Shown here: positions 1 to 64,000 of the stretch, piece after piece
Position numbering within the stretch: the first letter of the stretch is position 1
Layout of the letters: each line of letters opens with the position of its first letter
Source of the DNA: Nitrospinota bacterium
Lineage (GTDB): Bacteria > UBA8248
Direction of reading: 5' to 3'
Length of the DNA stretch: 64,000 bases
Assembly (NCBI GenBank): GCA_046581755.1
Contig: JAYGFR010000103.1
Span: 1 to 64,000 of the forward strand
Notes under the pieces: generated by a model
Databases searched by the model: none
What the model was told of the DNA's origin: nothing
What the model saw: only the letters and a program-made list of their open reading frames with translations
Program-made: the position numbers and the translations under genes

Positions 1-1
1 A

Positions 2-366
2 AATGATGTGATTGATCTAAGCATGTCAAATATCAAACGCGAAAAATCTGCTGGTATCTTTAGTTTTGATCTGGTTGGGGAAGATTCCCAAGGTAATTTA
101 GTTATAAGAGACTGCTGAAAAAGTCCCAAAGTGAGCTTCTCCGGACCGATAAAATATCCAATAGTGGCGAATTATATAGAAAAGCTTCTATTATGAAATA
201 ATTTTGGGGGGAGGGGGAATATCTCTTGCCGAATGCCTCCCAGAATAGTTTTTCAGCGGTCTCTATAATTGAAAACCAATTGGAAAAGAGCAATCACGAC
301 CACCTAGGAAAACTCATCACCTATTTAACAGCTGTACAGCTAGTCTTCTTCCCTAACGATCAGTAG
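2..366 (+). pseudogene. Fragment of a PD-(D/E)XK-type putative nuclease (N-terminal domain usually fused to DUF4268), interrupted by a MITE and truncated
   Basis: Frame 2 reads ...REKSAGIFSFDLVGEDSQGNLV. After removing 108-268 it continues in frame IIENQLEKSNHDHLGKLITYLTAV, the recognisable ENQLxxxxHDHLGKLITY motif. It stops at TAG 364-366; the 5' end is outside the window. Confidence 0.75.
108..263. mobile_element. 156-bp MITE (non-autonomous IS derivative)
   Basis: Left end GAGACTGCTGAAAAA versus reverse complement of the right end GAGACCGCTGAAAAA (14/15). TATAA is duplicated at 103-107 and 264-268. Excision restores the host reading frame. Confidence 0.85.
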
Positions 367-394
367 GGTGGGAGGGGATGGTCTTGCGCTAAGT

Positions 395-818
395 TTATGA
401 GGCTTTCGTGAGGGATTTTAGAATTGCGTTCATTATCCAGCTACGAAGACCGCTACTTTCCCATTCGTATACATGATACCCCTTATTCGCCAACCACTCT
501 GTCTTTCCCGGTTGCATTTGATTCGGCAAATGTATTCCAAAAATGGCTTTTTTGTTTTCTATGCTCTTCCGTAGTGCGTATGCACACCATGTGTCGCAGT
601 AGGTGCTCCGGCCGATCAGAAAAACTGTCAAGGCTGAGTGAAGAAGAGCGCTATCAATCAATTCCTTGGTGGCGCCATCTCCTTTTTCCTCGCTTCATTC
701 CAGACGGCTTCATCAAAAAAAAAATGGGACCGGGAATCCGATTTGCTTTGCAGGTATTGTAGACAATGCTCGCATTTTTAAAGTCGGCACACCTGAAGGA
801 AAGGTATATTCGTGCCAC
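395..818 (-). CDS. TIR-like domain protein (Thoeris ThsB/DUF1863 type), frameshifted twice at homopolymers
   Basis: Joining ORFs 654-911 and 395-661 with +1 corrections in the T10 run (715-724) and an A run (~683-687) gives MARIYLSF...IFFDEAVWNEARKKGDGATKELIDSALLHSALTVFLIG...WCAYALRKSIENKKAIFGIHL, matching the ThsB-like pattern. An alternative ATG start is at 842. Confidence 0.7.
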
Positions 819-1013
819 AGCTTGTTTGTTTGGGGTGGGCATTTGGTTCGATTTCTCGGGCAGTTCGAAAATAGACAGTGAAATTGTGCGAAAACGGGAG
901 GACCATGTCAAATTGGGAGTTCCCTAAAAAAGGATCTGCTGCACACTCCGGCCATGGCTCCAGGACTCCCATAGGAAGTTGCAAAACCACCGGCGGCAAG
1001 CCAGCCAAAAAAT

Positions 1014-1043
1014 ACAGAAAACAATTTTGAAAACAATTCGGCC
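1014..1043. repeat. 30-bp direct repeat, copy 1 (downstream of hisG)
   Basis: ACAGAAAACAATTTTGAAAACAATTCGGCC; 28/30 identical to 2162-2191. Confidence 0.75.
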
Positions 1044-1049
1044 CGGATT

Positions 1050-1922
1050 TTAGTAGATGACTTTATTCAACGGATACTCGACGATGCCCTCGGCTCCGGC
1101 CTGCCGGAGCTTGGGTATCAGATCCCGGACCGCATGCTTGTCGATGACGACCTCGATGGCCACCCAATCCGAATCCATCTGGCTCGAGACGGTGGGGGCG
1201 TGAAGCGCCGGGATTTGGCCCGTTACGCCGTCCAGCTTGGATCTGGGAACGTTCATCTTCAGCCCGACCTTGCCGGAGGCCTCGAGCGCCCCCTTCAAGA
1301 GCATCGCGAGCACCTCTATTTTCTGGCGCCGCCAGGGGTCCGCCCAGGCATCGCGGTTGGCGATCAGCTTTGTCGTGGATTCCGCCACCACGTCCACGAT
1401 CCGGAGTCCGTTCGCCCGCAGGGAAGTGCCCGTTTCGGTTCCCTCGACGATGGCATCGACCAGGAGCGGGGCCTTGATCTCCGTGGCCCCCCAGGAAAAC
1501 TCGACCTCCGCCGATACGCCGTGCCCCTGGAGGTACTGTTTCGTTGCCTGGACCAGTTCGGTGGCGATGCGCTTTCCGGCCAGATCCTGGACGGTCCGGA
1601 CGTCCGACTCCTCGGGGACCGCCAGGACCCACCGGTAGGGTTCCGTCGTGGCCTTGCTGTATTCCAGATCATCCACCTCGACGACATCGGCCCGGTTTTC
1701 AAGAATCCAATCCTGGCCGGTAAGGCCCACGTCCAGTATGCCCCGCTCGACGTAGCGGGCAATCTCCTGGGCGCGGAACATCAGGCATTCAATCTCCGGA
1801 TCGTCTATCTCCGGCCGGTAGGATCGGCTCCGGACCCGGATCTTATACCCCGCGTTGGCAAAGAGGGCGATGGTCGAATCCTGGAGGCTCCCCTTGGGGA
1901 GGCCGAGCTTCAGCACACTCAT
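1050..1922 (-). CDS. hisG: ATP phosphoribosyltransferase, long form
   Basis: [39 protein letters not shown], and the C-terminal regulatory domain ending [15 protein letters not shown]. Confidence 0.97.
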
Positions 1923-2161
1923 CTTTTTGGGTTCCCTTTCAATCGTTTGGCGCGGCCGGGCCCGTCAGGCATTCCGGCATTTATCGTTTATGCGGAGCAA
2001 CATAGCACCTCACAGCCTACCCTATCGTTGTCCATCATTCGACTTGGCGCGTTTTGAGGGACGCGCGCCGGCCCTCGGGTGCGGCATCCGCCCTCCACCC
2101 AATAACCCAAAATTCTCGCAGAAATCGCCAAAACTATCGTAGGCAGGCCGGGTCAGCCGAG

Positions 2162-2191
2162 ACAGAAAACAATTTTGAAAATAATTTGGCC
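2162..2191. repeat. 30-bp direct repeat, copy 2 (upstream of hisG)
   Basis: ACAGAAAACAATTTTGAAAATAATTTGGCC. Confidence 0.75.
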
Positions 2192-2243
2192 AAAATTTTT
2201 TTGAATGAAACTTCTGAAATGCCGTTCGAACTTTTCCTTTCAT

Positions 2244-2708
2244 CTAAGCGTCCAGCGGCGGTCCCACTATCTCCATGTTGTATTTCTCGGCCAGGGCTTT
2301 GCCTTTGGCAACGTACGCTTCTGTGTCCGTGACATCGAGATCAACCGCATCATCAAATAACTTCTCAAATCCCGCTGGAGTAAATATGGCGAGTAACTTG
2401 GCGGGCTTTTGCTCGACCCGGGCAAAGGTGTGACGCATTCCCCTGGGGATGCACACGAATGAACCTGCTTTCGCTATAACGGTGCCCTCTCCCAACAGAA
2501 TTTCAACCTCTCCCTTCAGAACATAGAAGGCCTCATCCTCGTTTTTGTGTATGTGTTGCGGCGGTCCGTCGCCGACGAACTCAACTTCGAGCAGTGAATA
2601 CGCGCCGTCCGTGTCCGCTCCAGTCACCTTGTGCGTTACCTTGTGACCTGGCACTAGAACTATTTTGCCCTCTCCCGGTCTGAACACTAAATTCCCGTCG
2701 TCAGACAT
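2244..2708 (-). CDS. Cupin domain protein (quercetin dioxygenase-like)
   Basis: GPPQHIHKNEDEAFYVLKGE and GSFVCIPRGMRHTF cupin motifs; GGAGG RBS before ATG 2708; visibly lower GC than neighbours. Confidence 0.85.
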   Translation of the reverse strand: MSDDGNLVFRPGEGKIVLVPGHKVTHKVTGADTDGAYSLLEVEFVGDGPPQHIHKNEDEAFYVLKGEVEILLGEGTVIAKAGSFVCIPRGMRHTFARVEQKPAKLLAIFTPAGFEKLFDDAVDLDVTDTEAYVAKGKALAEKYNMEIVGPPLDA

Positions 2709-2829
2709 GACTTGTCCTCCATCAAGCGACATTCCGCATTTGGATTCCTCGAATAGAGACATTCTAGCTTGAATCGGCGGCTCCAAAGCAGGGTTCTTTT
2801 CCGGGTCCGGAAAGAAAATACGCCCTCCC

Positions 2830-4122
2830 TCCCACTCCCTGCGCGCCCGCGCCCGGACGCGCCAGATGGCCCCAACGCTGATGAGGCGGGCGGCGCCATG
2901 GCGGCGAAGACCCAGGTCCATCCGCCGGGCACAGCCATGGAGAGCCAGCCGAAGAGCCAGGCCTGGAGGGCGCCGTAGATGTAGCCGTGAACGCTGAGGA
3001 GGCCGGCCCCGCTTCCGGCGAGGCGGCGGCCGACCAGATCCAGGGCCAGGGCGGGGAGCGGGGCGAGGTTGATGGTGAACCCGGAGAGGCAGAGGAGGCC
3101 CGCGGCGAGGGGGATGTTGTCCGGCGGGCTCAGGGCAATCCCGGAAATGGCGGCGCAGCTCAGGAGGCCGGCGAGCATGATGACACGCGAGCGGTTGCTC
3201 CCGAAGAGGCGGTCGGATATGTATCCGCCCGTCAAAGGCCCGAGCATGATCCCGAGCGGGTAGGCGAGGGTGATGAAGGACATCTCCTTCAGGCCGAACC
3301 CGCCCGCCTGGGCATAGTAGACCGGGGGCCAGGAGACGACCCCGTAGCGGACGAGAACGTCCAGGCCCCGGACGTGGCAGGCGGCGAGGAAGCGCCAGTT
3401 GCTCATGACGTGGAGGTAGGCCGCCAATCCCTTTTCAGCGCCGGCCGAGGCCTCCTCGGCGTCGCGCGATACCTCCTCGGACTCGATGTAATCGGGCAGC
3501 TCCACCTGGCCGGGCCAGGCGCGGGCGACGAAAAAAATCATCACCCCCATGAGGGAGACCAGAAGCGGGGGCCAGCGCATGGCCGCGCGCCAGCCGTATT
3601 CGGCGGCCACCCAGGGCGCGATCAGCCAGACGAGGATCATGGCGAGGCCCGCCGCGGTGCTGGCCAGACCGACGGCCCGGCCCCGCTCGCGACGGGACCA
3701 CCACTGGGCGATGAGGCCCAGGCCCGGGGCCAGGTGGCGGCGCCGAAAAACCCGGCCAGCGCCCAGGGGACGAGGAGGCCGTTTACGGACGTGGCGTGGC
3801 TGGCGATGAAGTTGAAGAGGCCGATGCCGGCGGCCCCGTAGAGAAGGAGCACCCGGTAGCCGATCCGCTCGGCGATCCGCCCGTGGAGGAGGCCGCCCAG
3901 GGCGAATCCCCAGAACATCCAGGAGTTGATCCAGCCCGTATCGGCGCGCGTGATTCCCATATCCGCGATGACGGCGGTTTGGATGAGGCTGAAGTTGAAG
4001 CGCCCCAGGTAGCTCAGGGCATAGAAGGCGCAAAAGGCGAGTAGGACCCGCCATTTCCAGCGGCGATGGACGGAGGTCTGGCCCTCTGGTTCGGAGCGGG
4101 GCTCGAAGCCGGGCGCAATCAT
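2830..4122 (-). CDS. MFS transporter, GlpT/UhpC (organophosphate:Pi antiporter)-like, two frameshifts (~3725, ~2895)
   Basis: FYALSYLGRFNFS in ORF 3637-4122; QWWSRRERGRAVG and GYISDRLFGSNR in ORF 2687-4150; about 12 hydrophobic segments. The 3' end is approximate. Confidence 0.8.
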
Positions 4123-4252
4123 CGGGCGGGCCGTTTGTTTTTAAACACAAATTTTTCGAAGATCATTTCAGGACATTTTTATACCGGGCGGGCGGTTTTC
4201 GAAAATCGAGACGGTCACAATTGTGGGGAGAACCCGGACCGGGCGCTCTCGC

Positions 4253-5920
4253 CTAGCGGGGGGCCGTGCGGCGGTCGGGCTTCGCCTCCCAGACCTCGAC
4301 GGGATCGCAGACGTTTTTCAGGGATACCGGGCCCATATATTTGAGGTGGAATTTACCGCCGAGGCGCTCGGCCGTCTCCGGGCCGAGGAGAATCTGCCCC
4401 TCGGTCGCGGTGCCGCAGAGACGGGCGCCCACGTTCGTCACCGGCCCGGTGGCGGTGTAGGTCCACCGCTCCCCCGCCGCGCCCTTGATCCGGGTGGAGC
4501 CCACGTGGGACACCCCCGATCCGATTCCGATGTTCACCTGGATGGGCGGGTGCGATTTCCGCGCATCGTCGATGGCGGCGTTGGCGGCGGCGGTTTTTCC
4601 CGCGATGGCGAGGGCGGCGCGGACGGCTGTGGAGGCGTGCTCATCCGGATTCTCGCCCTGGAAGAGAATCATGAGGCCGTCCCCGGGGTCTCGTTGATAT
4701 CGCCGTTCTCGTTATGGATATCCGTAATAAAGAGGGAGAAATAGCGCTCGATCACTTCGTTCAGCTGCTCGCGGGGGAGCTGTTCGCTGAGGCGGGTGTA
4801 TCCCTCGATGTCCAGGAACATGACGGTGAGGTCTTTCGCCACTTTCTCGAGATCGGGATCGTCCAGATTCTCCTCGACGAGGCTGCTTACCGTGTCGGGC
4901 ACGAAGCGGTCCATCCCCCGCTTGACCTTTTCGAGAAACTCCACCCGATCAAGCGCCTCGGCCAGCTCGCGGTTCCGCTCCTCGAGGGCTTCGTAGCTCT
5001 CGGCGAGGCGCTGGGCGGTGAGGTTGAAGCCCTCCTCCAATGTGCCGATCTCGTCCGTCGCGCTCACCCGCACGCGCGCGGAGAAATCCCCCGCCCGCAG
5101 GCGGGCCATCGCCCCCTCGAGGAGACGTAGGGGGCGGTCCATCGAGTGGGCGACCGCCCAGGCGAGCCAGGCCCCGCCGAGGACGGCGGAGGCCCCGATG
5201 AGCACGATGACGAGGATGACGCGGTTGAGAATCGGGTCGTTCGCCGCGGTCAGCCTGTCCATCCGGATGAGGGCGGTAAAGACCACCGCGCTCAACGGAA
5301 GGAGGCAGATGGCGATCATCTGGAGGAACAGGCGGTGGACGACGCGCACCTTCCAAACCGGTGGTTCCCCTCGATCTCGATATTGACGAACAGGGTGGGC
5401 CAGACGTACCTCCGGCAGAGATAATCGGCGAGAAAATAGACGGTGGCGGCCGCGATGAGGCCGGCGAGCAGGGGGAGGCCGAAGAAATGGGCGGCCATTC
5501 CCAGGGTGATCCGGGGGAACATCGTCCAGATGCGGAAAAAGAACAGGATGTCGATGAGGACCCAGGTCATCAGGCAGAAAGCGGCGAAAGTGACCGGCGC
5601 GTTCCCCCCCCTCTCGACGGCTTCGAGGGACGCGGGGGGGGGGCCTCCTTCTCGGGAGGATTCGACCGTGGGTTCCGAAGCCACGCGTATACGGGCTGGA
5701 GATAGAATGTGCCGGCTGCCATCGGCAGAAGGACGGCCAGGACGGAAACGAAAATCCGAAAAAGAAAAAGCCGGGATGGATCGAAGGGGGGAAGAATGGG
5801 TTTGAGGTCGATCATGGTGTAGACGACCAGCAGGCCGACCATCCTGCAATTGACGAGAAAGACCAGCGGCGGGAGCCACCGAATCCGCTCGGGCCTCAGG
5901 TCGTCTCGGAGATCATCCAT
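4253..5920 (-). CDS. Membrane-bound class III nucleotidyl cyclase with HAMP domain, three frameshifts (~5640, ~5350, ~4685)
   Basis: TM segments, HAMP (RPLRLLEGAMARLRAGDFSARV...DEIGTLEEGFN), TVMFLDIEGYTRLSE, reconstructed NETAGDGLMILF, VNIGIGSG, YTATGPVTNVGARL. Confidence 0.85.
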
Positions 5921-6072
5921 GGAGTCGTTCCCTTAGGTGCGTTTTGGCCGGAGCGAAAGAACAGATTCCCCTTCCCGCCAATACGACCTGATCGGCATAT
6001 AGGATAAGTATATCAAATGTGCCTACAAATTGAACTGGAAGGCGGGGGGGGGGACCCCCGCCGGGGGCGGGA

Positions 6073-6953
6073 TCAGCGGATGCCGTTGCCGAGGCGATCC
6101 CAGCGGACCCAGCGGCTATCGCCCTCGTCGTTGTTCCAGGACCAGTAGATGAAAAAAGCAACGCCGCGGATTTTGGGGTCCCAGCAGGGAGCCGCATAGA
6201 GCGAACAGGGGAACGGTATCCCGATGTATTCGTCCCTGCCGGAGGTATTGGCGTCGATGTATTTCAATCCGACTAAATCCAGGACGCCCCAGGCGGCCCG
6301 CAGAATGGAGTTCCATACCAGGGAAACGATGTTTCCGCTCCCCCCGTAGCCTCGTCCGGGTTTCGTGGGGATGAAAATATCGAGAACCCGGACCTTGATG
6401 TGGTCGAGCCGCTCGCCCTCCTTGAGGAAGCCCCAGTGGCGGCCGTCGGTGCTGTTGTTGCGGTTATCGCCCATGACAAAGTAGCTCCCCGCCGGCACGC
6501 GCTTGGGGGCCGCCGGCGCTCCGGGCCAGTACGACTTGCCATCAGGCCGGTAGATGGCATGGGGCTCGTCCAGGGGGTTGCATTTGTCCGGGGTTTCTGG
6601 GGTCTTGCAATTGATGTAGATGCGCGTCCCCCGGAACAGGATTTCATCGCCTGGCAGCCCCACCACGCGCTTGATAAAGTCGCGGCTCTCGTCCTTGGGA
6701 AAGCGGAAGACGATGACGTCCCCCCGCTCGACGCCGCGGAACCAGTAGATGAACTTGTTGACCAGGATATGGTCGCCGATGAGGAGGGTTTTTTCCATCG
6801 AGCCCGAGGGTATCTTGAACGCCTGGACGACGACCCCGCGCACGAACCCGGCGAGCAGGAGCGCGACGATGATCGCTTCGGCGTATTCGCGGAACGTGGA
6901 TTTTTCGTACCCCCGGGACTCCGCTTTTTTCCCGGCGGCCGCGGCCTCCCCGC

Positions 6954-6957
<4 letters not shown>
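6073..6957 (-). CDS. lepB: Signal peptidase I with a large C-terminal insertion
   Basis: [10 protein letters not shown] (Ser), [11 protein letters not shown] (Lys), [14 protein letters not shown]; overlaps the lepA stop. Confidence 0.93.
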
Positions 6958-8768
<1,811 letters not shown>

Positions 8769-9015
8769 ATCGGCACACCTGGAAAAGAGATGCGGAGCCG
8801 GGAGGCGGCGGTTTCGTTGGACCTGTCAGGTTTCATCTCGCTCCTCGTCAGGTTCCGAAAGTCCGGTCCCGAGAGTCGGGTCCCGGATTCGGCCCCCGGC
8901 CGCACGGGATATCGGGCGGGCCTTGCGTCCGGGGGCTCATCCTATACCAAAGGGAAAGCGGCGCAGTCAATATTTTCCCGGCCAAATGCAGCACCGGCGG
9001 TCGCCCCCGATTTGA

Positions 9016-9045
9016 TTGAGCCTCCCCCCCCAGCGATGGTAGCAT
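9016..9045 (+). promoter_or_regulatory. Candidate sigma70-type promoter for the htrA pair
   Basis: TTGAGC-N18-TAGCAT with a TG extended -10 element, about 40 bp before the ORF. Confidence 0.35.
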
Positions 9046-9082
9046 TAAGGGAAACTCGAAACCTCTAGGCGCAGACCTCTCA

Positions 9083-10510
9083 TTGCCGAACCTGGAAGGA
9101 CATTCGCCAGTGACGCAAAAACCCGGTTTCCCGCGAGCGGCCATCGCCATCGCTCTCCTTGCCTGGGCGCTCCAGCCCATCTGGGCGGTCGGCGCGGCCG
9201 GACCCGTTTTCGGGGACCGCACCTTCATCGAGGCGGCAAAGCGCATCCACCCGTCGGTGGTCCATATCCGGGTGAAAATCCGCCAATCCAGGACGAGCGG
9301 ACTCATGGATCTGTTCAGGCCCGGACGCCGCCAGGATGCCCCGTTCGATTTCGGCCTCTCCGACGGCGCCGCGAGCGTGGGCGCGGGCGTGATCATCTCC
9401 GGGGACGGCTACATCCTGACGAATCATCACGTCATCAAGGATGCCGATCAGATTCAGGTCAAACTCGCCGACGGGGAGGAGCTGCCCGCCAACGTAGTCG
9501 GCTCGGACGAGCAATACGACCTCGCCCTCCTCAAGATCGAGGCCAAGAAAAAGCTGACCCCCGCCACGCTGGGCGATTCGGACGCCGTCGAGGTCGGCGA
9601 ATGGGTGATTGCCGTGGGAAGCCCGTTCGGCCTCTCCCACTCGATGTCGGTGGGCATCATCAGCGCCAAGGGACGGAACCTGAACCAGGGCCCCTACGAC
9701 AATTTTCTTCAGACCGACGCCACGATCAACCCGGGAAACTCGGGCGGACCCCTCGCCAACAGCCGGGGAGAGGTAATTGGAATCAGCACGGCCATTTACA
9801 TGCGCGGTCGCATCAACAAGAGCATGGGCGTGGGCTTCGCCGTCCCCATCAACCAGGCCAAGGCCGTCATCGACGATCTCCGCCACAAGGGATACCCCAT
9901 CCGGGGGCGGCTGGGGGTTTCGGTCGGGAAAGTCGGCTCCAAGGAGCGGGAAAAAATCGGCCTCTCCAGGTTTCAGGGCGCACGCCTCTCCTCGGTCATA
10001 CGCGGGGGGCCGGCGCACAAGGCCGGGCTTCGCCGGGGGGACGTGATCGTCGAGTTCGACAGCAAGCAAGTGGTCACCTGGCAGTCCCTTCCCCGCATCG
10101 TGGCCCGCGCCCGGCCGAAAACCGAGGCGGAGGTCAAATTCTACCGGGGAGGTGATTTAAAGACCGTGCGGGTGCGCATCGGAAGCCTCCCGGACCGCCG
10201 CCAAAAGCGGCGCTCGCGGCTTCAGGTAAAGCTCGGCATGCGGATCGAGGCGCTCACCCCCTACCTCGCCAAACGCTTCCACCTCAAGGACGGCGCGGGC
10301 CTGATCGTCACCTCGGTGAAACGGGGGGGGCCGGCCGAGCGGGGGGGCATTCGCGCGGGCGATGAGTTGCTCGAAATCAACAACACCAAGGTCTCGAAAC
10401 TTCCCGAGGTCAGAAAAATAATCGACCGGGCGAAGGTCAAGGGCTCGGTCCTGTTTCTCCTTCGCCGGAAGGGCTCGAATTTGTTCGCCGCCGTCAGGTT
10501 CAAATCATGA
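9083..10510 (+). CDS. HtrA/DegQ-family serine protease, two PDZ domains
   Basis: Signal peptide, ILTNHHV, YDLALLK, QTDATINPGNSGGPL, PDZ repeats. The true start may be slightly downstream. Confidence 0.93.
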   Translation: MPNLEGHSPVTQKPGFPRAAIAIALLAWALQPIWAVGAAGPVFGDRTFIEAAKRIHPSVVHIRVKIRQSRTSGLMDLFRPGRRQDAPFDFGLSDGAASVGAGVIISGDGYILTNHHVIKDADQIQVKLADGEELPANVVGSDEQYDLALLKIEAKKKLTPATLGDSDAVEVGEWVIAVGSPFGLSHSMSVGIISAKGRNLNQGPYDNFLQTDATINPGNSGGPLANSRGEVIGISTAIYMRGRINKSMGVGFAVPINQAKAVIDDLRHKGYPIRGRLGVSVGKVGSKEREKIGLSRFQGARLSSVIRGGPAHKAGLRRGDVIVEFDSKQVVTWQSLPRIVARARPKTEAEVKFYRGGDLKTVRVRIGSLPDRRQKRRSRLQVKLGMRIEALTPYLAKRFHLKDGAGLIVTSVKRGGPAERGGIRAGDELLEINNTKVSKLPEVRKIIDRAKVKGSVLFLLRRKGSNLFAAVRFKS

Positions 10511-11928
10511 AATACGCCCCCGCGGCGGGGCGCGCGGGGCCGTGGCGCGCGGGGATACTCGCTCTTCTGGCGGCCGCCCTCGCGCTCCCCGGACCCGTGG
10601 AGGCGGGCAAAACCCGGCGCGGCCGCCGGGGGCGCATGAGCCCTGTCGTCCTCGCCGTCAAGCGCTCCGCGCCCGCCGTCGTCAACATCAGCACCCTCCA
10701 GGTGCGCCGGCGCGCGAATCCGTTTGCGCGCTACCGGAACCCGCTGACGGATGAGTTTTTTCGCGACTTTTTCGGGAGACGGCAACCCCGCCGCCGCGAG
10801 CAGAGCCTCGGCAGCGGGGTGATCATCCGGTCCGACGGCTACATCCTCACCAACCAGCACGTCATCTCCCGGGCCGAGAAAATCCGCGTCCAGCTCGCCG
10901 GGAACCGGATCTATTCCGCCCGGATCATCGGTGCCGACCCGGTCAACGATCTGGCCGTCATCAAGATCGAGGCGCCCAGGCCGCTTCCTTTTCTGCCCAT
11001 GGGCCGCTCGGACGATCTGATGATCGGCGAGACCGTGATTGCCATCGGCAACCCGTTCGGGCTCCAGCATACGGTGACGACGGGGGTGGTGAGCGCCGTG
11101 GGCCGCTCCCTGGACAGCGGAAAAAACAGCCGCCGCAACCCCTCGGACTTCATCCAGACCGACGCCTCGATCAACCCGGGAAACTCGGGCGGCCCGCTGC
11201 TCAATATTTTCGGAGAGCTGATTGGAGTCAACACGGCCATCTTCCGGAAGGCCCAGGGGATCGGATTCGCCATCCCGATCGACCGCGCCCGCCGCATCGT
11301 GGACGACCTGATTCATTTCGGGAAAGTGCGCAAGGCCTGGGTGGGGATCGTGCTTCAGGACTTCAGGTCCCGCCTCGCCTCCCGGGTGGGCTTCCCCCGG
11401 AAGCGGGGCGCCATCGTCGCCCAGGTGATCGAAGGCAGCCCGGCCTGGGAGGGGGGAATCCGGCAGGGCGACATTCTCATCGGCTTCGGCGGCAAGAAAA
11501 TTGATTCGCGCAAGGAATACCTGAACGAGCTTGCCGGCTACACCGTGGGCTCCGAGGTGAGCGCGGACATCTGGCGAAAAGGCAAAGTCTTCACCCGCAG
11601 GGTGCGCCTCTCCTCGATCCCCATCGCGCTGGCCGACGCCATCGCCCAGAACTGGCTGGGCATCCGGGTGGCGGCCATCGATGAGAGGAGCCTCCGCCGC
11701 TACCGCATTCAAAGCCGAAACGGGGTGATGGTGACCCGGGTGATCGGGGGAAGCGCCTCGGCCAATATCGGGATTCAGCCCGGCGACGTCATCCGCCAGG
11801 TCAATGGCCAGCCGACGCGGGACATCGAATCGTTCCGCGAGATGGTGGTCCGCGCCCGGGATTTTCCGCGCGTCCAGCTTCTCCTCTACAGGAGCAACCA
11901 GGGCTACACCCTCACCCTCCAGCCCTGA
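10507..11928 (+). CDS. Second HtrA/DegQ-family serine protease, two PDZ domains
   Basis: LGSGVII, ILTNQHV, DLAVIKI, QTDASINPGNSGGPL; ATGA overlap with the preceding gene. Confidence 0.93.
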   Translation: MKYAPAAGRAGPWRAGILALLAAALALPGPVEAGKTRRGRRGRMSPVVLAVKRSAPAVVNISTLQVRRRANPFARYRNPLTDEFFRDFFGRRQPRRREQSLGSGVIIRSDGYILTNQHVISRAEKIRVQLAGNRIYSARIIGADPVNDLAVIKIEAPRPLPFLPMGRSDDLMIGETVIAIGNPFGLQHTVTTGVVSAVGRSLDSGKNSRRNPSDFIQTDASINPGNSGGPLLNIFGELIGVNTAIFRKAQGIGFAIPIDRARRIVDDLIHFGKVRKAWVGIVLQDFRSRLASRVGFPRKRGAIVAQVIEGSPAWEGGIRQGDILIGFGGKKIDSRKEYLNELAGYTVGSEVSADIWRKGKVFTRRVRLSSIPIALADAIAQNWLGIRVAAIDERSLRRYRIQSRNGVMVTRVIGGSASANIGIQPGDVIRQVNGQPTRDIESFREMVVRARDFPRVQLLLYRSNQGYTLTLQP

Positions 11929-11982
11929 TCCCCTTCGGCCGAATTCGCCCCACCGGCCCTGAGCCCCTCCAGCCCCGAGCCC

Positions 11983-13137
11983 TCAACCGGCGGCCCCACC
12001 GGCGGCGAGGCGGCGATGCTGCTCCAGGGCGAAGCGGTCCGTCATCCCTGAGATGTAGTCGCACACCATCCGGCGGCGGCCGTCCGCCTCCTCCCGCCGC
12101 GCGACGTGGCCGGGGAGCCGCGCCGGGTTCGATACATAGGCCTCGAACAGATCCCGGATCGTCCGGCGGGTGCTCTCCTGGAGCCGCTCCACGCGCTCGT
12201 TGTGGTACATCCGCCGCATCAAGAAGGATTTGAGTTCGAGGTTGCGCCCGGCCATCCCGGCGCTGAAGGCGGCGGCGCCGTGGCCCCTTGCGCGGACATC
12301 GGCGATGTCCCGCAGGCCCAGTTCCTCCACCCGCCGCTGCACCGAGCTCACCAGATCGCTTACCTGGGCGTTGACGATCCGCCGGATGGCCTCGTGGCGG
12401 ACCGCGTCCGGTTCCGCCGCCGGAAACGCGCCCCGCGCCGCCTCGTAGTGCTCCCGCCACAGCGAGGTCTCCAACGCGTCCTCGGCGCTGAACACCCCCG
12501 ATCGCATGGCGTCGTCCAGGTCGTGGTTGTTGTAGGCGATCTCATCGGCCACATCGACCACCTGCGCCTCGAGGCTCAGGGCGATCCCGCCATCGAGCTC
12601 GGCGGGCATGGGGCCCGTGTAGGAGGCGATGTGCTTAATAATCCCCTCGCGGGTCTCCCAGGTGAGATTGAGACCCGGAAAGGCGGGGTAGCGGCGCTCC
12701 AACACCTCGACGATCCGAAGGGACTGGAGGTTGTGCTTGAAGCCGCCGCAGCCCTCCATCAACTCGTCGAGCACCCTCTCGCCCGCATGGCCGAACGGGG
12801 AATGGCCCAAATCGTGCGCCAGCGAGACGGCCTCGGCCAGCTCCTCGTTGAGGCCGAGGGTCCGGGCGATCGAGCGCGCAATCTGGCTGACCTCGATGGT
12901 GTGGGTCAGGCGGGTGCGGTAGTGATCGCCTTCGTGGTTCACGAAGACCTGGGTCTTGTATTCGAGCCGCCGGAAGGCGGCGGTGTGGATGATCCGGTCG
13001 CGGTCGCGCTGGAAGGCGGTGCGCTGGGGGTGTTCAGACTCGGGATGCGCGCGGCCGAGCGAGTCCCCGCTGCGGGCGGCATAGGGGGCGAGCAGTTCGC
13101 GCTCGCGGTCTTCGAGTTGGTGGCGCATGGACTCCAT
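11983..13137 (-). CDS. dgt: Deoxyguanosinetriphosphate triphosphohydrolase (HD family)
   Basis: RTAFQRDRDRIIH, RRLEYKTQVF, RTRLTHTIEV, AHDLGHSPFGHAGE, CDYISGMTD. Confidence 0.95.
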   Translation of the reverse strand: MESMRHQLEDRERELLAPYAARSGDSLGRAHPESEHPQRTAFQRDRDRIIHTAAFRRLEYKTQVFVNHEGDHYRTRLTHTIEVSQIARSIARTLGLNEELAEAVSLAHDLGHSPFGHAGERVLDELMEGCGGFKHNLQSLRIVEVLERRYPAFPGLNLTWETREGIIKHIASYTGPMPAELDGGIALSLEAQVVDVADEIAYNNHDLDDAMRSGVFSAEDALETSLWREHYEAARGAFPAAEPDAVRHEAIRRIVNAQVSDLVSSVQRRVEELGLRDIADVRARGHGAAAFSAGMAGRNLELKSFLMRRMYHNERVERLQESTRRTIRDLFEAYVSNPARLPGHVARREEADGRRRMVCDYISGMTDRFALEQHRRLAAGGAAG

Positions 13138-13227
13138 GAGGCTCCCTCGAACGCGGGAAGGGCCGCCGCGCGGGGGGCAGGCGCGGCCGGACCCAATCGA
13201 ATGCGGCGCGGCCTCTACCCGGTCCCT

Positions 13228-14223
13228 CTATCCGGTCTCGGTCCCGGTCCCGGCCCCGGCTTTAGCCCCGGAAGGTATACCCGCGCGCCAGGCGGCGAAC
13301 AAGTAGGCGGCGGCAAGCGCCCCCCACGGCTCCCACCGCCGGGCGGCCTCGCGGGCGCGGTTCTCGTCCACCCTCGTTTCGCCGAAACAATACCGGGCCA
13401 CCACCTTCTGGACGCCCAGATCGCCCGCCGCCAGGGCCTCGATCCGCCCCAGCCCCCGGTAGAGGGCCTGCTCGGCGCTCCAGCGGCCCACCCCGCGCAG
13501 GGCGGTCAGGCGCTCGACGGCCTCTTCGAGGGGGAGGTCCCGGTAATCCGCCCCCTCCAACTCCCCCGCCGCCGCCGCACGGGCCACCCCGATCACATAC
13601 TCGGCCTTGCGCCCCGAGAATTGCATCCCCTCCAGGGTGGCCGCGCGGGCCCGCGCCAGGCGTTCGGGCCGGGGGAAGGCGTAGTGAATCTCTCCTCCCA
13701 GGGTGAGCTTATCGCCCCAGCGCTTCACTAGGCGCGCGCGGATGCGGCCGCCGAAGGTGAGGTTCACCTGCTGGGTCGTGATGGCCGTCACAAGCGCCTC
13801 GAACAAGGTCAGGTAGCGCACCGGCCGGAGCCCCCAAAAGCGGCGGACGATGGGCGCGAGAACGCGGTCGATCCGCGCCATGGCGTAAAAAGGCTCCAGG
13901 TCCAGATCGAAGGCGAGAAGGTGGCGCAGGGCGGCCTCCCCGGCGCCGACTATATTTTTCGTCATGCGGCCGGGCGCTCGGACGCGCAAGGCCACCTCGC
14001 CCGCCTCGACCGCCACCTCACCCGCATCGACCGCCGGGCCGCCCGTAGGGCCTCCCGCGCGCGCCTCGATGAGGGCGAGCCCCCCGCCCGCCTCGATCGC
14101 GCGGCGGAAGATGCGCCCGTCGTAGCGGTTCACGAGCTCCTCGTAGGAATGCTGGTAGCGGACCACGCTTTCGTGAAAAAGAAACGGGCCCCCGGGCGCG
14201 ATGTTCCGCTTCGCCATGCCCAT
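13228..14223 (-). CDS. AlkA-like HhH-GPD DNA-3-methyladenine glycosylase
   Basis: FEALVTAITTQQVN, YAFPRPERL, LTALRGVGRWSA, GDLGV, WEPWGALA. The start was re-set to ATG 14223, just after the permease stop. Confidence 0.88.
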   Translation of the reverse strand: MGMAKRNIAPGGPFLFHESVVRYQHSYEELVNRYDGRIFRRAIEAGGGLALIEARAGGPTGGPAVDAGEVAVEAGEVALRVRAPGRMTKNIVGAGEAALRHLLAFDLDLEPFYAMARIDRVLAPIVRRFWGLRPVRYLTLFEALVTAITTQQVNLTFGGRIRARLVKRWGDKLTLGGEIHYAFPRPERLARARAATLEGMQFSGRKAEYVIGVARAAAAGELEGADYRDLPLEEAVERLTALRGVGRWSAEQALYRGLGRIEALAAGDLGVQKVVARYCFGETRVDENRAREAARRWEPWGALAAAYLFAAWRAGIPSGAKAGAGTGTETG

Positions 14224-14225
14224 GT

Positions 14226-15002
14226 CTAGCTCGTCATCCGCCGGTTCACCGACACGGTGGCGCAGGCCATGAACACCAGCGTGCACGCAATGAGCACGAA
14301 CAGGTGCCAGAAAAAGGCGTCCACATGCCCGTAGATGATGAGCCCCCGGACGATCTTGACGGCATGGGTGAGCGGGAGCATCTGGGAGAAGGCGCGCATC
14401 CAGTCCGGAAGCCCCTTGAGGGGGAAAAAAGTTTCGGCGAAGAAGAACATCGGCATGACGATGAGCGAGAAATGAAAACTGAAGAAGGAAAAACTCGGGG
14501 CCAGCCCCGCCGAGATGAGGCCCAGGGAGCCGAACATGAGCCCTTCGAGGAAAACGATGGGCAAAACGGCCAGCGCCCAGGGGGAGCCGATGAGGCCGAA
14601 GAGGGCCAAAACGATCATCATCAGGGTGGCCCCGATGATCGCCCGCGTCCCGCACCACATCAAATCGCCCAGAACGATATCGCCCACCGAGAGCGGCGCC
14701 GAGAGCATCGCCTCGTAGGTCTTCTGGATGCGCATCCGGTTGTAGGCCCCGTAGGTGGATTCGAAGGTCGAGGTCCACATGGCGATCGATACGACGAGGC
14801 CGGGGCCGATGAACTGGGCGTAGCTGATGCCGCCGATGGAGGGAACCAGCCGGCCCAGGCCGTAGCCGAAGGCAACGAGGTAGAGGGCGTGCTCGCCGAA
14901 ATTGCCCGCCCATTCGGCCAGGAAAAACGTGCGGTACTGCATCACATGGCGCACCCAGACCCTACGGGCGCGGCTGCTGGGAATCAGATCCGGATTTATC
15001 AT
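14226..15002 (-). CDS. ABC-2 type permease (NodJ-like)
   Basis: YAQFIGPGL, TFESTYGAYNRM, YEAMLSAPLSVGDIVLG, LPLTHAV. Confidence 0.88.
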   Translation of the reverse strand: MINPDLIPSSRARRVWVRHVMQYRTFFLAEWAGNFGEHALYLVAFGYGLGRLVPSIGGISYAQFIGPGLVVSIAMWTSTFESTYGAYNRMRIQKTYEAMLSAPLSVGDIVLGDLMWCGTRAIIGATLMMIVLALFGLIGSPWALAVLPIVFLEGLMFGSLGLISAGLAPSFSFFSFHFSLIVMPMFFFAETFFPLKGLPDWMRAFSQMLPLTHAVKIVRGLIIYGHVDAFFWHLFVLIACTLVFMACATVSVNRRMTS

Positions 15003-16018
15003 TCGCGCAGATCCCGGCCCGTGAGGCGCAAAAACAGATCCTCCAGCGAGGCGGGCCGCCGGAGGAAATTCCGCTCCCCGGCCGACACGAGGCGCTCGAC
15101 CGCCCCGGCCCCGTCCCGGCAATAGAGATAAAGCGTATCACCCGCCCACTCGGTCTCGATGGCCAGGCCGTTCAGGGCGCGCTCGGCCACCTCGCACCCC
15201 GCGCCGCGAAGCTCGATCACCTCGGCCCCCACGCACTCCAGCACCAGATCGGCCGGGGGGCCCTCGATGAGAAAGCGCCCGCGGTCCATGACCCCGATCC
15301 GGTCGCAAAGCTGGGCCGCCTCTTCCATGTAGTGGGTGGTGAGCAGGATCGTCATGCCCTCGCTCTTGAGCTTGCGGAGGCGCTGCCAGACGAGATGCCT
15401 CGCCTGGGGATCGAGGCCGGTCGTCGGCTCATCGAGGATCAGAAGGCGGGGCCGGTGAATGAGTGCACGGGCGATGAGGAGGCGGCGCTTCATCCCGCCC
15501 GAAAGGGATTTGATCCGCTCGTCCCACTTCTCGCGAAGCTGGACGAAATCCAGAAGCTCCTCGATGCGCGGGCGGGATACCCGGCGCGGGATGCCGAAGT
15601 AGTTGGCGAAGACCCACATATTTTCGTAGACGGTGAGCTCGTTGTCGAGGGTGTCCTCCTGGGGGACGATGCCCACCTCCTCGCGGATGCGGCGGCTCTC
15701 GGTGGTCCCGTCGCGGCCGAGCACGCGGAGCTCACCCCCGTCCCGGCGGACGGCGCCGTGAATCATCCGGACGGTGGTCGTTTTTCCCGCGCCGTTCGGG
15801 CCCAGCACGCCGTAGCACTCCCCCCGCTCCACCTGAAGGGTAATGCCGTCAACGGCTTTGAGGGAACCGAAGGATTTCGAGAGGCCGCGGGCATCGATGT
15901 CGAATTCGGGCCTTGAAAGGCCGGAGGCGTCGATGCCGCTTTCGGGCTTTGAGAGGCCGGAGGCGTCGATGTCGCTTTCGGGCAATGAGGAACCTTCTTC
16001 CGGGTCCGGGCTAGACAC
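14999..16018 (-). CDS. ABC transporter ATP-binding protein (NodI-like)
   Basis: GPNGAGKTT, LSGGMKRR, ILDEPTTGLDPQAR, TTHYMEEA. Confidence 0.93.
   Translation of the reverse strand: MSSPDPEEGSSLPESDIDASGLSKPESGIDASGLSRPEFDIDARGLSKSFGSLKAVDGITLQVERGECYGVLGPNGAGKTTTVRMIHGAVRRDGGELRVLGRDGTTESRRIREEVGIVPQEDTLDNELTVYENMWVFANYFGIPRRVSRPRIEELLDFVQLREKWDERIKSLSGGMKRRLLIARALIHRPRLLILDEPTTGLDPQARHLVWQRLRKLKSEGMTILLTTHYMEEAAQLCDRIGVMDRGRFLIEGPPADLVLECVGAEVIELRGAGCEVAERALNGLAIETEWAGDTLYLYCRDGAGAVERLVSAGERNFLRRPASLEDLFLRLTGRDLRE
15879..15986. repeat. 3 x 36-bp imperfect tandem repeat in the 5' end of the ABC ATPase gene
   Basis: Units 15879-15914, 15915-15950 and 15951-15986; encodes PESDIDASGLSK/PESGIDASGLSR/PEFDIDARGLSK. 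Confidence 0.9.
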
Positions 16019-17264
16019 CGCGCAAGCGCTCGGCCTCGGCCACGCGCTCGATGGCGATGATAAAGGCGGCGGTTCGCATGGACACGTTCCGCTCCCGGGC
16101 CGCGGCGTGAACCGCCCTCGTCGAATTGACCATGATTTTTTCCAACTCCCCGTTCACGCGCTCCTCTTCCCAGGTGAATTGCTGGATGTTTTGCACCCAC
16201 TCGAAATAGGAGACCGTCACGCCGCCGGCATTGGCGAGAACGTCGGGCACGATGTAGACGTCCTTTTCCTTGAGAAGGATCTCGCCGATCGAGGTCAGCG
16301 GCGCGTTGGCCGCCTCGAGAAGAATGCGCGCCCTCACCGCATGGGCATTGTCGCGGTTGATGACCCCGCCCATGGCCGCCGGAACGAGAACATCCACGTC
16401 CAGGGCGAGGAGCTCTTCGTTCGTCATGGCTTCGCCGCCGGTGAACCCCGCCAGATCGCCCGCCTCGGCCTTGTGGGCGAGGGCGGCCTCGATGTCGATT
16501 CCGTTCCCGTTGAAGTAGGCCCCCGTGATGTCCGAGATGGCATTAACGCGGACGCCCAGGTCGGTGAGGAAGGTAGCGGAGAAGGTGCCCACGTTGCCGA
16601 ACCCCTGAACGGCGGCCGTCATTGTCGAGGGGTCCCATCCCTCGAGCTTGGCCATCTCCCCGAACACGAATACGACCCCTCGCCCGGTCGCCGCCTCGCG
16701 GCCCAGCGAGCCGCCCAGGGCGATGGGTTTTCCGGTCACGGCGGCGAGGGCGTAGCCCTGGCGGCTGCTGTACTCGTCCATGATCCAGGCCATGGTTTGG
16801 GCGTTGGTGTACATATCGGGGGCGGGGATATCGCGGTAGGGGCCCAGGAGGCGGCTGATGCGGGCAATGAATTTCCGCGTGAGGCGCTCGAGCTCAAAAA
16901 TATTGAGATCGTGGACATCGACGTTGACCCCGCCCTTGCCCCCTCCGAAGGGAATATTCACCAGGGCGGTCTTCCAGGTCATCAGGGCGGCCAGGCCGCC
17001 GACCTCGTCCATGTCCACTTCGGGCGAATAGCGGATTCCGCCCTTGAAGGGTCCGCGCGCACCGTTGAACTGGACGCGGTAGCCCTTGTAGACCGCCAGC
17101 GAGCCGTCGTCCCTGCGGACGGGCACCTCCACCCGGATTTCGCGAAAGGGGGTGGAGAGGAGCACGCGCATGTCATCCTCAAGCTCCATCGCCTCGGCGG
17201 CGCGGTCAAACTGGGCCTGGGCCGTCTGGCCGATGCTGACGTGTACGTCGGCTCCTTCCTGCAT
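16011..17264 (-). CDS. gdhA: Glu/Leu/Phe/Val dehydrogenase, probably glutamate dehydrogenase
   Basis: GPFKGGIRY, PFGGGKGG, DIPAPD, VQGFGNVG, PDVLANAGGVTVSYFEWVQN. Confidence 0.93.
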   Translation of the reverse strand: MQEGADVHVSIGQTAQAQFDRAAEAMELEDDMRVLLSTPFREIRVEVPVRRDDGSLAVYKGYRVQFNGARGPFKGGIRYSPEVDMDEVGGLAALMTWKTALVNIPFGGGKGGVNVDVHDLNIFELERLTRKFIARISRLLGPYRDIPAPDMYTNAQTMAWIMDEYSSRQGYALAAVTGKPIALGGSLGREAATGRGVVFVFGEMAKLEGWDPSTMTAAVQGFGNVGTFSATFLTDLGVRVNAISDITGAYFNGNGIDIEAALAHKAEAGDLAGFTGGEAMTNEELLALDVDVLVPAAMGGVINRDNAHAVRARILLEAANAPLTSIGEILLKEKDVYIVPDVLANAGGVTVSYFEWVQNIQQFTWEEERVNGELEKIMVNSTRAVHAAARERNVSMRTAAFIIAIERVAEAERLRGV

Positions 17265-17373
17265 ATCAACCCTTTCTCATCGATGAGATGAACTTCGGAC
17301 GGTGGAACCGGGCGAGGGGGCGGGCTTTGCGTTGCCCGCGGGAAGGAGGGGCCAGCCCTCCCCGCCGCGCGTC

Positions 17374-17610
17374 TTAGTGGCCCGAGCATATGCCTCCGCA
17401 GCATCCACCGCCGCCCGAGAAGCCGCCGGTATAGGAGGAGCCGGGGTTGTAGGAGGCCTTGGCCGAACCCACGCCGAACAAAGAAAGTTTTTTGTGAACC
17501 TTCCTCGAAGCGCACGCCGGGCATTCGACATCGCCCGCCACATCGGCGGAGGGGACAATTTTCTCGAAATCCGACTCGCACTCGGCGCATATGAACTCGT
17601 ACATGGGCAT
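17374..17610 (-). CDS. FmdB-family zinc-ribbon protein
   Basis: MPMYEFICAEC...CPACAS with a Gly/Cys-rich tail (GGGGCCGGICSGH); GGAG RBS. Confidence 0.85.
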   Translation of the reverse strand: MPMYEFICAECESDFEKIVPSADVAGDVECPACASRKVHKKLSLFGVGSAKASYNPGSSYTGGFSGGGGCCGGICSGH

Positions 17611-17636
17611 CTTCGATCTCTCCTGTCTAGAACGGA

Positions 17637-18287
17637 CTAGCCGGGGCTGGCCGCCTTGTGCCAGTCGGCCAGGAACTTCTCCAGGCCGATATCGGTCAGG
17701 GGGTGCTTTAATAGCTGGTGGATGAGCTGGGCCGGAATCGTGGCCACATCCGCGCCCATCTTGGCGGCCTCGAGAAAATGGACCGGGTGCCGAATGCTCG
17801 CGACGAGCACCTGGGTGGCGAAATCGTAGTTCTGGAAAATCCGCACCATGTCCCGGACCATCTCCATCCCCGGCAGGGTGATATCGTCGAGCCGGCCCAC
17901 GAACGGACTCACGTACGAGGCCCCCGCCTTGGCGGCGAGGACGGCCTGCGAGGGGTTGAATATCAGGGTGACGTTCGTGTTGATGTTCTCCTCGCGGAGC
18001 TTCACGACGGCCCGGAGACCCTCGGCGCCGATGGGCACCTTGACCACCACGTTATCGTGAATCGCCGCTAGCTCGCGGCCCTCCTCGACCATCGCTTCCC
18101 ACGCCGTCGCCACCACCTCGGCGCTCACGGGCCCGTCCACGATCTCGCATATCTGGCGAATCCGGGTATGGATGTCGGCCCCCTCCTTGGCGATCAGGGA
18201 GGGGTTGGTCGTCACCCCGTCCACCACCCCAAGCGAGGCCGCCTCGGCGATGTCCTCCACATTCGCGCTATCGATAAATATTTTCAT
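17637..18287 (-). CDS. Small transaldolase / fructose-6-phosphate aldolase family
   Basis: [22 protein letters not shown] (Schiff-base Lys), [17 protein letters not shown]. Confidence 0.93.
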
Positions 18288-18449
18288 ATCGTCCTCTCGC
18301 CTCGCGCTCAATCCCGGCCGGACACCGGCGCGCCAACGTCGGGCGGGTGCGCGGGTGCGGGTGCGGGCGATTCGGCCATAGTCTCTAAAAGGTTACGTGA
18401 GGCGCATCAAAACTTCAAATAGGAATACCTCTTCACCGCCCCCTCCGCC

Positions 18450-18746
18450 CTAGCCCTCACCCTCGCTCTCACTCTCCCCCTCGCTGGGTGGGCCCCCGCG
18501 CAGGGAAAATTTTCCGGCGCATTCCTCGCCGCAGAACCGGAAACGCTCCCGGCGCACCCGGCGGGTCAAGCCGATTCCGGAGGGAAAGTAGGTCTCGCAT
18601 TCGGGGCAAACGATCATCTCATCGTCGAGCGCCTCCACGGCACCGCCCCGAGCGCCGCCCATTCGCCTCGAAATGCCGCTGAACAACCCTTTCAGGGCAT
18701 AAATAATCACGTAAAAAATAACGGCGTAAATAAGGATGCGAATCAT
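18450..18746 (-). CDS. Small membrane-anchored protein with a TRASH/YHS-like Cys motif
   Basis: N-terminal TM helix, then EMIVCPECETYFP...FCGEEC. Confidence 0.7.
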   Translation of the reverse strand: MIRILIYAVIFYVIIYALKGLFSGISRRMGGARGGAVEALDDEMIVCPECETYFPSGIGLTRRVRRERFRFCGEECAGKFSLRGGPPSEGESESEGEG

Positions 18747-18809
18747 CTACACTGCCTCTTTGATGCGAAACGGGGGGAGTAGCCCCCATTTTCCCCCGGG
18801 GAGGTTTTC

Positions 18810-19556
18810 ATGCCGCACGATCGGCCCTGGTACGAAACCGGATTCGACGCCGACTATCCTCTCATGCAGACCTTCGAGGAGGCGAAGACGGAGATCCAGG
18901 CCACCTCGGCGGAATGGCTTTTGAACCTGAACCCGCGCGCCCGGATTCTCGACCTTTGCTGCGGCTACGGCCGCCACAGCCAGGCCTGGAGCCGGGCCGG
19001 ACACCGCCCGGTGGGCCTCGACCTGAGCGCCGACCTGCTGGACATGGCCCGCGAAAGGCATCCCGAAGGCATCTGGGTCCGGGGCGATGCCCGCCGCCTG
19101 CCCTTCGCGAGGGCCGCCTTCGATGCGGCGACCTTCATGTTCGTCTCCTTCGGTTACTTCGCCGCCGCGGCCGAGGATCTCGAAGCCCTCCGCGAGGCCA
19201 GGCGCGTCCTCCGCCCGGGAGGGAGCCTCTACCTCGACATCAAGCTTCCCTCCTCCCTCCGGGCCAACCTGCCCCCCGACGCCGCCTTCACCATCGGCGG
19301 GGCGGACGTCACCGAGACCAGCCGCATTGTACAGACTCCCGAGGGAGAGCGGTATGAGATCCGGCGGACCCTCCGCCGCCCCGGCGGGAGGGAGCGGCGG
19401 TTTTTCTACTCGGTGCGCCTGTATGAGCCCGAAGCGCTGGGCGCCCAGCTCCAGGAAGCGGGTTTTGGGGATATTCACCTCTACGGGGACTACGACGCCA
19501 CCCCCCTCGCGCCGGACCTCCCCCGCCTCGTCGCCACCGCGAAAAACCCGGCCTGA
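18810..19556 (+). CDS. Class I SAM-dependent methyltransferase
   Basis: ILDLCCGYGRH, GLDLSADLL, RGDARRLPF, RVLRPGG; GGAGG RBS. Confidence 0.9.
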   Translation: MPHDRPWYETGFDADYPLMQTFEEAKTEIQATSAEWLLNLNPRARILDLCCGYGRHSQAWSRAGHRPVGLDLSADLLDMARERHPEGIWVRGDARRLPFARAAFDAATFMFVSFGYFAAAAEDLEALREARRVLRPGGSLYLDIKLPSSLRANLPPDAAFTIGGADVTETSRIVQTPEGERYEIRRTLRRPGGRERRFFYSVRLYEPEALGAQLQEAGFGDIHLYGDYDATPLAPDLPRLVATAKNPA

Positions 19557-19563
19557 GCCCCGC

Positions 19564-20039
19564 CTACCGGTAGTATATCCCCGCGTGGCGGATCCATCCG
19601 CCCGCCTTGCGGCCCGCCGGATCGCGGTGGGTCCAGTGGACCACGCCCCCCCGGGGGTTCCACTCGTAGCGGCCCAAGACCTCGGCCTCGTCCCCGATTC
19701 GAACCGGAACGCGGGGGGCCAGGCCGATGTTGTGGCTGATGAGCAGGGTCTGCCCGTCTGTCAAACGGAGGATGAAGCGCTGATGCCGCCTTCCCTCCCG
19801 ATCGTCCCGGAGAATGCGCACCACCTCCCCCTTTGCCCGGAGCCATACGCCCGAGCGCTCCCCCTCGAAGGCCCGCCGGGCGGCGGATTCCGCCGGGGCA
19901 ACCGCTCCGGCCCCAGCCGGACCCATTCGAGGCGCGGCAACCGCCCCCGGGGGGAGGGTCCAGCCGAGCCCAAGCAACGCCACCGCCAGCAACGCCGCGG
20001 CGAATTCGGACGGGAGGGTTTTCAGGAAATTCCGGGGCA

Positions 20040-20040
<1 letters not shown>
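19564..20040 (-). CDS. Exported DUF3465-like protein
   Basis: Signal-like segment, then ILRDDREGRRHQRFIL, ISHNIGLAPRV, YEWNPRGGVVHWTHRDP; TGATG coupling to carB. Confidence 0.8.
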
Positions 20041-23291
<3,251 letters not shown>

Positions 23292-23348
23292 TGCCTGAAT
23301 TTCCGCCTCTAAGGTTGATTCCCTAAGGTCGATTCCCGCCCGGGCGAA

Positions 23349-24101
23349 TCATTCCAGGATGATTCCAGCGCGTGCGGCGCCGGCCCCCGGGCTGATGACC
23401 TCGGCCAGCACCGCCACCGACGCGTAAACGGCCAGCGCCTTGCCGATGAAGAGCCGCCGCGCCACCGGGCCGAAATGGCGGCTGTCCAAGACGTCCTCGC
23501 GGTTGTCGCCCATCATGAAATAGGCCCCCCGCCCCAGCGCGATCGGGCCGAAATCCTCGGTCCTGCCCCGCCCCCGGAATTTTCCGGGAAGCGGCAGGCC
23601 GTTCACGAAAATCCTCCCGCCCCGGGCCTCGATCCGCTCGCCGGGAAGGCCCACCACCCGCTCGATATACGTCGCCCGTTCGGCGCCCGGCCTCCGGAAG
23701 ACGGCGATCTCGCCCCGCGCGATCCCGAGATGGCGGTAGCGCTCCCGGTCCACGATGATGTGATCGCCCTCCTCGAGCCGGGGCTCCATCGAAGCCGTCG
23801 CGATGCGCAGGATGCGCCCGGCGAAGATGCCGCTGTCCTCCCGGCCCGCCTCCTCCCATCGCGCGTTCGCCTCCTTCCGCTCCCCTCCCATGTAGAGGGC
23901 CAGCCCGAGCCGGTAGAGGGAGTCCGCCCGGTAGGGCGGCAGGGCCCCGAGCATCTCCCGGTAGAAGCGCGCCGCCTCCCGGTAGCGCCCCGCCAGGAAA
24001 AGCGACTGCCCCCGCCCCAGATCCCCGGCCGGTGCGCCCGATGCCGTGAGCGAGAGCGCCAGCGAAACGGCGGCCACGGTTCGGGGGATTCCGGACGGCA
24101 T
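23349..24101 (-). CDS. TPR-fused signal peptidase I (S26) homologue with catalytic Lys replaced by Glu
   Basis: Signal peptide, TPR-like helices, then ATASMEPRL, YIERVVGLPGE, YFMMGDNREDVLDSRHFG. Confidence 0.8.
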   Translation of the reverse strand: MPSGIPRTVAAVSLALSLTASGAPAGDLGRGQSLFLAGRYREAARFYREMLGALPPYRADSLYRLGLALYMGGERKEANARWEEAGREDSGIFAGRILRIATASMEPRLEEGDHIIVDRERYRHLGIARGEIAVFRRPGAERATYIERVVGLPGERIEARGGRIFVNGLPLPGKFRGRGRTEDFGPIALGRGAYFMMGDNREDVLDSRHFGPVARRLFIGKALAVYASVAVLAEVISPGAGAARAGIILE

Positions 24102-24127
24102 GATCGCCACCGGGTTTCTCTCCACCC

Positions 24128-25351
24128 TCAGCCCGCCACCAACCCTTCGGCCAGGGCGAATTCCTTCCGGGCGATATGCCGCCGGAGCGAGAAAAGAATC
24201 GCCAGATTGATCAACCCGGCCAGCGCCGCGTTCGCGAACGAAACCGTGTAGTCGCCCGTCCAGTCGAAAAAGAGACCGGCCTGATAGCCGCCCAGCCCCA
24301 TGCCCACCCACGCGCAGAAAAAGACAAACCCCGTCGAAACGCCCCTCCTTTGCATCGGGACAAATTCCCGCACGCAGATCACCAGGCAGATCATCACGCC
24401 GCTGTATAGGAGCCCGTAAAGAAAGGCGAGGACATAGAAGCCGCCCAGCGAGGCGACCTGGGTGAACCAGAACACCAAGACGCTCTGGGCCATGGAGGCC
24501 AGGATGTAGGTGCGGAGGCCGCCGATATGATCGGCGATTCTTCCGTAGACGATCCGCCCGAGAAAACTGCCCACCGAGAGCAGGAGGAGAATCCCCGCCG
24601 CCTCTTGCGGCCCGATCCCCCGGTCCAGGGCCAGCGGCACCACGTGGATCAGCGGGGTGGCCATGCACAAGCAGCAAAATATCGCCGCCGCCCCCAGCCA
24701 GGCGGTCGTGACCCAGGGCGCAACCGGATAGGACTCCCCGGGAGCCGAGGGCGCATCCTGACCGGAGGAAGAGGGGGCACCTTCGCGGGAGGGCGCCTTC
24801 CGGACCAGCAGGGCCAGCGGGACCAGCACCGCCAGCGCGAAGATTCCGAGCCACGCGTAGGCCCCGCGCCAGCCGAAATTGGATATCAGATAGCCCGCGG
24901 CGAAGGGGACCACCCCGTTTCCAAGCCCCCCCCAGGCCGAAGCGATCCCCAGCGCCAGCCCCTTGTTGGGGCCGAACCAGTTTCCCACGCTGGCCATCAG
25001 CGGCGCCTGAAACGAGGAAATCCCCAGGCCCGCCAGGGCATAGAAAAGATAGAACTGCCAGAGAGCGCCCTGGCGCGAGAGAAGAAAGTAGGAAACCCCC
25101 AGAAGCGCCGCCCCGGCCAGCACCACCGGGCGCGCCGAATAGCGGTCCGAGAGATGGCCCGCCAGGATGCCGCCGCCCCCGAGGACGAGCGCCGCGCCCA
25201 TGTAGGCGAACGAGGTCTCCCCCCGGAGCCAGCCCATGCCGGCCGAGAGCGGCTTCATGAACACCGCCAGCGAGGACATCGAGCCCACCGCCATCGCCAT
25301 GAACGTCCCCGCTACCGCCACCATCACCCAGCCGTAGCGGGGTTCCGTCAT
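24128..25351 (-). CDS. MFS transporter (MCT/OFA-like)
   Basis: RYGWVMV, GHLSDRYSARPV, NWFGPNKGLALG, GRIADHIG; about 12 TM segments. Confidence 0.88.
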   Translation of the reverse strand: MTEPRYGWVMVAVAGTFMAMAVGSMSSLAVFMKPLSAGMGWLRGETSFAYMGAALVLGGGGILAGHLSDRYSARPVVLAGAALLGVSYFLLSRQGALWQFYLFYALAGLGISSFQAPLMASVGNWFGPNKGLALGIASAWGGLGNGVVPFAAGYLISNFGWRGAYAWLGIFALAVLVPLALLVRKAPSREGAPSSSGQDAPSAPGESYPVAPWVTTAWLGAAAIFCCLCMATPLIHVVPLALDRGIGPQEAAGILLLLSVGSFLGRIVYGRIADHIGGLRTYILASMAQSVLVFWFTQVASLGGFYVLAFLYGLLYSGVMICLVICVREFVPMQRRGVSTGFVFFCAWVGMGLGGYQAGLFFDWTGDYTVSFANAALAGLINLAILFSLRRHIARKEFALAEGLVAG

Positions 25352-25388
25352 CTCCGCGGTCGATTGATTCAAGATATCACCCGGTAAT

Positions 25389-25770
25389 TCAAACCTTCTC
25401 TCCATCTTCGAGCGCGCCGTCTCCGAGCGCCGCCCGGATGGACTCCACCACGCCCTCGATATTTTTCATCAAATCCCCGTTCCAGAAGCGCACCACCCTA
25501 ATCCCTCTCCCGCCAGCGCGCGGCTTCGCTCCGCGTCGTATTCGGCCTGATCGCTCCCGGCGTGCCCGCCTCCGTCAAGCTCCACCGCCAGCCGCGCCTC
25601 GTGGCAATAAAAATCCAGGATGAACGGCCACGCCGGATGCTGACGGCAGAATTTCACGCCCAGCCCGCTGTCCCGGAGGACTCGCCACAGCTTCCGCTCC
25701 GCCTCGGTGGACTCTTTGCGAAGCTCCCGGGCCGGGCCTTCCTCTTTTCATCCAAGGGCGGTTTCGCCAT
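25389..25770 (-). CDS. DUF559 (Vsr-like) endonuclease domain protein, one frameshift (~25503)
   Basis: RARELRKESTEAERKLW, KFCRQHP, ILDFYCHEARLAVELDGGGH; after a +1 correction, GIRVVRFWN. Confidence 0.85.
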
Positions 25771-25794
25771 GGTTGATCCACCTTCCCTACTTAT

Positions 25795-25830
25795 TCCCTC
25801 ACCCCAACCCTCTCCCGGAGGGAGAGGGAG
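25795..25830 (+). repeat. REP-like palindrome, copy 1
   Basis: TCCCTCACCCCAACCCTCTCCCGGAGGGAGAGGGAG, with an internal hairpin CCCTCTCCC-GGA-GGGAGAGGG. Confidence 0.85.
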
Positions 25831-25952
25831 TTAAAAACCTCGTGTTCGATGCCTTACTTTCAATCTGGAATTAACCAATTCCTCAAAATCTGAATCCCGA
25901 TCAATCTCCAATTGCACCTCAACGACATTCGCCCTAAAGCCTTTGCCCTTAG

Positions 25953-25988
25953 TCCCCTCTCCCTCCGGGAGAGGGTTAGAGTGAGGGA
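25953..25988 (-). repeat. REP-like palindrome, copy 2 (inverted relative to copy 1)
   Basis: Reverse complement is TCCCTCACTCTAACCCTCTCCCGGAGGGAGAGGGGA. Confidence 0.85.
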
Positions 25989-25997
25989 GATTTCGAT

Positions 25998-26204
25998 CTA
26001 CCCCGCCAAAATCCGCTTCGTGCTCGGAAGCGACATCACCAGCGCCGCCGCCATCGTCCACCAGCCCGCCGCCGTCCAATCGCCCCCCGCGTAGCCCGCG
26101 ATCAACAACCCGATCCCCACCCCGCCCAGAAACTTTGCGAAAACGTGCGCCATCAGAAGCGGCGCCGGCAGATTTCGGAATCTTTGTATCCATGAGGAGA
26201 GCAT
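25998..26204 (-). CDS. Small hypothetical membrane protein (68 aa)
   Basis: Two hydrophobic segments, host-like codon usage, AAGGA upstream. Confidence 0.6.
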   Translation of the reverse strand: MLSSWIQRFRNLPAPLLMAHVFAKFLGGVGIGLLIAGYAGGDWTAAGWWTMAAALVMSLPSTKRILAG

Positions 26205-26233
26205 TAAGGGTTTCCTTGGGGGCGGGTCTTTTT

Positions 26234-26332
26234 CGTTATTCCGAGCGCTAGCGAGAAATCTTCGAGGAGGAAAGTTTGCGGGACACCGCCCCAGAAGATT
26301 CTTCCCTCCGCTCCGCTGAGTTCAGAATGACG
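26234..26332. repeat. Degenerate GTCAT...ATGAC-type palindromic repeat element
   Basis: Left arm CGTTATTCCGAGCG...GAAATCTTC pairs imperfectly with right arm GAAGATTCTT...TTCAGAATGACG. Confidence 0.6.
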
Positions 26333-26398
26333 CAATAACTTCTACCGATTTTCCAAACTGAGATACAGCCAATTTCAATCGCCTATAATCACCATTTT

Positions 26399-27429
26399 TC
26401 AAACCAAACGACCGAGAATTTTTCGAACAGGCCTTACAAAAATCGCATTGTGCAATTTACTTATCCGCCTATTCGTAATGTCAAAATGGTGTCCCGTTCG
26501 AATATCTCTCCACATTCCAGAATAATTTGGAGTCAACACAACTTCATGGGTCAAAATATTAAAAAGAGAAAAATGAACCTTGATTTCATTTTGGGACCCT
26601 GACCATTCTGAAACTATTAAGTGCCCAGTTGTTTGCCTCATAATTTTGGAATCTTCTCTCAAGATGGGGTCTTGGCTTACCCTGAAAAATTTATAGTCCG
26701 GTGGGTTCCATAACGCACGAACCTTCGAATTGAATCAAAATTTTCACTGAGAACAAAATCCGAACCAGCAATTTTAGCAAGGTAGTTTAAGGCTATTTTT
26801 GAGACCGCCCTTTGAATTACACGATCAACGACGTATTCCCCTTCAATTTCTATTTGCCCTGAATTACTTGGTTGTGGAAATACTTCATTTTTCTCTTTAA
26901 AAGAAATCCCTTTGCGCCACAGAAGGCGAATTAGCCGTGGGACGTCCAAATCAGGAATTAATAGAATGCCTTTTTGAAGACTAATTCCATCAGGAAGGCT
27001 TCTCGCTTCATACAACTCAGGCTCTGCCATAAACTTCCATCCAACTTGTTGAGCTTTAGCAAATCCAACTTGTGGTATTGGGGCATATGCCAATTTCCCT
27101 TCTTCGACTTTTACTCCCAACAACAATCCAATATATTCACAGTTATCTGCCAATCTCATGACTAACCTATTGCCAATAAAGTCTGAGACCATTGATTTAA
27201 CATCTTTCAACCCATATTCACTTCTTTGCAGTCCCTCAAAACTGTCCCTAGCCAAATAGGAGTCATGGTATTTTCCGAAAAATTCATTGCATTCATCACA
27301 AACACAATGAAGAATTAAATTGTCAGGCGCGAATCTACCAAACGACTGAGGAATTACATGCTCTCGTTTTGTGAATTCTCTCGACACTTCCTTCTCTTCA
27401 AGACAATAAATTCACTTCCGCGTCTCCAC
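26399..27429 (-). pseudogene. AT-rich HNH endonuclease gene with an in-frame TGA at codon 6 and one frameshift (~26706)
   Basis: METRK*IYC...REHVIPQSFG...VCDECNEFFG (CxxC...EHxxP...CxxCN), SKIALNYL. A +1 correction joins it to ORF 26399-26662. Confidence 0.75.
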
Positions 27430-27431
27430 CC

Positions 27432-28528
<1,097 letters not shown>

Positions 28529-28532
<4 letters not shown>

Positions 28533-29872
28533 CGCGCATCTCCCGAATGAGCGCCCTCGCCCGCGGCGATGGTCATCTCGCCCCGGTTGTCGTTCATGCT
28601 GTTCATAACGATCTTGCCGCCAACGACCGTGGCGGCGGCGCAGCCCTTGAGCTTCCAGCCCCCGAAGGGGGTGTTCCGCCCCCGGCTCTCGAATCGCTCG
28701 GGGCGGACCTCGCTCATCCGCTCCGGGTCGAGGAGGGTGACGTCCCCTGGAGATCCCTCCGTGAGCGTTCCGCCCGGGACGCCGAGAATCCGCGCGGGGC
28801 CCTCGGTAAATTTGGCGATCATCTCGGCCAGGGAGAGGATGCCGCCGTGGACGAGGCGGTCGATGGCCAGGGGCACGGCGGTCTCGAGCCCCACGATCCC
28901 GAAGGGCACGGCGTCGAACTCGACCTGGAGCTCGGCCTCGTAATGGGGGGCGTGGTCCGAGGCGATGGCGTCCACCGTGCCGTCCCGGAGGGCGGCGATG
29001 AGGGCCAGGCGGTCGGTCTCCGAGCGCAGGGGCGGGGCCATCTTGGCCGCCGAATTGAAGCCGTAAATGGCCTCGTCGGTGAGGGTGAAATGATGAGGTG
29101 TTACCTCACATGTTACTTTCAACCCGTTATTTTTGGCCGTTCTGATAAGATCGATCGCGCCGCCCGATGTGGTGTGCAAAATATGGAGCCGGGACCGGGT
29201 GAGCGCGGCGAGGCGGATGTCCCGGAAGACGCAGATGTCCTCGCTCGCGGCGGGGTTCGCCTCCAGGCCCAGCGAGGTCGAGACGGCCCCCTCGTTCATG
29301 ACCCGGCCCCTGGAGAGGGACATGTCCTCGGCGTGGTCGAGGACGGCGGCCCCGAGCATTCCCGCGTATTCGAGGGCCGAGCGCATGAGCTGGGCCGTGC
29401 GCACGGGGACTCCATCGTCGCTGAAGGCGACGCAGCCCGCCGCCCGTTGGTCGGCCATCTCGGCCAGGCGCTCCCCCTCGAGCCCGGCTGAGACCGCCCC
29501 GATCGGGTAGACCCGGCAGGCGGCCGTCTCGCGGGCGCGTTTCAGGATGCGCTCGGTGATCGAGCTCGTGTCGTTGACGGGGTCGGTGTTCGCCATGCAG
29601 GCCAACGCCGTGAAGCCGCCCGCCGCCGCCGCGCGCGTTCCGCTCTCGATATCTTCCTTGTATTCCTCGCCGGGCTCGCGCAGGTGGACGTGCATGTCGA
29701 TAAAACCGGGCGCGGCCACGAGGCCCGCCGCATCGAGCACCTCATCGCCCTCGCGCGGGGGGATGTCCCGCCCCACCCGGGCGATGAGCCCCCCCTCGAT
29801 CAGGATGTCGAGGGCGCCATCGACGCCCGCCGCCGGGTCGACGAGGCGCGCTCCCTTAATGAGCAACGGCAT
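28529..29872 (-). CDS. pyrC: Dihydroorotase (type I)
   Basis: PGFIDMHVHLREPG, TCEVTPHHF, KMAPPLR, IASDHAPH, GIVGLET. Confidence 0.96.
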
Positions 29873-30869
29873 CTTCGGCCTCCGCGATTTCCGCCCGTTT
29901 CTCGCTGGGCGGGTCCCCGGCGGGTCCGCCGCCGCTCTCCCCGCTCTGGCCGGCGAGGAGGTAGAGGATCCCCATCCGGCAGGCGACGCCGTACTCGACC
30001 TGTTCGAGGATGACGGAGTACGGCCCGTCGGCCACGTCGGGGGACATCTCGACGCCCCGGTTGATGGGCCCCGGATGCATGATAAGCAGATCCTTCTTCA
30101 CCCCGCGCAGGCGCTTGCGGTTGATGCCGTAGGTGGCGGCGTACTCGCGCTCGCTCGGGAAGGCGGCTCCCGCTCCGCGCTCGACCTGGATGCGCAGCGC
30201 CATCAGGACATCGGCCCACTCGATGGCCTCCTCCAGCCGGGTGGTCACCCGGGCCCCGAGGCTCCCGGCCTCGGCGGGCAGCATGGTGGCGGGGCCGCAA
30301 ATCATGACCTCGGCCCCCAGCTTCCGGAGGGCGGTGATGTCCGAGCGCGCCACCCGGCTCCGGGCGATGTCGCCCACGATGGAGACGCGCAGGCCCTCGA
30401 ACTCTTTTTTGTGCTCCCGGATGGTGTAGAGATCAAGAAGAGCTTGGGTGGGGTGCTCGTGTCAGCCGTCCCCGGCGTTGACGACCCCGCAGCGGAGCTC
30501 GCGGGCCAGGTAGGCGGGCGCCCCCGAGGCCGGATGACGCACGACGACCACGTCGGTGGCCATGGCCTCGATGTTCCGGGCCGTATCGCGCAGGGTCTCT
30601 CCCTTTTTCGCGGCGCTGGACGAGGCGGCGATGTTGATGACATCGGCCGAGAGGCGCTTTCCGGCGATCTCGAACGAGGTGCGCGTGCGCGTGGAGGGCT
30701 CGAAGAACAGGTTCACCACCGTCTTCCCGCGCAGGGAGGGCACCTTTTTGATGTCCCGCTCGTTCACCTCCCGGAAGGAGTCGGTCATATCGAGGAGGAA
30801 CAGAATCTCCTCGGGCGACAGATCCCGGATGGAGAGGAGATCTTTTCCTTGCAACGGTTCCGGCTTCAT
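29856..30869 (-). CDS. pyrB: Aspartate carbamoyltransferase catalytic subunit with one in-frame TGA (30462-30464)
   Basis: [52 protein letters not shown]; ORFs 30462-30869 and 29856-30377 share one frame. Confidence 0.95.
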
Positions 30870-31465
30870 GGGGAATCCTCCGGGGCAGAGGGATGCGGCG
30901 AATGATCCTGGGGAATATGTTTTATCGCGAAACCGGGCGAATCCCGCACGATGATGGCGTCCCGCCCGTCGCTTTCCTCGAGAAGGACCTGGACCTCCTC
31001 GTCGGGCAGGACATCCAGGTTCCGGCCCACGAAATCCGCCCGGACGGGCAGTTCGCGCCCGCCCCGATCGACGGCCACGGCCAGCAGGACGCGCGCCGGG
31101 CGGCCGAAATTCACCAGCATGGCCAGCGCGGCCCGGACGGTCCTGCCCGTGAACAGCACATCGTCCACGAGAACGATGTCCTTGTCCGCGCAGGAAAAGG
31201 GCAGGTCCGTCTTCCGAAGGCGGGCGCGGGCGCCGCCCGCGCGATCGAGATCGTCCCGGAAGAGGGTGACGTCGAGGGCACCGACGGGGGGGCGGGTTCC
31301 CTCGAGGCTTTCGATGATGCCCGAGAGCCTCTCGGCCAGCGGCACGCCCCGGGTGCGGATGCCGACGAGGGCGAGTTGGCCGAAATCCCCGCTCTGCTCG
31401 ATGATTTCGTGGGCCAGGCGCTTGAGCGTCCGGCGCAACTGGCCGCTGTCCAGCTCCTCACGCAT
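30866..31465 (-). CDS. pyrR: Pyrimidine operon attenuation protein / uracil PRTase
   Basis: [60 protein letters not shown]. The start is approximate. Confidence 0.95.
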
Positions 31466-31512
31466 GGGCCCCGGCCCCCAAACCCACAACCCGCCTAAAA
31501 GCCGCGCGGGCG

Positions 31513-31543
31513 AAAAAAAAACTCCATCCCTTCCGGAATGGAG
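31513..31543 (-). terminator. Attenuator terminator in the pyr operon leader
   Basis: CTCCATTCC-GGAA-GGGATGGAG followed by T9 on the minus strand, about 50 nt before pyrR. Confidence 0.85.
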
Positions 31544-31597
31544 GCCGATGTGCAAACCGCTCAAATGCCCAATGTCGGGTGGTCATCCCGGCATCCT

Positions 31598-31628
31598 CCT
31601 TGGCCGACTCTCGGTCCGGCATTAAAGG
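31598..31628 (-). promoter_or_regulatory. PyrR-binding loop (variant)
   Basis: Minus strand CCTTTAA-TGCCGGACCGAGAGTCGGC-CAAGG: the CUUUAA segment, a GAGA-capped stem and the closing AAGG, upstream of the terminator and pyrR. Confidence 0.75.
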
Positions 31629-31764
31629 TTGGAAGCCTTTTTCTTCTAATTTCTTCTTTTCTTCTTACTTATATTTTCTTACTTACTTCGTACGGAACAC
31701 GATGCCTCAACGCCCCGGACGATCCGGAATCTAACAGGCTTGCCCCCCGCGATCAAGGGGGAAG

Positions 31765-32079
31765 CTAGCGGTCCGCCAAAAAATCGATGGGGCCATCGGA
31801 ATCCGTCTCCGGCGGAACGTTCTCGGCCCGCCGCTCCTCGATCACCTCGTAGAGCTCGCGGGCGCCGGTCTTCGAGACCCGCCGCTCCGCCGTGGCCAGG
31901 ACCCGGATCCGTATCTCCCGCCTGCCCACGCGCAGTTCCAGTTCATCCCCCTCGCGAAGCTGGCGGCCCGCCTTGGCGGGCGCCCCGCCGCAAATCACTG
32001 CGCCGTTTTCAATCAGGGCCTTTGCCGCGGACCGTCTCTTGACCAGGCGGCTGGCGGTGAGGAAAAAATCGAGACGCAC
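31765..32079 (-). CDS. S4-domain RNA-binding protein (Hsp15/RqcP-like)
   Basis: MRLDFFLTASRLVKRRSAAK...KAGRQLREGDEL...ARELYEVI. Confidence 0.88.
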   Translation of the reverse strand: MRLDFFLTASRLVKRRSAAKALIENGAVICGGAPAKAGRQLREGDELELRVGRREIRIRVLATAERRVSKTGARELYEVIEERRAENVPPETDSDGPIDFLADR

Positions 32080-32093
32080 TCACCACCGCCCGT

Positions 32094-33554
32094 TTATTTA
32101 AATTCCTGGGGATCGGCCACGATGCTCCGAGTCTTTTCCACCTTCACATCGAACTCCAGGCGCACCCTTTTCTCGTCCGTGACCACGCCGATGCGCCCCT
32201 TTTTCGGGGCCAGTGAAATCGCCTTGATCAAGTCGGCGAAGCTGACCTTGCCGAGATAGGAATTGGGCAGGAGATAGTTATACTCGTAAAGGAAAATACT
32301 CGTCCCCGGATCGGGATTGACGAATTCGTGATGGAGTTTTTCGAGGCCGCCGATTTTCTCGCGGCCCAGGATCATCTCCTCGTCCACCTTGAGGTTGCCC
32401 GATTTCCACCTCTCGTCCCGGCGGCTGGAGCCGAAGGTCCAGAACACCTTCTCGCGCCCCAGCAGCTCGACCGACTTGAGCAGCTTGATTTCGATGAGCT
32501 TGAAGGAAATTTGCTCCCTGACATCGCGGAACAGCGCCTCGAGGGAGCCCACGCCCCCCTTCCCTTCAGCCTGGGGATCGAAGTGGATCTCCAGGAATGC
32601 CGCGCGCTTGAGATCGGCGATCCACTCGCGTCGGCGCTTCGCGCGCTTTTCCTTGAGCAGAAGACCCCGGAGCCTTCCCGAGAGTTTGTCGAGCGTGGTC
32701 ACTTTGCCAGGCCGTAATTTTTTCACCAGGAGGATGTGGTAGCCGGCCTGGGTCCGGACCACATCGCTGATCTTGCCCACCGGCATGGAAAAGAGGATTT
32801 TTTCGAACTCGGCGAACACCTCGCCTTTTTTGATGAACCCCAGGTCCCCCCCCCGGGAGGCGTTGGGGCCTTCGGATAATTTTCTTGCGGTGGCGGCGAA
32901 ATCCTTGCCGTTGGAGAGGGCCAGGCGGCGTGCCTTGTCCGCCTTGGCGCGCCGGGCGGCATCCTCTTTTTGGGAGGCCCCGCGGGCCACGGGAAAGAAA
33001 ATCTGCAGGATTTGCCTCGCCTCTCCCTGGCGAAAGCGGTCGATGTTGGCCTTGTAGTAGCCCGCGATTTCAATATCGCTCACCGATACCCGGGAAAGCA
33101 CCTCCCGCCCTTCGGTCTTGAGGCGGAGAATGTCATTTCGCCTTTCCTCCCAGTAGGCCTTGAGGGAGGTCCCTTGCGAGCGCAGAATTTTGTCGAATTG
33201 TTTCGCCCCGATTTTTTCCCTGTCCAAGATGCTCTGGATACGCCGTTCGAGTTCCTTGTCGGGAACCGTGATTCCGAGTTTTTTCCCCCGCTGGATCACC
33301 AGTTTTTGCTCGATGAGGTTGTTGAGCGCGCTGAGCCTGAACTCGCGCATGCGCCCCTCCAGGCTTTTGGCGCCGAAGCGCCGCTTGTGTCTTTCGATCG
33401 ATTTCTTGACGTACTCCTGGAGTTCGCTCAGCGTGATGATCTCGCTGTTGATCTTCGCCACGATCCGCTCGACCGTGATGGGCTTCGCCCCCGCCCGGGG
33501 GACCCCCAGGAGAAGAGCGAAAACGATAAATCCGCTAACCCGCCGCGCCATCAT
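32094..33554 (-). CDS. SurA-like parvulin PPIase with a ~160 aa C-terminal extra domain
   Basis: ERIVAKINSEIITLSEL, FAATARKLSEG, GGDLGFIKKG, VVRTQAGYHIL. Confidence 0.88.
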   Translation of the reverse strand: MMARRVSGFIVFALLLGVPRAGAKPITVERIVAKINSEIITLSELQEYVKKSIERHKRRFGAKSLEGRMREFRLSALNNLIEQKLVIQRGKKLGITVPDKELERRIQSILDREKIGAKQFDKILRSQGTSLKAYWEERRNDILRLKTEGREVLSRVSVSDIEIAGYYKANIDRFRQGEARQILQIFFPVARGASQKEDAARRAKADKARRLALSNGKDFAATARKLSEGPNASRGGDLGFIKKGEVFAEFEKILFSMPVGKISDVVRTQAGYHILLVKKLRPGKVTTLDKLSGRLRGLLLKEKRAKRRREWIADLKRAAFLEIHFDPQAEGKGGVGSLEALFRDVREQISFKLIEIKLLKSVELLGREKVFWTFGSSRRDERWKSGNLKVDEEMILGREKIGGLEKLHHEFVNPDPGTSIFLYEYNYLLPNSYLGKVSFADLIKAISLAPKKGRIGVVTDEKRVRLEFDVKVEKTRSIVADPQEFK

Positions 33555-34512
33555 TTAAATTTCTCCAGTAATACCGAATCTCGGCTTTTTGCTTCAGGCC
33601 GGCAATCCATTTTTTCAGCATCGCACGGCCCCTTTCGGTCAACAAGCGGGCGTAGATTTTCTTCCGGACGGCCCGAAACGGCTGGATTCCCGCCGAGCGC
33701 CTTTCGGTCACCTGGAACAGATGGAAGCCCGACGAGGTTTGCACCACGGGACTGACTTCCTCTCCCTTGAGGCTATGGACCACTTTCTGAACCTTATCGG
33801 GAAGCTCATCCGAGGAGAAAAGGCCCATATCCCCACCCCGGCTCCTATCGGCCCCTATCGAGGCCTGGCGCGCGAGGAGCGCAAAGGAAACCCCGGCGAC
33901 GACCCGGTCGCGGAGTTGCCTGGCTGCCTCCTCCGAGCGGACCACAATCTGGCGCACCCGCCAGCGCCTGCCCACCCGGAACGTCCCACGGTTATCATCG
34001 TAATATGCGCGAATATCGGCTTTGGAAAGTTCGATTTTGGAATACACCTCTCTTTCCAAAACCTGTTCAATTTCAAAGGTTTCCCAGAGGGATTTTCTCC
34101 ACCGGCTCATTTCGATCTTCTCCTCGCGGAGCGCTTTTTCCAGTTCCTCCCTGGAGCCGTACTGGCGGGACACCATCTGAATGAGAGCTTGAACCCGCGC
34201 CTCTTCGACAAACTCGCCGGTTTGGCGGGAGTGCTGGAGAATGAGCCGGCGCTCGACCAATTCCTCTACAAGCGCCCGAACCAGGGGGCCGTCCTTTTTG
34301 GAGGCCGCGCCGGCCCTTCCCCTGGCCAACAGGAGGCCCTTGACATCCTTCATCCTGATCGAAGAATCGTTCACCACGGCGATGACCGGACCCGGGCCGC
34401 CTTTTTGGGCCGGCGCTTGGCCCGAATCGCAGCCGGCGGCAATGATGATAACGATAGACGCCACGGCGCACCGCGCCAAATGGGTGCCTCTCCCGATTCC
34501 GCCGCGAATCAT
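33535..34512 (-). CDS. Parvulin-type PPIase, probable lipoprotein
   Basis: Lipobox-like AAGC, VIAVVN, VRQIVV, GGDMG, PVVQTSSGFHLF. Confidence 0.88.
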   Translation of the reverse strand: MIRGGIGRGTHLARCAVASIVIIIAAGCDSGQAPAQKGGPGPVIAVVNDSSIRMKDVKGLLLARGRAGAASKKDGPLVRALVEELVERRLILQHSRQTGEFVEEARVQALIQMVSRQYGSREELEKALREEKIEMSRWRKSLWETFEIEQVLEREVYSKIELSKADIRAYYDDNRGTFRVGRRWRVRQIVVRSEEAARQLRDRVVAGVSFALLARQASIGADRSRGGDMGLFSSDELPDKVQKVVHSLKGEEVSPVVQTSSGFHLFQVTERRSAGIQPFRAVRKKIYARLLTERGRAMLKKWIAGLKQKAEIRYYWRNLNDGAAG

Positions 34513-37500
34513 TCCGCCTCATCTCCTCCCGGCGCGGAAGCCGCCGCCGGCTCGCCCGCAAGGCTCCCGGCCTCCCCGTCTTCGGTCTCTATCCCGCTAT
34601 CCATCGCACAGGCCTCGAAGGTTTCGAGGACTTCCATCAGCCGATCGAAATCCGCCTCCCAGTTCCCCTGGATGGCGAGCTGAAAACTGTGGCTGCCGGT
34701 AAACACCATACCCGGTGTGGCCATGAAAACGGCCGACAATTCATAGTCGCCCGGGAAGGCTTTGAGGAACGCCTGTTTCCCTCTCATATGGAAGGTCTTC
34801 AACCCGCAGCGGCGGCAGCGAATCCGGAGCTCTCCCAGCTGAAGGAGGCGCATCGCCCGGAGCGGCACCGGGCCGAAGCGGTCCGACAGTTCCTGCCCGA
34901 TCTCCCGAATCTCCCCGGGCGTGGCGGCCGCGGCGATCCGCCTGTAGATTTCCAGGCGCTCGGCCTGGGCGGGCACCCATACCGGCGGCACCGAACCCGC
35001 CACGGGCACGGTCACATCGGGTTCGCGGAAATCGACCGACCGGCCCCGGGTCTCCTGAAGCACCTCCTCGAGCAGGCGGCAATACATCTCGAAGCCCACC
35101 GCCGATATTTTCCCCGTCTGACGGTGGCCCAGGAGATGGCCCGCCCCGCGAATCTCCAGATCGCGCGCCGCCAGTTTGAACCCCGCGCCGAGTTCGCTCA
35201 ACTCCTCGATCGCTTGGAGGCGCTCGCGGGCATCGTGGGTGAGGGCCTCCCTCCCCGGCACGAGAAGATAGGCATGCGCCTGGAACCGGTCGCGGCCCAC
35301 GCGCCCTCTGAGCTGGTAGAGCTGGGCCATGCCGAAGGTATCGGCGCGGCTGATGAGAATGGTGTTCACGGTGGGGATATCGAGGCCGCTTTCGATGATG
35401 GCCGTGCACAGGAGCACGTCGGCCTTCCTCGAAACGAATTTCTCCATCACGTCCTCCAGCTGCCTCTCTTTCATCTGCCCATGGGCGACGAGAAGCCGCG
35501 CCTCCGGAACCGCGCCCTCGATGAAGCGCGCCATCGCTGGAAGGCTTTGGACCCGGTTATGGACGAAAAACACCTGGCCGCCCCGATCCATCTCCCGGCG
35601 AATGGCCTGGGCGATGACTTTTTTCGAAAATGACGAGATATAGGTGCGCGGGGCCAGGCGGTGGCGCGGGGGAGTCTCGATGGTGCTCAGGTCGCGGGCG
35701 CCCGAAAGGGCCAGCTGGAGCGTGCGCGGAATAGGCGTCGCCGTCAGCGTGAGCACGTCCACGTTGACCCGCATTTTCTTGAATTTTTCCTTGTGCACCA
35801 CGCCGAAGCGGTGCTCCTCATCGACGATCAGCAGTCCCAGGTCCTTGAAGGCGATGTCCTTTTGAAGAAGGCGGTGGGTTCCGATCACGATATCCACCTG
35901 GCCCGAGGCCAGTTCGCGGACCACCTCGGTCTGCTCCTTTTTGGTGCGGAACCGGGAAAGCATCTCGATCCGGACCGGGAGGGATTCGAACCGGGCGTTG
36001 AAGGTCTGCCAATGCTGATGCGCCAGGAGGGTGGTCGGAACCACAAGGGCGACCTGCCGGCCCGACGAGACGGCGCGGGCCGCCGCCCGGAGTGCCACCT
36101 CGGTCTTCCCGTAGCCCACGTCGCCGCACACCAGGCGATCCATCGGCTGGGGCTTTTCCATGTCGGCCAGGACATCGCGAATGGCCCGCTCCTGATCCTT
36201 GGTCTCCTCGAATTCGAATCCCGCCGCCACCTCGGTGTCCCATCCCCCCTCGGCCGGGAACGACATGCCTTCCACGACGCTCCGATCCGAGTAGAGGCGG
36301 ACCAGGTCTCGCGCGATGGACTGGAGGGCTTTTTTCACCCCCCGCTTGCTCTTCGCCCATCGCGTGCCGCCCAGCCTGTCCAGCGGGGGGGCCTGCCCGG
36401 TCCCCCGGTAGATATGGACCCGGTCGATGTCGTCCATCGGGACATAAAGCTTATCGCCGCCGGCATAGGCGATGTGGAGGAACTCATCCTCCCCCTCGGC
36501 GTGTTCGAGCGTCCGCGCGCCCAGATAGCGGCCCACGCCATGATCGATGTGGACGATGTAATCGTCCACCTTCAAATCCTGGAACCCTTCGGCCTTGCGC
36601 CCCTTGGCGGCGCCGTTGCGCGCCCGCCCCAGGGAGCCGGACAGGATGTCGTCAACCCGGAAAAATACCAGCTTCTCGTCCGGGAAGCGGACGCTGGCGC
36701 TCAGCCGCCCCTCGGCGATGACCAATTTTTCGCCCGCCCGGGCCAAATTCGATTCGGCGGGCAAAATCGAAAGGCCGAATCCGCGATCCTTCAGGATCGC
36801 CTGCACGCGCAGCGCCTGCGTCTTGTCCGCCGCGACGATGACCGTGCGCTCCGCGCCGGCGATCCAGCCCTCCAGGCGCTCCACGAAATCTCCGATTCGC
36901 CCCCGGAAGGGCGCCAGCCGCTCGGCGGCCAGGGTAAGGCCCCCATCCTCCCGGCCCTCCTCCGGAGCCGGCAGGTCATCGAGGCCCAGCGGATCGAATT
37001 CGATCAGGGGCCAGAGGGAGAGCGACTCCTCCACCGCCTCGGGCCGGAGCCACATCCGATCCGGATCGAAATGGATGAGACCGCGCTCGGCGGCAAGGGC
37101 AGCTTCCTCCTCCACGTCCGCCCACAACCGCTCCGTGGCCGGGCCGATAGAGCCGGGCTCATGGATCAGCCATATGGCATCCCCCGGCACGGCATCGAAG
37201 AGGGTCCCCATCTCGGGCAGGAAAAAGGAGGCCAAACCCTCTATGCCGGAAAACTGGCCCTCCGCCTCGAGGAGATCGAGCAGGCGCTCCACCCGGCGGG
37301 CCGGTTCGCCTTCCCCCCCCGCCCCCTCCCGGAGGGCGGCCGCCCCCCGCTCTTTGTCCTCGCCGGAAAGAACGAGTTCCCGGGCCGGAAACACCCGTAT
37401 TTCGGGCCGGGTGAGCAGGGTCCGCTGCGTCTGGGGGTGGAACTCACGGAGCGCATCGATCTCATCGCCCTTGAAATCCAGGCGGATGGGGCGCTTTTCC

Positions 37501-38048
37501 TGCGGGGTGAAGAAATCGACGATGCCCCCCCGCACGGCGTATTCGCCCGGCGACTCGACAATCGAGCGCCGGGTATACATCAGCGACTCCAGGCAGCCCA
37601 GGAGGCGATCGCGGTCGATCTCCTCTCCCTCGCGCAGGGTGAAGGCGCCCTCGCGGAGCCGCGCCGGGGGCGGCATCCGGCCGCACAGCGCCTCGGGGGT
37701 GGTGAGAACGATTCCGGCGCCGCCGGAAATCAGGAAATCCAGGGCGGCCATCCGCTCACCCATCATCTCGCTCGAAGGAGAAATCCGTGCGTATGGGTAA
37801 ACGTCCCAGGCCGGAAAGGAGTAAAGGGCGGGGCGCTCGTGTGCACTCGCGTAGCCGAGAAAGAAGCGGAGGTTCGCCTCGATCTGGCTGAGTCGCCTCG
37901 GATCGGCCTCGACGAACACGGCCGGCCTTCGAACCTCGCGGACGAGATTCGAAAGCCACCAGGCGAGGGAGGCTTCATTCGATCCGCGCAGGCGGACCCG
38001 CTGGTTCGCATCGATTCGATCGGCTAGGGAGAGGATCGGGTTCGTCAT
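34509..38048 (-). CDS. mfd: Transcription-repair coupling factor
   Basis: [62 protein letters not shown]. Confidence 0.98.
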
Positions 38049-38121
38049 GTTCCGGGATAAAACTAAAAATGAAATCGATTAATCGGAAATTTTAATCCAG
38101 GCCTCGTCCGAGGCCCGGAAA

Positions 38122-39213
38122 CTACTCTACCGTTCTCAGGGAGGAGGCCTGTTGAAGTTCGATCATCTTTCTTGTGATGACGAACTCGCGCAAGACGTTC
38201 GAAGCCGTTTGCGGAAGAGCGACCGCCGTATCGTTTAGAAAAATTTTTGTCCCGGCGAGGTTGCCCACTGTCAGGACAAACTTGCCGCGCCCCCGCCAGG
38301 TCTTCTGGCTTCCCCCGGCGAGCAGGATCTCGAAGGATTCCTTCGAATCCACCTGGATGCGAAGCCAGGTATCCTCCACCGCCTTGATCGTAAGGCCCAA
38401 CAGCGCCTCTGTTTTCGGCCGAACCGCCGGGGTCTCCACCTTCCCAGGGAGGGACGCCGTGCGGAGGCCGAGGGCGCTGGGGGATGATTTTATATTCGAT
38501 GATTTCAATGACTTGACAGGAACAGGCAGATTCGGTGCGACCCGGGTGGAACGGGGCCCGGCGGGCTTGGCGCTCCCACTCACTTTCGTTGCCCCGGGAA
38601 ATTTCCGGGCGTTCGGTTTTCCGCCGATGCCACCTCTCTGGGAGGAAATTTTGGGCGCCGCCGCCGTTCGGCCGGCGCCCGCGCCAGCCTTCGTGGAACG
38701 GCCTTTCGATGAGCCGTTCAATTTTCTCAATTCCTTGATGGCGGGCTGAGCGACCGCCTTGATCCGATCGGTGAACCCGCCCAGCTTTCCGAATTGCGCG
38801 GTCTTGCCTTTGACGAACCACAAAAAAGCGCCGCTCCCGAGAATGAACAAAACCACCACGGCGATCGGAAGAAGCAGCTTGCTTCGTTTCGGAAAAGCAA
38901 CGGGAGAGAACCGGATCTTTACCGCAAGCTTGTCGTCGATGTCATCGGAGCGGACGCCAACGGTATTGTTGTAATACTGAACAACGTGATCCGCATCCAC
39001 GCCGATATGGGTGGCATAGGCACGAATGAAGCCGCGGCAAATCGGAACGCCGGGGAGGTCCCCGAACTCCTCGGCTTCAATCTTCTCGATATAGAAGGTT
39101 CGCACACGCGTACTGCTGGCAACATCCGCAATGGAAGTTCCCCGCTCTTCGCGCTCGCGCCTCAGGTAGGCGCCGAGGCCCGCATCTTCGATTGACAAAT
39201 TCCACTCCGCCAT
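38122..39213 (-). CDS. rodZ: RodZ-like protein (HTH, TM, DUF4115)
   Basis: LGAYLRRERE...RGFIRAYA, one TM helix, C-terminal TWLRIQVD...LTVGNLAG. Confidence 0.85.
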   Translation of the reverse strand: MAEWNLSIEDAGLGAYLRREREERGTSIADVASSTRVRTFYIEKIEAEEFGDLPGVPICRGFIRAYATHIGVDADHVVQYYNNTVGVRSDDIDDKLAVKIRFSPVAFPKRSKLLLPIAVVVLFILGSGAFLWFVKGKTAQFGKLGGFTDRIKAVAQPAIKELRKLNGSSKGRSTKAGAGAGRTAAAPKISSQRGGIGGKPNARKFPGATKVSGSAKPAGPRSTRVAPNLPVPVKSLKSSNIKSSPSALGLRTASLPGKVETPAVRPKTEALLGLTIKAVEDTWLRIQVDSKESFEILLAGGSQKTWRGRGKFVLTVGNLAGTKIFLNDTAVALPQTASNVLREFVITRKMIELQQASSLRTVE

Positions 39214-39276
39214 CGCCCATCCACCCGCCCCTGCTCGGGCAAGGATAATAAAAAAAAGCTAAACATAAGAAAAACA

Positions 39277-39305
39277 AATATATAGGTATTCAAAGCAATG
39301 GTCAA
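39277..39305 (-). promoter_or_regulatory. sigma70-type promoter for rodZ-mfd
   Basis: TTGACC-N17-TATATT in AT-rich intergenic DNA. Confidence 0.6.
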
Positions 39306-39374
39306 CGTTTAAATGATCCGTGGAATACCTTTTTTTTATGGGGCAAAACAGGGGGGATTCGCTTCTGCGGGCCT

Positions 39375-40265
39375 CTAACAGAGCATGAATTCTCGTAACA
39401 GAGTGTGAATTCCCGGCGAAACGTCCAGGATGCCGGGGGATTCCCCGGTGGTGGGCCATTTTGATAACCCTTTACCCCACAACAAGATAGGGACTTTATT
39501 GGTTGTGTGGGATGAAATGCTCATATCCTCGATATTGCCGTGGTCGCTGCTGAGGACAAATGTGTCCCGGGCCGGGTCGAGTTCCGCCACGGCGGCACCC
39601 AGGAAGCGGTTCAGCGGCCCGAGAACCTCCAGCGCATCCTCGAATGTCCCTCGGTGACCGGCTATATCTGTCTGAAAAAACTCATATACGAGCAAATCGC
39701 GCGCCCTGGTCATCCGGCCGAGCCGGGCGCCCGCCTCCTCGGGCGAGATTTCCTCGATCTCCAGGCCGGATTCAATGAGGTAACGGTTGGTGAATTCCCG
39801 GTAGACGGCCTCGCCGCGCCGAAGGTGTTCCAGGCGCTTGAGCGGAATCCCCGAGCTCTCGGCCATCACGGTCGTCACCGAGCGGTGGCGGGTTCTCCCG
39901 CGTGAAAAAAAGGCGGGCGTGTAGGCGTTGGCGAAATCCACGTGCGCTCCCCGCTCGCGGGCTTTTCGAAGCAGGCCATCGCGCGCGATGAGCTCCCGGA
40001 GCGCGGCGTTCGGATAGCCCTGCAGGTGGTCCCCCACCAGCGCCGGGGCGTTCCGGCCCGTAAAGAGGGAAGCGCCTCCGGTCGCGCTCTGCGGAGTGCC
40101 GGGCACACCGAGACAGGCATCGGCGGAGATCAGACCAAAGCCCGCCGGGAGGGGGGCGTTTCCGCCGAGGCCGGAGAGCGGCCCCTCATCGAGCGCGGCG
40201 AGCGGGTTGTGCGGCCCCGGGGGGGCGAGCCCCATCCCATCGACGAAAACGAAAAGGATCGCCAA
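39375..40265 (-). CDS. Metalloenzyme (phosphoglycerate mutase / alkaline phosphatase superfamily)
   Basis: FVFVDGMG, PQSATG, TDIAGH, SSDHGNIED, HTTNKVP. Confidence 0.85.
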   Translation of the reverse strand: MAILFVFVDGMGLAPPGPHNPLAALDEGPLSGLGGNAPLPAGFGLISADACLGVPGTPQSATGGASLFTGRNAPALVGDHLQGYPNAALRELIARDGLLRKARERGAHVDFANAYTPAFFSRGRTRHRSVTTVMAESSGIPLKRLEHLRRGEAVYREFTNRYLIESGLEIEEISPEEAGARLGRMTRARDLLVYEFFQTDIAGHRGTFEDALEVLGPLNRFLGAAVAELDPARDTFVLSSDHGNIEDMSISSHTTNKVPILLWGKGLSKWPTTGESPGILDVSPGIHTLLREFMLC

Positions 40266-40266
40266 C

Positions 40267-41283
40267 TTAGAGCGTTCGGCCCGCGGCCTTCGCGAAGGGA
40301 GCGAGGTCTTTCATAAGCTGCGCGAAATTCTTGGGCTTGAGCGACTGGGGCCCATCCGACATGGCGGAGGCGGGGTCGGGATGAATCTCGATCATGAGCC
40401 CGTCCGCGCCCACGGCGACGGCGGCCTTCGACAGAGCAGGCACGAACCGCCAGACCCCCGCGGCGTGGCTCGGGTCCACCATCACCGGAAGATGGGTCTG
40501 CTCCTTCAATACGGGCACCGCGCTGATGTCGAGCGTATTGCGCAGCGCCGTCTCGAAGGTCCGGATGCCCCGTTCGCAGAGGATCACGTTGGGATTCCCC
40601 TGGCTCATGACGTATTCGGCCGACATGAGATATTCCTCGATCGTGGTGGAAAGGCCGCGCTTGAGGAAAATCGCTTTTTTCAGCTTCCCCACCTTTTTCA
40701 GCAGGGAAAAATTTTGCACGTTCCGCGCCCCGATCTGGAGAATGTCGGCATAGTCCGCGACCAGGTCGATATCCTCGGTGTCCATCACCTCGGTCTGGAT
40801 GGGCAGGCTGGTCCGGTCGCGCGCCTCGGCCAGGAGCTTGAGCCCCTCCTCGGCCATTCCCTGAAAACTGTAGGGAGAGGTCCGGGGCTTGAAGGCGCCA
40901 CCCCGGAGCACATGCCCGCCGCCGGCCTTGACCGCATCGGCCGAGGCGAAAATCTGCTCCCGGCTCTCGACCGAACAAGGCCCCGCCACGACGACGAGTT
41001 GGGGGCCGCCGAACTTGACGCCGTTCACGTCTACCACAGTGCGCTCGGGGCGCCCCTCGTTGCTCGCCAGTTGATAGGGCTTCAAAACGGGCATGACGTT
41101 CTCCACGCCCGCCAGCACCCTCAGCGCCTCCTCCATGTTCTTGCCCCGCTCATCGCCCAGGGCGGCGATCACGGTGCGCTCGACCCCGCGCATGACGTGC
41201 TCGGTGCAGCCCAGCTCCTTGACCCGTTTGATGGCCCCCTCGATTTCTTTCTCGGTGGCCCTTTCTTTCATTACGACAATCAT
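40267..41283 (-). CDS. aroF: DAHP synthase type I-beta with N-terminal regulatory domain
   Basis: [54 protein letters not shown]. Confidence 0.96.
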
Positions 41284-41315
41284 CGTCTTCTCTCCTTGCG
41301 ATGAGATTTGAGATC

Positions 41316-41347
41316 AAAAAAAATCGCCACGGGCCGGGCCCCGTGGC
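41316..41347 (-). terminator. Attenuator terminator upstream of aroF
   Basis: GCCACGGG-GCCCGG-CCCGTGGC-GA-T8 on the minus strand, about 30 nt before the aroF start. Confidence 0.85.
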
Positions 41348-41410
41348 TGATTGAATAATTTGCGTCGCCGGGGCGGATCGGCATGTCCCCCCGCCGCCGC
41401 CCGGGGTGGA

Positions 41411-41500
41411 TCAACCGGAGCCGGCGCGCGGGCGGACGGGGGTAAAGCCGAAATAGAATCGCCCCCTCCACCATCCAGCCTGAACCGGCATCTCGCGCAT
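41411..41500 (-). CDS. Aromatic-rich attenuation leader peptide (29 aa)
   Basis: MREMPVQAGWWRGRFYFGFTPVRPRAGSG*, located between the promoter and the terminator upstream of aroF. Confidence 0.8.
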   Translation of the reverse strand: MREMPVQAGWWRGRFYFGFTPVRPRAGSG

Positions 41501-41540
41501 GACCCAAAACCCCTTCAAAAACCGTCCGAAACGAGGCTGA

Positions 41541-41569
41541 AACCTACCTCCGCCCGCCCCGCCCGTCAA
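41541..41569 (-). promoter_or_regulatory. sigma70-type promoter of the aroF leader
   Basis: TTGACG-N17-TAGGTT, 40 nt upstream of the leader ATG. Confidence 0.65.
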
Positions 41570-41606
41570 GCCGGGAAGCGGGCCAGGGACCCGCTCCGGA
41601 CCCTTA

Positions 41607-42764
41607 TTAAGAGACCCTTCGGAGCCGCCGCCGATTCTTACCACTGGGGCGGAGCGCCTCTCCGCCGAGGACGACGCATACCGCTTCGAGCATCCGCCCG
41701 CCCCGCCGATGGGCACCCTCCGAGTCGGTGAACCGGAACCTCCCCTCCCTCATCCGCAGCACCGCCACATCCCCCCGCGCGCCGGGCCGGAGGGTTCCGA
41801 TCTCGCCCTCCATCCCGAGCCAAGCCGCCGCCGTCTGGGTGCTCAGGCGCACCACCTGGCCGAGCGAAAAGCCCAGCGCCAGGAACTTGCTCATCAGGTT
41901 CGGAAAATCATAGACGGGCCCGTCGATGCAATGGGTGTGAAGATCCGTGCTCAGGTTGCCGGGCATGAGCCCCTGGGCCATCGCGGCATCGAGCGTATCG
42001 AAACTGAAACTCGCCCGCCCGTGGGCAACGTCGAGGAGGATTCCCCGGTCCCGCGCCTCCCATACCGCCCGGCGGACCCGCCCCCGCCGATCGAGGATGC
42101 CCTCGGCCCTTCCGTGAAAGGCGTGGGTGAGGACATCGCCCGGGCGGAGCTTTTTGAGGATCTTGGGCAGCGAGTCGGGCGTGTCGCCCACATGCACCAT
42201 GAGAGGCACCCTCAGGGCCCTTGAGGCATCGAGGGCGGCATCGAGCGGCCTGCCCCCGCTGCGCTCGACCACGTTCCGGCTCAGGCGGACTTTCATGCCG
42301 AGGAGAATGTCCCGGTTCCTCCCATAACACTCCACCGCGTCCTCCACCCGGAGCGCCCGCATGTCCACGTTCTCCCCCAGCCCGTCGATGAGGAGGCCGC
42401 CCGCCGAGATGTTGAGAAACGCGCGAGTGGTCATCCGCGCCGGATCGAGGAATCCGCTCCTGAAAGTGGAGAACGTCTGGGAGCCCGCGCTGCCGGTGTC
42501 CACCGCCGCCGTCACCCCGCGCGCGAGCATGGACGCCTCGAGGTTCATCCCGTAGTGGCTCACCCCCTCGAAGAAATGACAGTGCAAATCGACGAGACCG
42601 GGCGTGACGATCCGCCCCCGCGCGTTCAGCGTGGGCCTTCCGCGCGGCTCGATGCGGGGCGCGATGCGGCGGACGCAGCCCGCGCGAATCTCCACGTCCA
42701 TCGTCCCCTCGAGGTCCTGGGAGGGATCGACCACATAGCCGCCTCGAATGATCAGATCGGACAC
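41607..42764 (-). CDS. Amidohydrolase/deacetylase-family metallohydrolase (EF_0837-like)
   Basis: LIIRGGYVVDP, PGLVDLHCH, VDTGSAG, GMKVR, LMVHVG, LTHAF, DVAHGRASFSF, STDLH. Confidence 0.88.
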   Translation of the reverse strand: MSDLIIRGGYVVDPSQDLEGTMDVEIRAGCVRRIAPRIEPRGRPTLNARGRIVTPGLVDLHCHFFEGVSHYGMNLEASMLARGVTAAVDTGSAGSQTFSTFRSGFLDPARMTTRAFLNISAGGLLIDGLGENVDMRALRVEDAVECYGRNRDILLGMKVRLSRNVVERSGGRPLDAALDASRALRVPLMVHVGDTPDSLPKILKKLRPGDVLTHAFHGRAEGILDRRGRVRRAVWEARDRGILLDVAHGRASFSFDTLDAAMAQGLMPGNLSTDLHTHCIDGPVYDFPNLMSKFLALGFSLGQVVRLSTQTAAAWLGMEGEIGTLRPGARGDVAVLRMREGRFRFTDSEGAHRRGGRMLEAVCVVLGGEALRPSGKNRRRLRRVS

Positions 42765-42951
42765 GGCACACTCCCCCGGTTCGAATTTCCGGCTCTGGAA
42801 ATCGCCACTTTGAAACCCGCCGTTTTTGTAGATCCCCACAAAGCCTACTTCGCCTCCCGGCGCCGGGCAAACCCGTCCGCCCGCATTGACAGTGCGAAGC
42901 TCCCCGGAGGAACATGGCTCCCAATCCATTTCCTTTTCGACGGAGCGAGAA

Positions 42952-44124
42952 ATGACGCCGCAGACCGAAACCCCCCTGCCCTTCGACCTCACCGAGCCCC
43001 AGCAAATGCTCCGCAAGATGGTGCGCGAACTGACCGAGCGCCACATCGCTCCCCGGGCCGCCGAGATCGACGAGCGGGACGAATACCCCGAGGACATCTA
43101 CCAGCTCCTCAAGGATCACGGGCTCCTTGGCATATTCTTTCCCGAGGAATACGGCGGCGGGGGCATGGGGTTTTTCGGCGGCTGCATCGCCGTCGAGGAG
43201 ATCGCCCGCTTCTGCTCGAACAGCCTCATCCCCATCGTCCTCAACATGCTCGCGAGCCGCGTCATCGACCTGAGCGGAACCGAGGAGCAGAAAAAACACT
43301 ACATGACCGGTCTCGCCAAGGGCGAGCTCCGGGGCTCCTACGCCCTCACCGAGCCCCATGCCGGCTCCGACGCCGGGAACATCCGCACCCGCGCTGACCT
43401 CGAGGGGGAGGAATGGGTGATCAACGGGCAAAAGGCCTTCTGCACCGGCCCCGACAAGGCGGACTTCATCACCGTGGCCGCCAAGACGGACCCCTCGGCG
43501 GGAACGCGGGGGATCACCTACTTCATCGTGCCCACCGACACCCCCGGCTTCAGCGTCGGCCGCCACGAGCGGAAGATGGGCATGCGGGGCGTTTCCACCT
43601 GCGAGCTGATTTTCGAGAACGTGGCCATCCCCAAGGAGAACCAGGTCGGCGAGGTGAACCGGGGCTTCAAGACCGCCATGATCGGTTTTAACCAGATGCG
43701 CCCGGTCATCGGCGCGCGCGCGGTGGGCCTGGCCCAGGGCTGCCTCGACTACTCCCTCGGCTACGCCAAGGAGCGCGAGGCCTTCGGGGTACCCATCGCC
43801 CAGCACCAGGCCGTCCAGTTCATGCTCGCCGACATGTTCCTCGACATCGAGGCCGCGCGGCTGCTCGTCTACCGGGCGGCGGCGCTGGTGGACGCGGGGA
43901 AGATCGGAAAAGAGAACGCCCGCTACTTCTCGGCCGCCAAGACCTTCGCCGCCGACATGGCCATGAAGGTGGCCATCGACAGCATCCAGGTCCTCGGCGG
44001 GGCGGGCTACATGAAAGACCACCCGCTCGAGCGCTTCATGCGCGACGCCAAACAGATTCAAATCGTCGAGGGCACCAGCCAGATTCAGCGCATCATCATC
44101 GCCCGCAACCTGCTGGACTTGTGA
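42952..44124 (+). CDS. Acyl-CoA dehydrogenase
   Basis: YALTEPHAGSD, WVINGQKAF, KMGMRG, QVLGGAGY, RDAKQIQIVEGTSQIQR. Confidence 0.95.
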   Translation: MTPQTETPLPFDLTEPQQMLRKMVRELTERHIAPRAAEIDERDEYPEDIYQLLKDHGLLGIFFPEEYGGGGMGFFGGCIAVEEIARFCSNSLIPIVLNMLASRVIDLSGTEEQKKHYMTGLAKGELRGSYALTEPHAGSDAGNIRTRADLEGEEWVINGQKAFCTGPDKADFITVAAKTDPSAGTRGITYFIVPTDTPGFSVGRHERKMGMRGVSTCELIFENVAIPKENQVGEVNRGFKTAMIGFNQMRPVIGARAVGLAQGCLDYSLGYAKEREAFGVPIAQHQAVQFMLADMFLDIEAARLLVYRAAALVDAGKIGKENARYFSAAKTFAADMAMKVAIDSIQVLGGAGYMKDHPLERFMRDAKQIQIVEGTSQIQRIIIARNLLDL

Positions 44125-44153
44125 CCGGTACGGCGTTTTCTCTCTCCGCCTCG

Positions 44154-44183
44154 TTGCCCCGGGTTTCCCCTCCGTGCTAGATT
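44154..44183 (+). promoter_or_regulatory. Candidate promoter for the ridA-yqeB cluster
   Basis: TTGCCC-N18-TAGATT with a TG extended -10 element. Confidence 0.35.
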
Positions 44184-44290
44184 CCCACTCGGATATCGTT
44201 CGGCGGGCGGGCCCTCTCCGGCCCCTTTCCGATCCGCCGCCGCTGGCCGGCGGCTTTGCTTTCAACGAATCTATACTCGGGGGAATCGGG

Positions 44291-44683
44291 GTGCCCAAAG
44301 AGCAAATCGTCCCGGAAACGGTAAAACCCGTCGCGGCCTATTCCACCGGATTCAAGGTCTCGGGCGGGAGCCTCATCATGCTCGCGGGCATGGTCTCGGC
44401 CGACACCGAGGGCAACACGGTCGGCGAGGGCGACATCGGCGCCCAGACCCAGAAGGTGTTCGACAATATCCGGGAAACGCTCGAGGCCGCCGGCGCGGGC
44501 TTGAAGGACATCATCCGCCTCACGGTCTACCTGACCGACCGGGCGGACTTTCCGGGCCACATGAAAGTGCGCTCGGGGCTCCTCACCGAGCCCTACCCGG
44601 CGAGCACCCTGCTGATCATCAGCGGCCTCGCCAGGCCCGAGTGGCTTGTCGAGATCGATACCGTCGCCTTCATCGAGGATTAA
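44291..44683 (+). CDS. RidA/YjgF-family protein
   Basis: AYSTG, GDIGAQT, LTVYLTD, YPASTLL, LARPEWLVEID. Confidence 0.88.
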   Translation: MPKEQIVPETVKPVAAYSTGFKVSGGSLIMLAGMVSADTEGNTVGEGDIGAQTQKVFDNIRETLEAAGAGLKDIIRLTVYLTDRADFPGHMKVRSGLLTEPYPASTLLIISGLARPEWLVEIDTVAFIED

Positions 44684-44692
44684 CCGCAGGCC

Positions 44693-45559
44693 ATGAACGC
44701 TCAGAGCCAGGACCGCTCCCCGCGCGAGGCCCTCGTCATCGTCAAGGGCGCAGGCGATCTCGCCACCGGCATCATTCACCGCCTGTGGCGGAGCGGGTTT
44801 CCGGTCATCGCCACCGAGATTGAAAACCCCACCATGGTGCGGCGGACGGTCTCTTTCGCCGAGTGTCTCTACGCGGGGCGCCACACCGTCGAAGGCGTGG
44901 CGACCGAGCGCGCTGAGGGCGCCACGGTGGCCGAGAAACTCGCGTCCGCCAGAAAACTCCTCGATACGGGAACCCTGCCCGTCGTCATCGACCCGGGCGC
45001 GGAGATCGTCCCCCTCGCGCGGCCGGCCGCCCTGGTGGACGCCATCATCGCCAAGCGGAACCTGGGGACCCGGATCGATCAGGCCGAGGCGGTGATCGGA
45101 ATTGGGCCCGGCTTTACCGCCGGGGTGGACGCGCACGCCGTCATCGAGACCGCCCGCGGGCACGATATCGGCCGGGTCATCCTCGATGGAGGGGCCGAGC
45201 CCAACACGGGCGTTCCGGGCCCGATCGGGGGCTACACGGTGGAGCGGCTTTTGCGCGCTCCGGCGGCGGGCGCCTTCGAGCCGCGCACGGCCATCGGCGA
45301 TGCGGTCCGGGCGGGCGATGTCGTTGCGGTGGTGGGCGGCGCCGAGGTGAAGGCCGGGATCGACGGGGTTCTCAGGGGGCTTCTCCGCGAGGGAATCGAG
45401 GTCACCGAAGGTTTTAAGGTGGGCGACGTGGACCCGCGCGCGAAGACCTCGCACTGCCATACGATATCGGATAAATCGCGCGCCATCGGGGGCGGAGCTC
45501 TCGAGGCCATCATGATGTTTCTTTTTGGGGTGGAAACCGCCGCGGAGCAAACGCATTGA
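44693..45559 (+). CDS. yqeB: Selenium-dependent molybdenum hydroxylase system protein YqeB (EF2563 family)
   Basis: VKGAGDLATG, PTMVRRTVSFAE, VDAIIAKRNLGT, IGIGPGFTAG, IETARGHDIGRV, KVGDVDPR, ISDKSRAIGGG. Confidence 0.92.
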   Translation: MNAQSQDRSPREALVIVKGAGDLATGIIHRLWRSGFPVIATEIENPTMVRRTVSFAECLYAGRHTVEGVATERAEGATVAEKLASARKLLDTGTLPVVIDPGAEIVPLARPAALVDAIIAKRNLGTRIDQAEAVIGIGPGFTAGVDAHAVIETARGHDIGRVILDGGAEPNTGVPGPIGGYTVERLLRAPAAGAFEPRTAIGDAVRAGDVVAVVGGAEVKAGIDGVLRGLLREGIEVTEGFKVGDVDPRAKTSHCHTISDKSRAIGGGALEAIMMFLFGVETAAEQTH

Positions 45560-46443
45560 GCATCGAGACCTTTACCGAAGTCGTCGAAAACGGGACCTAC
45601 CGGATCGGGCGGAGCGTCATTTCGATCAACCATGAGAACGAGGACAATCCGTTCGTCCCCGGCCCGCAGTTCTACATTTCCGCCGGGAACTCGCTTGAGC
45701 GGATATCCTGGGCGGTCAGCCAGAGTCTGCCCGTCCTCCTGGTGGGCGAAACCGGGGTGGGCAAAACGCTCTCGATCCGCCATCTGGCCCACATGACCCG
45801 GAACGGCTTCCGCCGCGTCAACCTGAACGGGATGACCACGGTGGACGAGTTCGTCGGCAAGCTCATGATCAACGAAAAGGGCACCTACTGGATCAACGGC
45901 ATCCTGATCGAGGCGATGGAGGCCGGCGACTGGCTTCTCATCGACGAGATCAACGCCTGCCTGCCCGAGATCGCCTTTTGTCTCCACAGCCTGCTCGACG
46001 ACGACCGGATGATCGTCCTCTCGGAGTACGACGGGCGGATCGTGCGCCCCCACCCGGATTTCCGCCTCTTCGCCAGCATGAACCCGAACGAAAACCGCCG
46101 CTACGGCGGAACGAAACCGCTCAACGAGGCTCTGCTCGACCGCTTTCCGCTCACCCTGAAGATGGACTACCTCCCCTTCGACGCGGAGGTCGAGGTGACC
46201 ATGCACCAGAGCGGAAACGAAGACCGGGCGCTTGTCGAGCGGATGGTCCGGGTGGCGCAGGATGTCCGCGAGGCCATGGAAAACGAGAAAATATTCTCCA
46301 CCTTCAGCACCCGGAGGCTCATCGACTGGGCGCGCATGGCCGCGCAGTTCGATCCGATGGAAGCCGCCACCTCGACCATCTTCAGCAAGGTCAATCCGTT
46401 CGATGCGAAGGTGATCGAGGACATCCTCGACAACCACTTTTAG
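45556..46443 (+). CDS. MoxR-type AAA+ ATPase (CbbQ/NirQ/NorQ/CobS-like)
   Basis: Walker A GETGVGKT, Walker B WLLIDEIN, HPDFRLFASMNP, EALLDRF, STRRLIDW; TTGA overlap with the yqeB stop. Confidence 0.9.
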   Translation: MSIETFTEVVENGTYRIGRSVISINHENEDNPFVPGPQFYISAGNSLERISWAVSQSLPVLLVGETGVGKTLSIRHLAHMTRNGFRRVNLNGMTTVDEFVGKLMINEKGTYWINGILIEAMEAGDWLLIDEINACLPEIAFCLHSLLDDDRMIVLSEYDGRIVRPHPDFRLFASMNPNENRRYGGTKPLNEALLDRFPLTLKMDYLPFDAEVEVTMHQSGNEDRALVERMVRVAQDVREAMENEKIFSTFSTRRLIDWARMAAQFDPMEAATSTIFSKVNPFDAKVIEDILDNHF

Positions 46444-46455
46444 GCAGGCCACGGC

Positions 46456-48228
46456 ATGGAACCCCGCCGAAACCGCCTCGAAATCCTGGCCCAGGTCGCC
46501 GCGCACGACTACGAACTCGATCTGCGCTACGGCGACACCGGCCGCCAGGAAAAGAAAACCATCCATATCGAAGACCCGGAGCGCACCCTCGATCGGCTCA
46601 GGGGCGAGCTGAGCGATGCGCACGTCATCCGCTACCAGAAGGGAATGACCCTCATCGAGGTGGCCCACCGCCTGGAGGGGACGCTTCGCTGGGCCCTCCG
46701 GGCCGCCCGGGCCAGCCGCGAGCGTCCGGGCCTGTTTCAAATCTGGCACGCCGTCGAGGATGCACGCTGCGAGAACCGCCTGGCGGCCACGCTTCCGGGG
46801 ACGCGCAAGAATTTCATCGAGTTCATCCGCCCGGCCCTGAAGGAGGCGGAAATTCTCCACGCCCGGGGCGAGCTCTCGCTTTTCTTCCAGGTCCAGTGGG
46901 GGCTCTACCTGATCGGGCAGGGAATCGAGCCGGGGACGCGCGCGCCGGAGCCCAGCCATTTCGACACCCTCTGGCTGGAGCCCGGTGTCCTCGAATTCTT
47001 GGACGAGCTGAGACCCCTCGCCGTGCGGGCCGGCCAGGCCGATGGCCCGGCCGAGGCGTTCGAGTGCGCCGAGGCGCTCTACGCCGCCATCCGCGAGCGC
47101 CTGCCCGAGGAGCTTCTCTCCGAGGCCCTGCAGGATCTCCCTATCCCCGATATCCCCGAGGAGGTGCTTGAGAGGGCGGAGAATCAAGAAACCGCCGGCG
47201 CGGAGGGAGAGATGGAGGAAACCTTCGCCGCCGACCTGTCGGACACGGACGCCGAAATCGACGAAGAGGCCTTCGAGCTCACCGAGGAGGAGCTTTCCGC
47301 GCTCGGCCACTGGGCCAGCCCCTGGTTCGAGTTCAAGGGCCACTCGAAGGATATCCATCCCTCGGCGGTCCGCTCGGACGAGGGCACGATATTCATCCCG
47401 CCCGAGGGGAAATCCGAGGAATACCAGGCGATCGTCAATAACGCGAGCAGCCAGATCAAGGTGCTCGCCCTGAAACTGATGCAAATCATCCAGGAGCGGC
47501 GCTACACCCGCTACAGCGGCTCGTTCCGCTCCGGAAAACTCAACACCCCCAAGCTGTGGAAGCAGCGCCTCGGGAAATACCACCTCTTCCTCCGCCGCGA
47601 GAACCCCGAGCGCCTCGACATCTGCTTTACCCTGCTGGTGGACGAGAGCGGCAGCATGAACCGCGAGTCGAAATACCTGGCCGCGCGCGAGGCCACCGTC
47701 TTCTTCGCCGAGGTGCTCGACCGGGTGGAGGTCCCCTTCGAGGTCATCGGCTACTCGACCGAAAGCTCCGAGGCGGCGATGGCCGCTTCGCTGGGCCACG
47801 TGCCGGCCTTCAAATACCGCCACATCCGCCACTCCCCGCTCCAGCACAGAATTTACAAGGGCTTCGACGAGCCGTTTCAAGGCGCCAAGAACCGGCTCGT
47901 GAACATCCACCCCCGGTTCAACAACTGGGACGAGGAGCACCTTCAGTTCGCATACCGGCGGCTCCTCGGGAGGAGCGAAGCCGAGAAGGTCATCATCATC
48001 ACCTCGGACGGCCAGCCCAACGGCGATGCGAGCCATCTGGTCGAAACGGTCCACCGCCTTGAAAAACTCGGCGTCCGCATCATCGGCGTCGGCGTGGTCG
48101 ATCCCTTCGTCGAGCAGATTTACCCCAACTTCATCGTCGTCAAGCATCTCGATCAGCTTGCCGAGGAGCTGGTGGAGATTCTCCGCAGCGAGCTTCTCCG
48201 GAGCGGAAGGGGTGGCCGGGCCTCGTGA
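46456..48228 (+). CDS. VWA-domain protein (NorD/CbbO/CobT-like)
   Basis: AVEDARCE motif, acidic linker, SGKLN, MIDAS LLVDESGSM, IIITSDGQP, IIGVGV. Confidence 0.88.
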   Translation: MEPRRNRLEILAQVAAHDYELDLRYGDTGRQEKKTIHIEDPERTLDRLRGELSDAHVIRYQKGMTLIEVAHRLEGTLRWALRAARASRERPGLFQIWHAVEDARCENRLAATLPGTRKNFIEFIRPALKEAEILHARGELSLFFQVQWGLYLIGQGIEPGTRAPEPSHFDTLWLEPGVLEFLDELRPLAVRAGQADGPAEAFECAEALYAAIRERLPEELLSEALQDLPIPDIPEEVLERAENQETAGAEGEMEETFAADLSDTDAEIDEEAFELTEEELSALGHWASPWFEFKGHSKDIHPSAVRSDEGTIFIPPEGKSEEYQAIVNNASSQIKVLALKLMQIIQERRYTRYSGSFRSGKLNTPKLWKQRLGKYHLFLRRENPERLDICFTLLVDESGSMNRESKYLAAREATVFFAEVLDRVEVPFEVIGYSTESSEAAMAASLGHVPAFKYRHIRHSPLQHRIYKGFDEPFQGAKNRLVNIHPRFNNWDEEHLQFAYRRLLGRSEAEKVIIITSDGQPNGDASHLVETVHRLEKLGVRIIGVGVVDPFVEQIYPNFIVVKHLDQLAEELVEILRSELLRSGRGGRAS

Positions 48229-49043
48229 GCGCCGGCGCGCTGTCCGGGGCCATCGGGCTCGGGCCCGGCCAGATTCTCGCGGCCGCCGGGGGCGGGGGTA
48301 AGACCAGCCTGCTCCGGGCGCTTGGAGAGGAATGCCACGCCGCCGGGATGCGCCCGGCCATCCTCACCCCCACCACCCACTTTTTCTCCCCCGAGCCGGC
48401 CGGGGAGGCCCCCCTTTTCCTGGGAGAGGTGGAAGCGGTGGACGCCCGCCTCCGCGAATACGGCGGGGAGTGGCCGGGCCCCCTCACGCTGGCCCGGCGG
48501 CGGACGGGGGAATCCCCCGTACCGGGGACGCCGGGCGAGAGGCGGATGAAGATGGGGGGGTATCGCGCCGATGAGATCGAACGCCTCCGCCGGCCGGGCG
48601 GTGTCGTCCTCGTGGAGGCGGACGGCGCGCGCGGGCTTCCGATCAAGGCGCCCGGACCGGACGAGCCGGTGATTCCGCCCGGGGCGGACATCGTCCTCGG
48701 GGTGGTGGGTCTGGATGCGCTCGGGGGGCCGATTGACGAAGCCCATGCCTTCCGCCCGGAAATCCTCTCTTCCCTGACCGGCCTCCCGCTCGGCGCTCCG
48801 GTGGATGCCGCGGCCATCGGCTGCCTCGCCGCCCACCCCGAGGGGCTGTTCCGGGGCGCCCCGAAATCCGCCCGGCGGGTCCTGATATGCAACAAATCCG
48901 ACCGGATCGGGCGGATGGAAAAACCGGAGCAAATCGGTTATATTATTGCGGAAATTGCATGTGCCCCGAACGGGCCGGCGGATCTGCTTCTTTTTACAGC
49001 ATGCCTTCCGTCCGGCCTCCGGGTGGGGCGGCCGGTTCCATAA
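48225..49043 (+). CDS. yqeC: Selenium cofactor biosynthesis protein YqeC
   Basis: GGGGKTSL, TPTTHF, LVEADGARGLPIKAP..DEPVIP, VVGLDALG, HPEGLF, ICNKSD; GTGA overlap with the VWA gene stop. Confidence 0.9.
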   Translation: MSAGALSGAIGLGPGQILAAAGGGGKTSLLRALGEECHAAGMRPAILTPTTHFFSPEPAGEAPLFLGEVEAVDARLREYGGEWPGPLTLARRRTGESPVPGTPGERRMKMGGYRADEIERLRRPGGVVLVEADGARGLPIKAPGPDEPVIPPGADIVLGVVGLDALGGPIDEAHAFRPEILSSLTGLPLGAPVDAAAIGCLAAHPEGLFRGAPKSARRVLICNKSDRIGRMEKPEQIGYIIAEIACAPNGPADLLLFTACLPSGLRVGRPVP

Positions 49044-49111
49044 ACGGTGAAAAATCGACGGACCGATAAATGCGCCGCCGAACGCGGGGGCGAGAAAAGG
49101 ACCAATCGGAA

Positions 49112-50260
49112 ATGAGCAAAGACGTTTTTAAGGAAATGTCCGAGTTGAAGGAAAAAGGAACCCGCGGCGCCATCGCCACGGTCGTATCGAGGAAGGGCTC
49201 CGCTCCCATGAGCGGGGACGCCAAGATGCTCGTCCGCGAGGACGGAAGCACGATGGGAACCGTGGGCGGCGGATGCCTCGAGGCCGAGGTCTGGCAGACG
49301 GCGATGAACATCATCGAGGATGGCAGCCCGGAAAAGGTCTCCTTCGACCTGACCGCCGACGAGGCCGGGGACAGCGGTCACATCTGCGGCGGAACGGTGG
49401 AAATCTTCATCGAGCCCTTCGACGCCTACGATCCCGGCCTCCTCGCCGAGATCCTCGATGTCCGGAACCGTGGCCAAAGCGCCGTTCTGGCCACGGTGGT
49501 TCAGGTGGGGAGCGGGAAGGAATCCTCTCCCGATCAAAGGAAAATGCTAGTGAAGAGGAGCGGGACCATGATTGGCGAAATCCCCGATTTCGCCGCCGAG
49601 ATATGGCGTGAAAGCGGCCAGATCATGCGCCAGGGTCAGCCCTCACTGATGCAGTTTTGGGCCGGGGACGATCGCCCGGGGGCCAAGCGCCGCTCCGCCG
49701 GGGATGCGACAGAAATTTTCGTGGAGCCGATCACGGCCCAGCCGCTGGTCTACCTGTTCGGCGGCGGGCACGTCTCCTACTGCGTGGCGCTGGCCGCCCA
49801 GATGGCCGGGTTCCGGATCGCCGTCGTCGAGGACCGGCCCAGCTTCGCCAACAAGGAACGGTTCCCGATGGCGGAATCGTTCTATGTGGGCGAGCATCCC
49901 GCCATTTTCGACGAAATCCCGGTGGACGAATCCAACTACCTCACCATCATCACCCGCGGCCATGCAAATGACGAGATCATCCTGGAGTGGGCGCTCAAGA
50001 CCCCGGCCCGCTACATCGGCATGATCGGCTCAAAGAGCAAGGTTCTGCTGACCTACCGCCACCTGCGGGACAAGGGCTTCGACATGGACGAGATCATCCG
50101 CCGCGTCCATGCCCCCATCGGTCTCGACATCGGCGCCGACTCTCCCGGCGAGATAGGAATTTCCATCGCGGCCGAGTTCATCCGCCTCCGGCGCCAGGGG
50201 GAGGAAGCCATGCAGGACGCCCTTTCCAGCAAGAAAATCAACCTTCGGAAAAAATCTTGA
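49112..50260 (+). CDS. xdhC: XdhC/CoxF-family molybdenum hydroxylase accessory protein
   Basis: ATVVSRKGSAP, GTVGGGCLEA, ICGGTVEIFIEP, LFGGGHV, ITRGH, YIGMIGSK, APIGLDIGADSPGEI. Confidence 0.93.
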   Translation: MSKDVFKEMSELKEKGTRGAIATVVSRKGSAPMSGDAKMLVREDGSTMGTVGGGCLEAEVWQTAMNIIEDGSPEKVSFDLTADEAGDSGHICGGTVEIFIEPFDAYDPGLLAEILDVRNRGQSAVLATVVQVGSGKESSPDQRKMLVKRSGTMIGEIPDFAAEIWRESGQIMRQGQPSLMQFWAGDDRPGAKRRSAGDATEIFVEPITAQPLVYLFGGGHVSYCVALAAQMAGFRIAVVEDRPSFANKERFPMAESFYVGEHPAIFDEIPVDESNYLTIITRGHANDEIILEWALKTPARYIGMIGSKSKVLLTYRHLRDKGFDMDEIIRRVHAPIGLDIGADSPGEIGISIAAEFIRLRRQGEEAMQDALSSKKINLRKKS

Positions 50261-50297
50261 CCGGAGCGGGCTTCCCCCGCCCCGCGGCCGTCCCGCC

Positions 50298-51082
50298 ATG
50301 CAGCGGTTTCTCAATTTATTGTCCGGCCTCTCCGATATTATTCTCCCGCGCTCGTGCCCCACATGCGGCGGCGCGCTACCCTTCGGGGGCGGCAGAGCCA
50401 TATGCGAAACTTGCCTGGAGGCGCTCGAGCGGACCTTGCCCCCCTGGTGCCCCGTATGCGGAAAACCGTTCCGCTCGGAATTCACCCTCTCCTATTCCCC
50501 GGACCACCTTTGCGCCGAGTGCCGCGAATGGCCGCCGGATTTCGATGGGGCCCGCGCCCTGGGCCCCTACGATGGCGCCCTTCGTAATCTGGTTCATCTG
50601 ATCAAATACCACGGCTACACCTCCCTTGCCGCCGAGCTGGGGGTAGAACTCAGCCAGCGGGCCCGGCAGGAATTTCCCGGTGCCGCTGATGCGGGAGACG
50701 GATTGATAACGTTCGTTCCCATCGCCCGGAAACCTGGAAAGAGCGCGGCTTCGATCAGGCCCGGCTTCTCGCCCAGAGCACCGCCGGGCGCCTGGGAGTG
50801 GCATTCGCGCCCACTCTCGAGAGGAGAGCCCCCTCGGCCCCCCAGACACGCCTGACGGCCAAGCGGAGGAGAAAAATCCTGCGCGGCGTTTTCTCCTCTC
50901 TCAACCCGCCCGCCTCGGAGGGGAAACGGGTCATTTTGATCGACGATGTTCTGACAACCGGCTCGACGGCCTCGGCCTGCGCCCGGGAACTCAAAATAGC
51001 GGGTGCATTATCCGTAAGTGTCTTGACCATTTGTCTTACTGTGATAAAAGGAATTCAGAATTTAATATTTTATTTATGCTGA
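50298..51082 (+). CDS. comF: ComF-family phosphoribosyltransferase, one frameshift (~50727)
   Basis: Four CxxC motifs, IKYHG, reconstructed KERGFDQA, ILIDDVLTTGSTASACA. Confidence 0.88.
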
Positions 51083-51171
51083 GAGTTATCTTAACTGCAA
51101 GAATTTAAAATGGTTAAGTCATGCAATGCAAATAGTTAAAAAAGGTAAATATATTTAAATAAAAAAAATAC

Positions 51172-51200
51172 TTGAAATAATTATGGGTAAAGCGTATTTT
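51172..51200 (+). promoter_or_regulatory. sigma70-type promoter with upstream A-tracts
   Basis: TTGAAA-N17-TATTTT in a very AT-rich 250-bp intergenic stretch. Confidence 0.55.
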
Positions 51201-51338
51201 TGAATTTATAATTTAGGGAGATTTGAGGATCTCAGGGTTTATTTAACCCCAAACAGTCCGTAATATGGTGAAGCTAGGAAATGGAGCGAGTGGCCATAGG
51301 TTCTACTACTGGACTATGCGAAACGGAAGTGGAGAACG

Positions 51339-52097
51339 ATGAAATTACGCCTCGAAAAACCCAGAAGAGAAGCGATCGGAGCCCGGCTCAGGGAGATTCG
51401 GCTCTTCAATAAACTCGAGCAAACCGAGCTTGCCGATCGTGCGGGCCTTTCTCAGGCCATCATCAGCCAGTACGAAAAAGGTCTCACCGAAATCAGTCTC
51501 TCGTTCATCAAGTTCCTGGCCGATAACTTCAACATCTCGGGCGATTGGCTCATTTTCGGCACCGGCGAGTCGCCCCACGAGCAATCCCAAAAAGAAATCG
51601 AGCTCCGCCTCCCGAAAAGCCTCGGCGGCGCCTCCGTGAAAGGAAGAAAAAAGTCGGGATTTTTCGGCATCCCCATCGTGGACCCCAAATCAGCCGCCAG
51701 GCCCGGCAAGGTCCAGAATGAGCAGATCCAGGATTGGGAAATCGTCCGGCTTCAAGAGGCCACGGGCCGCAACAACCTCGTCGCCCTGGAGGTGAGGGGT
51801 GACTGGGTGAAAAACATGGACGCCCCCTTCCGGGCGGGCGGACGCATCGTCATCGATCGCGATGATAAGAAAGTGCGCCACGACGCCTTTTACGCCGTGA
51901 ACAAGGCCATCAAGAAAAAAGCCCCGCGCGACGCCAGCATCACCGGAATCCGCCGCCTCAGCATGAGCGGCTCCCGGCTCTGGTTCGTCGAGGATCGCCC
52001 CGGCAAGGAATTCGAATTCATGGACCTCAAGGCCAGCGACCGGATCGAAAACATCATCATCGGCCGGGTCATCTGGGTCTGGCAAAAGATGATCTAG
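51339..52097 (+). CDS. XRE-family HTH regulator with a degenerate S24 (CI/LexA-like) C-terminal domain
   Basis: IGARLREIR...QTELADRAGLSQAIISQYEKG, WLIFGTG; LEVRGD, RIVIDR, IRRL, IIGRVIW. Confidence 0.85.
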   Translation: MKLRLEKPRREAIGARLREIRLFNKLEQTELADRAGLSQAIISQYEKGLTEISLSFIKFLADNFNISGDWLIFGTGESPHEQSQKEIELRLPKSLGGASVKGRKKSGFFGIPIVDPKSAARPGKVQNEQIQDWEIVRLQEATGRNNLVALEVRGDWVKNMDAPFRAGGRIVIDRDDKKVRHDAFYAVNKAIKKKAPRDASITGIRRLSMSGSRLWFVEDRPGKEFEFMDLKASDRIENIIIGRVIWVWQKMI

Positions 52098-52120
52098 CCC
52101 CGCTGCCGATCGGATACCGC

Positions 52121-52155
52121 TAGCCGGCTCCCCCGGGGGGGCCGGCTATTTTTTT
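52121..52155 (+). terminator. Rho-independent terminator
   Basis: TAGCCGGCTCCC...GGGGGCCGGCTA followed by T7, between convergent genes. Confidence 0.8.
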
Positions 52156-52163
52156 CGGGCCCT

Positions 52164-53213
52164 TCATTTCATTACACCGGTCATGCGGCGGCGGGCCATC
52201 CGCGCGGCGAAGACCACGGCGTCCACCATGCTCGACGCATCGGCCATCCCCCGGCCGGCGATATCGAATCCCGTTCCGTGCTCGACCGAGGTGCGGATGA
52301 TGGGCAGCCCCAGCGTCACGTTCACTCCCCGCACGTTGCCGCCCCCCTTCCCGCCGAACCGGAACGCCATCATCTTCCCGGCAATGTGTCCCTGGTCGTG
52401 GTACATGGCCACCACCCCATCGAACTGCCCGCCCCTGAGCTTGGCGAAGACCGTATCGGGCGCCTCGGGGCCGAAGGCGGCGATGCCCTCTCGACGCAAA
52501 TCCTCGACGGCGGGCGCGATCTCGCAGACCTCCTCGGAGCCGAAAAGGCCGTTTTCCCCCGCATGGGGATTCAGCCCCGCCACGGCGATCCGCGGCGGCC
52601 GCCCGTCGAGGGCCTCGAGTGTCTCCGCCAAAAGCCGTCCCGCATGGACGATGCGCCGGCGCTTCACGAGGCGGAGCGCCTCCCGGAGGGAGCAATGCGT
52701 CGAAATGTGGACGATGCGGATTTTCCCGTGGGCGAGCATCATCACCGGGCGCGCGCGCCCCAGGATATGAGCCAGCATCTCCGTGTGTCCGGGAAAGGGA
52801 TAGCCCCCCGCCTGGAGCGCCTCCTTATGAATCGGTCCGGTCGCCATTCCCGCTGCCCGGCCCTCCTGAATCTGGCGGACGGCCTCCTCGATGTAGCCCG
52901 CCGCCGCGCGGCCGAGGCTGGCCCGTATCCTGCCGAACACCCGATCGCGCGCCGCAACGTTCGCCAGATCGAGCACGGCGGTGGCCCCCGCCGATTTTCC
53001 GGCAAGATCGTCCAACTCATCGGGCGAGACCGGAACCAGCCTGCCCGGCAGGCGCATTTTTCGCGCGTGGTGCCTGAGCACCTTCAGATCACCCACGATC
53101 AGCGGGAGGCACGCCCTCCGGACGCGGGGCGACTGGACCGCCTTGAGGCACACCTCGGGCCCGACCCCGGAGGGGTCTCCCATCGTCATCGCCACCACCG
53201 GAAACTTTTTCAT
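52164..53213 (-). CDS. pdxA: 4-hydroxythreonine-4-phosphate dehydrogenase family (PdxA/PdxA2)
   Basis: TMGDPSGVGPE, PGHTE, STHCSL, GLNPHAGENG, AMYHDQGH, IRTSVEHGTGFDIAG. Confidence 0.94.
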   Translation of the reverse strand: MKKFPVVAMTMGDPSGVGPEVCLKAVQSPRVRRACLPLIVGDLKVLRHHARKMRLPGRLVPVSPDELDDLAGKSAGATAVLDLANVAARDRVFGRIRASLGRAAAGYIEEAVRQIQEGRAAGMATGPIHKEALQAGGYPFPGHTEMLAHILGRARPVMMLAHGKIRIVHISTHCSLREALRLVKRRRIVHAGRLLAETLEALDGRPPRIAVAGLNPHAGENGLFGSEEVCEIAPAVEDLRREGIAAFGPEAPDTVFAKLRGGQFDGVVAMYHDQGHIAGKMMAFRFGGKGGGNVRGVNVTLGLPIIRTSVEHGTGFDIAGRGMADASSMVDAVVFAARMARRRMTGVMK

Positions 53214-53365
53214 CCGCTCCCCTCATCGCGCGCCGGGCGCGGCCCCGGGCGCAAAACACATCCGCGCGGCCGATGGCCGCGCTCTCGTTGACATCCTTAT
53301 ACCCCAGGCACCACGATAGTTGGACCGGCACGCCCATTCATACATTCGATTTTAAGGAGAACCCC

Positions 53366-53875
53366 TTGTCCAAAAACGGCGCAAGCGCCTCCAAGACGCT
53401 GGCCGCGCTCAAATCCCTCGGCTTCACTCATGTCCTCGCCATTCCAGACTCCGAGAGCGCACTCCTCTACACGGCCATCGAGAAAGACCCGGACATCGAC
53501 CTCATCCTCCCCACCCGCGAGGGGGAATCCATCGCCATCGCGGCCGGCCTCTGGACCGGAGGCCGGAAACCCCTCGTCCTGATCCAGAACACGGGCTTCA
53601 TGGAGGCCGGAGATGCCCTGCGCGGCTGCGGCCTGGGCCCCCGGGTGCCGCTTCGCCTCATGGTCGGCTGGCGCGGCTACGGCGGCGCCATGGCCGGGAA
53701 AAAGCCCACCGACTCGGCTTACACATACACCGAGCCGCTCCTGAAGGCATGGGGGATTCCCACCTGGCATCTCATGTGCGACGACGACCTCCCGGCGATC
53801 GAGCAGATGGACCGCACGGCGGAGGAGACCTCCCTCCCCGCCGCCGTCATCACCGGCTACGCCTTCACCGAATAA
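53366..53875 (+). CDS. TPP-dependent decarboxylase alpha subunit (ComD-like)
   Basis: AIPDS, PTREGESIAIAAG, VLIQNTG, YTEPLLKAWGIP; AAGGAG RBS before a TTG start. Confidence 0.8.
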   Translation: MSKNGASASKTLAALKSLGFTHVLAIPDSESALLYTAIEKDPDIDLILPTREGESIAIAAGLWTGGRKPLVLIQNTGFMEAGDALRGCGLGPRVPLRLMVGWRGYGGAMAGKKPTDSAYTYTEPLLKAWGIPTWHLMCDDDLPAIEQMDRTAEETSLPAAVITGYAFTE

Positions 53876-53889
53876 GCGAGAAAAAAACC

Positions 53890-54483
53890 ATGATCGAACG
53901 AATGGACCTGTTCCGCGCCGTCCACGCCCGGCGGACCGACGAAATCGCCGTCCTCACCATGGCGGCCACGCTCCAATACCCCCTCGTCTCCGACCACGAA
54001 CTCGACTTCGACTTCCTCGCCTTCGGCATGGGCCATGCCGGCGACTTCGCGCTGGGCCTCGCCCTGGCCCGGCCCGAGCGCAAGACCATCGTATTCAAGG
54101 GGGACGGGGGACAACTGATGAGCCTGGGATCGCTCGTGACGCTGGGGCGCTACGCGCCGGGGAACCTGCTCGTCCTATTTCTCGAAAACCGGGTCTACGA
54201 GCAGACGGGCTCCCAGCCCTTCTCCGATCGCGTGGACTTCGACACCCTCGCGCGCGGGGCGGGCATCCAGGGCGGCGGCGCCACCGGCAAGGGGAAAATC
54301 GAGCGAATCGAAACCATCGAAACCTTCGAGGAGGCCCTGCATCGCCTGCTCACCGAGGAAGGCCCCCACTTTGTCATCTGCCCGGTCGAGAACTACGAGC
54401 ACGTCCCGCCGACCAGCCACACCGACCACGCGGGACGGATCCGGAACCTGAGAAAGGGCCTCGGACTGCCCGTGCCCAATTGA
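53890..54483 (+). CDS. TPP-dependent decarboxylase beta subunit (ComE-like)
   Basis: GMGHA...ALGLALARP, TPP-binding KGDGGQLMSLGSL...ENRVYEQTGSQP. Confidence 0.82.
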   Translation: MIERMDLFRAVHARRTDEIAVLTMAATLQYPLVSDHELDFDFLAFGMGHAGDFALGLALARPERKTIVFKGDGGQLMSLGSLVTLGRYAPGNLLVLFLENRVYEQTGSQPFSDRVDFDTLARGAGIQGGGATGKGKIERIETIETFEEALHRLLTEEGPHFVICPVENYEHVPPTSHTDHAGRIRNLRKGLGLPVPN

Positions 54484-54495
54484 CCTTTTTTCCCA

Positions 54496-54540
54496 ACCGC
54501 CCCATCCGCCAGAGCCGCCCGAACCGCCAGAGCCGCCTCA
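54496..54540. repeat. 5 x 9-bp imperfect intergenic tandem repeat
   Basis: ACCGCCCCA TCCGCCAGA GCCGCCCGA ACCGCCAGA GCCGCCTCA. Confidence 0.6.
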
Positions 54541-54663
54541 ACTGTTCGAACCGCGGCCCTTCAACCGCAAAGCGCAAAAACCCTCCCCCGGCCATCCACC
54601 GGGGAGGACTATCGCTGGATAAATGAAAACCAAACGGGAATGCGGGAAAATTCGCATTTCCCC

Positions 54664-55638
54664 CTACACGTTCAACACCACCTTCCCCAAAAATTTTCCG
54701 CTCAGGACCAGTTCGTGCGAATCGTTGGCCTCATCGAGCGGAAGCTCGCGGCCGATATGAGGGTGGATGTCCCCCCGCTCGAGGAGGGGCCTCAGATGAA
54801 GGAGGGCCTTGGGGATATGCGGGGCCATGTTGGCCGAGGAGATTCCCATCATCCGCGCGTCCCGGCTCATGGCCGGGCGGAGCGAGATCGTCACCTCCGA
54901 GCCCTTCCCCGTGCCCCCGCCGACGATGACGATGCGCCCGTTCAGGGCGAGGAGTTCGAGGTCGCCGGCCAGATTGTCGCTGGCGGCGGTTTCGACCACC
55001 ACGTCCGCCCCCCGCCCGGCGGTCACCTCCTTCACCCGCTCGGGAACGTTGCTCTCCCGGTAGTTGATCACCTCCTCGGCGCCCGCCTCCCGGCAAAAAT
55101 CGGCCTTTTCCTCCGAACTCACCGTCGCCAGCACGCGGCAGCCCATGTGCCGGGCCAGCTGAATCGCCAGATGGCCGACGCCACCCGCGCCGCCCTGGAC
55201 GAGCACCGTCTCGCCAAGCCCCGCTTCGCCCTTGATCACCAGAGCGTTCCAGGCCGTGAGGAGGGGAATCGGCAGGCAGGCTCCCTCTTCGGAGGTCAGG
55301 CTGTCCGGAAGGATTCCGGTCGCCGCCGCCGAGAGGACGCCCTTTTCGGCGTACCCCCCGGTCAGGGAGCGGCCCCACACCCGGTCCCCGGCCTTGATGG
55401 CGTCCACGCCCTCGCCCACGGTCTCCACCTCGCCCGAAACGTCTGTACCGCAAACCATGGGGAGCTGCATCATCTTCGAGCGTGGATGATTGCCCGAGCG
55501 AATCGAAATTTCGAGCGGGTTGACCCCCGCCGCGCGAACGCGCACCACCACCTGCCCCGGCCCCGCCTGGGGGGCAGACAGGTCCTCCACCACCATGGGG
55601 GTATCGAGTCCGAGCTTATGAACGCTGACCGCTTTCAT
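54664..55638 (-). CDS. NADPH:quinone reductase (zeta-crystallin-like MDR)
   Basis: AAGVNP, GGYAE, TAWNAL, LVQGGAGGVG, GKVVL. Confidence 0.9.
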   Translation of the reverse strand: MKAVSVHKLGLDTPMVVEDLSAPQAGPGQVVVRVRAAGVNPLEISIRSGNHPRSKMMQLPMVCGTDVSGEVETVGEGVDAIKAGDRVWGRSLTGGYAEKGVLSAAATGILPDSLTSEEGACLPIPLLTAWNALVIKGEAGLGETVLVQGGAGGVGHLAIQLARHMGCRVLATVSSEEKADFCREAGAEEVINYRESNVPERVKEVTAGRGADVVVETAASDNLAGDLELLALNGRIVIVGGGTGKGSEVTISLRPAMSRDARMMGISSANMAPHIPKALLHLRPLLERGDIHPHIGRELPLDEANDSHELVLSGKFLGKVVLNV

Positions 55639-56609
55639 GGCGTGAGCACCACCTTTCCGATAAATTTTCCACTTAACACGACATCGTGCGCCTTGTTGGC
55701 CGATTCCATCGGCAGCGCCCGGTCGATGTGGATCTTGAGCGTCCCCTCGCGGAGAACCGGCGTGAAGCGCCGGATCAGTTCGCCCATCTTGGGGATGAGG
55801 TTCACCACCGCGAGGCCGAGCACCCGCGCGTCCTTGGTCATCACCGAGGGCACCCGAAAATCCGTCATGGGTCCTATTCCGGTTCCGGTGCCGATGACGA
55901 TGACGCGCCCATCGATGCAGATGGCATCGAGATCCTTGTCGAAATTATCGCAAGCGGCGAGTTCGACGATGACATCCACCCCGCGCCCGCCGGTGAGTTC
56001 CATGCACCGCTCGGCGAAATTCTCCTCGCGGTAGTTGATCGTCTCATCGGCGCCGAGGCTCCGGCAATAATCCGCCTTCTCTCCGGAACTCACCGTCGCG
56101 AACACCCGGCAGCCCATCCGCTTGGCGATCTGAATCGCGGCGCTGCCGACGCCCCCGGCCCCGCCCTGGACGAGAACCGTCTCGCCGGGCCCTGCCTCAG
56201 CCTTGATCACCAGGGCGTTCCAGGCCGTGTAGAAGGGAACCGTGATGCCCGCGCCCTCCTCGTAGCTGTAAGCCTCGGGAAGCTCGGCGGCCCCATCCGC
56301 CGGGAGGCGCACCAGTTCCGCGTAGCCGCCCCCCATCGCCCGCCCGTAGACGCGCTGGCCCACCTCGAAGCCCTCCACACCCTCGCCGATGGCCACCACC
56401 TCGCCCGCCGCCTCGGCGCCCGGGACGTAGGGGGGCGTCACCATCTTCGCATAGGGGTGCTTGTTCGCCCGGATGGCGATGTCCACCGGGTTGACACCCA
56501 TCGCTCCCGCCCGGATCAGAAGCTCTCCCGGCTGGGCTGCGGCGTCCTCGATTTCCTCTTCCTGCATCGGAACGGATAGATCAAACTTGTGTACGCGAAC
56601 CGCTTTCAT
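55635..56609 (-). CDS. NADPH:quinone reductase, tandem paralogue
   Basis: MGVNPVD, PYVPGAE, TAWNALVIKAE, LVQGGAGGVG; same length (324 aa) as its neighbour, ATGA overlap. Confidence 0.9.
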   Translation of the reverse strand: MKAVRVHKFDLSVPMQEEEIEDAAAQPGELLIRAGAMGVNPVDIAIRANKHPYAKMVTPPYVPGAEAAGEVVAIGEGVEGFEVGQRVYGRAMGGGYAELVRLPADGAAELPEAYSYEEGAGITVPFYTAWNALVIKAEAGPGETVLVQGGAGGVGSAAIQIAKRMGCRVFATVSSGEKADYCRSLGADETINYREENFAERCMELTGGRGVDVIVELAACDNFDKDLDAICIDGRVIVIGTGTGIGPMTDFRVPSVMTKDARVLGLAVVNLIPKMGELIRRFTPVLREGTLKIHIDRALPMESANKAHDVVLSGKFIGKVVLTP

Positions 56610-56669
56610 GGCATCCCTTTCAGGTTGAATAAATGACGAATTGACGCGAATGAACCCCCCGACCCCGGA

Positions 56670-57725
56670 TTATTTTTTTTTGGGTGAAACCGGGAATCTG
56701 TCGACCATATATTCTTCGCTATCGATGAGATGCACAAGGTCCGCCGCCGCCTTGCGCACCCGCCGCATCAGGGGCGAGCCCAGGTCCGGCTTGACGGCGA
56801 CCCGCTCGGCGCCCCGCCGCGCCGCCTCCTTGTCGCCCAGCCGGTAGTCGCATCGCGCGATGCGCCATTCGGCGTAATTCGCATAAAACCCCTCGACCCT
56901 GCCCTCGATGTGCCGGAAGCGCCCGCGCAGCCTCCGGAACATCGCCCTTGCGCGCTTGTATTTTTTTTGAACGAAATACCCCTCCGCATGGGCGAAGCGG
57001 TAGTGGGGCTGATCGGGATAGTCCCCGATGAGCCCGGCGAGGACGGCGCGGGCATCGGCGAATTTGTTGTCCGCATAAAATGCGTAGACTAGCTCGATCC
57101 GCGCCAGGTCCCGGAGCCATCTGCCGCCCCTGGCAACCCGGCGCATGTAGCGAATCCCGGTATCGCCCGTGTCGCCGAGCAGCGGGGCCAGGTCGCGGAG
57201 CCATTTGGCCCGGCTACGCCAGAAATAATAGAGGCCCAGCCCGTAGTAGGCGTCCTCGAGCTTTGGGTTCAGGGCGATCGCCCGCTCGAGATAGCGCTTG
57301 GTTTTCAGGCTCCTTATGAGCGCCCGGACGTAGCTCTTCCGCCGGGAAGCCGCCAGCGCCCGCATTCCGGCTGCCAGACCCCCGAGAAGATAGGCCTCGG
57401 CATCCTTCGGGGCCGCCTTGATCCGTTCCTCGGCGAGGGCGGCCGCCCGCGCGGCGTTTTTCTCGAATCCCTCCCGGAAGGGCGGATCCTCAAAATGCCC
57501 GGCCAGGATGCTGTAGACCGAGGCGAGGAAAAAATAGCCCCTGGGATCGCCGGGCGCTTTTTTCACCACGCCCTCGAACTCGCGCAGGGCCTCCTCGTAG
57601 CCGCCGGCGGCGGTGGCCCGGAGGCCCCGCCGGATGCCGGCTTCGAGAGGAGAAGCCGCCCGGGCCGGCGCGGGCGCGGCGATGACCAAAAAAATAGCAG
57701 TGGCGAACCCAGCGGCTCGGCGCAA
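56670..57725 (-). CDS. Exported TPR-repeat protein
   Basis: Signal peptide (AxA), TPR patterns PGDPRGYF, PKDAEAYL, RAIALNPKLEDAYYGLG. Confidence 0.8.
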   Translation of the reverse strand: MRRAAGFATAIFLVIAAPAPARAASPLEAGIRRGLRATAAGGYEEALREFEGVVKKAPGDPRGYFFLASVYSILAGHFEDPPFREGFEKNAARAAALAEERIKAAPKDAEAYLLGGLAAGMRALAASRRKSYVRALIRSLKTKRYLERAIALNPKLEDAYYGLGLYYFWRSRAKWLRDLAPLLGDTGDTGIRYMRRVARGGRWLRDLARIELVYAFYADNKFADARAVLAGLIGDYPDQPHYRFAHAEGYFVQKKYKRARAMFRRLRGRFRHIEGRVEGFYANYAEWRIARCDYRLGDKEAARRGAERVAVKPDLGSPLMRRVRKAAADLVHLIDSEEYMVDRFPVSPKKK

Positions 57726-57823
57726 TGGATTTTCTCCTTATAAAGACACGCTACCAAAGCCCCGCGCCCGCTATCAACATCGCGTCCCGGCCCCGGCGCC
57801 TCCCGGAATGGCCCCAGGAGAAA

Positions 57824-57880
57824 ATCCACCGGGGGCACATCCAGCGAGGGCACATCCAGCGGGAGCCCCCTCGCTGGATG
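57824..57880. repeat. 3 x 15-bp tandem repeat followed by an inverted copy
   Basis: ATCCACCGGGGGCAC ATCCAGCGAGGGCAC ATCCAGCGGGAGCCC, then CCCTCGCTGGATG, the reverse complement of CATCCAGCGAGGG. Confidence 0.75.
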
Positions 57881-57947
57881 CCCAAGATTCCGCTATCTTC
57901 CCTGGGAGCGGGAGAGCCCTCCCGCCGGACAGGAGCGAGGCGGTGAC

Positions 57948-59273
57948 ATGCCGGAAACCGGCCCCCCCGAGGGGGCGCTGCACATTATCAACGCGCTGCG
58001 CGGGCGCGGCCATCGGGCGCTCCTGGCGGGCGGTTGCGTCCGCGACCGGGCGATGGGCCGTGCGCCGACGGACTGGGACATCGCCTCCGGGGCGGACCCC
58101 GGTGAGGTCGCCCGCCTCTTCGAGCGCACCGAGGCCGTGGGCGCGAAGTTCGGGGTCGTCCTCGTCATCCTGCCCGACGGGGAGTATGAGGTCGCCCAGT
58201 TCCGCACCGAGGAGGCCTACCTCGACGGTCGCCACCCGAGCGCCGTTCATCCCGCCGGGGAGGAAGAGGACGCCCGGCGGCGCGATTTTTCGATCAACGG
58301 CATGTTCCTCGACCCGGTCGAGGGAAAGATCATCGACTACGTCGGAGGGCAAGAGGACATCGATAGGCGCTTGATCCGGGCCATCGGCGATCCCGCCCGG
58401 CGCTTCGAGGAGGACCACTTGCGCCTCCTGCGCGCGGTGCGGTTCGCGGCGCGGTTCGACTACGCCATCGAGGAGGAAACCCTCGCTGCCGTCAAAAAGC
58501 TCGTCCCCCGCATCCGGCGCACGAGCGCCGAGCGCGTGCGCGCCGAACTCACGATGATGCTCACCGGCCCCCATCCGGAGCGCGCCTTCGAGCTGCTCCG
58601 GGAAACCGGCCTCCTTCGGGAGGTATTGCCCGAGGCGGCCGAGATGGAGGGCGTGGAGCAGCCGCCCCAGTTTCACCCCGAGGGCGACGTATGGACCCAC
58701 GTCATGATGGTTCTCGCCCAGCTTCGCGATCCGGGCCCCGCCCTCGCCTGGGCCGCGCTCCTGCACGATGTGGGAAAACCCGCGACCTACGCCGTGACCG
58801 ACCGGATCCGCTTCAACGGCCATGCGGCGGCGGGCGCGCGGATTTCGGAGGAGATTTGCGAGCGCCTGAAAATACCGGGCGAGACGGCGGAGCGAATCCG
58901 CGATATCGTCAGGGACCACATGAAGTTCATGAACGTCCGGAAAATGCGCGAGTCCACCCTGAAGCGCTTCCTGCGGGAGCCACACTTTTCTGAACTCCTG
59001 GAGCTCCACCGGATCGACTGCCTGGCAAGCCACGGAAATCTCGCCACGCGCGATTTTTGCCTGGAAAAACGGGCCGGGATAACCGAGGAAGACCTCCGCC
59101 CCGCACGAATTCTGGACGGCCACGATCTGGCCGCGATGGGATTCGAGCCGGGTCCGCCCTTCGGGGAGATATTAAGGGCTGTCGAGGACGAACAACTCGA
59201 GGGCCGGGTGCGGACGAGGGAGGCGGCCGAGGCGTTCGTGAACGAGCGCTTCGGCGCGCTGCGGAGTGGATAG
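57948..59273 (+). CDS. cca: CCA-adding / tRNA nucleotidyltransferase with HD domain
   Basis: GGCVRD, DWDIA, RRDFSIN, EDHLRLLRAVRF, HPEGDVWTH, ALLHDVGKP. Confidence 0.93.
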   Translation: MPETGPPEGALHIINALRGRGHRALLAGGCVRDRAMGRAPTDWDIASGADPGEVARLFERTEAVGAKFGVVLVILPDGEYEVAQFRTEEAYLDGRHPSAVHPAGEEEDARRRDFSINGMFLDPVEGKIIDYVGGQEDIDRRLIRAIGDPARRFEEDHLRLLRAVRFAARFDYAIEEETLAAVKKLVPRIRRTSAERVRAELTMMLTGPHPERAFELLRETGLLREVLPEAAEMEGVEQPPQFHPEGDVWTHVMMVLAQLRDPGPALAWAALLHDVGKPATYAVTDRIRFNGHAAAGARISEEICERLKIPGETAERIRDIVRDHMKFMNVRKMRESTLKRFLREPHFSELLELHRIDCLASHGNLATRDFCLEKRAGITEEDLRPARILDGHDLAAMGFEPGPPFGEILRAVEDEQLEGRVRTREAAEAFVNERFGALRSG

Positions 59274-59350
59274 GGACCGCACCCGATTTTGCGGGACCTG
59301 ACTTTTGCAGGCCGTTTTTTTTCAAGGCCCGTGTTTTTTAGGAGACTCCG

Positions 59351-59902
59351 GTGAACGGCGAGCGGAACGGAGGCACCATTCTCATGAGGGAGCGAGAGCT
59401 CGAACTGGCTCTCCGCCGGATGGCCTCTGAGATCGCCGAAATTTGCGCGGGCGATCCGCATCTGGCCCTCATCGGGGTGCGCACGCGCGGAGAACCCCTC
59501 GCCCAGCGGCTGGCCCGCTTGGTCGAGGAGATGGAGGAGATCGAGCCGCCCGTGGGCACGCTCGACATCGGAATCCACCGGGACGACGTGGACCACCCCG
59601 GCGGGGGAAGAATTTTCGGCCCCACCGAGATCGGCTTTGACCTCGCCGAGCGGCAGATCGTCCTGGTGGACGATGTATTCTTCACCGGGCGCACGGTCCG
59701 CGCCGCCCTCGATGCGCTGGCCGAAATCGGGCGGCCGCGCCGGGTATGGCTCGCTGTCCTGATCGACCGGGGGCACCGCGAGCTTCCCTTCCGGCCCGAT
59801 TTCACCGGAAAAAACGTACCCACCGCCACCGCCGAGCGAGTCAACGTCCGCCTCCGGGAGGTGGACGGCGAGGACGGCGTATGGCTGGTCAGGCCCGCCT
59901 GA
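59351..59902 (+). CDS. pyrR: Second PyrR paralogue
   Basis: [60 protein letters not shown]. Confidence 0.92.
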   Translation: MNGERNGGTILMRERELELALRRMASEIAEICAGDPHLALIGVRTRGEPLAQRLARLVEEMEEIEPPVGTLDIGIHRDDVDHPGGGRIFGPTEIGFDLAERQIVLVDDVFFTGRTVRAALDALAEIGRPRRVWLAVLIDRGHRELPFRPDFTGKNVPTATAERVNVRLREVDGEDGVWLVRPA

Positions 59903-59946
59903 GGGGCGGCGCATTTCTTTCGGCCTCATAGCGAACGGAGAAAATC

Positions 59947-60345
59947 ATGTTCAACAAGGTGCACCACATCGGCATCGCGGTGAAGGACATGGACGGGGCC
60001 ATCGCCCTCTACAAGGGCGCGGGGGCGAAGCTGCTCGGACGCGAGTCCTCCAAGGACGGCAACGTGGACCTCGCCATGCTCGATCTGGGCGGGGACCTGA
60101 TCGAACCCCTCTCCCCCATTCGGGGAGAATCGGAAATCTCGAAATTCATCGAGCGCCACGAGGAGGGCGTCCACCACGTGGCCTATGAGGTGGACGACAT
60201 CAAGGCCGAGATGGCCCGCCTGAAGGCGGAAGGGTTCAAGCTGATCGACGAGGTTCCCCGGCCCGGATTCATGGGCCACATCATCGCCTTCATCGAACCC
60301 CAAAGCACGATGGGCACCCTCTGGGAACTGGTCGAGAAGGAATAG
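59947..60345 (+). CDS. mce: Methylmalonyl-CoA epimerase (VOC family)
   Basis: VHHIGIAV, ISKFIE, EGVHHVAYEVDDI, GTLWELVE. Confidence 0.8.
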   Translation: MFNKVHHIGIAVKDMDGAIALYKGAGAKLLGRESSKDGNVDLAMLDLGGDLIEPLSPIRGESEISKFIERHEEGVHHVAYEVDDIKAEMARLKAEGFKLIDEVPRPGFMGHIIAFIEPQSTMGTLWELVEKE

Positions 60346-60374
60346 CCGCCGCGCCCGGGCCGGGATTCCGCCGC

Positions 60375-61199
60375 TCACCTCCGGGGCGGCTTGGAGGGCA
60401 TCTCAACGATCCGGACTATGTGATCGCCGGAGACAGGGCGCCCGCCCTGCCTGCGCTGGATCCCCCAGCCCTTGAGGCGAAAGGTCCGGCCCGGAGCCGT
60501 TCGGGGCGGAATCTCGACGTGGGCGGCGCCCCGGACGGTGAAGACGCGCACGGTTCCCCCGGCGATCAGGCGGAACCGGGGGACGCCCACCTCGCTGTGC
60601 ACGTCGAGGCCGCGCCGCTCCAAGGCGGGATGGCGCGCCGAGGTCACCGTGAGAACCAGGTCTCCCGGCCTGCCCCCCGCGCTGCCAGGAGCCCCCTCCA
60701 TGGGAACCCGGACCTTCTCCCCGTCCTCGAGGCCGGAGGGAAGGAGGGCGTTCACGAGCGCCTCCTCGAATATCTCGCCCGCCCCGCCGCACACCTTGCA
60801 CGATCCCACCCCGGACGCCTCGGACAACCCGGGCGACCCGCCGCAATCCGGGCAGGCGAAGGGCCGCTGTATCCGGACGCCGACCTCACCGCCCGCAGCC
60901 GCCTCGAGGAAATCCACCATGATGTCGAAGTGAAGATCGCGCCCCCGCGCCGACAGGTCGTCCGAGGCGTCCAGGGTGGGGGGTGCATCCTCTCCCGCCC
61001 CCGAGATCAGCGCCTGGTAGGCCTCGCCGATCTCCTTGAAGCGCGCCTCCATTTCCAGCTGGCCGGCGTGGCGATCCGGATGAAATTCGAAGGCCAGCCG
61101 CCGGTAGGCGCGGTGAATATCCTCCTGCGCGGCGGTCCCCGAGAGGCCCAGAATCGCAAGTGCGCTCTTTTTCGAAATCGGAGGCGGTTTGGGAGACAA
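60375..61199 (-). CDS. DnaJ-family protein with a single Zn centre
   Basis: J domain with HPD, CPDCGG...CKVCGGAG, C-terminal PGDLVL...ERRGLDV...LKGWG; GGAGG RBS before a TTG start. Confidence 0.85.
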   Translation of the reverse strand: MSPKPPPISKKSALAILGLSGTAAQEDIHRAYRRLAFEFHPDRHAGQLEMEARFKEIGEAYQALISGAGEDAPPTLDASDDLSARGRDLHFDIMVDFLEAAAGGEVGVRIQRPFACPDCGGSPGLSEASGVGSCKVCGGAGEIFEEALVNALLPSGLEDGEKVRVPMEGAPGSAGGRPGDLVLTVTSARHPALERRGLDVHSEVGVPRFRLIAGGTVRVFTVRGAAHVEIPPRTAPGRTFRLKGWGIQRRQGGRPVSGDHIVRIVEMPSKPPRR

Positions 61200-61300
61200 G
61201 GGGCTCCCTCCTTCGGGCGGAGGCGCGAAATGCGCCCGCCCCCCTATTTTTTCACCGATTCGCCAGGAGTCAAGGGGGGGGGCGGCGGTCGGGCCGACCC

Positions 61301-62176
61301 TCAGGGCGCGTTCACGGCGATCAGGACCACCCCGAGGAACAAGGCGATGGCGCCCACCCACTTCTGCCAGGTCAGGATTTCCTCGTCCCGGAGCCAGATC
61401 CGGGTGAAGATGAGGGCGAACAGCGGCGCGGCGTAGCCGATCGGGACGACGATGGAGACCGCCCCGAACTGGAAGGCCGAAAAGAAGACGAGGAACGAGA
61501 GCGAATTGAGGAGCCCGGTGAGAATCATCATCTTGTGGCCGCCCGGCTCGATGCGCCACCGCTCCTCGGGGGGAAGGAACGGCAGGAACACGAGCAAGGC
61601 GGGCAAGGACGCGAGGCTCGCGATGATGATGCCGATTAGAATGTCCGGGAACAGCAAAAGGGAAAACCGGCGCGACGTCGAGGCGAAGGCCATGACGATC
61701 GAATGCGCGACCGGAAGGAGGAGAAAAATCCGCCGCCAGTCCCTGTCGCGCTCGGGTTTGAGGGCGATGAGAAAACACCCCGAAACCACCAGGGCGGTGG
61801 CCCCGAAAATGGCCGGGCCCGGCCGCTCGCGCAGCCAGAGGATCGCCACCATCGTCGAGAGGAACGGGGTCATCGTGATCAGCGGCATCGCCCGGCCCAC
61901 CCCGACATACTTGATGGCGAGGTAGACCAGCGGGCGCGCCAGGCCGGGAGCCAGAAACCCGGTCAGCGAGAACCAAAGGACCGCCTCCCAGGTGAGTTTT
62001 CCCCAATCCGAGAAATAGAGAGAAAGGGCGAACATCACCGGCAGGCCGACCACGACGGAAATCAGCGAGGCCGAAAGGGCGCTGCCCAGGTGCATGGCCT
62101 TTCGGGCCATGACGCTGAACGCCCCGAATGTTATCGCCGCGGAGATGGCCAGCCCGATGGCGATATAGTTGTTCAA
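61301..62176 (-). CDS. DMT/EamA-family transporter
   Basis: Ten hydrophobic segments in two repeats; AILWLRERP, RIWLRDEE. Confidence 0.88.
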   Translation of the reverse strand: MNNYIAIGLAISAAITFGAFSVMARKAMHLGSALSASLISVVVGLPVMFALSLYFSDWGKLTWEAVLWFSLTGFLAPGLARPLVYLAIKYVGVGRAMPLITMTPFLSTMVAILWLRERPGPAIFGATALVVSGCFLIALKPERDRDWRRIFLLLPVAHSIVMAFASTSRRFSLLLFPDILIGIIIASLASLPALLVFLPFLPPEERWRIEPGGHKMMILTGLLNSLSFLVFFSAFQFGAVSIVVPIGYAAPLFALIFTRIWLRDEEILTWQKWVGAIALFLGVVLIAVNAP

Positions 62177-62336
62177 GGCGAACCCCTGGGTTTCGAAAAT
62201 GAAACGCGCGCGGGCGAGCCGCGCGTTCGGGCCGATGGGGGCGAACGGGAATGAGGCGGAAGCCCGGAGCGCCTGGCTCCCACCCCGGCTCCTCTAATGA
62301 ATGGCTGGCCCGCCAGGTGGAAGATGGCCCGCCGGG

Positions 62337-63560
62337 CTAGAAGTAGGTCTGCCCGGGCTCGACGGGGGGCGTCCACTCGCAATCGCCGAAGGGCCCATCG
62401 CCGTTTTCCTTCACGTAGGCGATCCGGTCATCGTTTACCTTGCTCTCGAATAGGGCGCGGTGGAGCCAATCGAGGATGTAATGATGGTTGTCCAGCCCGC
62501 CCAGGTTCGTCAGGTTCACCAGCGGGTGGAACTGGTTCTCGAACACCCACATTTCCTTTTTGCAAGTTAGATCGCTGTAGACCTCGATCGCGTCCTCGAG
62601 CGGGCAGAGGGGATCGAACTCGCCCGTGACGAGCAGGGTGGGACACGCCACCTTGTCCATGTAGCCCTTGACGGTCATCGTCCGGGCCATCTCGTCGAAT
62701 TCATCCTCGTCCGATATGCCCGCCATGTACATGAACACCTGCTTAAAGCGGGGGCTGGACTGGGTGAAGATGGTGTTGTTCGGGTTGAAGCAGGCCACGG
62801 CACTCGCCACGGCCGCGATCCGGCGGTCGTAGCTCGCGAGGCGGAGGGACCAGAAGCTACCCATGCTGATTCCGTAGATGCCGATCTTCGAGGGTTCGAC
62901 CTCCTCGCGCCCCAGCAGGTATTCGATGACGGCGGCGCCGGCGCGCTCGTAATTGTCCCCCACCGCGCGGATCTTCTGGATGTTCGAGTCCCCCTGTCCG
63001 GGGCCGTCCATGGTGATGACGTGGAAACCCCGCTCGGCGGCCACGTTGTGGCGCGCGTGGGGGAACGACTCCTTGGTCTGGTCCATGCCCGGAACGTAGA
63101 TGATGCAGGGCGCCTTCCGCCGGTCGGGCAGGAGATGGAGCAGGCAGGAGATCGTCTTCCCGTCGTCGAAGGGAATCTGAACGCGCTCGATGGGATAGGA
63201 GGCGACCTCCGAGCGGCGGTCCACCATCTCCTTGAGTTTATCGCAGAGATATATTTTCACCGGGTTGTCGTCGTAGAAGATCGGGTGCTGCGCCATCCGG
63301 TAGGCCTCGACGGCGTGATCGTAGTGCTCGGTGGCGGTGTGGTTGAACCCTTCGGCCTGGGCTTTTTTGGCGAGCTTCTCGTGGAACTCGGCCGATTCGC
63401 GCCAGACCTTGGGGAGCATCTGATAGTTGTGCGCCCGCTTTCCGCCGGGGACCTCCAGGTAGTCGCGCTCAAAATTCTGCACGCGCCCGCGCATGTTGAG
63501 CGCCAGGTCGAGCATCCACTGTTGGCTGTCGCGTTCGGTTCTGAGTTTCCGGATTGCCAT
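62337..63560 (-). CDS. Alpha/beta hydrolase (FrsA / 2,6-dihydroxypseudooxynicotine hydrolase-like)
   Basis: VPGMDQTKE, MDGPGQG, nucleophile elbow GISMG, GEFDPL, NQFH. Confidence 0.85.
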   Translation of the reverse strand: MAIRKLRTERDSQQWMLDLALNMRGRVQNFERDYLEVPGGKRAHNYQMLPKVWRESAEFHEKLAKKAQAEGFNHTATEHYDHAVEAYRMAQHPIFYDDNPVKIYLCDKLKEMVDRRSEVASYPIERVQIPFDDGKTISCLLHLLPDRRKAPCIIYVPGMDQTKESFPHARHNVAAERGFHVITMDGPGQGDSNIQKIRAVGDNYERAGAAVIEYLLGREEVEPSKIGIYGISMGSFWSLRLASYDRRIAAVASAVACFNPNNTIFTQSSPRFKQVFMYMAGISDEDEFDEMARTMTVKGYMDKVACPTLLVTGEFDPLCPLEDAIEVYSDLTCKKEMWVFENQFHPLVNLTNLGGLDNHHYILDWLHRALFESKVNDDRIAYVKENGDGPFGDCEWTPPVEPGQTYF

Positions 63561-63736
63561 TGCACATCTCCTGAAAAGAGCCGCACCGGCGAGCCGCGCC
63601 GGCAAGCCGCCGGCGGTGGAAGTGTTCCGAGTCGGTGCCTCGATGGGATAAGAAACCAGCCAAATGGTACGGCCACCCATGGAAGAGATCAACGAAGATA
63701 GCCGTTCGGGGGCCGAACTAAATATCGGGAGGAAAA

Positions 63737-64000
63737 CTAGTAAACGACGCCCTCATCGCGGAGGGCGTCGATCTCACCGGTCGAATAACCTTCCTCGGCC
63801 AGAACCTCGCCGGTGTGCTCGCCGAGGAGGGGGGGGGCGCCCTTCCGCGTCGAGGCGGCATCGAGGCGGTAGGGCGCCCCTATCATCTGGAGGGTTCCGA
63901 GTTCCGGGTGGGTTTCCCGGGTCAAAAAACCCATGGCGCGCATCTGCTCATCCTCGAGCAGGGCCGAGGACGGCCTTACCCTGGCGCTGGGAACCCCGGC
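63737..64000 (-). CDS. C-terminus of a family III CoA-transferase (CaiB/BaiF), partial
   Basis: HPELG...APPLLGEHTGEVLAEEGYSTGEIDALRDEGVV; the 5' part is outside the window. Confidence 0.85.
   Translation of the reverse strand, partial: AGVPSARVRPSSALLEDEQMRAMGFLTRETHPELGTLQMIGAPYRLDAASTRKGAPPLLGEHTGEVLAEEGYSTGEIDALRDEGVVY

What the first reader, a model, noticed from the sequence alone, without database searches (positions are those of the whole stretch)
41316..41569. Leader-peptide attenuator on DAHP synthase that could sense Trp, Phe and Tyr together
Seen on the minus strand, in order: promoter TTGACG-N17-TAGGTT; a 29-codon ORF containing WWRGRFYFGF (2 Trp, 3 Phe, 1 Tyr in 10 codons); a GC stem with T8 just before aroF. 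Hand pairing gives the classic geometry. Segment 1 (CCCCCGTCCGCCCG, right after the control codons) pairs with segment 2 (CGGGCGGCGGCGGGGGG, after the stop). Alternatively CCCCGGGC pairs with GCCACGGGG, the terminator 5' arm, forming an antiterminator. Known: trp and phe attenuators typically read one aromatic amino acid, and DAHP synthase is the shared entry step. Inference: this is a three-input attenuator that gene callers would miss.
Basis: partly seen in the sequence, partly recalled or inferred. Interest (0 to 1): 0.8.

Follow-up and report, generated by a model that had tools for sequence, protein, structure and literature searches.

The report
Phe-centred leader attenuator before DAHP synthase
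A 29-codon mini-gene rich in aromatic-amino-acid codons and a transcription-stop hairpin sit just before the first enzyme of aromatic amino-acid synthesis and recur across this uncultured bacterial class; they likely form a ribosome-stalling switch that mainly senses phenylalanine, with tyrosine and tryptophan as possible extra inputs, a kind of control already described in other bacteria.

Summary
The element is real. Promoter-like hexamers, the 29-codon ORF (WWRGRFYFGF) and the stem+T8 lie where stated, before a type I-beta DAHP synthase. A leader ORF plus terminator recurs in 46 of 51 genomes of the class (relatives labelled Nitrospinota/Tectomicrobia) and before 0 of 4 second copies. The terminator covaries. 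Two corrections. (2) Inputs: Phe is the invariant control codon (46 of 46); Tyr occurs in 35, Trp in 12, all three in 8. Trp codons lie in the modelled read-through zone and are enriched per genus, so three-input sensing is possible here but untested, and trpE has its own Trp leader. Precedents: C. glutamicum aroR-aroF (Phe-Tyr-Phe; Phe-responsive, not Tyr-responsive) and Acholeplasma uORFC-13-1. This scan has noted the same design on other DNA (362 findings, at least 329 genomes; unchecked). Verdict: new member of a known kind; no functional data.

The parts
41541..41569 (-). Sigma70-type promoter candidate: -35 TTGACG (41569-41564), 17-nt spacer, -10 TAGGTT (41546-41541); start site inferred near 41534
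   Evidence: Sequence; pattern found in 37 of 46 leaders; below the threshold of the consensus scan
41510..41516 (-). Weak Shine-Dalgarno candidate for the leader ORF (GAAGGGG, 9 nt before ATG)
   Evidence: Sequence; purine-rich motifs before most relatives' leader starts
41411..41500 (-). Leader ORF, 29 codons + TGA; an in-frame second ATG at 41491
   Evidence: in-frame start and stop in 46 of 46 leaders of 17-34 codons; aromatic codons per 11 codons 4.9 in frame vs 1.2 and 2.5 in the other frames
41444..41473 (-). Control-codon block W10 W11 R G R F15 Y16 F17 G F19; F19 invariant, F/Y at the Y16 position in 44 of 46, Trp at the W11 position in 8 of 46
   Evidence: Position table; genus-weighted counts
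41420..41443 (-).
   Evidence: 10-bp core paired in 94.1% of cells; -36.4 kcal/mol hairpin
41385..41403 (-).
41366..41382 (-).
41399..41406 (-).
41316..41347 (-). Intrinsic terminator: arm E 41347-41340, loop, arm F 41333-41326, GA, T8 41323-41316
   Evidence: 8 pairs formed in 98.6% of cells, two pairs switch on both sides in 17 and 19 of 46 sequences
40267..41283 (-). DAHP synthase, type I-beta with N-terminal ferredoxin-like regulatory domain (338 aa); SD AAGGAG at 41297-41292; the only DAHP synthase found in this genome
   Evidence: PF00793 + PF18152; NF006421, TIGR01361 above cut-off; second PF00793 match is a 33%-identity hit read as KDO8P synthase; no type II found (genome 96.5% complete)
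39375..40265 (-). Metalloenzyme-superfamily gene starting 1 nt after the aroF stop; probably co-transcribed and so under the same control (inferred)
   Evidence: PF01676; same neighbour in 9 of 12 loci inspected

Best explanation
The element is likely a ribosome-coupled transcription attenuator in which ribosome stalling, mainly at Phe codons, would let transcription continue into the DAHP synthase gene, through a predicted five-segment RNA relay. Shown by sequence comparison: the ORF, its frame, an invariant Phe, the B:C hairpin and the E:F terminator are conserved across the class. Inferred from folding models: when charged tRNA is short the ribosome waits on the aromatic codons upstream of segment B; B pairs with C, D stays free and captures terminator arm E, and polymerase reads through. 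When tRNA is plentiful the ribosome runs through B to the stop; C pairs with D, E is free to pair with F, and transcription ends at the U run near 41316. Phe is the main input; Tyr16 and Trp10/11 lie in the zone where a stall would also favour read-through, so they may add secondary inputs in this species.
For: Leader + terminator in 46 of 51 class genomes, 0 of 4 second aroF copies. F at the last control position in 46 of 46, at least 3 Phe in 42 of 46; Phe 14.9% of leader codons vs 3.86% background. Genus-weighted 12-codon window: F 44.9 vs 6.5 expected, Y 11.7 vs 4.1, W 10.2 vs 2.0 (genera are related, so not independent). Covariation of B:C and E:F. Window model: D:E occupancy 0.64-0.75 for A-site codons 8-17 at all three ribosome covers, 0.00-0.01 at codons 21-22. 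Across relatives D:E above 0.5 in 43-45 of 46 with the ribosome on control codons; terminator probability higher at the stop than on the control codons in 45 of 46 (transcript 3 nt short of the full stem) and 43 of 46 (full stem). Consensus folds of family f4 (6 sequences) give B:C + D:E without F and C:D + E:F without B; the 17 non-g8 order members give the same with a weaker C:D. D changes with E: genus g8 D pairs with g8 E at -12.6 but with the other f1-type E at -6.9.
Against: No experiment: translation, termination and starvation response are untested. The equilibrium switch is incomplete: with the ribosome at the stop D:E still exceeds 0.5 in 27-34 of 46; only 12-14 of 46 show both terminator probability below 0.5 on control codons and above 0.5 at the stop; with the full stem the window's terminator wins (0.99) at almost every ribosome position, so the model depends on folding kinetics. 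Shuffling B or D in the window itself changed little (0.12 to 0.11 and 0.25), and the window's single duplexes do not beat shuffles (D:E p 0.095, C:D p 0.58). Consensus folds of all 46 and of g8 did not recover D:E (the alignment is off register there). D:E uses different registers in different genera. When pairing across the ribosome was allowed, stalls at F17 and F19 mostly lost D:E. F19 counts as a control codon only if the ribosome covers about 6 nt past the A site.
Confidence: 0.72

Rival explanations
1. Same attenuator, but truly three-input: starvation for Trp, Tyr or Phe alone each gives clear read-through in this species.
For: W10, W11, F15, Y16, F17 all fall in the modelled read-through zone. 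Trp is in the control window in 7 of 14 genera, 10.2 vs 2.0 expected, at the same position in 4 genera, and in both sister families (WGGWYFYF, WGWFSWYF). An upstream protector helix that could explain the TGG codons as RNA structure is not conserved in the Trp-bearing genera. Mixed aromatic leaders also precede DAHP synthase genes in other phyla (L088, L092, L096, L128, L132, L138).
Against: Trp absent from the control window in 35 of 46 genomes, including one of the same genus, 0 of 23 in g8 and 0 of 6 in f4, although trpA is found in 49 of 51 genomes. trpE has its own Trp leader in 28 of 30 loci. A single Tyr codon had no effect in C. glutamicum aroR (review passage); here there is also one Tyr codon.
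Confidence: 0.3
2. Classic four-segment geometry: segment 1:2 protector, CCCCGGGC:E antiterminator, stall masks segment 1.
For: The arm pairs with E at -16.9 kcal/mol in the window, p 0.015, and forms at 0.62-0.69 when the ribosome is modelled a few codons before the stop.
Against: Not conserved (9 of 46); occupancy 0.00 on control codons; shuffling it matters in 1 of 46; most aromatic codons lie too far upstream to mask segment 1.
Confidence: 0.06
3. The conserved peptide (F-G-F-x-x-V-R-P-R-A) acts as an arrest peptide sensing a free aromatic amino acid or chorismate-pathway metabolite in the ribosome tunnel, in the manner of TnaC, and not tRNA charging.
For: V-R-[PL]-R-A is nearly invariant in 40 leaders of the order, and G is conserved between the Phe codons in 43 of 46.
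Against: Those codons are segment B, whose conservation is explained by pairing with C; family f4 keeps the same nucleotides after the stop codon, untranslated; Phe, Tyr and Trp replace one another at the upstream positions.
Confidence: 0.07
4. A protein- or ligand-controlled terminator, or a plain terminator of upstream transcription, with a chance ORF.
For: 1 other of 65 comparable short ORFs in the genome has as many aromatic codons; U-rich codons could reflect an unpaired linker; TTC/TTT usage is very uniform at two positions.
Against: Frame, start and stop kept in 46 of 46 across length changes; frame-specific aromatic excess; promoter motif upstream of the ORF; no Rfam family.
Confidence: 0.05

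Closest known systems
Corynebacterium glutamicum aroR-aroF attenuator (Neshat et al. 2014; not held; seen only as passages in PMC11802643 and PMC4046766)
   Same: Leader peptide upstream of a DAHP synthase gene with a Phe-Tyr-Phe motif (here F15-Y16-F17); read-through by ribosome stalling under Phe limitation.
   Different: Other phylum; this leader adds a fourth conserved Phe position and, in this genome, two Trp codons. I could not compare RNA structures. aroR was tested (Phe yes, Tyr no); this one was not.
uORFC-13-1 motif of Acholeplasma (Brewer et al. 2021, PMC8632094, passages)
   Same: Predicted promoter, RBS, uORF with Phe codon(s) and intrinsic terminator exclusively upstream of aroF.
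   Different: Described with at least one Phe codon in a U run; 24 sequences in another phylum; prediction only. No sequence comparison was made here.
E. coli pheL-pheA and trpL attenuators (PMC3082878 Figure 1 legend; PMC11802643 passage)
   Same: Leader ORF with control codons, alternative antiterminator and terminator hairpins, U run.
   Different: There, four segments (1:2, 2:3, 3:4) and the stalled ribosome frees segment 2. Here five segments are predicted (B:C, C:D, D:E, E:F), the stall lies upstream of all of them, and no conserved upstream protector was found. No Rfam leader family matches.
Salmonella/E. coli his attenuator (general mechanism in PMC3896937 passage; six-segment A-F layout recalled, from no call)
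   Same: A chain of mutually exclusive hairpins longer than four segments relays ribosome position to the terminator.
   Different: The first segment of the his layout has no conserved counterpart here (13 of 46 beat shuffles); different amino acid, no sequence likeness tested.

Membership tests
Leader-peptide (ribosome-mediated) transcription attenuators | Short ORF in the 5' leader with start, stop and ribosome-binding site | tested here: met
   SD in this genome is weak
Leader-peptide (ribosome-mediated) transcription attenuators | Control codons for the pathway's end products, conserved in frame | tested here: met
   downstream gene DAHP synthase
Leader-peptide (ribosome-mediated) transcription attenuators | Intrinsic terminator between ORF and gene | tested here: met
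   (covarying stem); family f4 U runs are weaker
Leader-peptide (ribosome-mediated) transcription attenuators | Antiterminator mutually exclusive with the terminator, dependent on ribosome position | tested here: inconclusive
   D:E predicted and direction of switch right in 43-45 of 46, but switch incomplete at equilibrium
Leader-peptide (ribosome-mediated) transcription attenuators | ORF translated, termination at the U run, read-through on amino-acid limitation | not testable with these tools
   Only assembled contigs of RNA runs were available
Four-segment trpL/pheL geometry | Stalled ribosome masks segment 1 and frees segment 2 to pair with terminator arm 3 | tested here: not met
   Segment 2 arm does not pair with E on control codons; an extra segment D does
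Six-segment his-type geometry | Conserved upstream segment pairing with B | tested here: not met
   Beats shuffles in 13 of 46, in none of the 15 non-g8 family members listed
Rfam leader families (Phe, Trp, His leaders and all others) | Covariance-model score at gathering threshold | tested here: not met
   0 hits in the window; best E 0.47, unrelated sRNA model
aroR-type DAHP synthase leaders | Phe/Tyr leader directly upstream of a DAHP synthase gene | tested here: met
aroR-type DAHP synthase leaders | Sequence or structural homology to C. glutamicum aroR | not tested
   The primary paper is not held and the aroR sequence was not fetched

The most novel reading that the evidence does not exclude
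A true three-input sensor: starvation for Trp, Tyr or Phe each opens the shikimate pathway through a five-segment relay with no protector helix, so that an untranslated leader defaults to read-through (the opposite of trp superattenuation), and the class is a natural series in which lineages retuned the inputs by gaining or losing Trp and Tyr codons on a fixed RNA scaffold.
Probability: 0.22. Interest if true: 0.55.

Novelty: new member of a known kind. Interest (0 to 1): 0.33.

Why it matters
It extends classical attenuation to an uncultured, mostly marine class and shows how the genome's single DAHP synthase is likely controlled at transcription, with a separate Trp leader on trpE. The 46 leaders give ready-made natural variants (Phe only, Phe+Tyr, Phe+Trp, all three) on one RNA scaffold, which makes the question of how many amino acids one leader can read directly testable in a laboratory host. 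The kind of device is known, so the surprise is limited.

Tried and rejected
Rfam: nothing at gathering score; five chance-level hits. NCBIfam: no family for the leader peptide. Consensus promoter scan: no call. Six-segment his-type idea: rejected, upstream A:B helix not conserved. Idea that Trp loss follows loss of Trp synthesis: rejected, trpA in 49 of 51, trpE in 48 of 51, prephenate dehydratase in 51 of 51 genomes. Default state without a ribosome: undecided, D:E 0.74-0.75 with pair span up to 80 nt but 0.02-0.05 with span 100-150. The B:C column is faulty once the ribosome has passed B (indexing) and was not used there; the g3 window was mis-anchored and was redone; one search stopped with an error and was redone. 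RNA data: 15 runs listed, none with half of the words; 4 laid, all contigs. One RNA contig (run X1, depth about 5) covers 41522-41295, beginning 12 nt downstream of the predicted start site and crossing the terminator; one contig in one study shows neither ends nor level, so it is not counted as evidence. Tree: quick tree only, no clade test, L059 left out (broken gene); Trp-bearing leaders sit in both sister families and several f1 genera, which suggests but does not show that Trp is ancestral. Literature: 9 searches found no report for this lineage and no tested three-input aromatic attenuator; most subscription papers are not searched, and comparative-genomics surveys of attenuators that I recall (Vitreschak 2004; Lopatovskaya 2010) were not seen. 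PMC545781 passages held nothing relevant. No supplements were read; those of PMC8632094 may list further aroF leaders.

Full report
Observation. On the minus strand the window holds, in order, TTGACG-N17-TAGGTT (41569-41541), an ORF from ATG 41500 to TGA 41411 with W10 W11 F15 Y16 F17 F19, a GC stem at 41347-41326 followed by GA and T8, and the start of a 338-aa gene at 41283. The gene is a type I-beta DAHP synthase with an N-terminal ferredoxin-like regulatory domain (PF00793 + PF18152; NF006421 and TIGR01361 above cut-off; best full-length PDB relatives 4grs, 1rzm, 1vr6). It is the only DAHP synthase found in the genome (the second PF00793 match, 33% identical, is read as KDO8P synthase by inference). 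Taken alone the features are weak: the promoter is under the scan's threshold, the leader folds no better than shuffles (z -1.09), and 1 other of 65 comparable short ORFs has 6 aromatic codons in 10.

Conservation. Named relatives are labelled Nitrospinota, Nitrospinaceae or Ca. Tectomicrobia metagenome bins. I searched the 51 genomes of the class, took the regions upstream of the gene and screened them. A leader ORF with aromatic codons and a terminator is present in 46 of 51. It was not found in the 4 genomes of the AT-rich, 2.0-2.2 Mb genus g4, nor in G027, which keeps only a terminator. It was not found before any of 4 second copies of the gene. The promoter pattern occurs in 37 of 46. On a 46-sequence alignment the 10-pair B:C core and the 8-pair terminator form standard pairs in 96.1% of cells; two terminator pairs switch on both sides in 17 and 19 sequences; slid controls give 37-52%. 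These changes follow lineages, so they are few events; half the sample (23) is one genus.

Which codons matter. Aligned on segment B, the last Phe is invariant (46 of 46), the two positions upstream of the Gly are F/Y in 44 and F in 38 of 46. Tyr occurs in 35 leaders, Trp in 12, all three in 8. Over all leaders Trp is 1.6% of codons, near the 1.19% background, but that is dominated by genus g8; weighting the 14 genera equally, the 12 codons ending at the last Phe hold 44.9 Phe, 11.7 Tyr and 10.2 Trp against 6.5, 4.1 and 2.0 expected, with Trp in 7 of 14 genera. So Phe is the fixed input and Trp a lineage-variable one. Its loss does not follow loss of the pathway. A separate leader with at least two Trp codons precedes trpE in 28 of 30 loci examined (30 of 48 genomes with a match).

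Geometry. The conserved pieces are B (ORF tail, 41443-41420), C (41403-41385), D (41382-41366), E and F (terminator arms). Local hairpins in the window: B:C -36.4, C:D -19.4, D:E -12.6, E:F -16.8 kcal/mol. Folding the RNA downstream of a ribosome placed on each codon, with 6, 9 or 12 nt covered past the A site and the transcript ending before F, gives D:E occupancy of 0.64-0.75 for codons 8-17 and 0.00-0.01 for codons 21-22; at the stop E is mostly free for covers 6 and 9. W10, W11, F15, Y16 and F17 lie in the read-through zone; F19 is at its edge. Terminator probability is higher at the stop than on control codons in 45 of 46 and 43 of 46 for two transcript lengths. Subgroup consensus folds recover the two states cleanly in family f4 and partly in the 17 non-g8 order members. 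In f4 the ORF stops just where B begins, so the same logic holds with B untranslated.

Against this model: the switch is incomplete at equilibrium (D:E above 0.5 at the stop in 27-34 of 46; a clean two-state pattern in 12-14 of 46); the full terminator wins at nearly every position in the window, so kinetics must decide; single helices of the GC-rich window do not beat shuffles; all-46 and g8 consensus folds miss D:E; allowing pairing across the ribosome weakens the effect at F17 and F19. An upstream protector helix can form in the window (-14.7) but is not conserved, and the ribosome-free default is undecided.

Mechanism. Shown: conserved ORF, codons, B:C and E:F. Inferred: stalling upstream of B gives B:C, then D:E, then read-through; translation through B gives C:D, then E:F, then termination. 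Confidence 0.72 for this Phe-centred five-segment attenuator; about 0.9 that it is a leader-peptide attenuator of some geometry; about 0.3 that all three amino acids act (this overlaps with the main model).

Known systems. C. glutamicum aroR carries Phe-Tyr-Phe before aroF and responds to Phe but not Tyr (PMC11802643 and PMC4046766, passages; primary paper not held). An aroF uORF motif is predicted in Acholeplasma (PMC8632094, passages), and a Shewanella aroF leader is listed as a Tyr-tRNA attenuator (PMC2659441, passages). pheL uses four segments (PMC3082878, passages). Nine searches found no report for this lineage or a tested three-input case. Earlier notes of this scan describe aromatic leaders before DAHP synthase in cyanobacteria and archaea (362 findings, at least 329 genomes; unchecked); none matched this sequence. 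My own screen of 80 loci also showed mixed aromatic leaders outside the class in L088, L092, L096, L128, L132 and L138, while most other distant loci had none.

Verdict. Interest 0.33.

Noticed in passing
G000:C107, about 20650-20396 minus strand (L150); loci L140-L169: A separate Trp leader (W-P-W or W-W-W codons, terminator with U run) precedes trpE in 28 of 30 loci. In this genome trpE heads a run trpE-trpG-trpD-trpC-ORF-prephenate dehydratase-aminotransferase-prephenate dehydrogenase-cmk-rpsA (names other than trpE and the dehydratase read from sequence by recall). Its ORF tail resembles segment B and appears to pair directly with the terminator 5' arm, a shorter form of the same logic; several g1/g6/g7 copies also carry a Phe codon.
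   Followed up: partly
L013, L015, L022, L024 (genus g4): Four small (2.0-2.2 Mb) genomes with 26-29% GC upstream regions have no leader or strong terminator before aroF, though nested among leader-bearing genera in the quick tree: likely loss with genome reduction.
   Followed up: partly
L050 (G027:C6) versus L051 (G028:C1): G027 keeps promoter and terminator but lacks the ORF and segments B-D, as if deleted between the look-alike C and E segments; could be an assembly collapse.
   Followed up: no
L046, L047, L048, L054: Second DAHP synthase copies in four genomes have no leader; L054 lies just downstream of the prephenate dehydratase gene in the trpE region of G026.
   Followed up: partly
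L088, L092, L096, L128, L132, L138: Mixed aromatic leaders with terminator-like hairpins before DAHP synthase in records labelled Ca. Tectomicrobia, Syntrophaceae, an unnamed bacterium, Gemmatimonadaceae (two) and Bryobacteraceae; most hold Trp, Tyr and Phe together.
   Followed up: no
G000:C214:26385 minus strand: Another short ORF with 6 aromatic codons in 10 before a hairpin-U run and a gene that looks like lgt (name recalled from its N-terminal motif); treated as background, conservation not checked.
   Followed up: no
window 39375-40265 (-): A phosphoglycerate-mutase-like metalloenzyme gene abuts aroF (1-nt gap) and is the conserved neighbour across the order; its function and reason for co-regulation are unknown.
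   Followed up: partly
L059 (G022:C78): aroF is split into two matches in this 67%-complete genome while the leader is intact; probably a sequence error.
   Followed up: no

Follow-up and report, generated by a model that had tools for sequence, protein, structure and literature searches.

A MoxR-type AAA+ ATPase and a VWA-domain adaptor, encoded together between yqeB and yqeC in a Nitrospinota bacterium, probably constitute a lineage-restricted, ATP-driven remodeller of xanthine-oxidase-family enzymes (we put the probability at roughly 55%), which would open these enzymes for the loading or completion of a chalcogen-bearing molybdenum cofactor (Moco). The support comes from the order and co-occurrence of the genes, from motifs that are intact, and from the domain layout and family relationships of the proteins. 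Given that the motor lies within an operon of helper genes and, in a second phylum, behind a molybdenum enzyme, it is likely that it opens such enzymes, with the active site then loaded or restored. The window, that is, the whole stretch of 64,000 nucleotides that was analysed, contains the genes in the order given by the preliminary description (yqeB, AAA+, VWA, yqeC, xdhC), and this order is borne out by gene calls and by Pfam and TIGRFAM profile scores:

44291..44683, + strand: Rid/RidA-family gene (PF01042), peripheral
44693..45559, + strand: yqeB, marker of the labile-selenium molybdenum-hydroxylase trait (TIGR03309, 349 bits, cut-off 220)
45556..46443, + strand: MoxR-type AAA+ ATPase, 295 aa, TTG start (AAA_5, AAA_3, CbbQ_C)
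46456..48228, + strand: CobT/NorD-type VWA adaptor, 590 aa (CobT_C)
48225..49043, + strand: yqeC, P-loop GGGGKT (TIGR03172, 143.5 bits, cut-off 73; PF19842)
49112..50260, + strand: xdhC, Moco chaperone (PF02625, XdhC_CoxI, and PF13478, XdhC_C)

The junctions noted at the outset are all present in the sequence: stop/start overlaps of 4 bp join yqeB to the ATPase gene (TTGA, 45556-45559) and the VWA gene to yqeC (GTGA, 48225-48228), and a 12-bp gap (46444-46455) lies between the ATPase and VWA genes. The Rid-family gene ends 9 bp before the start of yqeB, and an upstream ATG at 49070 is a possible alternative start for xdhC. The GC3 of the pair (0.86-0.88) matches that of the neighbouring genes (0.81-0.89) and so gives no sign of recent insertion. 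A promoter and terminator scan of the region returned weak consensus matches only, and four metatranscriptome runs yielded only scattered short contigs of low depth, none of which spans the operon and which may reflect DNA carry-over, so that they are no evidence of expression. The window had been described as lacking any cob, nor or cbb client gene and any molybdenum-hydroxylase structural gene, in agreement with tblastn searches in which the molybdenum-hydroxylase large subunit, CobN, NorB/C and RbcL matched nothing in the window or in the rest of its contig.

The ATPase retains every motif of a Clade-7 AAA+ protein, namely Walker A (GETGVGKT), Walker B (LLIDE), sensor I (ASMNP), the arginine finger (ALLDRF) and sensor II (STRR). 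Its adjacent VWA partner has the MIDAS and finger region found in MoxR/VWA pairs: an AlphaFold2 model and an alignment of 37 sequences delimit a helical N-domain (~1-230), an acidic disordered linker (~246-289), a finger (~351-385, of low confidence in the model) and a VWA domain (389-584), with MIDAS residues D396, S398, S400, N490 and D518 invariant in the alignment. These motifs and this architecture match those of NorQD and CobST as given in the available portions of two reports (PMC13036017; 10.64898/2026.10.09.757910). By motifs and domain layout the pair is thus a MoxR AAA+/VWA-type chaperone, for which a hexamer, ATPase activity and a complex are predicted.

On sequence comparison, the pair forms a separate, compact family whose nearest neighbours are CobS/CobT, with CoxD/CoxE distant. 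CobS is the best prokaryotic PDB match of the ATPase (97 bits) and CobT (9uka) the best match of the VWA in a profile search. The ATPase is ~30% identical to CobS and its sister group in the tree (98/94 support), while CobT has in common with the adaptor the N-domain/linker/finger/VWA layout and an Asn at the fourth MIDAS position; nevertheless, the family differs from these nearest characterised relatives in its scores, with the ATPase at 85 bits against a TIGR01650 cut-off of 559 and the VWA at 53 bits against a TIGR01651 cut-off of 759, and in not lying beside cob genes. Family proteins are labelled cobaltochelatase CobS in databases, and 10 Vibrio loci considered as members were rejected, being CobS/CobT-like by tree. 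NorQ/NorD and CbbQ/CbbO, the source of the mechanistic model below, share the CbbQ_C domain and provide the best Foldseek match of the VWA model (NorD VWA, 9qh6), but identity is only 26-29% and, in the host genome (96.5% complete), NorB gave no tblastn match and Rubisco no PF00016 match. The known system that the family pair by analogy works like is CoxD/CoxE/CoxF of CO dehydrogenase (Oligotropha/Afipia carboxidovorans pHCG3), likewise a MoxR ATPase, a VWA protein and an XdhC beside a xanthine-oxidase-family enzyme; the same context is seen here, with xdhC in the window and molybdenum subunits adjoining the pair in Anaerolineae, where the pair directly follows the molybdenum subunit as coxDE follows coxL. 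However, identity between the ATPase and CoxD is 25% (E 0.002), the family VWA profile gives CoxE hardly any score (3 bits), the client of the pair is not form I CoxL, and yqeB and yqeC are part of the operon. Clades of the family with CoxD (p-AU 0.016) and with NorQ (p-AU 0.026) were both rejected, in AU tests on a quick LG+G4 tree of 26 of 44 rows that leaves out 18, including two very long branches, still retains long branches, lacks CbbQ and has two rows for NorQ. In the ATPase phylogeny proposed in the preliminary description, the family falls outside the CoxD and NorQ clades and nearest to CobS/CobT, yet it does not follow the CobN client. An assignment of the pair as CoxD/CoxE itself was rejected, the host having besides it two separate CoxD-like genes (on contigs C356 and C229, 56% and 47% identical to CoxD). 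A remodelling role convergent with that of CoxD/CoxE is the best reading of these comparisons.

Linkage of the AAA+/VWA pair to yqeB and yqeC, for which a survey had been suggested, is a conserved feature of the host's class. yqeB lies directly upstream of the ATPase gene in all 38 class loci with upstream DNA, with the 4-bp overlap in 31, and yqeC-xdhC lies downstream in 36 of 41. In the loci fetched from a 61-genome search, yqeB-AAA-VWA is found in 30 of 30, indicating that the arrangement is not chance, and yqeC-xdhC is also present in 28, the other two being at a contig edge. Family f4 keeps the yqeB-ATPase junction and has yqeC-xdhC elsewhere; the Rid gene is upstream in most of family f1 and absent in several lineages. 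The VWA gene occurs in 34 of 37 class relatives. Of the 35 class genomes with any XdhC, 32 have a single copy against 4 to 74 matches to the molybdenum-hydroxylase large subunit per genome, which points to a shared maturation operon. The host is consistent with this pattern, and as anticipated carries selD and many molybdenum hydroxylases (about 15), with one XdhC and a single yqeB; its selD has an in-frame TGA and tRNA-Sec is present, so that selD is not an orphan, and the markers of the selenium-cofactor (SDMH) trait, selD, yqeB and yqeC, are all there. Two relatives of 95% completeness (G039 and G040) have no molybdenum-hydroxylase domain, yqeB, xdhC or VWA and keep selD; all of these were lost together only once, within a single genus. 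The preliminary description had named absent linkage, tracking of a Cob or Nor client, or a genome without selD or any molybdenum hydroxylase as grounds against its proposal, and none of these was found.

Outside the host's class, the pair was found only in Chloroflexota (Anaerolineae), plus one Actinomycetota protein. In Anaerolineae, the molybdenum subunit of a four-subunit molybdenum hydroxylase lies upstream of the pair in 22 of the 23 loci holding the ATPase, and xdhC lies 6-7 kb downstream in 13 of 27. The nearest solved structure of this candidate client is Eubacterium barkeri nicotinate dehydrogenase (3hrd_A/B), which shares its split L/M layout. Among 301 Anaerolineae, the two VWA-bearing genomes are the two with the closest orthologues of the hydroxylase (100% and 78%; the next is at 58%), and split hydroxylases 53-58% identical to it occur in genomes without the pair, suggesting that most molybdenum hydroxylases mature without it. 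A metagenome scan gave 58 family-level loci, with the molybdenum subunit upstream in 28, yqeB upstream in 12, yqeC-xdhC downstream in 4 and contig edges in 14; divergent members occur in one Actinomycetota (MBI2238022.1) and another Chloroflexota genome, whose DNA was absent from the scan returns. A client common to both lineages was rejected, given that searches for the Anaerolineae enzyme gave no close orthologue in five class genomes (best 44%) or in the host (34-43%). The tree nests the Anaerolineae members with family f4 (98/98), yet the class rows may still be monophyletic (p-AU 0.36) and no transfer donor is claimed. Since the pair recurs beside molybdenum-hydroxylase genes in two phyla, a chance link is rejected. 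The original proposal that the pair may open an apo-molybdenum hydroxylase for selenium or Moco is thus supported in its molybdenum-hydroxylase part, where the link is strong, and not supported in its selenium-specific part, where the link is weaker.

By analogy with NorQD and CobST, the ATPase would assemble as a hexamer with the finger of the adaptor threading its pore. The MIDAS of the adaptor may grip an acidic surface residue of the molybdenum subunit, with the N-domain as a second hold, and ATP turnover would twist the two apart and loosen the folded enzyme around its buried cofactor. XdhC would then supply the cofactor or the terminal sulfur or selenium ligand, joined by YqeB/YqeC and SelD in the case of selenium. 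In the host's class one shared operon would serve many paralogous hydroxylases, and in Anaerolineae the pair would serve one enzyme, that directly before it. The available text of one report (PMC4240915) provides a precedent, in that sulfuration of [MoO3] within the folded CO dehydrogenase depends on CoxD, and also a challenge to the need for an opening chaperone, in that large thiols reach the active site of that enzyme freely. Also counting against a remodeller are the different candidate clients in the two lineages, the related split enzymes in pair-less genomes and the two CoxD/CoxE-like pairs of the host, which could do the same job.

It is possible, if doubtful, that the motor acts with YqeB in a selenium-specific step, in which it either remodels this protein or opens the enzyme to it, and the Mo-Se ligand is installed in place. 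The yqeB-ATPase junction is the most conserved of the operon and survives in f4, the best solved relative of the Anaerolineae client is listed as selenium-dependent in the portion of PMC2276186 available, and among pair-bearing Anaerolineae 25 of 26 genomes carry selD and 23 of 26 carry yqeB, against a yqeB baseline of 171/301 for Anaerolineae as a whole. However, this enrichment (23/26 versus 169/299, p=0.001) vanishes once kinship is controlled, with yqeB in 11 of 13 pair-bearing genomes of one family and in 65 of 85 others (Fisher p=0.73). Furthermore, 169 of the 171 yqeB-positive Anaerolineae and all three yqeB-positive genomes outside the class lack the pair, which is therefore neither a general nor an obligate component of the selenium-cofactor trait; in the pair-bearing Anaerolineae yqeB follows a different molybdenum hydroxylase in 23 of 23 loci, with yqeB-yqeC beside that enzyme, and three genomes with similar split enzymes (G134, G149 and G325) have no yqeB above cut-off. 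The stronger form, in which a cobaltochelatase-derived motor opens folded molybdenum hydroxylases while YqeB installs the Mo-Se ligand in place, making an ATP-driven selenium-insertion machine, appears unlikely. The route of selenium into these hydroxylases is described as unknown in the part of PMC11448449 available; no AAA+/VWA component of the SelD/YqeB/YqeC trait appears in the available parts of that paper, PMC2276186 or PMC5029168, and a 2026 review of the sulfido ligand does not mention YqeB, YqeC, CoxD, CoxE or AAA.

A reactivase, which like the Rubisco activase CbbQ/CbbO would free already assembled hydroxylases of an inhibitor or a damaged (desulfo or deseleno) cofactor for XdhC to reload them, is improbable. 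Its genes lie in the midst of helper genes for biosynthesis, which counts against it; in its favour, the type of machine is that of CbbQO, most related enzymes do without the pair, and the terminal ligand is known to be labile (PMC2276186, in the part available). Least probable is that the pair only shares the operon, being a cobaltochelatase CobST motor or acting on another client that contains no molybdenum, for instance the acyl-CoA dehydrogenase encoded upstream. No characterised proteins are closer relatives than CobS and CobT, the host has cobN and the dehydrogenase is conserved upstream in family f1; on the other side, the scores fall far below the CobS/CobT cut-offs, cobN was found in 5 of 37 class relatives (and is missing from 29 of 34 pair-bearing ones) against 34 of 37 for the VWA, a different AAA-domain gene follows the host cobN, and no f4-type or Anaerolineae locus has the dehydrogenase. 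On these distributions, the version with CobN as client appears largely refuted already.

The literature search found no description of such a pair inside a yqeB/yqeC operon, as the preliminary description had supposed, and the only AAA+/VWA helper for a xanthine-oxidase-family enzyme in the literature searched was that of the Mo-Cu CO dehydrogenase. If the remodeller reading is true, the family would represent a second, independent recruitment of an AAA+/VWA motor to these enzymes, drawn from the CobS/CobT side and with no copper step implied. If instead selenium insertion is its function, a single operon would let one lineage make selenoenzymes of hydroxylase paralogues numbering in the tens (up to ~70 per genome), although a lineage-restricted pair cannot be a universal selenium-insertion mechanism. 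The Anaerolineae operon offers a defined enzyme-motor pair, and proteins labelled cobaltochelatase CobS in databases acquire a probable role.

The preliminary description of this locus claimed a five-gene operon with two 4-bp overlaps and a 12-bp gap between the ATPase and VWA genes, and all of these were found in place, the overlaps reading TTGA at 45556-45559 and GTGA at 48225-48228:

44693..45559, + strand, yqeB
45556..46443, + strand, MoxR-type AAA+ ATPase, domains AAA_5 and CbbQ_C
46456..48228, + strand, CobT/NorD-type VWA adaptor, domain CobT_C
48225..49043, + strand, yqeC
49112..50260, + strand, xdhC, with both XdhC domains

In a profile search both YqeB and YqeC cleared the NCBIfam cut-offs. 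The claim that the window holds no Mo-hydroxylase structural gene and no cob, nor or cbb client gene extends to the whole contig, on which the large subunit, CobN, NorB/C and RbcL were not found. Upstream lies an acyl-CoA dehydrogenase gene (42886-44124) that is unusually well conserved in this position in family f1 of the class (73-91%) and immediately 5' of yqeB in some genomes (loci L081, L082 and L084). Downstream, a ComF/GntX-like gene (50298-51082) is split into overlapping ORFs at 50298-50855 and 50798-51082, possibly by a frameshift or an assembly error, and AT-rich intergenic DNA (51000-51340) has promoter-like matches before an HTH regulator.

The expected linkage to yqeB and to yqeC-xdhC is conserved within the host's class. 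Among the 43 class loci of a GTDB-wide scan, yqeB is immediately 5' of the ATPase gene in all 38 that include upstream DNA (the two genes overlapping by 4 bp in 31, as estimated from alignment), and yqeC-xdhC lies downstream in 36 of the 41 with downstream DNA. The five exceptions are all of the type of one family, f4, and in the f4 genomes checked yqeC-xdhC forms a separate locus. VWA is present in 42/45 class relatives against 0/15 genomes outside the class, and yqeB in 43/45 against 3/15; two f4 genomes of one genus (95% complete) are without Mo hydroxylases, yqeB, xdhC and VWA and keep selD. Class genomes have from 4-6 large-subunit matches, in the small ones, up to 54-74 in f4, where the expansion is extreme (G042, G043 and G044, of 3-6 Mb, with one XdhC each). 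XdhC is single-copy in 32 of the 35 XdhC-bearing class relatives, and this one XdhC against many large-subunit matches indicates that the operon is a shared maturation kit and not the appendage of one enzyme.

The host genome (96.5% complete) contains both selD and Mo-hydroxylase genes, for which a search had been proposed: selD has an in-frame TGA and is accompanied by a tRNA-Sec gene, and the large-subunit domain gave 16 matches over 15 contigs. One of these large subunits (G000:C212:707-3013) has GGRYG instead of the usual GGxFG/GGxYG motif. The genes for yqeB, the ATPase, the VWA protein and xdhC are single copies; another YqeC-like gene, divergent at 31% identity, lies distant from the operon at G000:C43:4312-4962. 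Two further ATPase/VWA pairs on other contigs (G000:C356:11703-15454 and C229:3132-5576) are CoxD/CoxE-like, with 56% and 47% identity to CoxD, and the C356 pair is preceded by genes for the FAD and FeS subunits, no large subunit having been seen adjoining it.

The VWA proteins make up a compact family (67 members, 34-99% identity, the next matches falling to 26-27%), and of 82 GTDB matches 80 were kept: the 43 class loci, 27 loci in 26 Anaerolineae genomes of a second phylum, Chloroflexota, and 10 distant, CobT-like Vibrio loci. Divergent members occur in one Actinomycetota and another Chloroflexota genome (P0075, MBI2238022.1, and P0073). The Anaerolineae ATPase has 60-69% identity to that of the window and, in 22 of the 23 loci holding it, comes after an operon of FAD subunit, FeS subunit and split Mo subunit (L ~435 aa, M ~334 aa), within ~600 bp in 20 of the 22. 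In none of the 27 loci was yqeB or yqeC found; xdhC is 6-7 kb downstream in 13, and a MoeA-like molybdopterin-binding gene is directly 3' of VWA in five. In the PDB, L matches best the large subunit (3hrd_A) and M the medium subunit (3hrd_B) of nicotinate dehydrogenase from E. barkeri, an enzyme listed as selenium-dependent (PMC2276186). The neighbouring genes suggest sugar or sugar-acid catabolism, which makes nicotinate an improbable substrate. In the catabolic operon conserved at L056:272-18660 and related loci, an IolB-like isomerase, DapA-like aldolase, Zn dehydrogenase and lactonase precede the split hydroxylase and the pair, and an aldehyde dehydrogenase, 2-hydroxyacid dehydrogenase, epimerase, transketolase-like protein and XdhC follow. 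Among 301 sampled Anaerolineae, VWA occurs in two, one of them the search centre of the sample, and these same two have the closest orthologues of the pair-linked hydroxylase. A metagenome scan, which overlaps the genome set and is not independent of it, gave 67 loci, 58 of them family-level, with the M subunit upstream in 28, yqeB upstream in 12, only yqeC-xdhC visible (downstream) in 4 and the contig end cutting 14.

The ATPase has Walker A/B, sensor and Arg-finger motifs. For the adaptor, AlphaFold2 (mean pLDDT 78) predicts an N-domain of helices, an acidic linker that is disordered, one long helix and a VWA fold, with low confidence in the finger region. By fold the adaptor is closest to the NorD VWA domain and by profile to CobT, whose reported MIDAS pattern, DxSxS...N...D, it shares. 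The preliminary description had compared the ATPase with CobS, NorQ and CoxD alike; in a 44-row tree its family stands as a separate clade (91/86), joined to CobS (98/94) and not to NorQ or CoxD. When AU tests were run on a quick tree of 26 rows, subject to long-branch caveats, joining with CoxD (p 0.016) or with NorQ (p 0.026) was rejected. The pair appears to work like CoxD/CoxE but lies outside their family, and belongs to none of the CobST, NorQD and CbbQO families. That it serves a non-molybdenum client is very improbable: cobN, present in the host and followed there by a different AAA-domain gene, occurs in only 5 of 37 class relatives, of which 34 have VWA, and Rubisco and NorB were not found in the host genome.

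A selenium-specific, YqeB-coupled step is unlikely. No junction of the operon is more stable than yqeB-ATPase, the Anaerolineae candidate client resembles nicotinate dehydrogenase, and pair-bearing Anaerolineae have selD (25/26) and yqeB (23/26), all of which would fit such a step. Nevertheless, yqeB is frequent among Anaerolineae anyway (171/301), in pair-bearing genomes it comes after another Mo hydroxylase (23/23 loci), and split enzymes related to the candidate client exist in genomes without yqeB. Also against the selenium part of the first proposal, which had named Se or Moco loading, are the pair missing from 169 of the 171 yqeB-positive Anaerolineae and the lack of yqeB enrichment within the family with 13 pair-bearing genomes (11/13 with the pair against 65/85 without, p=0.73, pair status coming from the GTDB-wide scan, which may miss some pairs). 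The distribution of the pair follows Mo hydroxylases more closely than selenium, and the pair is not general selenium-insertion machinery. A role as a reactivase is distinctly unlikely, and a Mo-hydroxylase role, common to this, the selenium-specific step and remodelling for loading, is jointly very probable.

From the observed gene context, co-occurrence and anatomy of the pair we infer its binding and chemistry: with a probability of roughly 0.55, it is an ATP-driven remodeller that would loosen xanthine-oxidase-family enzymes for loading of the cofactor or its terminal chalcogen, in concert with XdhC and, in selenium-using cases, YqeB/YqeC. In NorQD, for which MIDAS and N-domain have been proposed to act as two holds, the finger passes through the pore and the target is twisted open by ATP turnover so that iron can be inserted (PMC13036017); in CO dehydrogenase, sulfuration of the Mo site inside the folded enzyme needs CoxD (PMC4240915). 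A description of the pair was not found in searches of PubMed Central open papers and bioRxiv; supplementary gene-neighbourhood tables of selenium genomics papers could mention it. In summary, the system is real and conserved, apparently undescribed, and is a concrete case in which the loading of cofactor into Mo hydroxylases can be tested.
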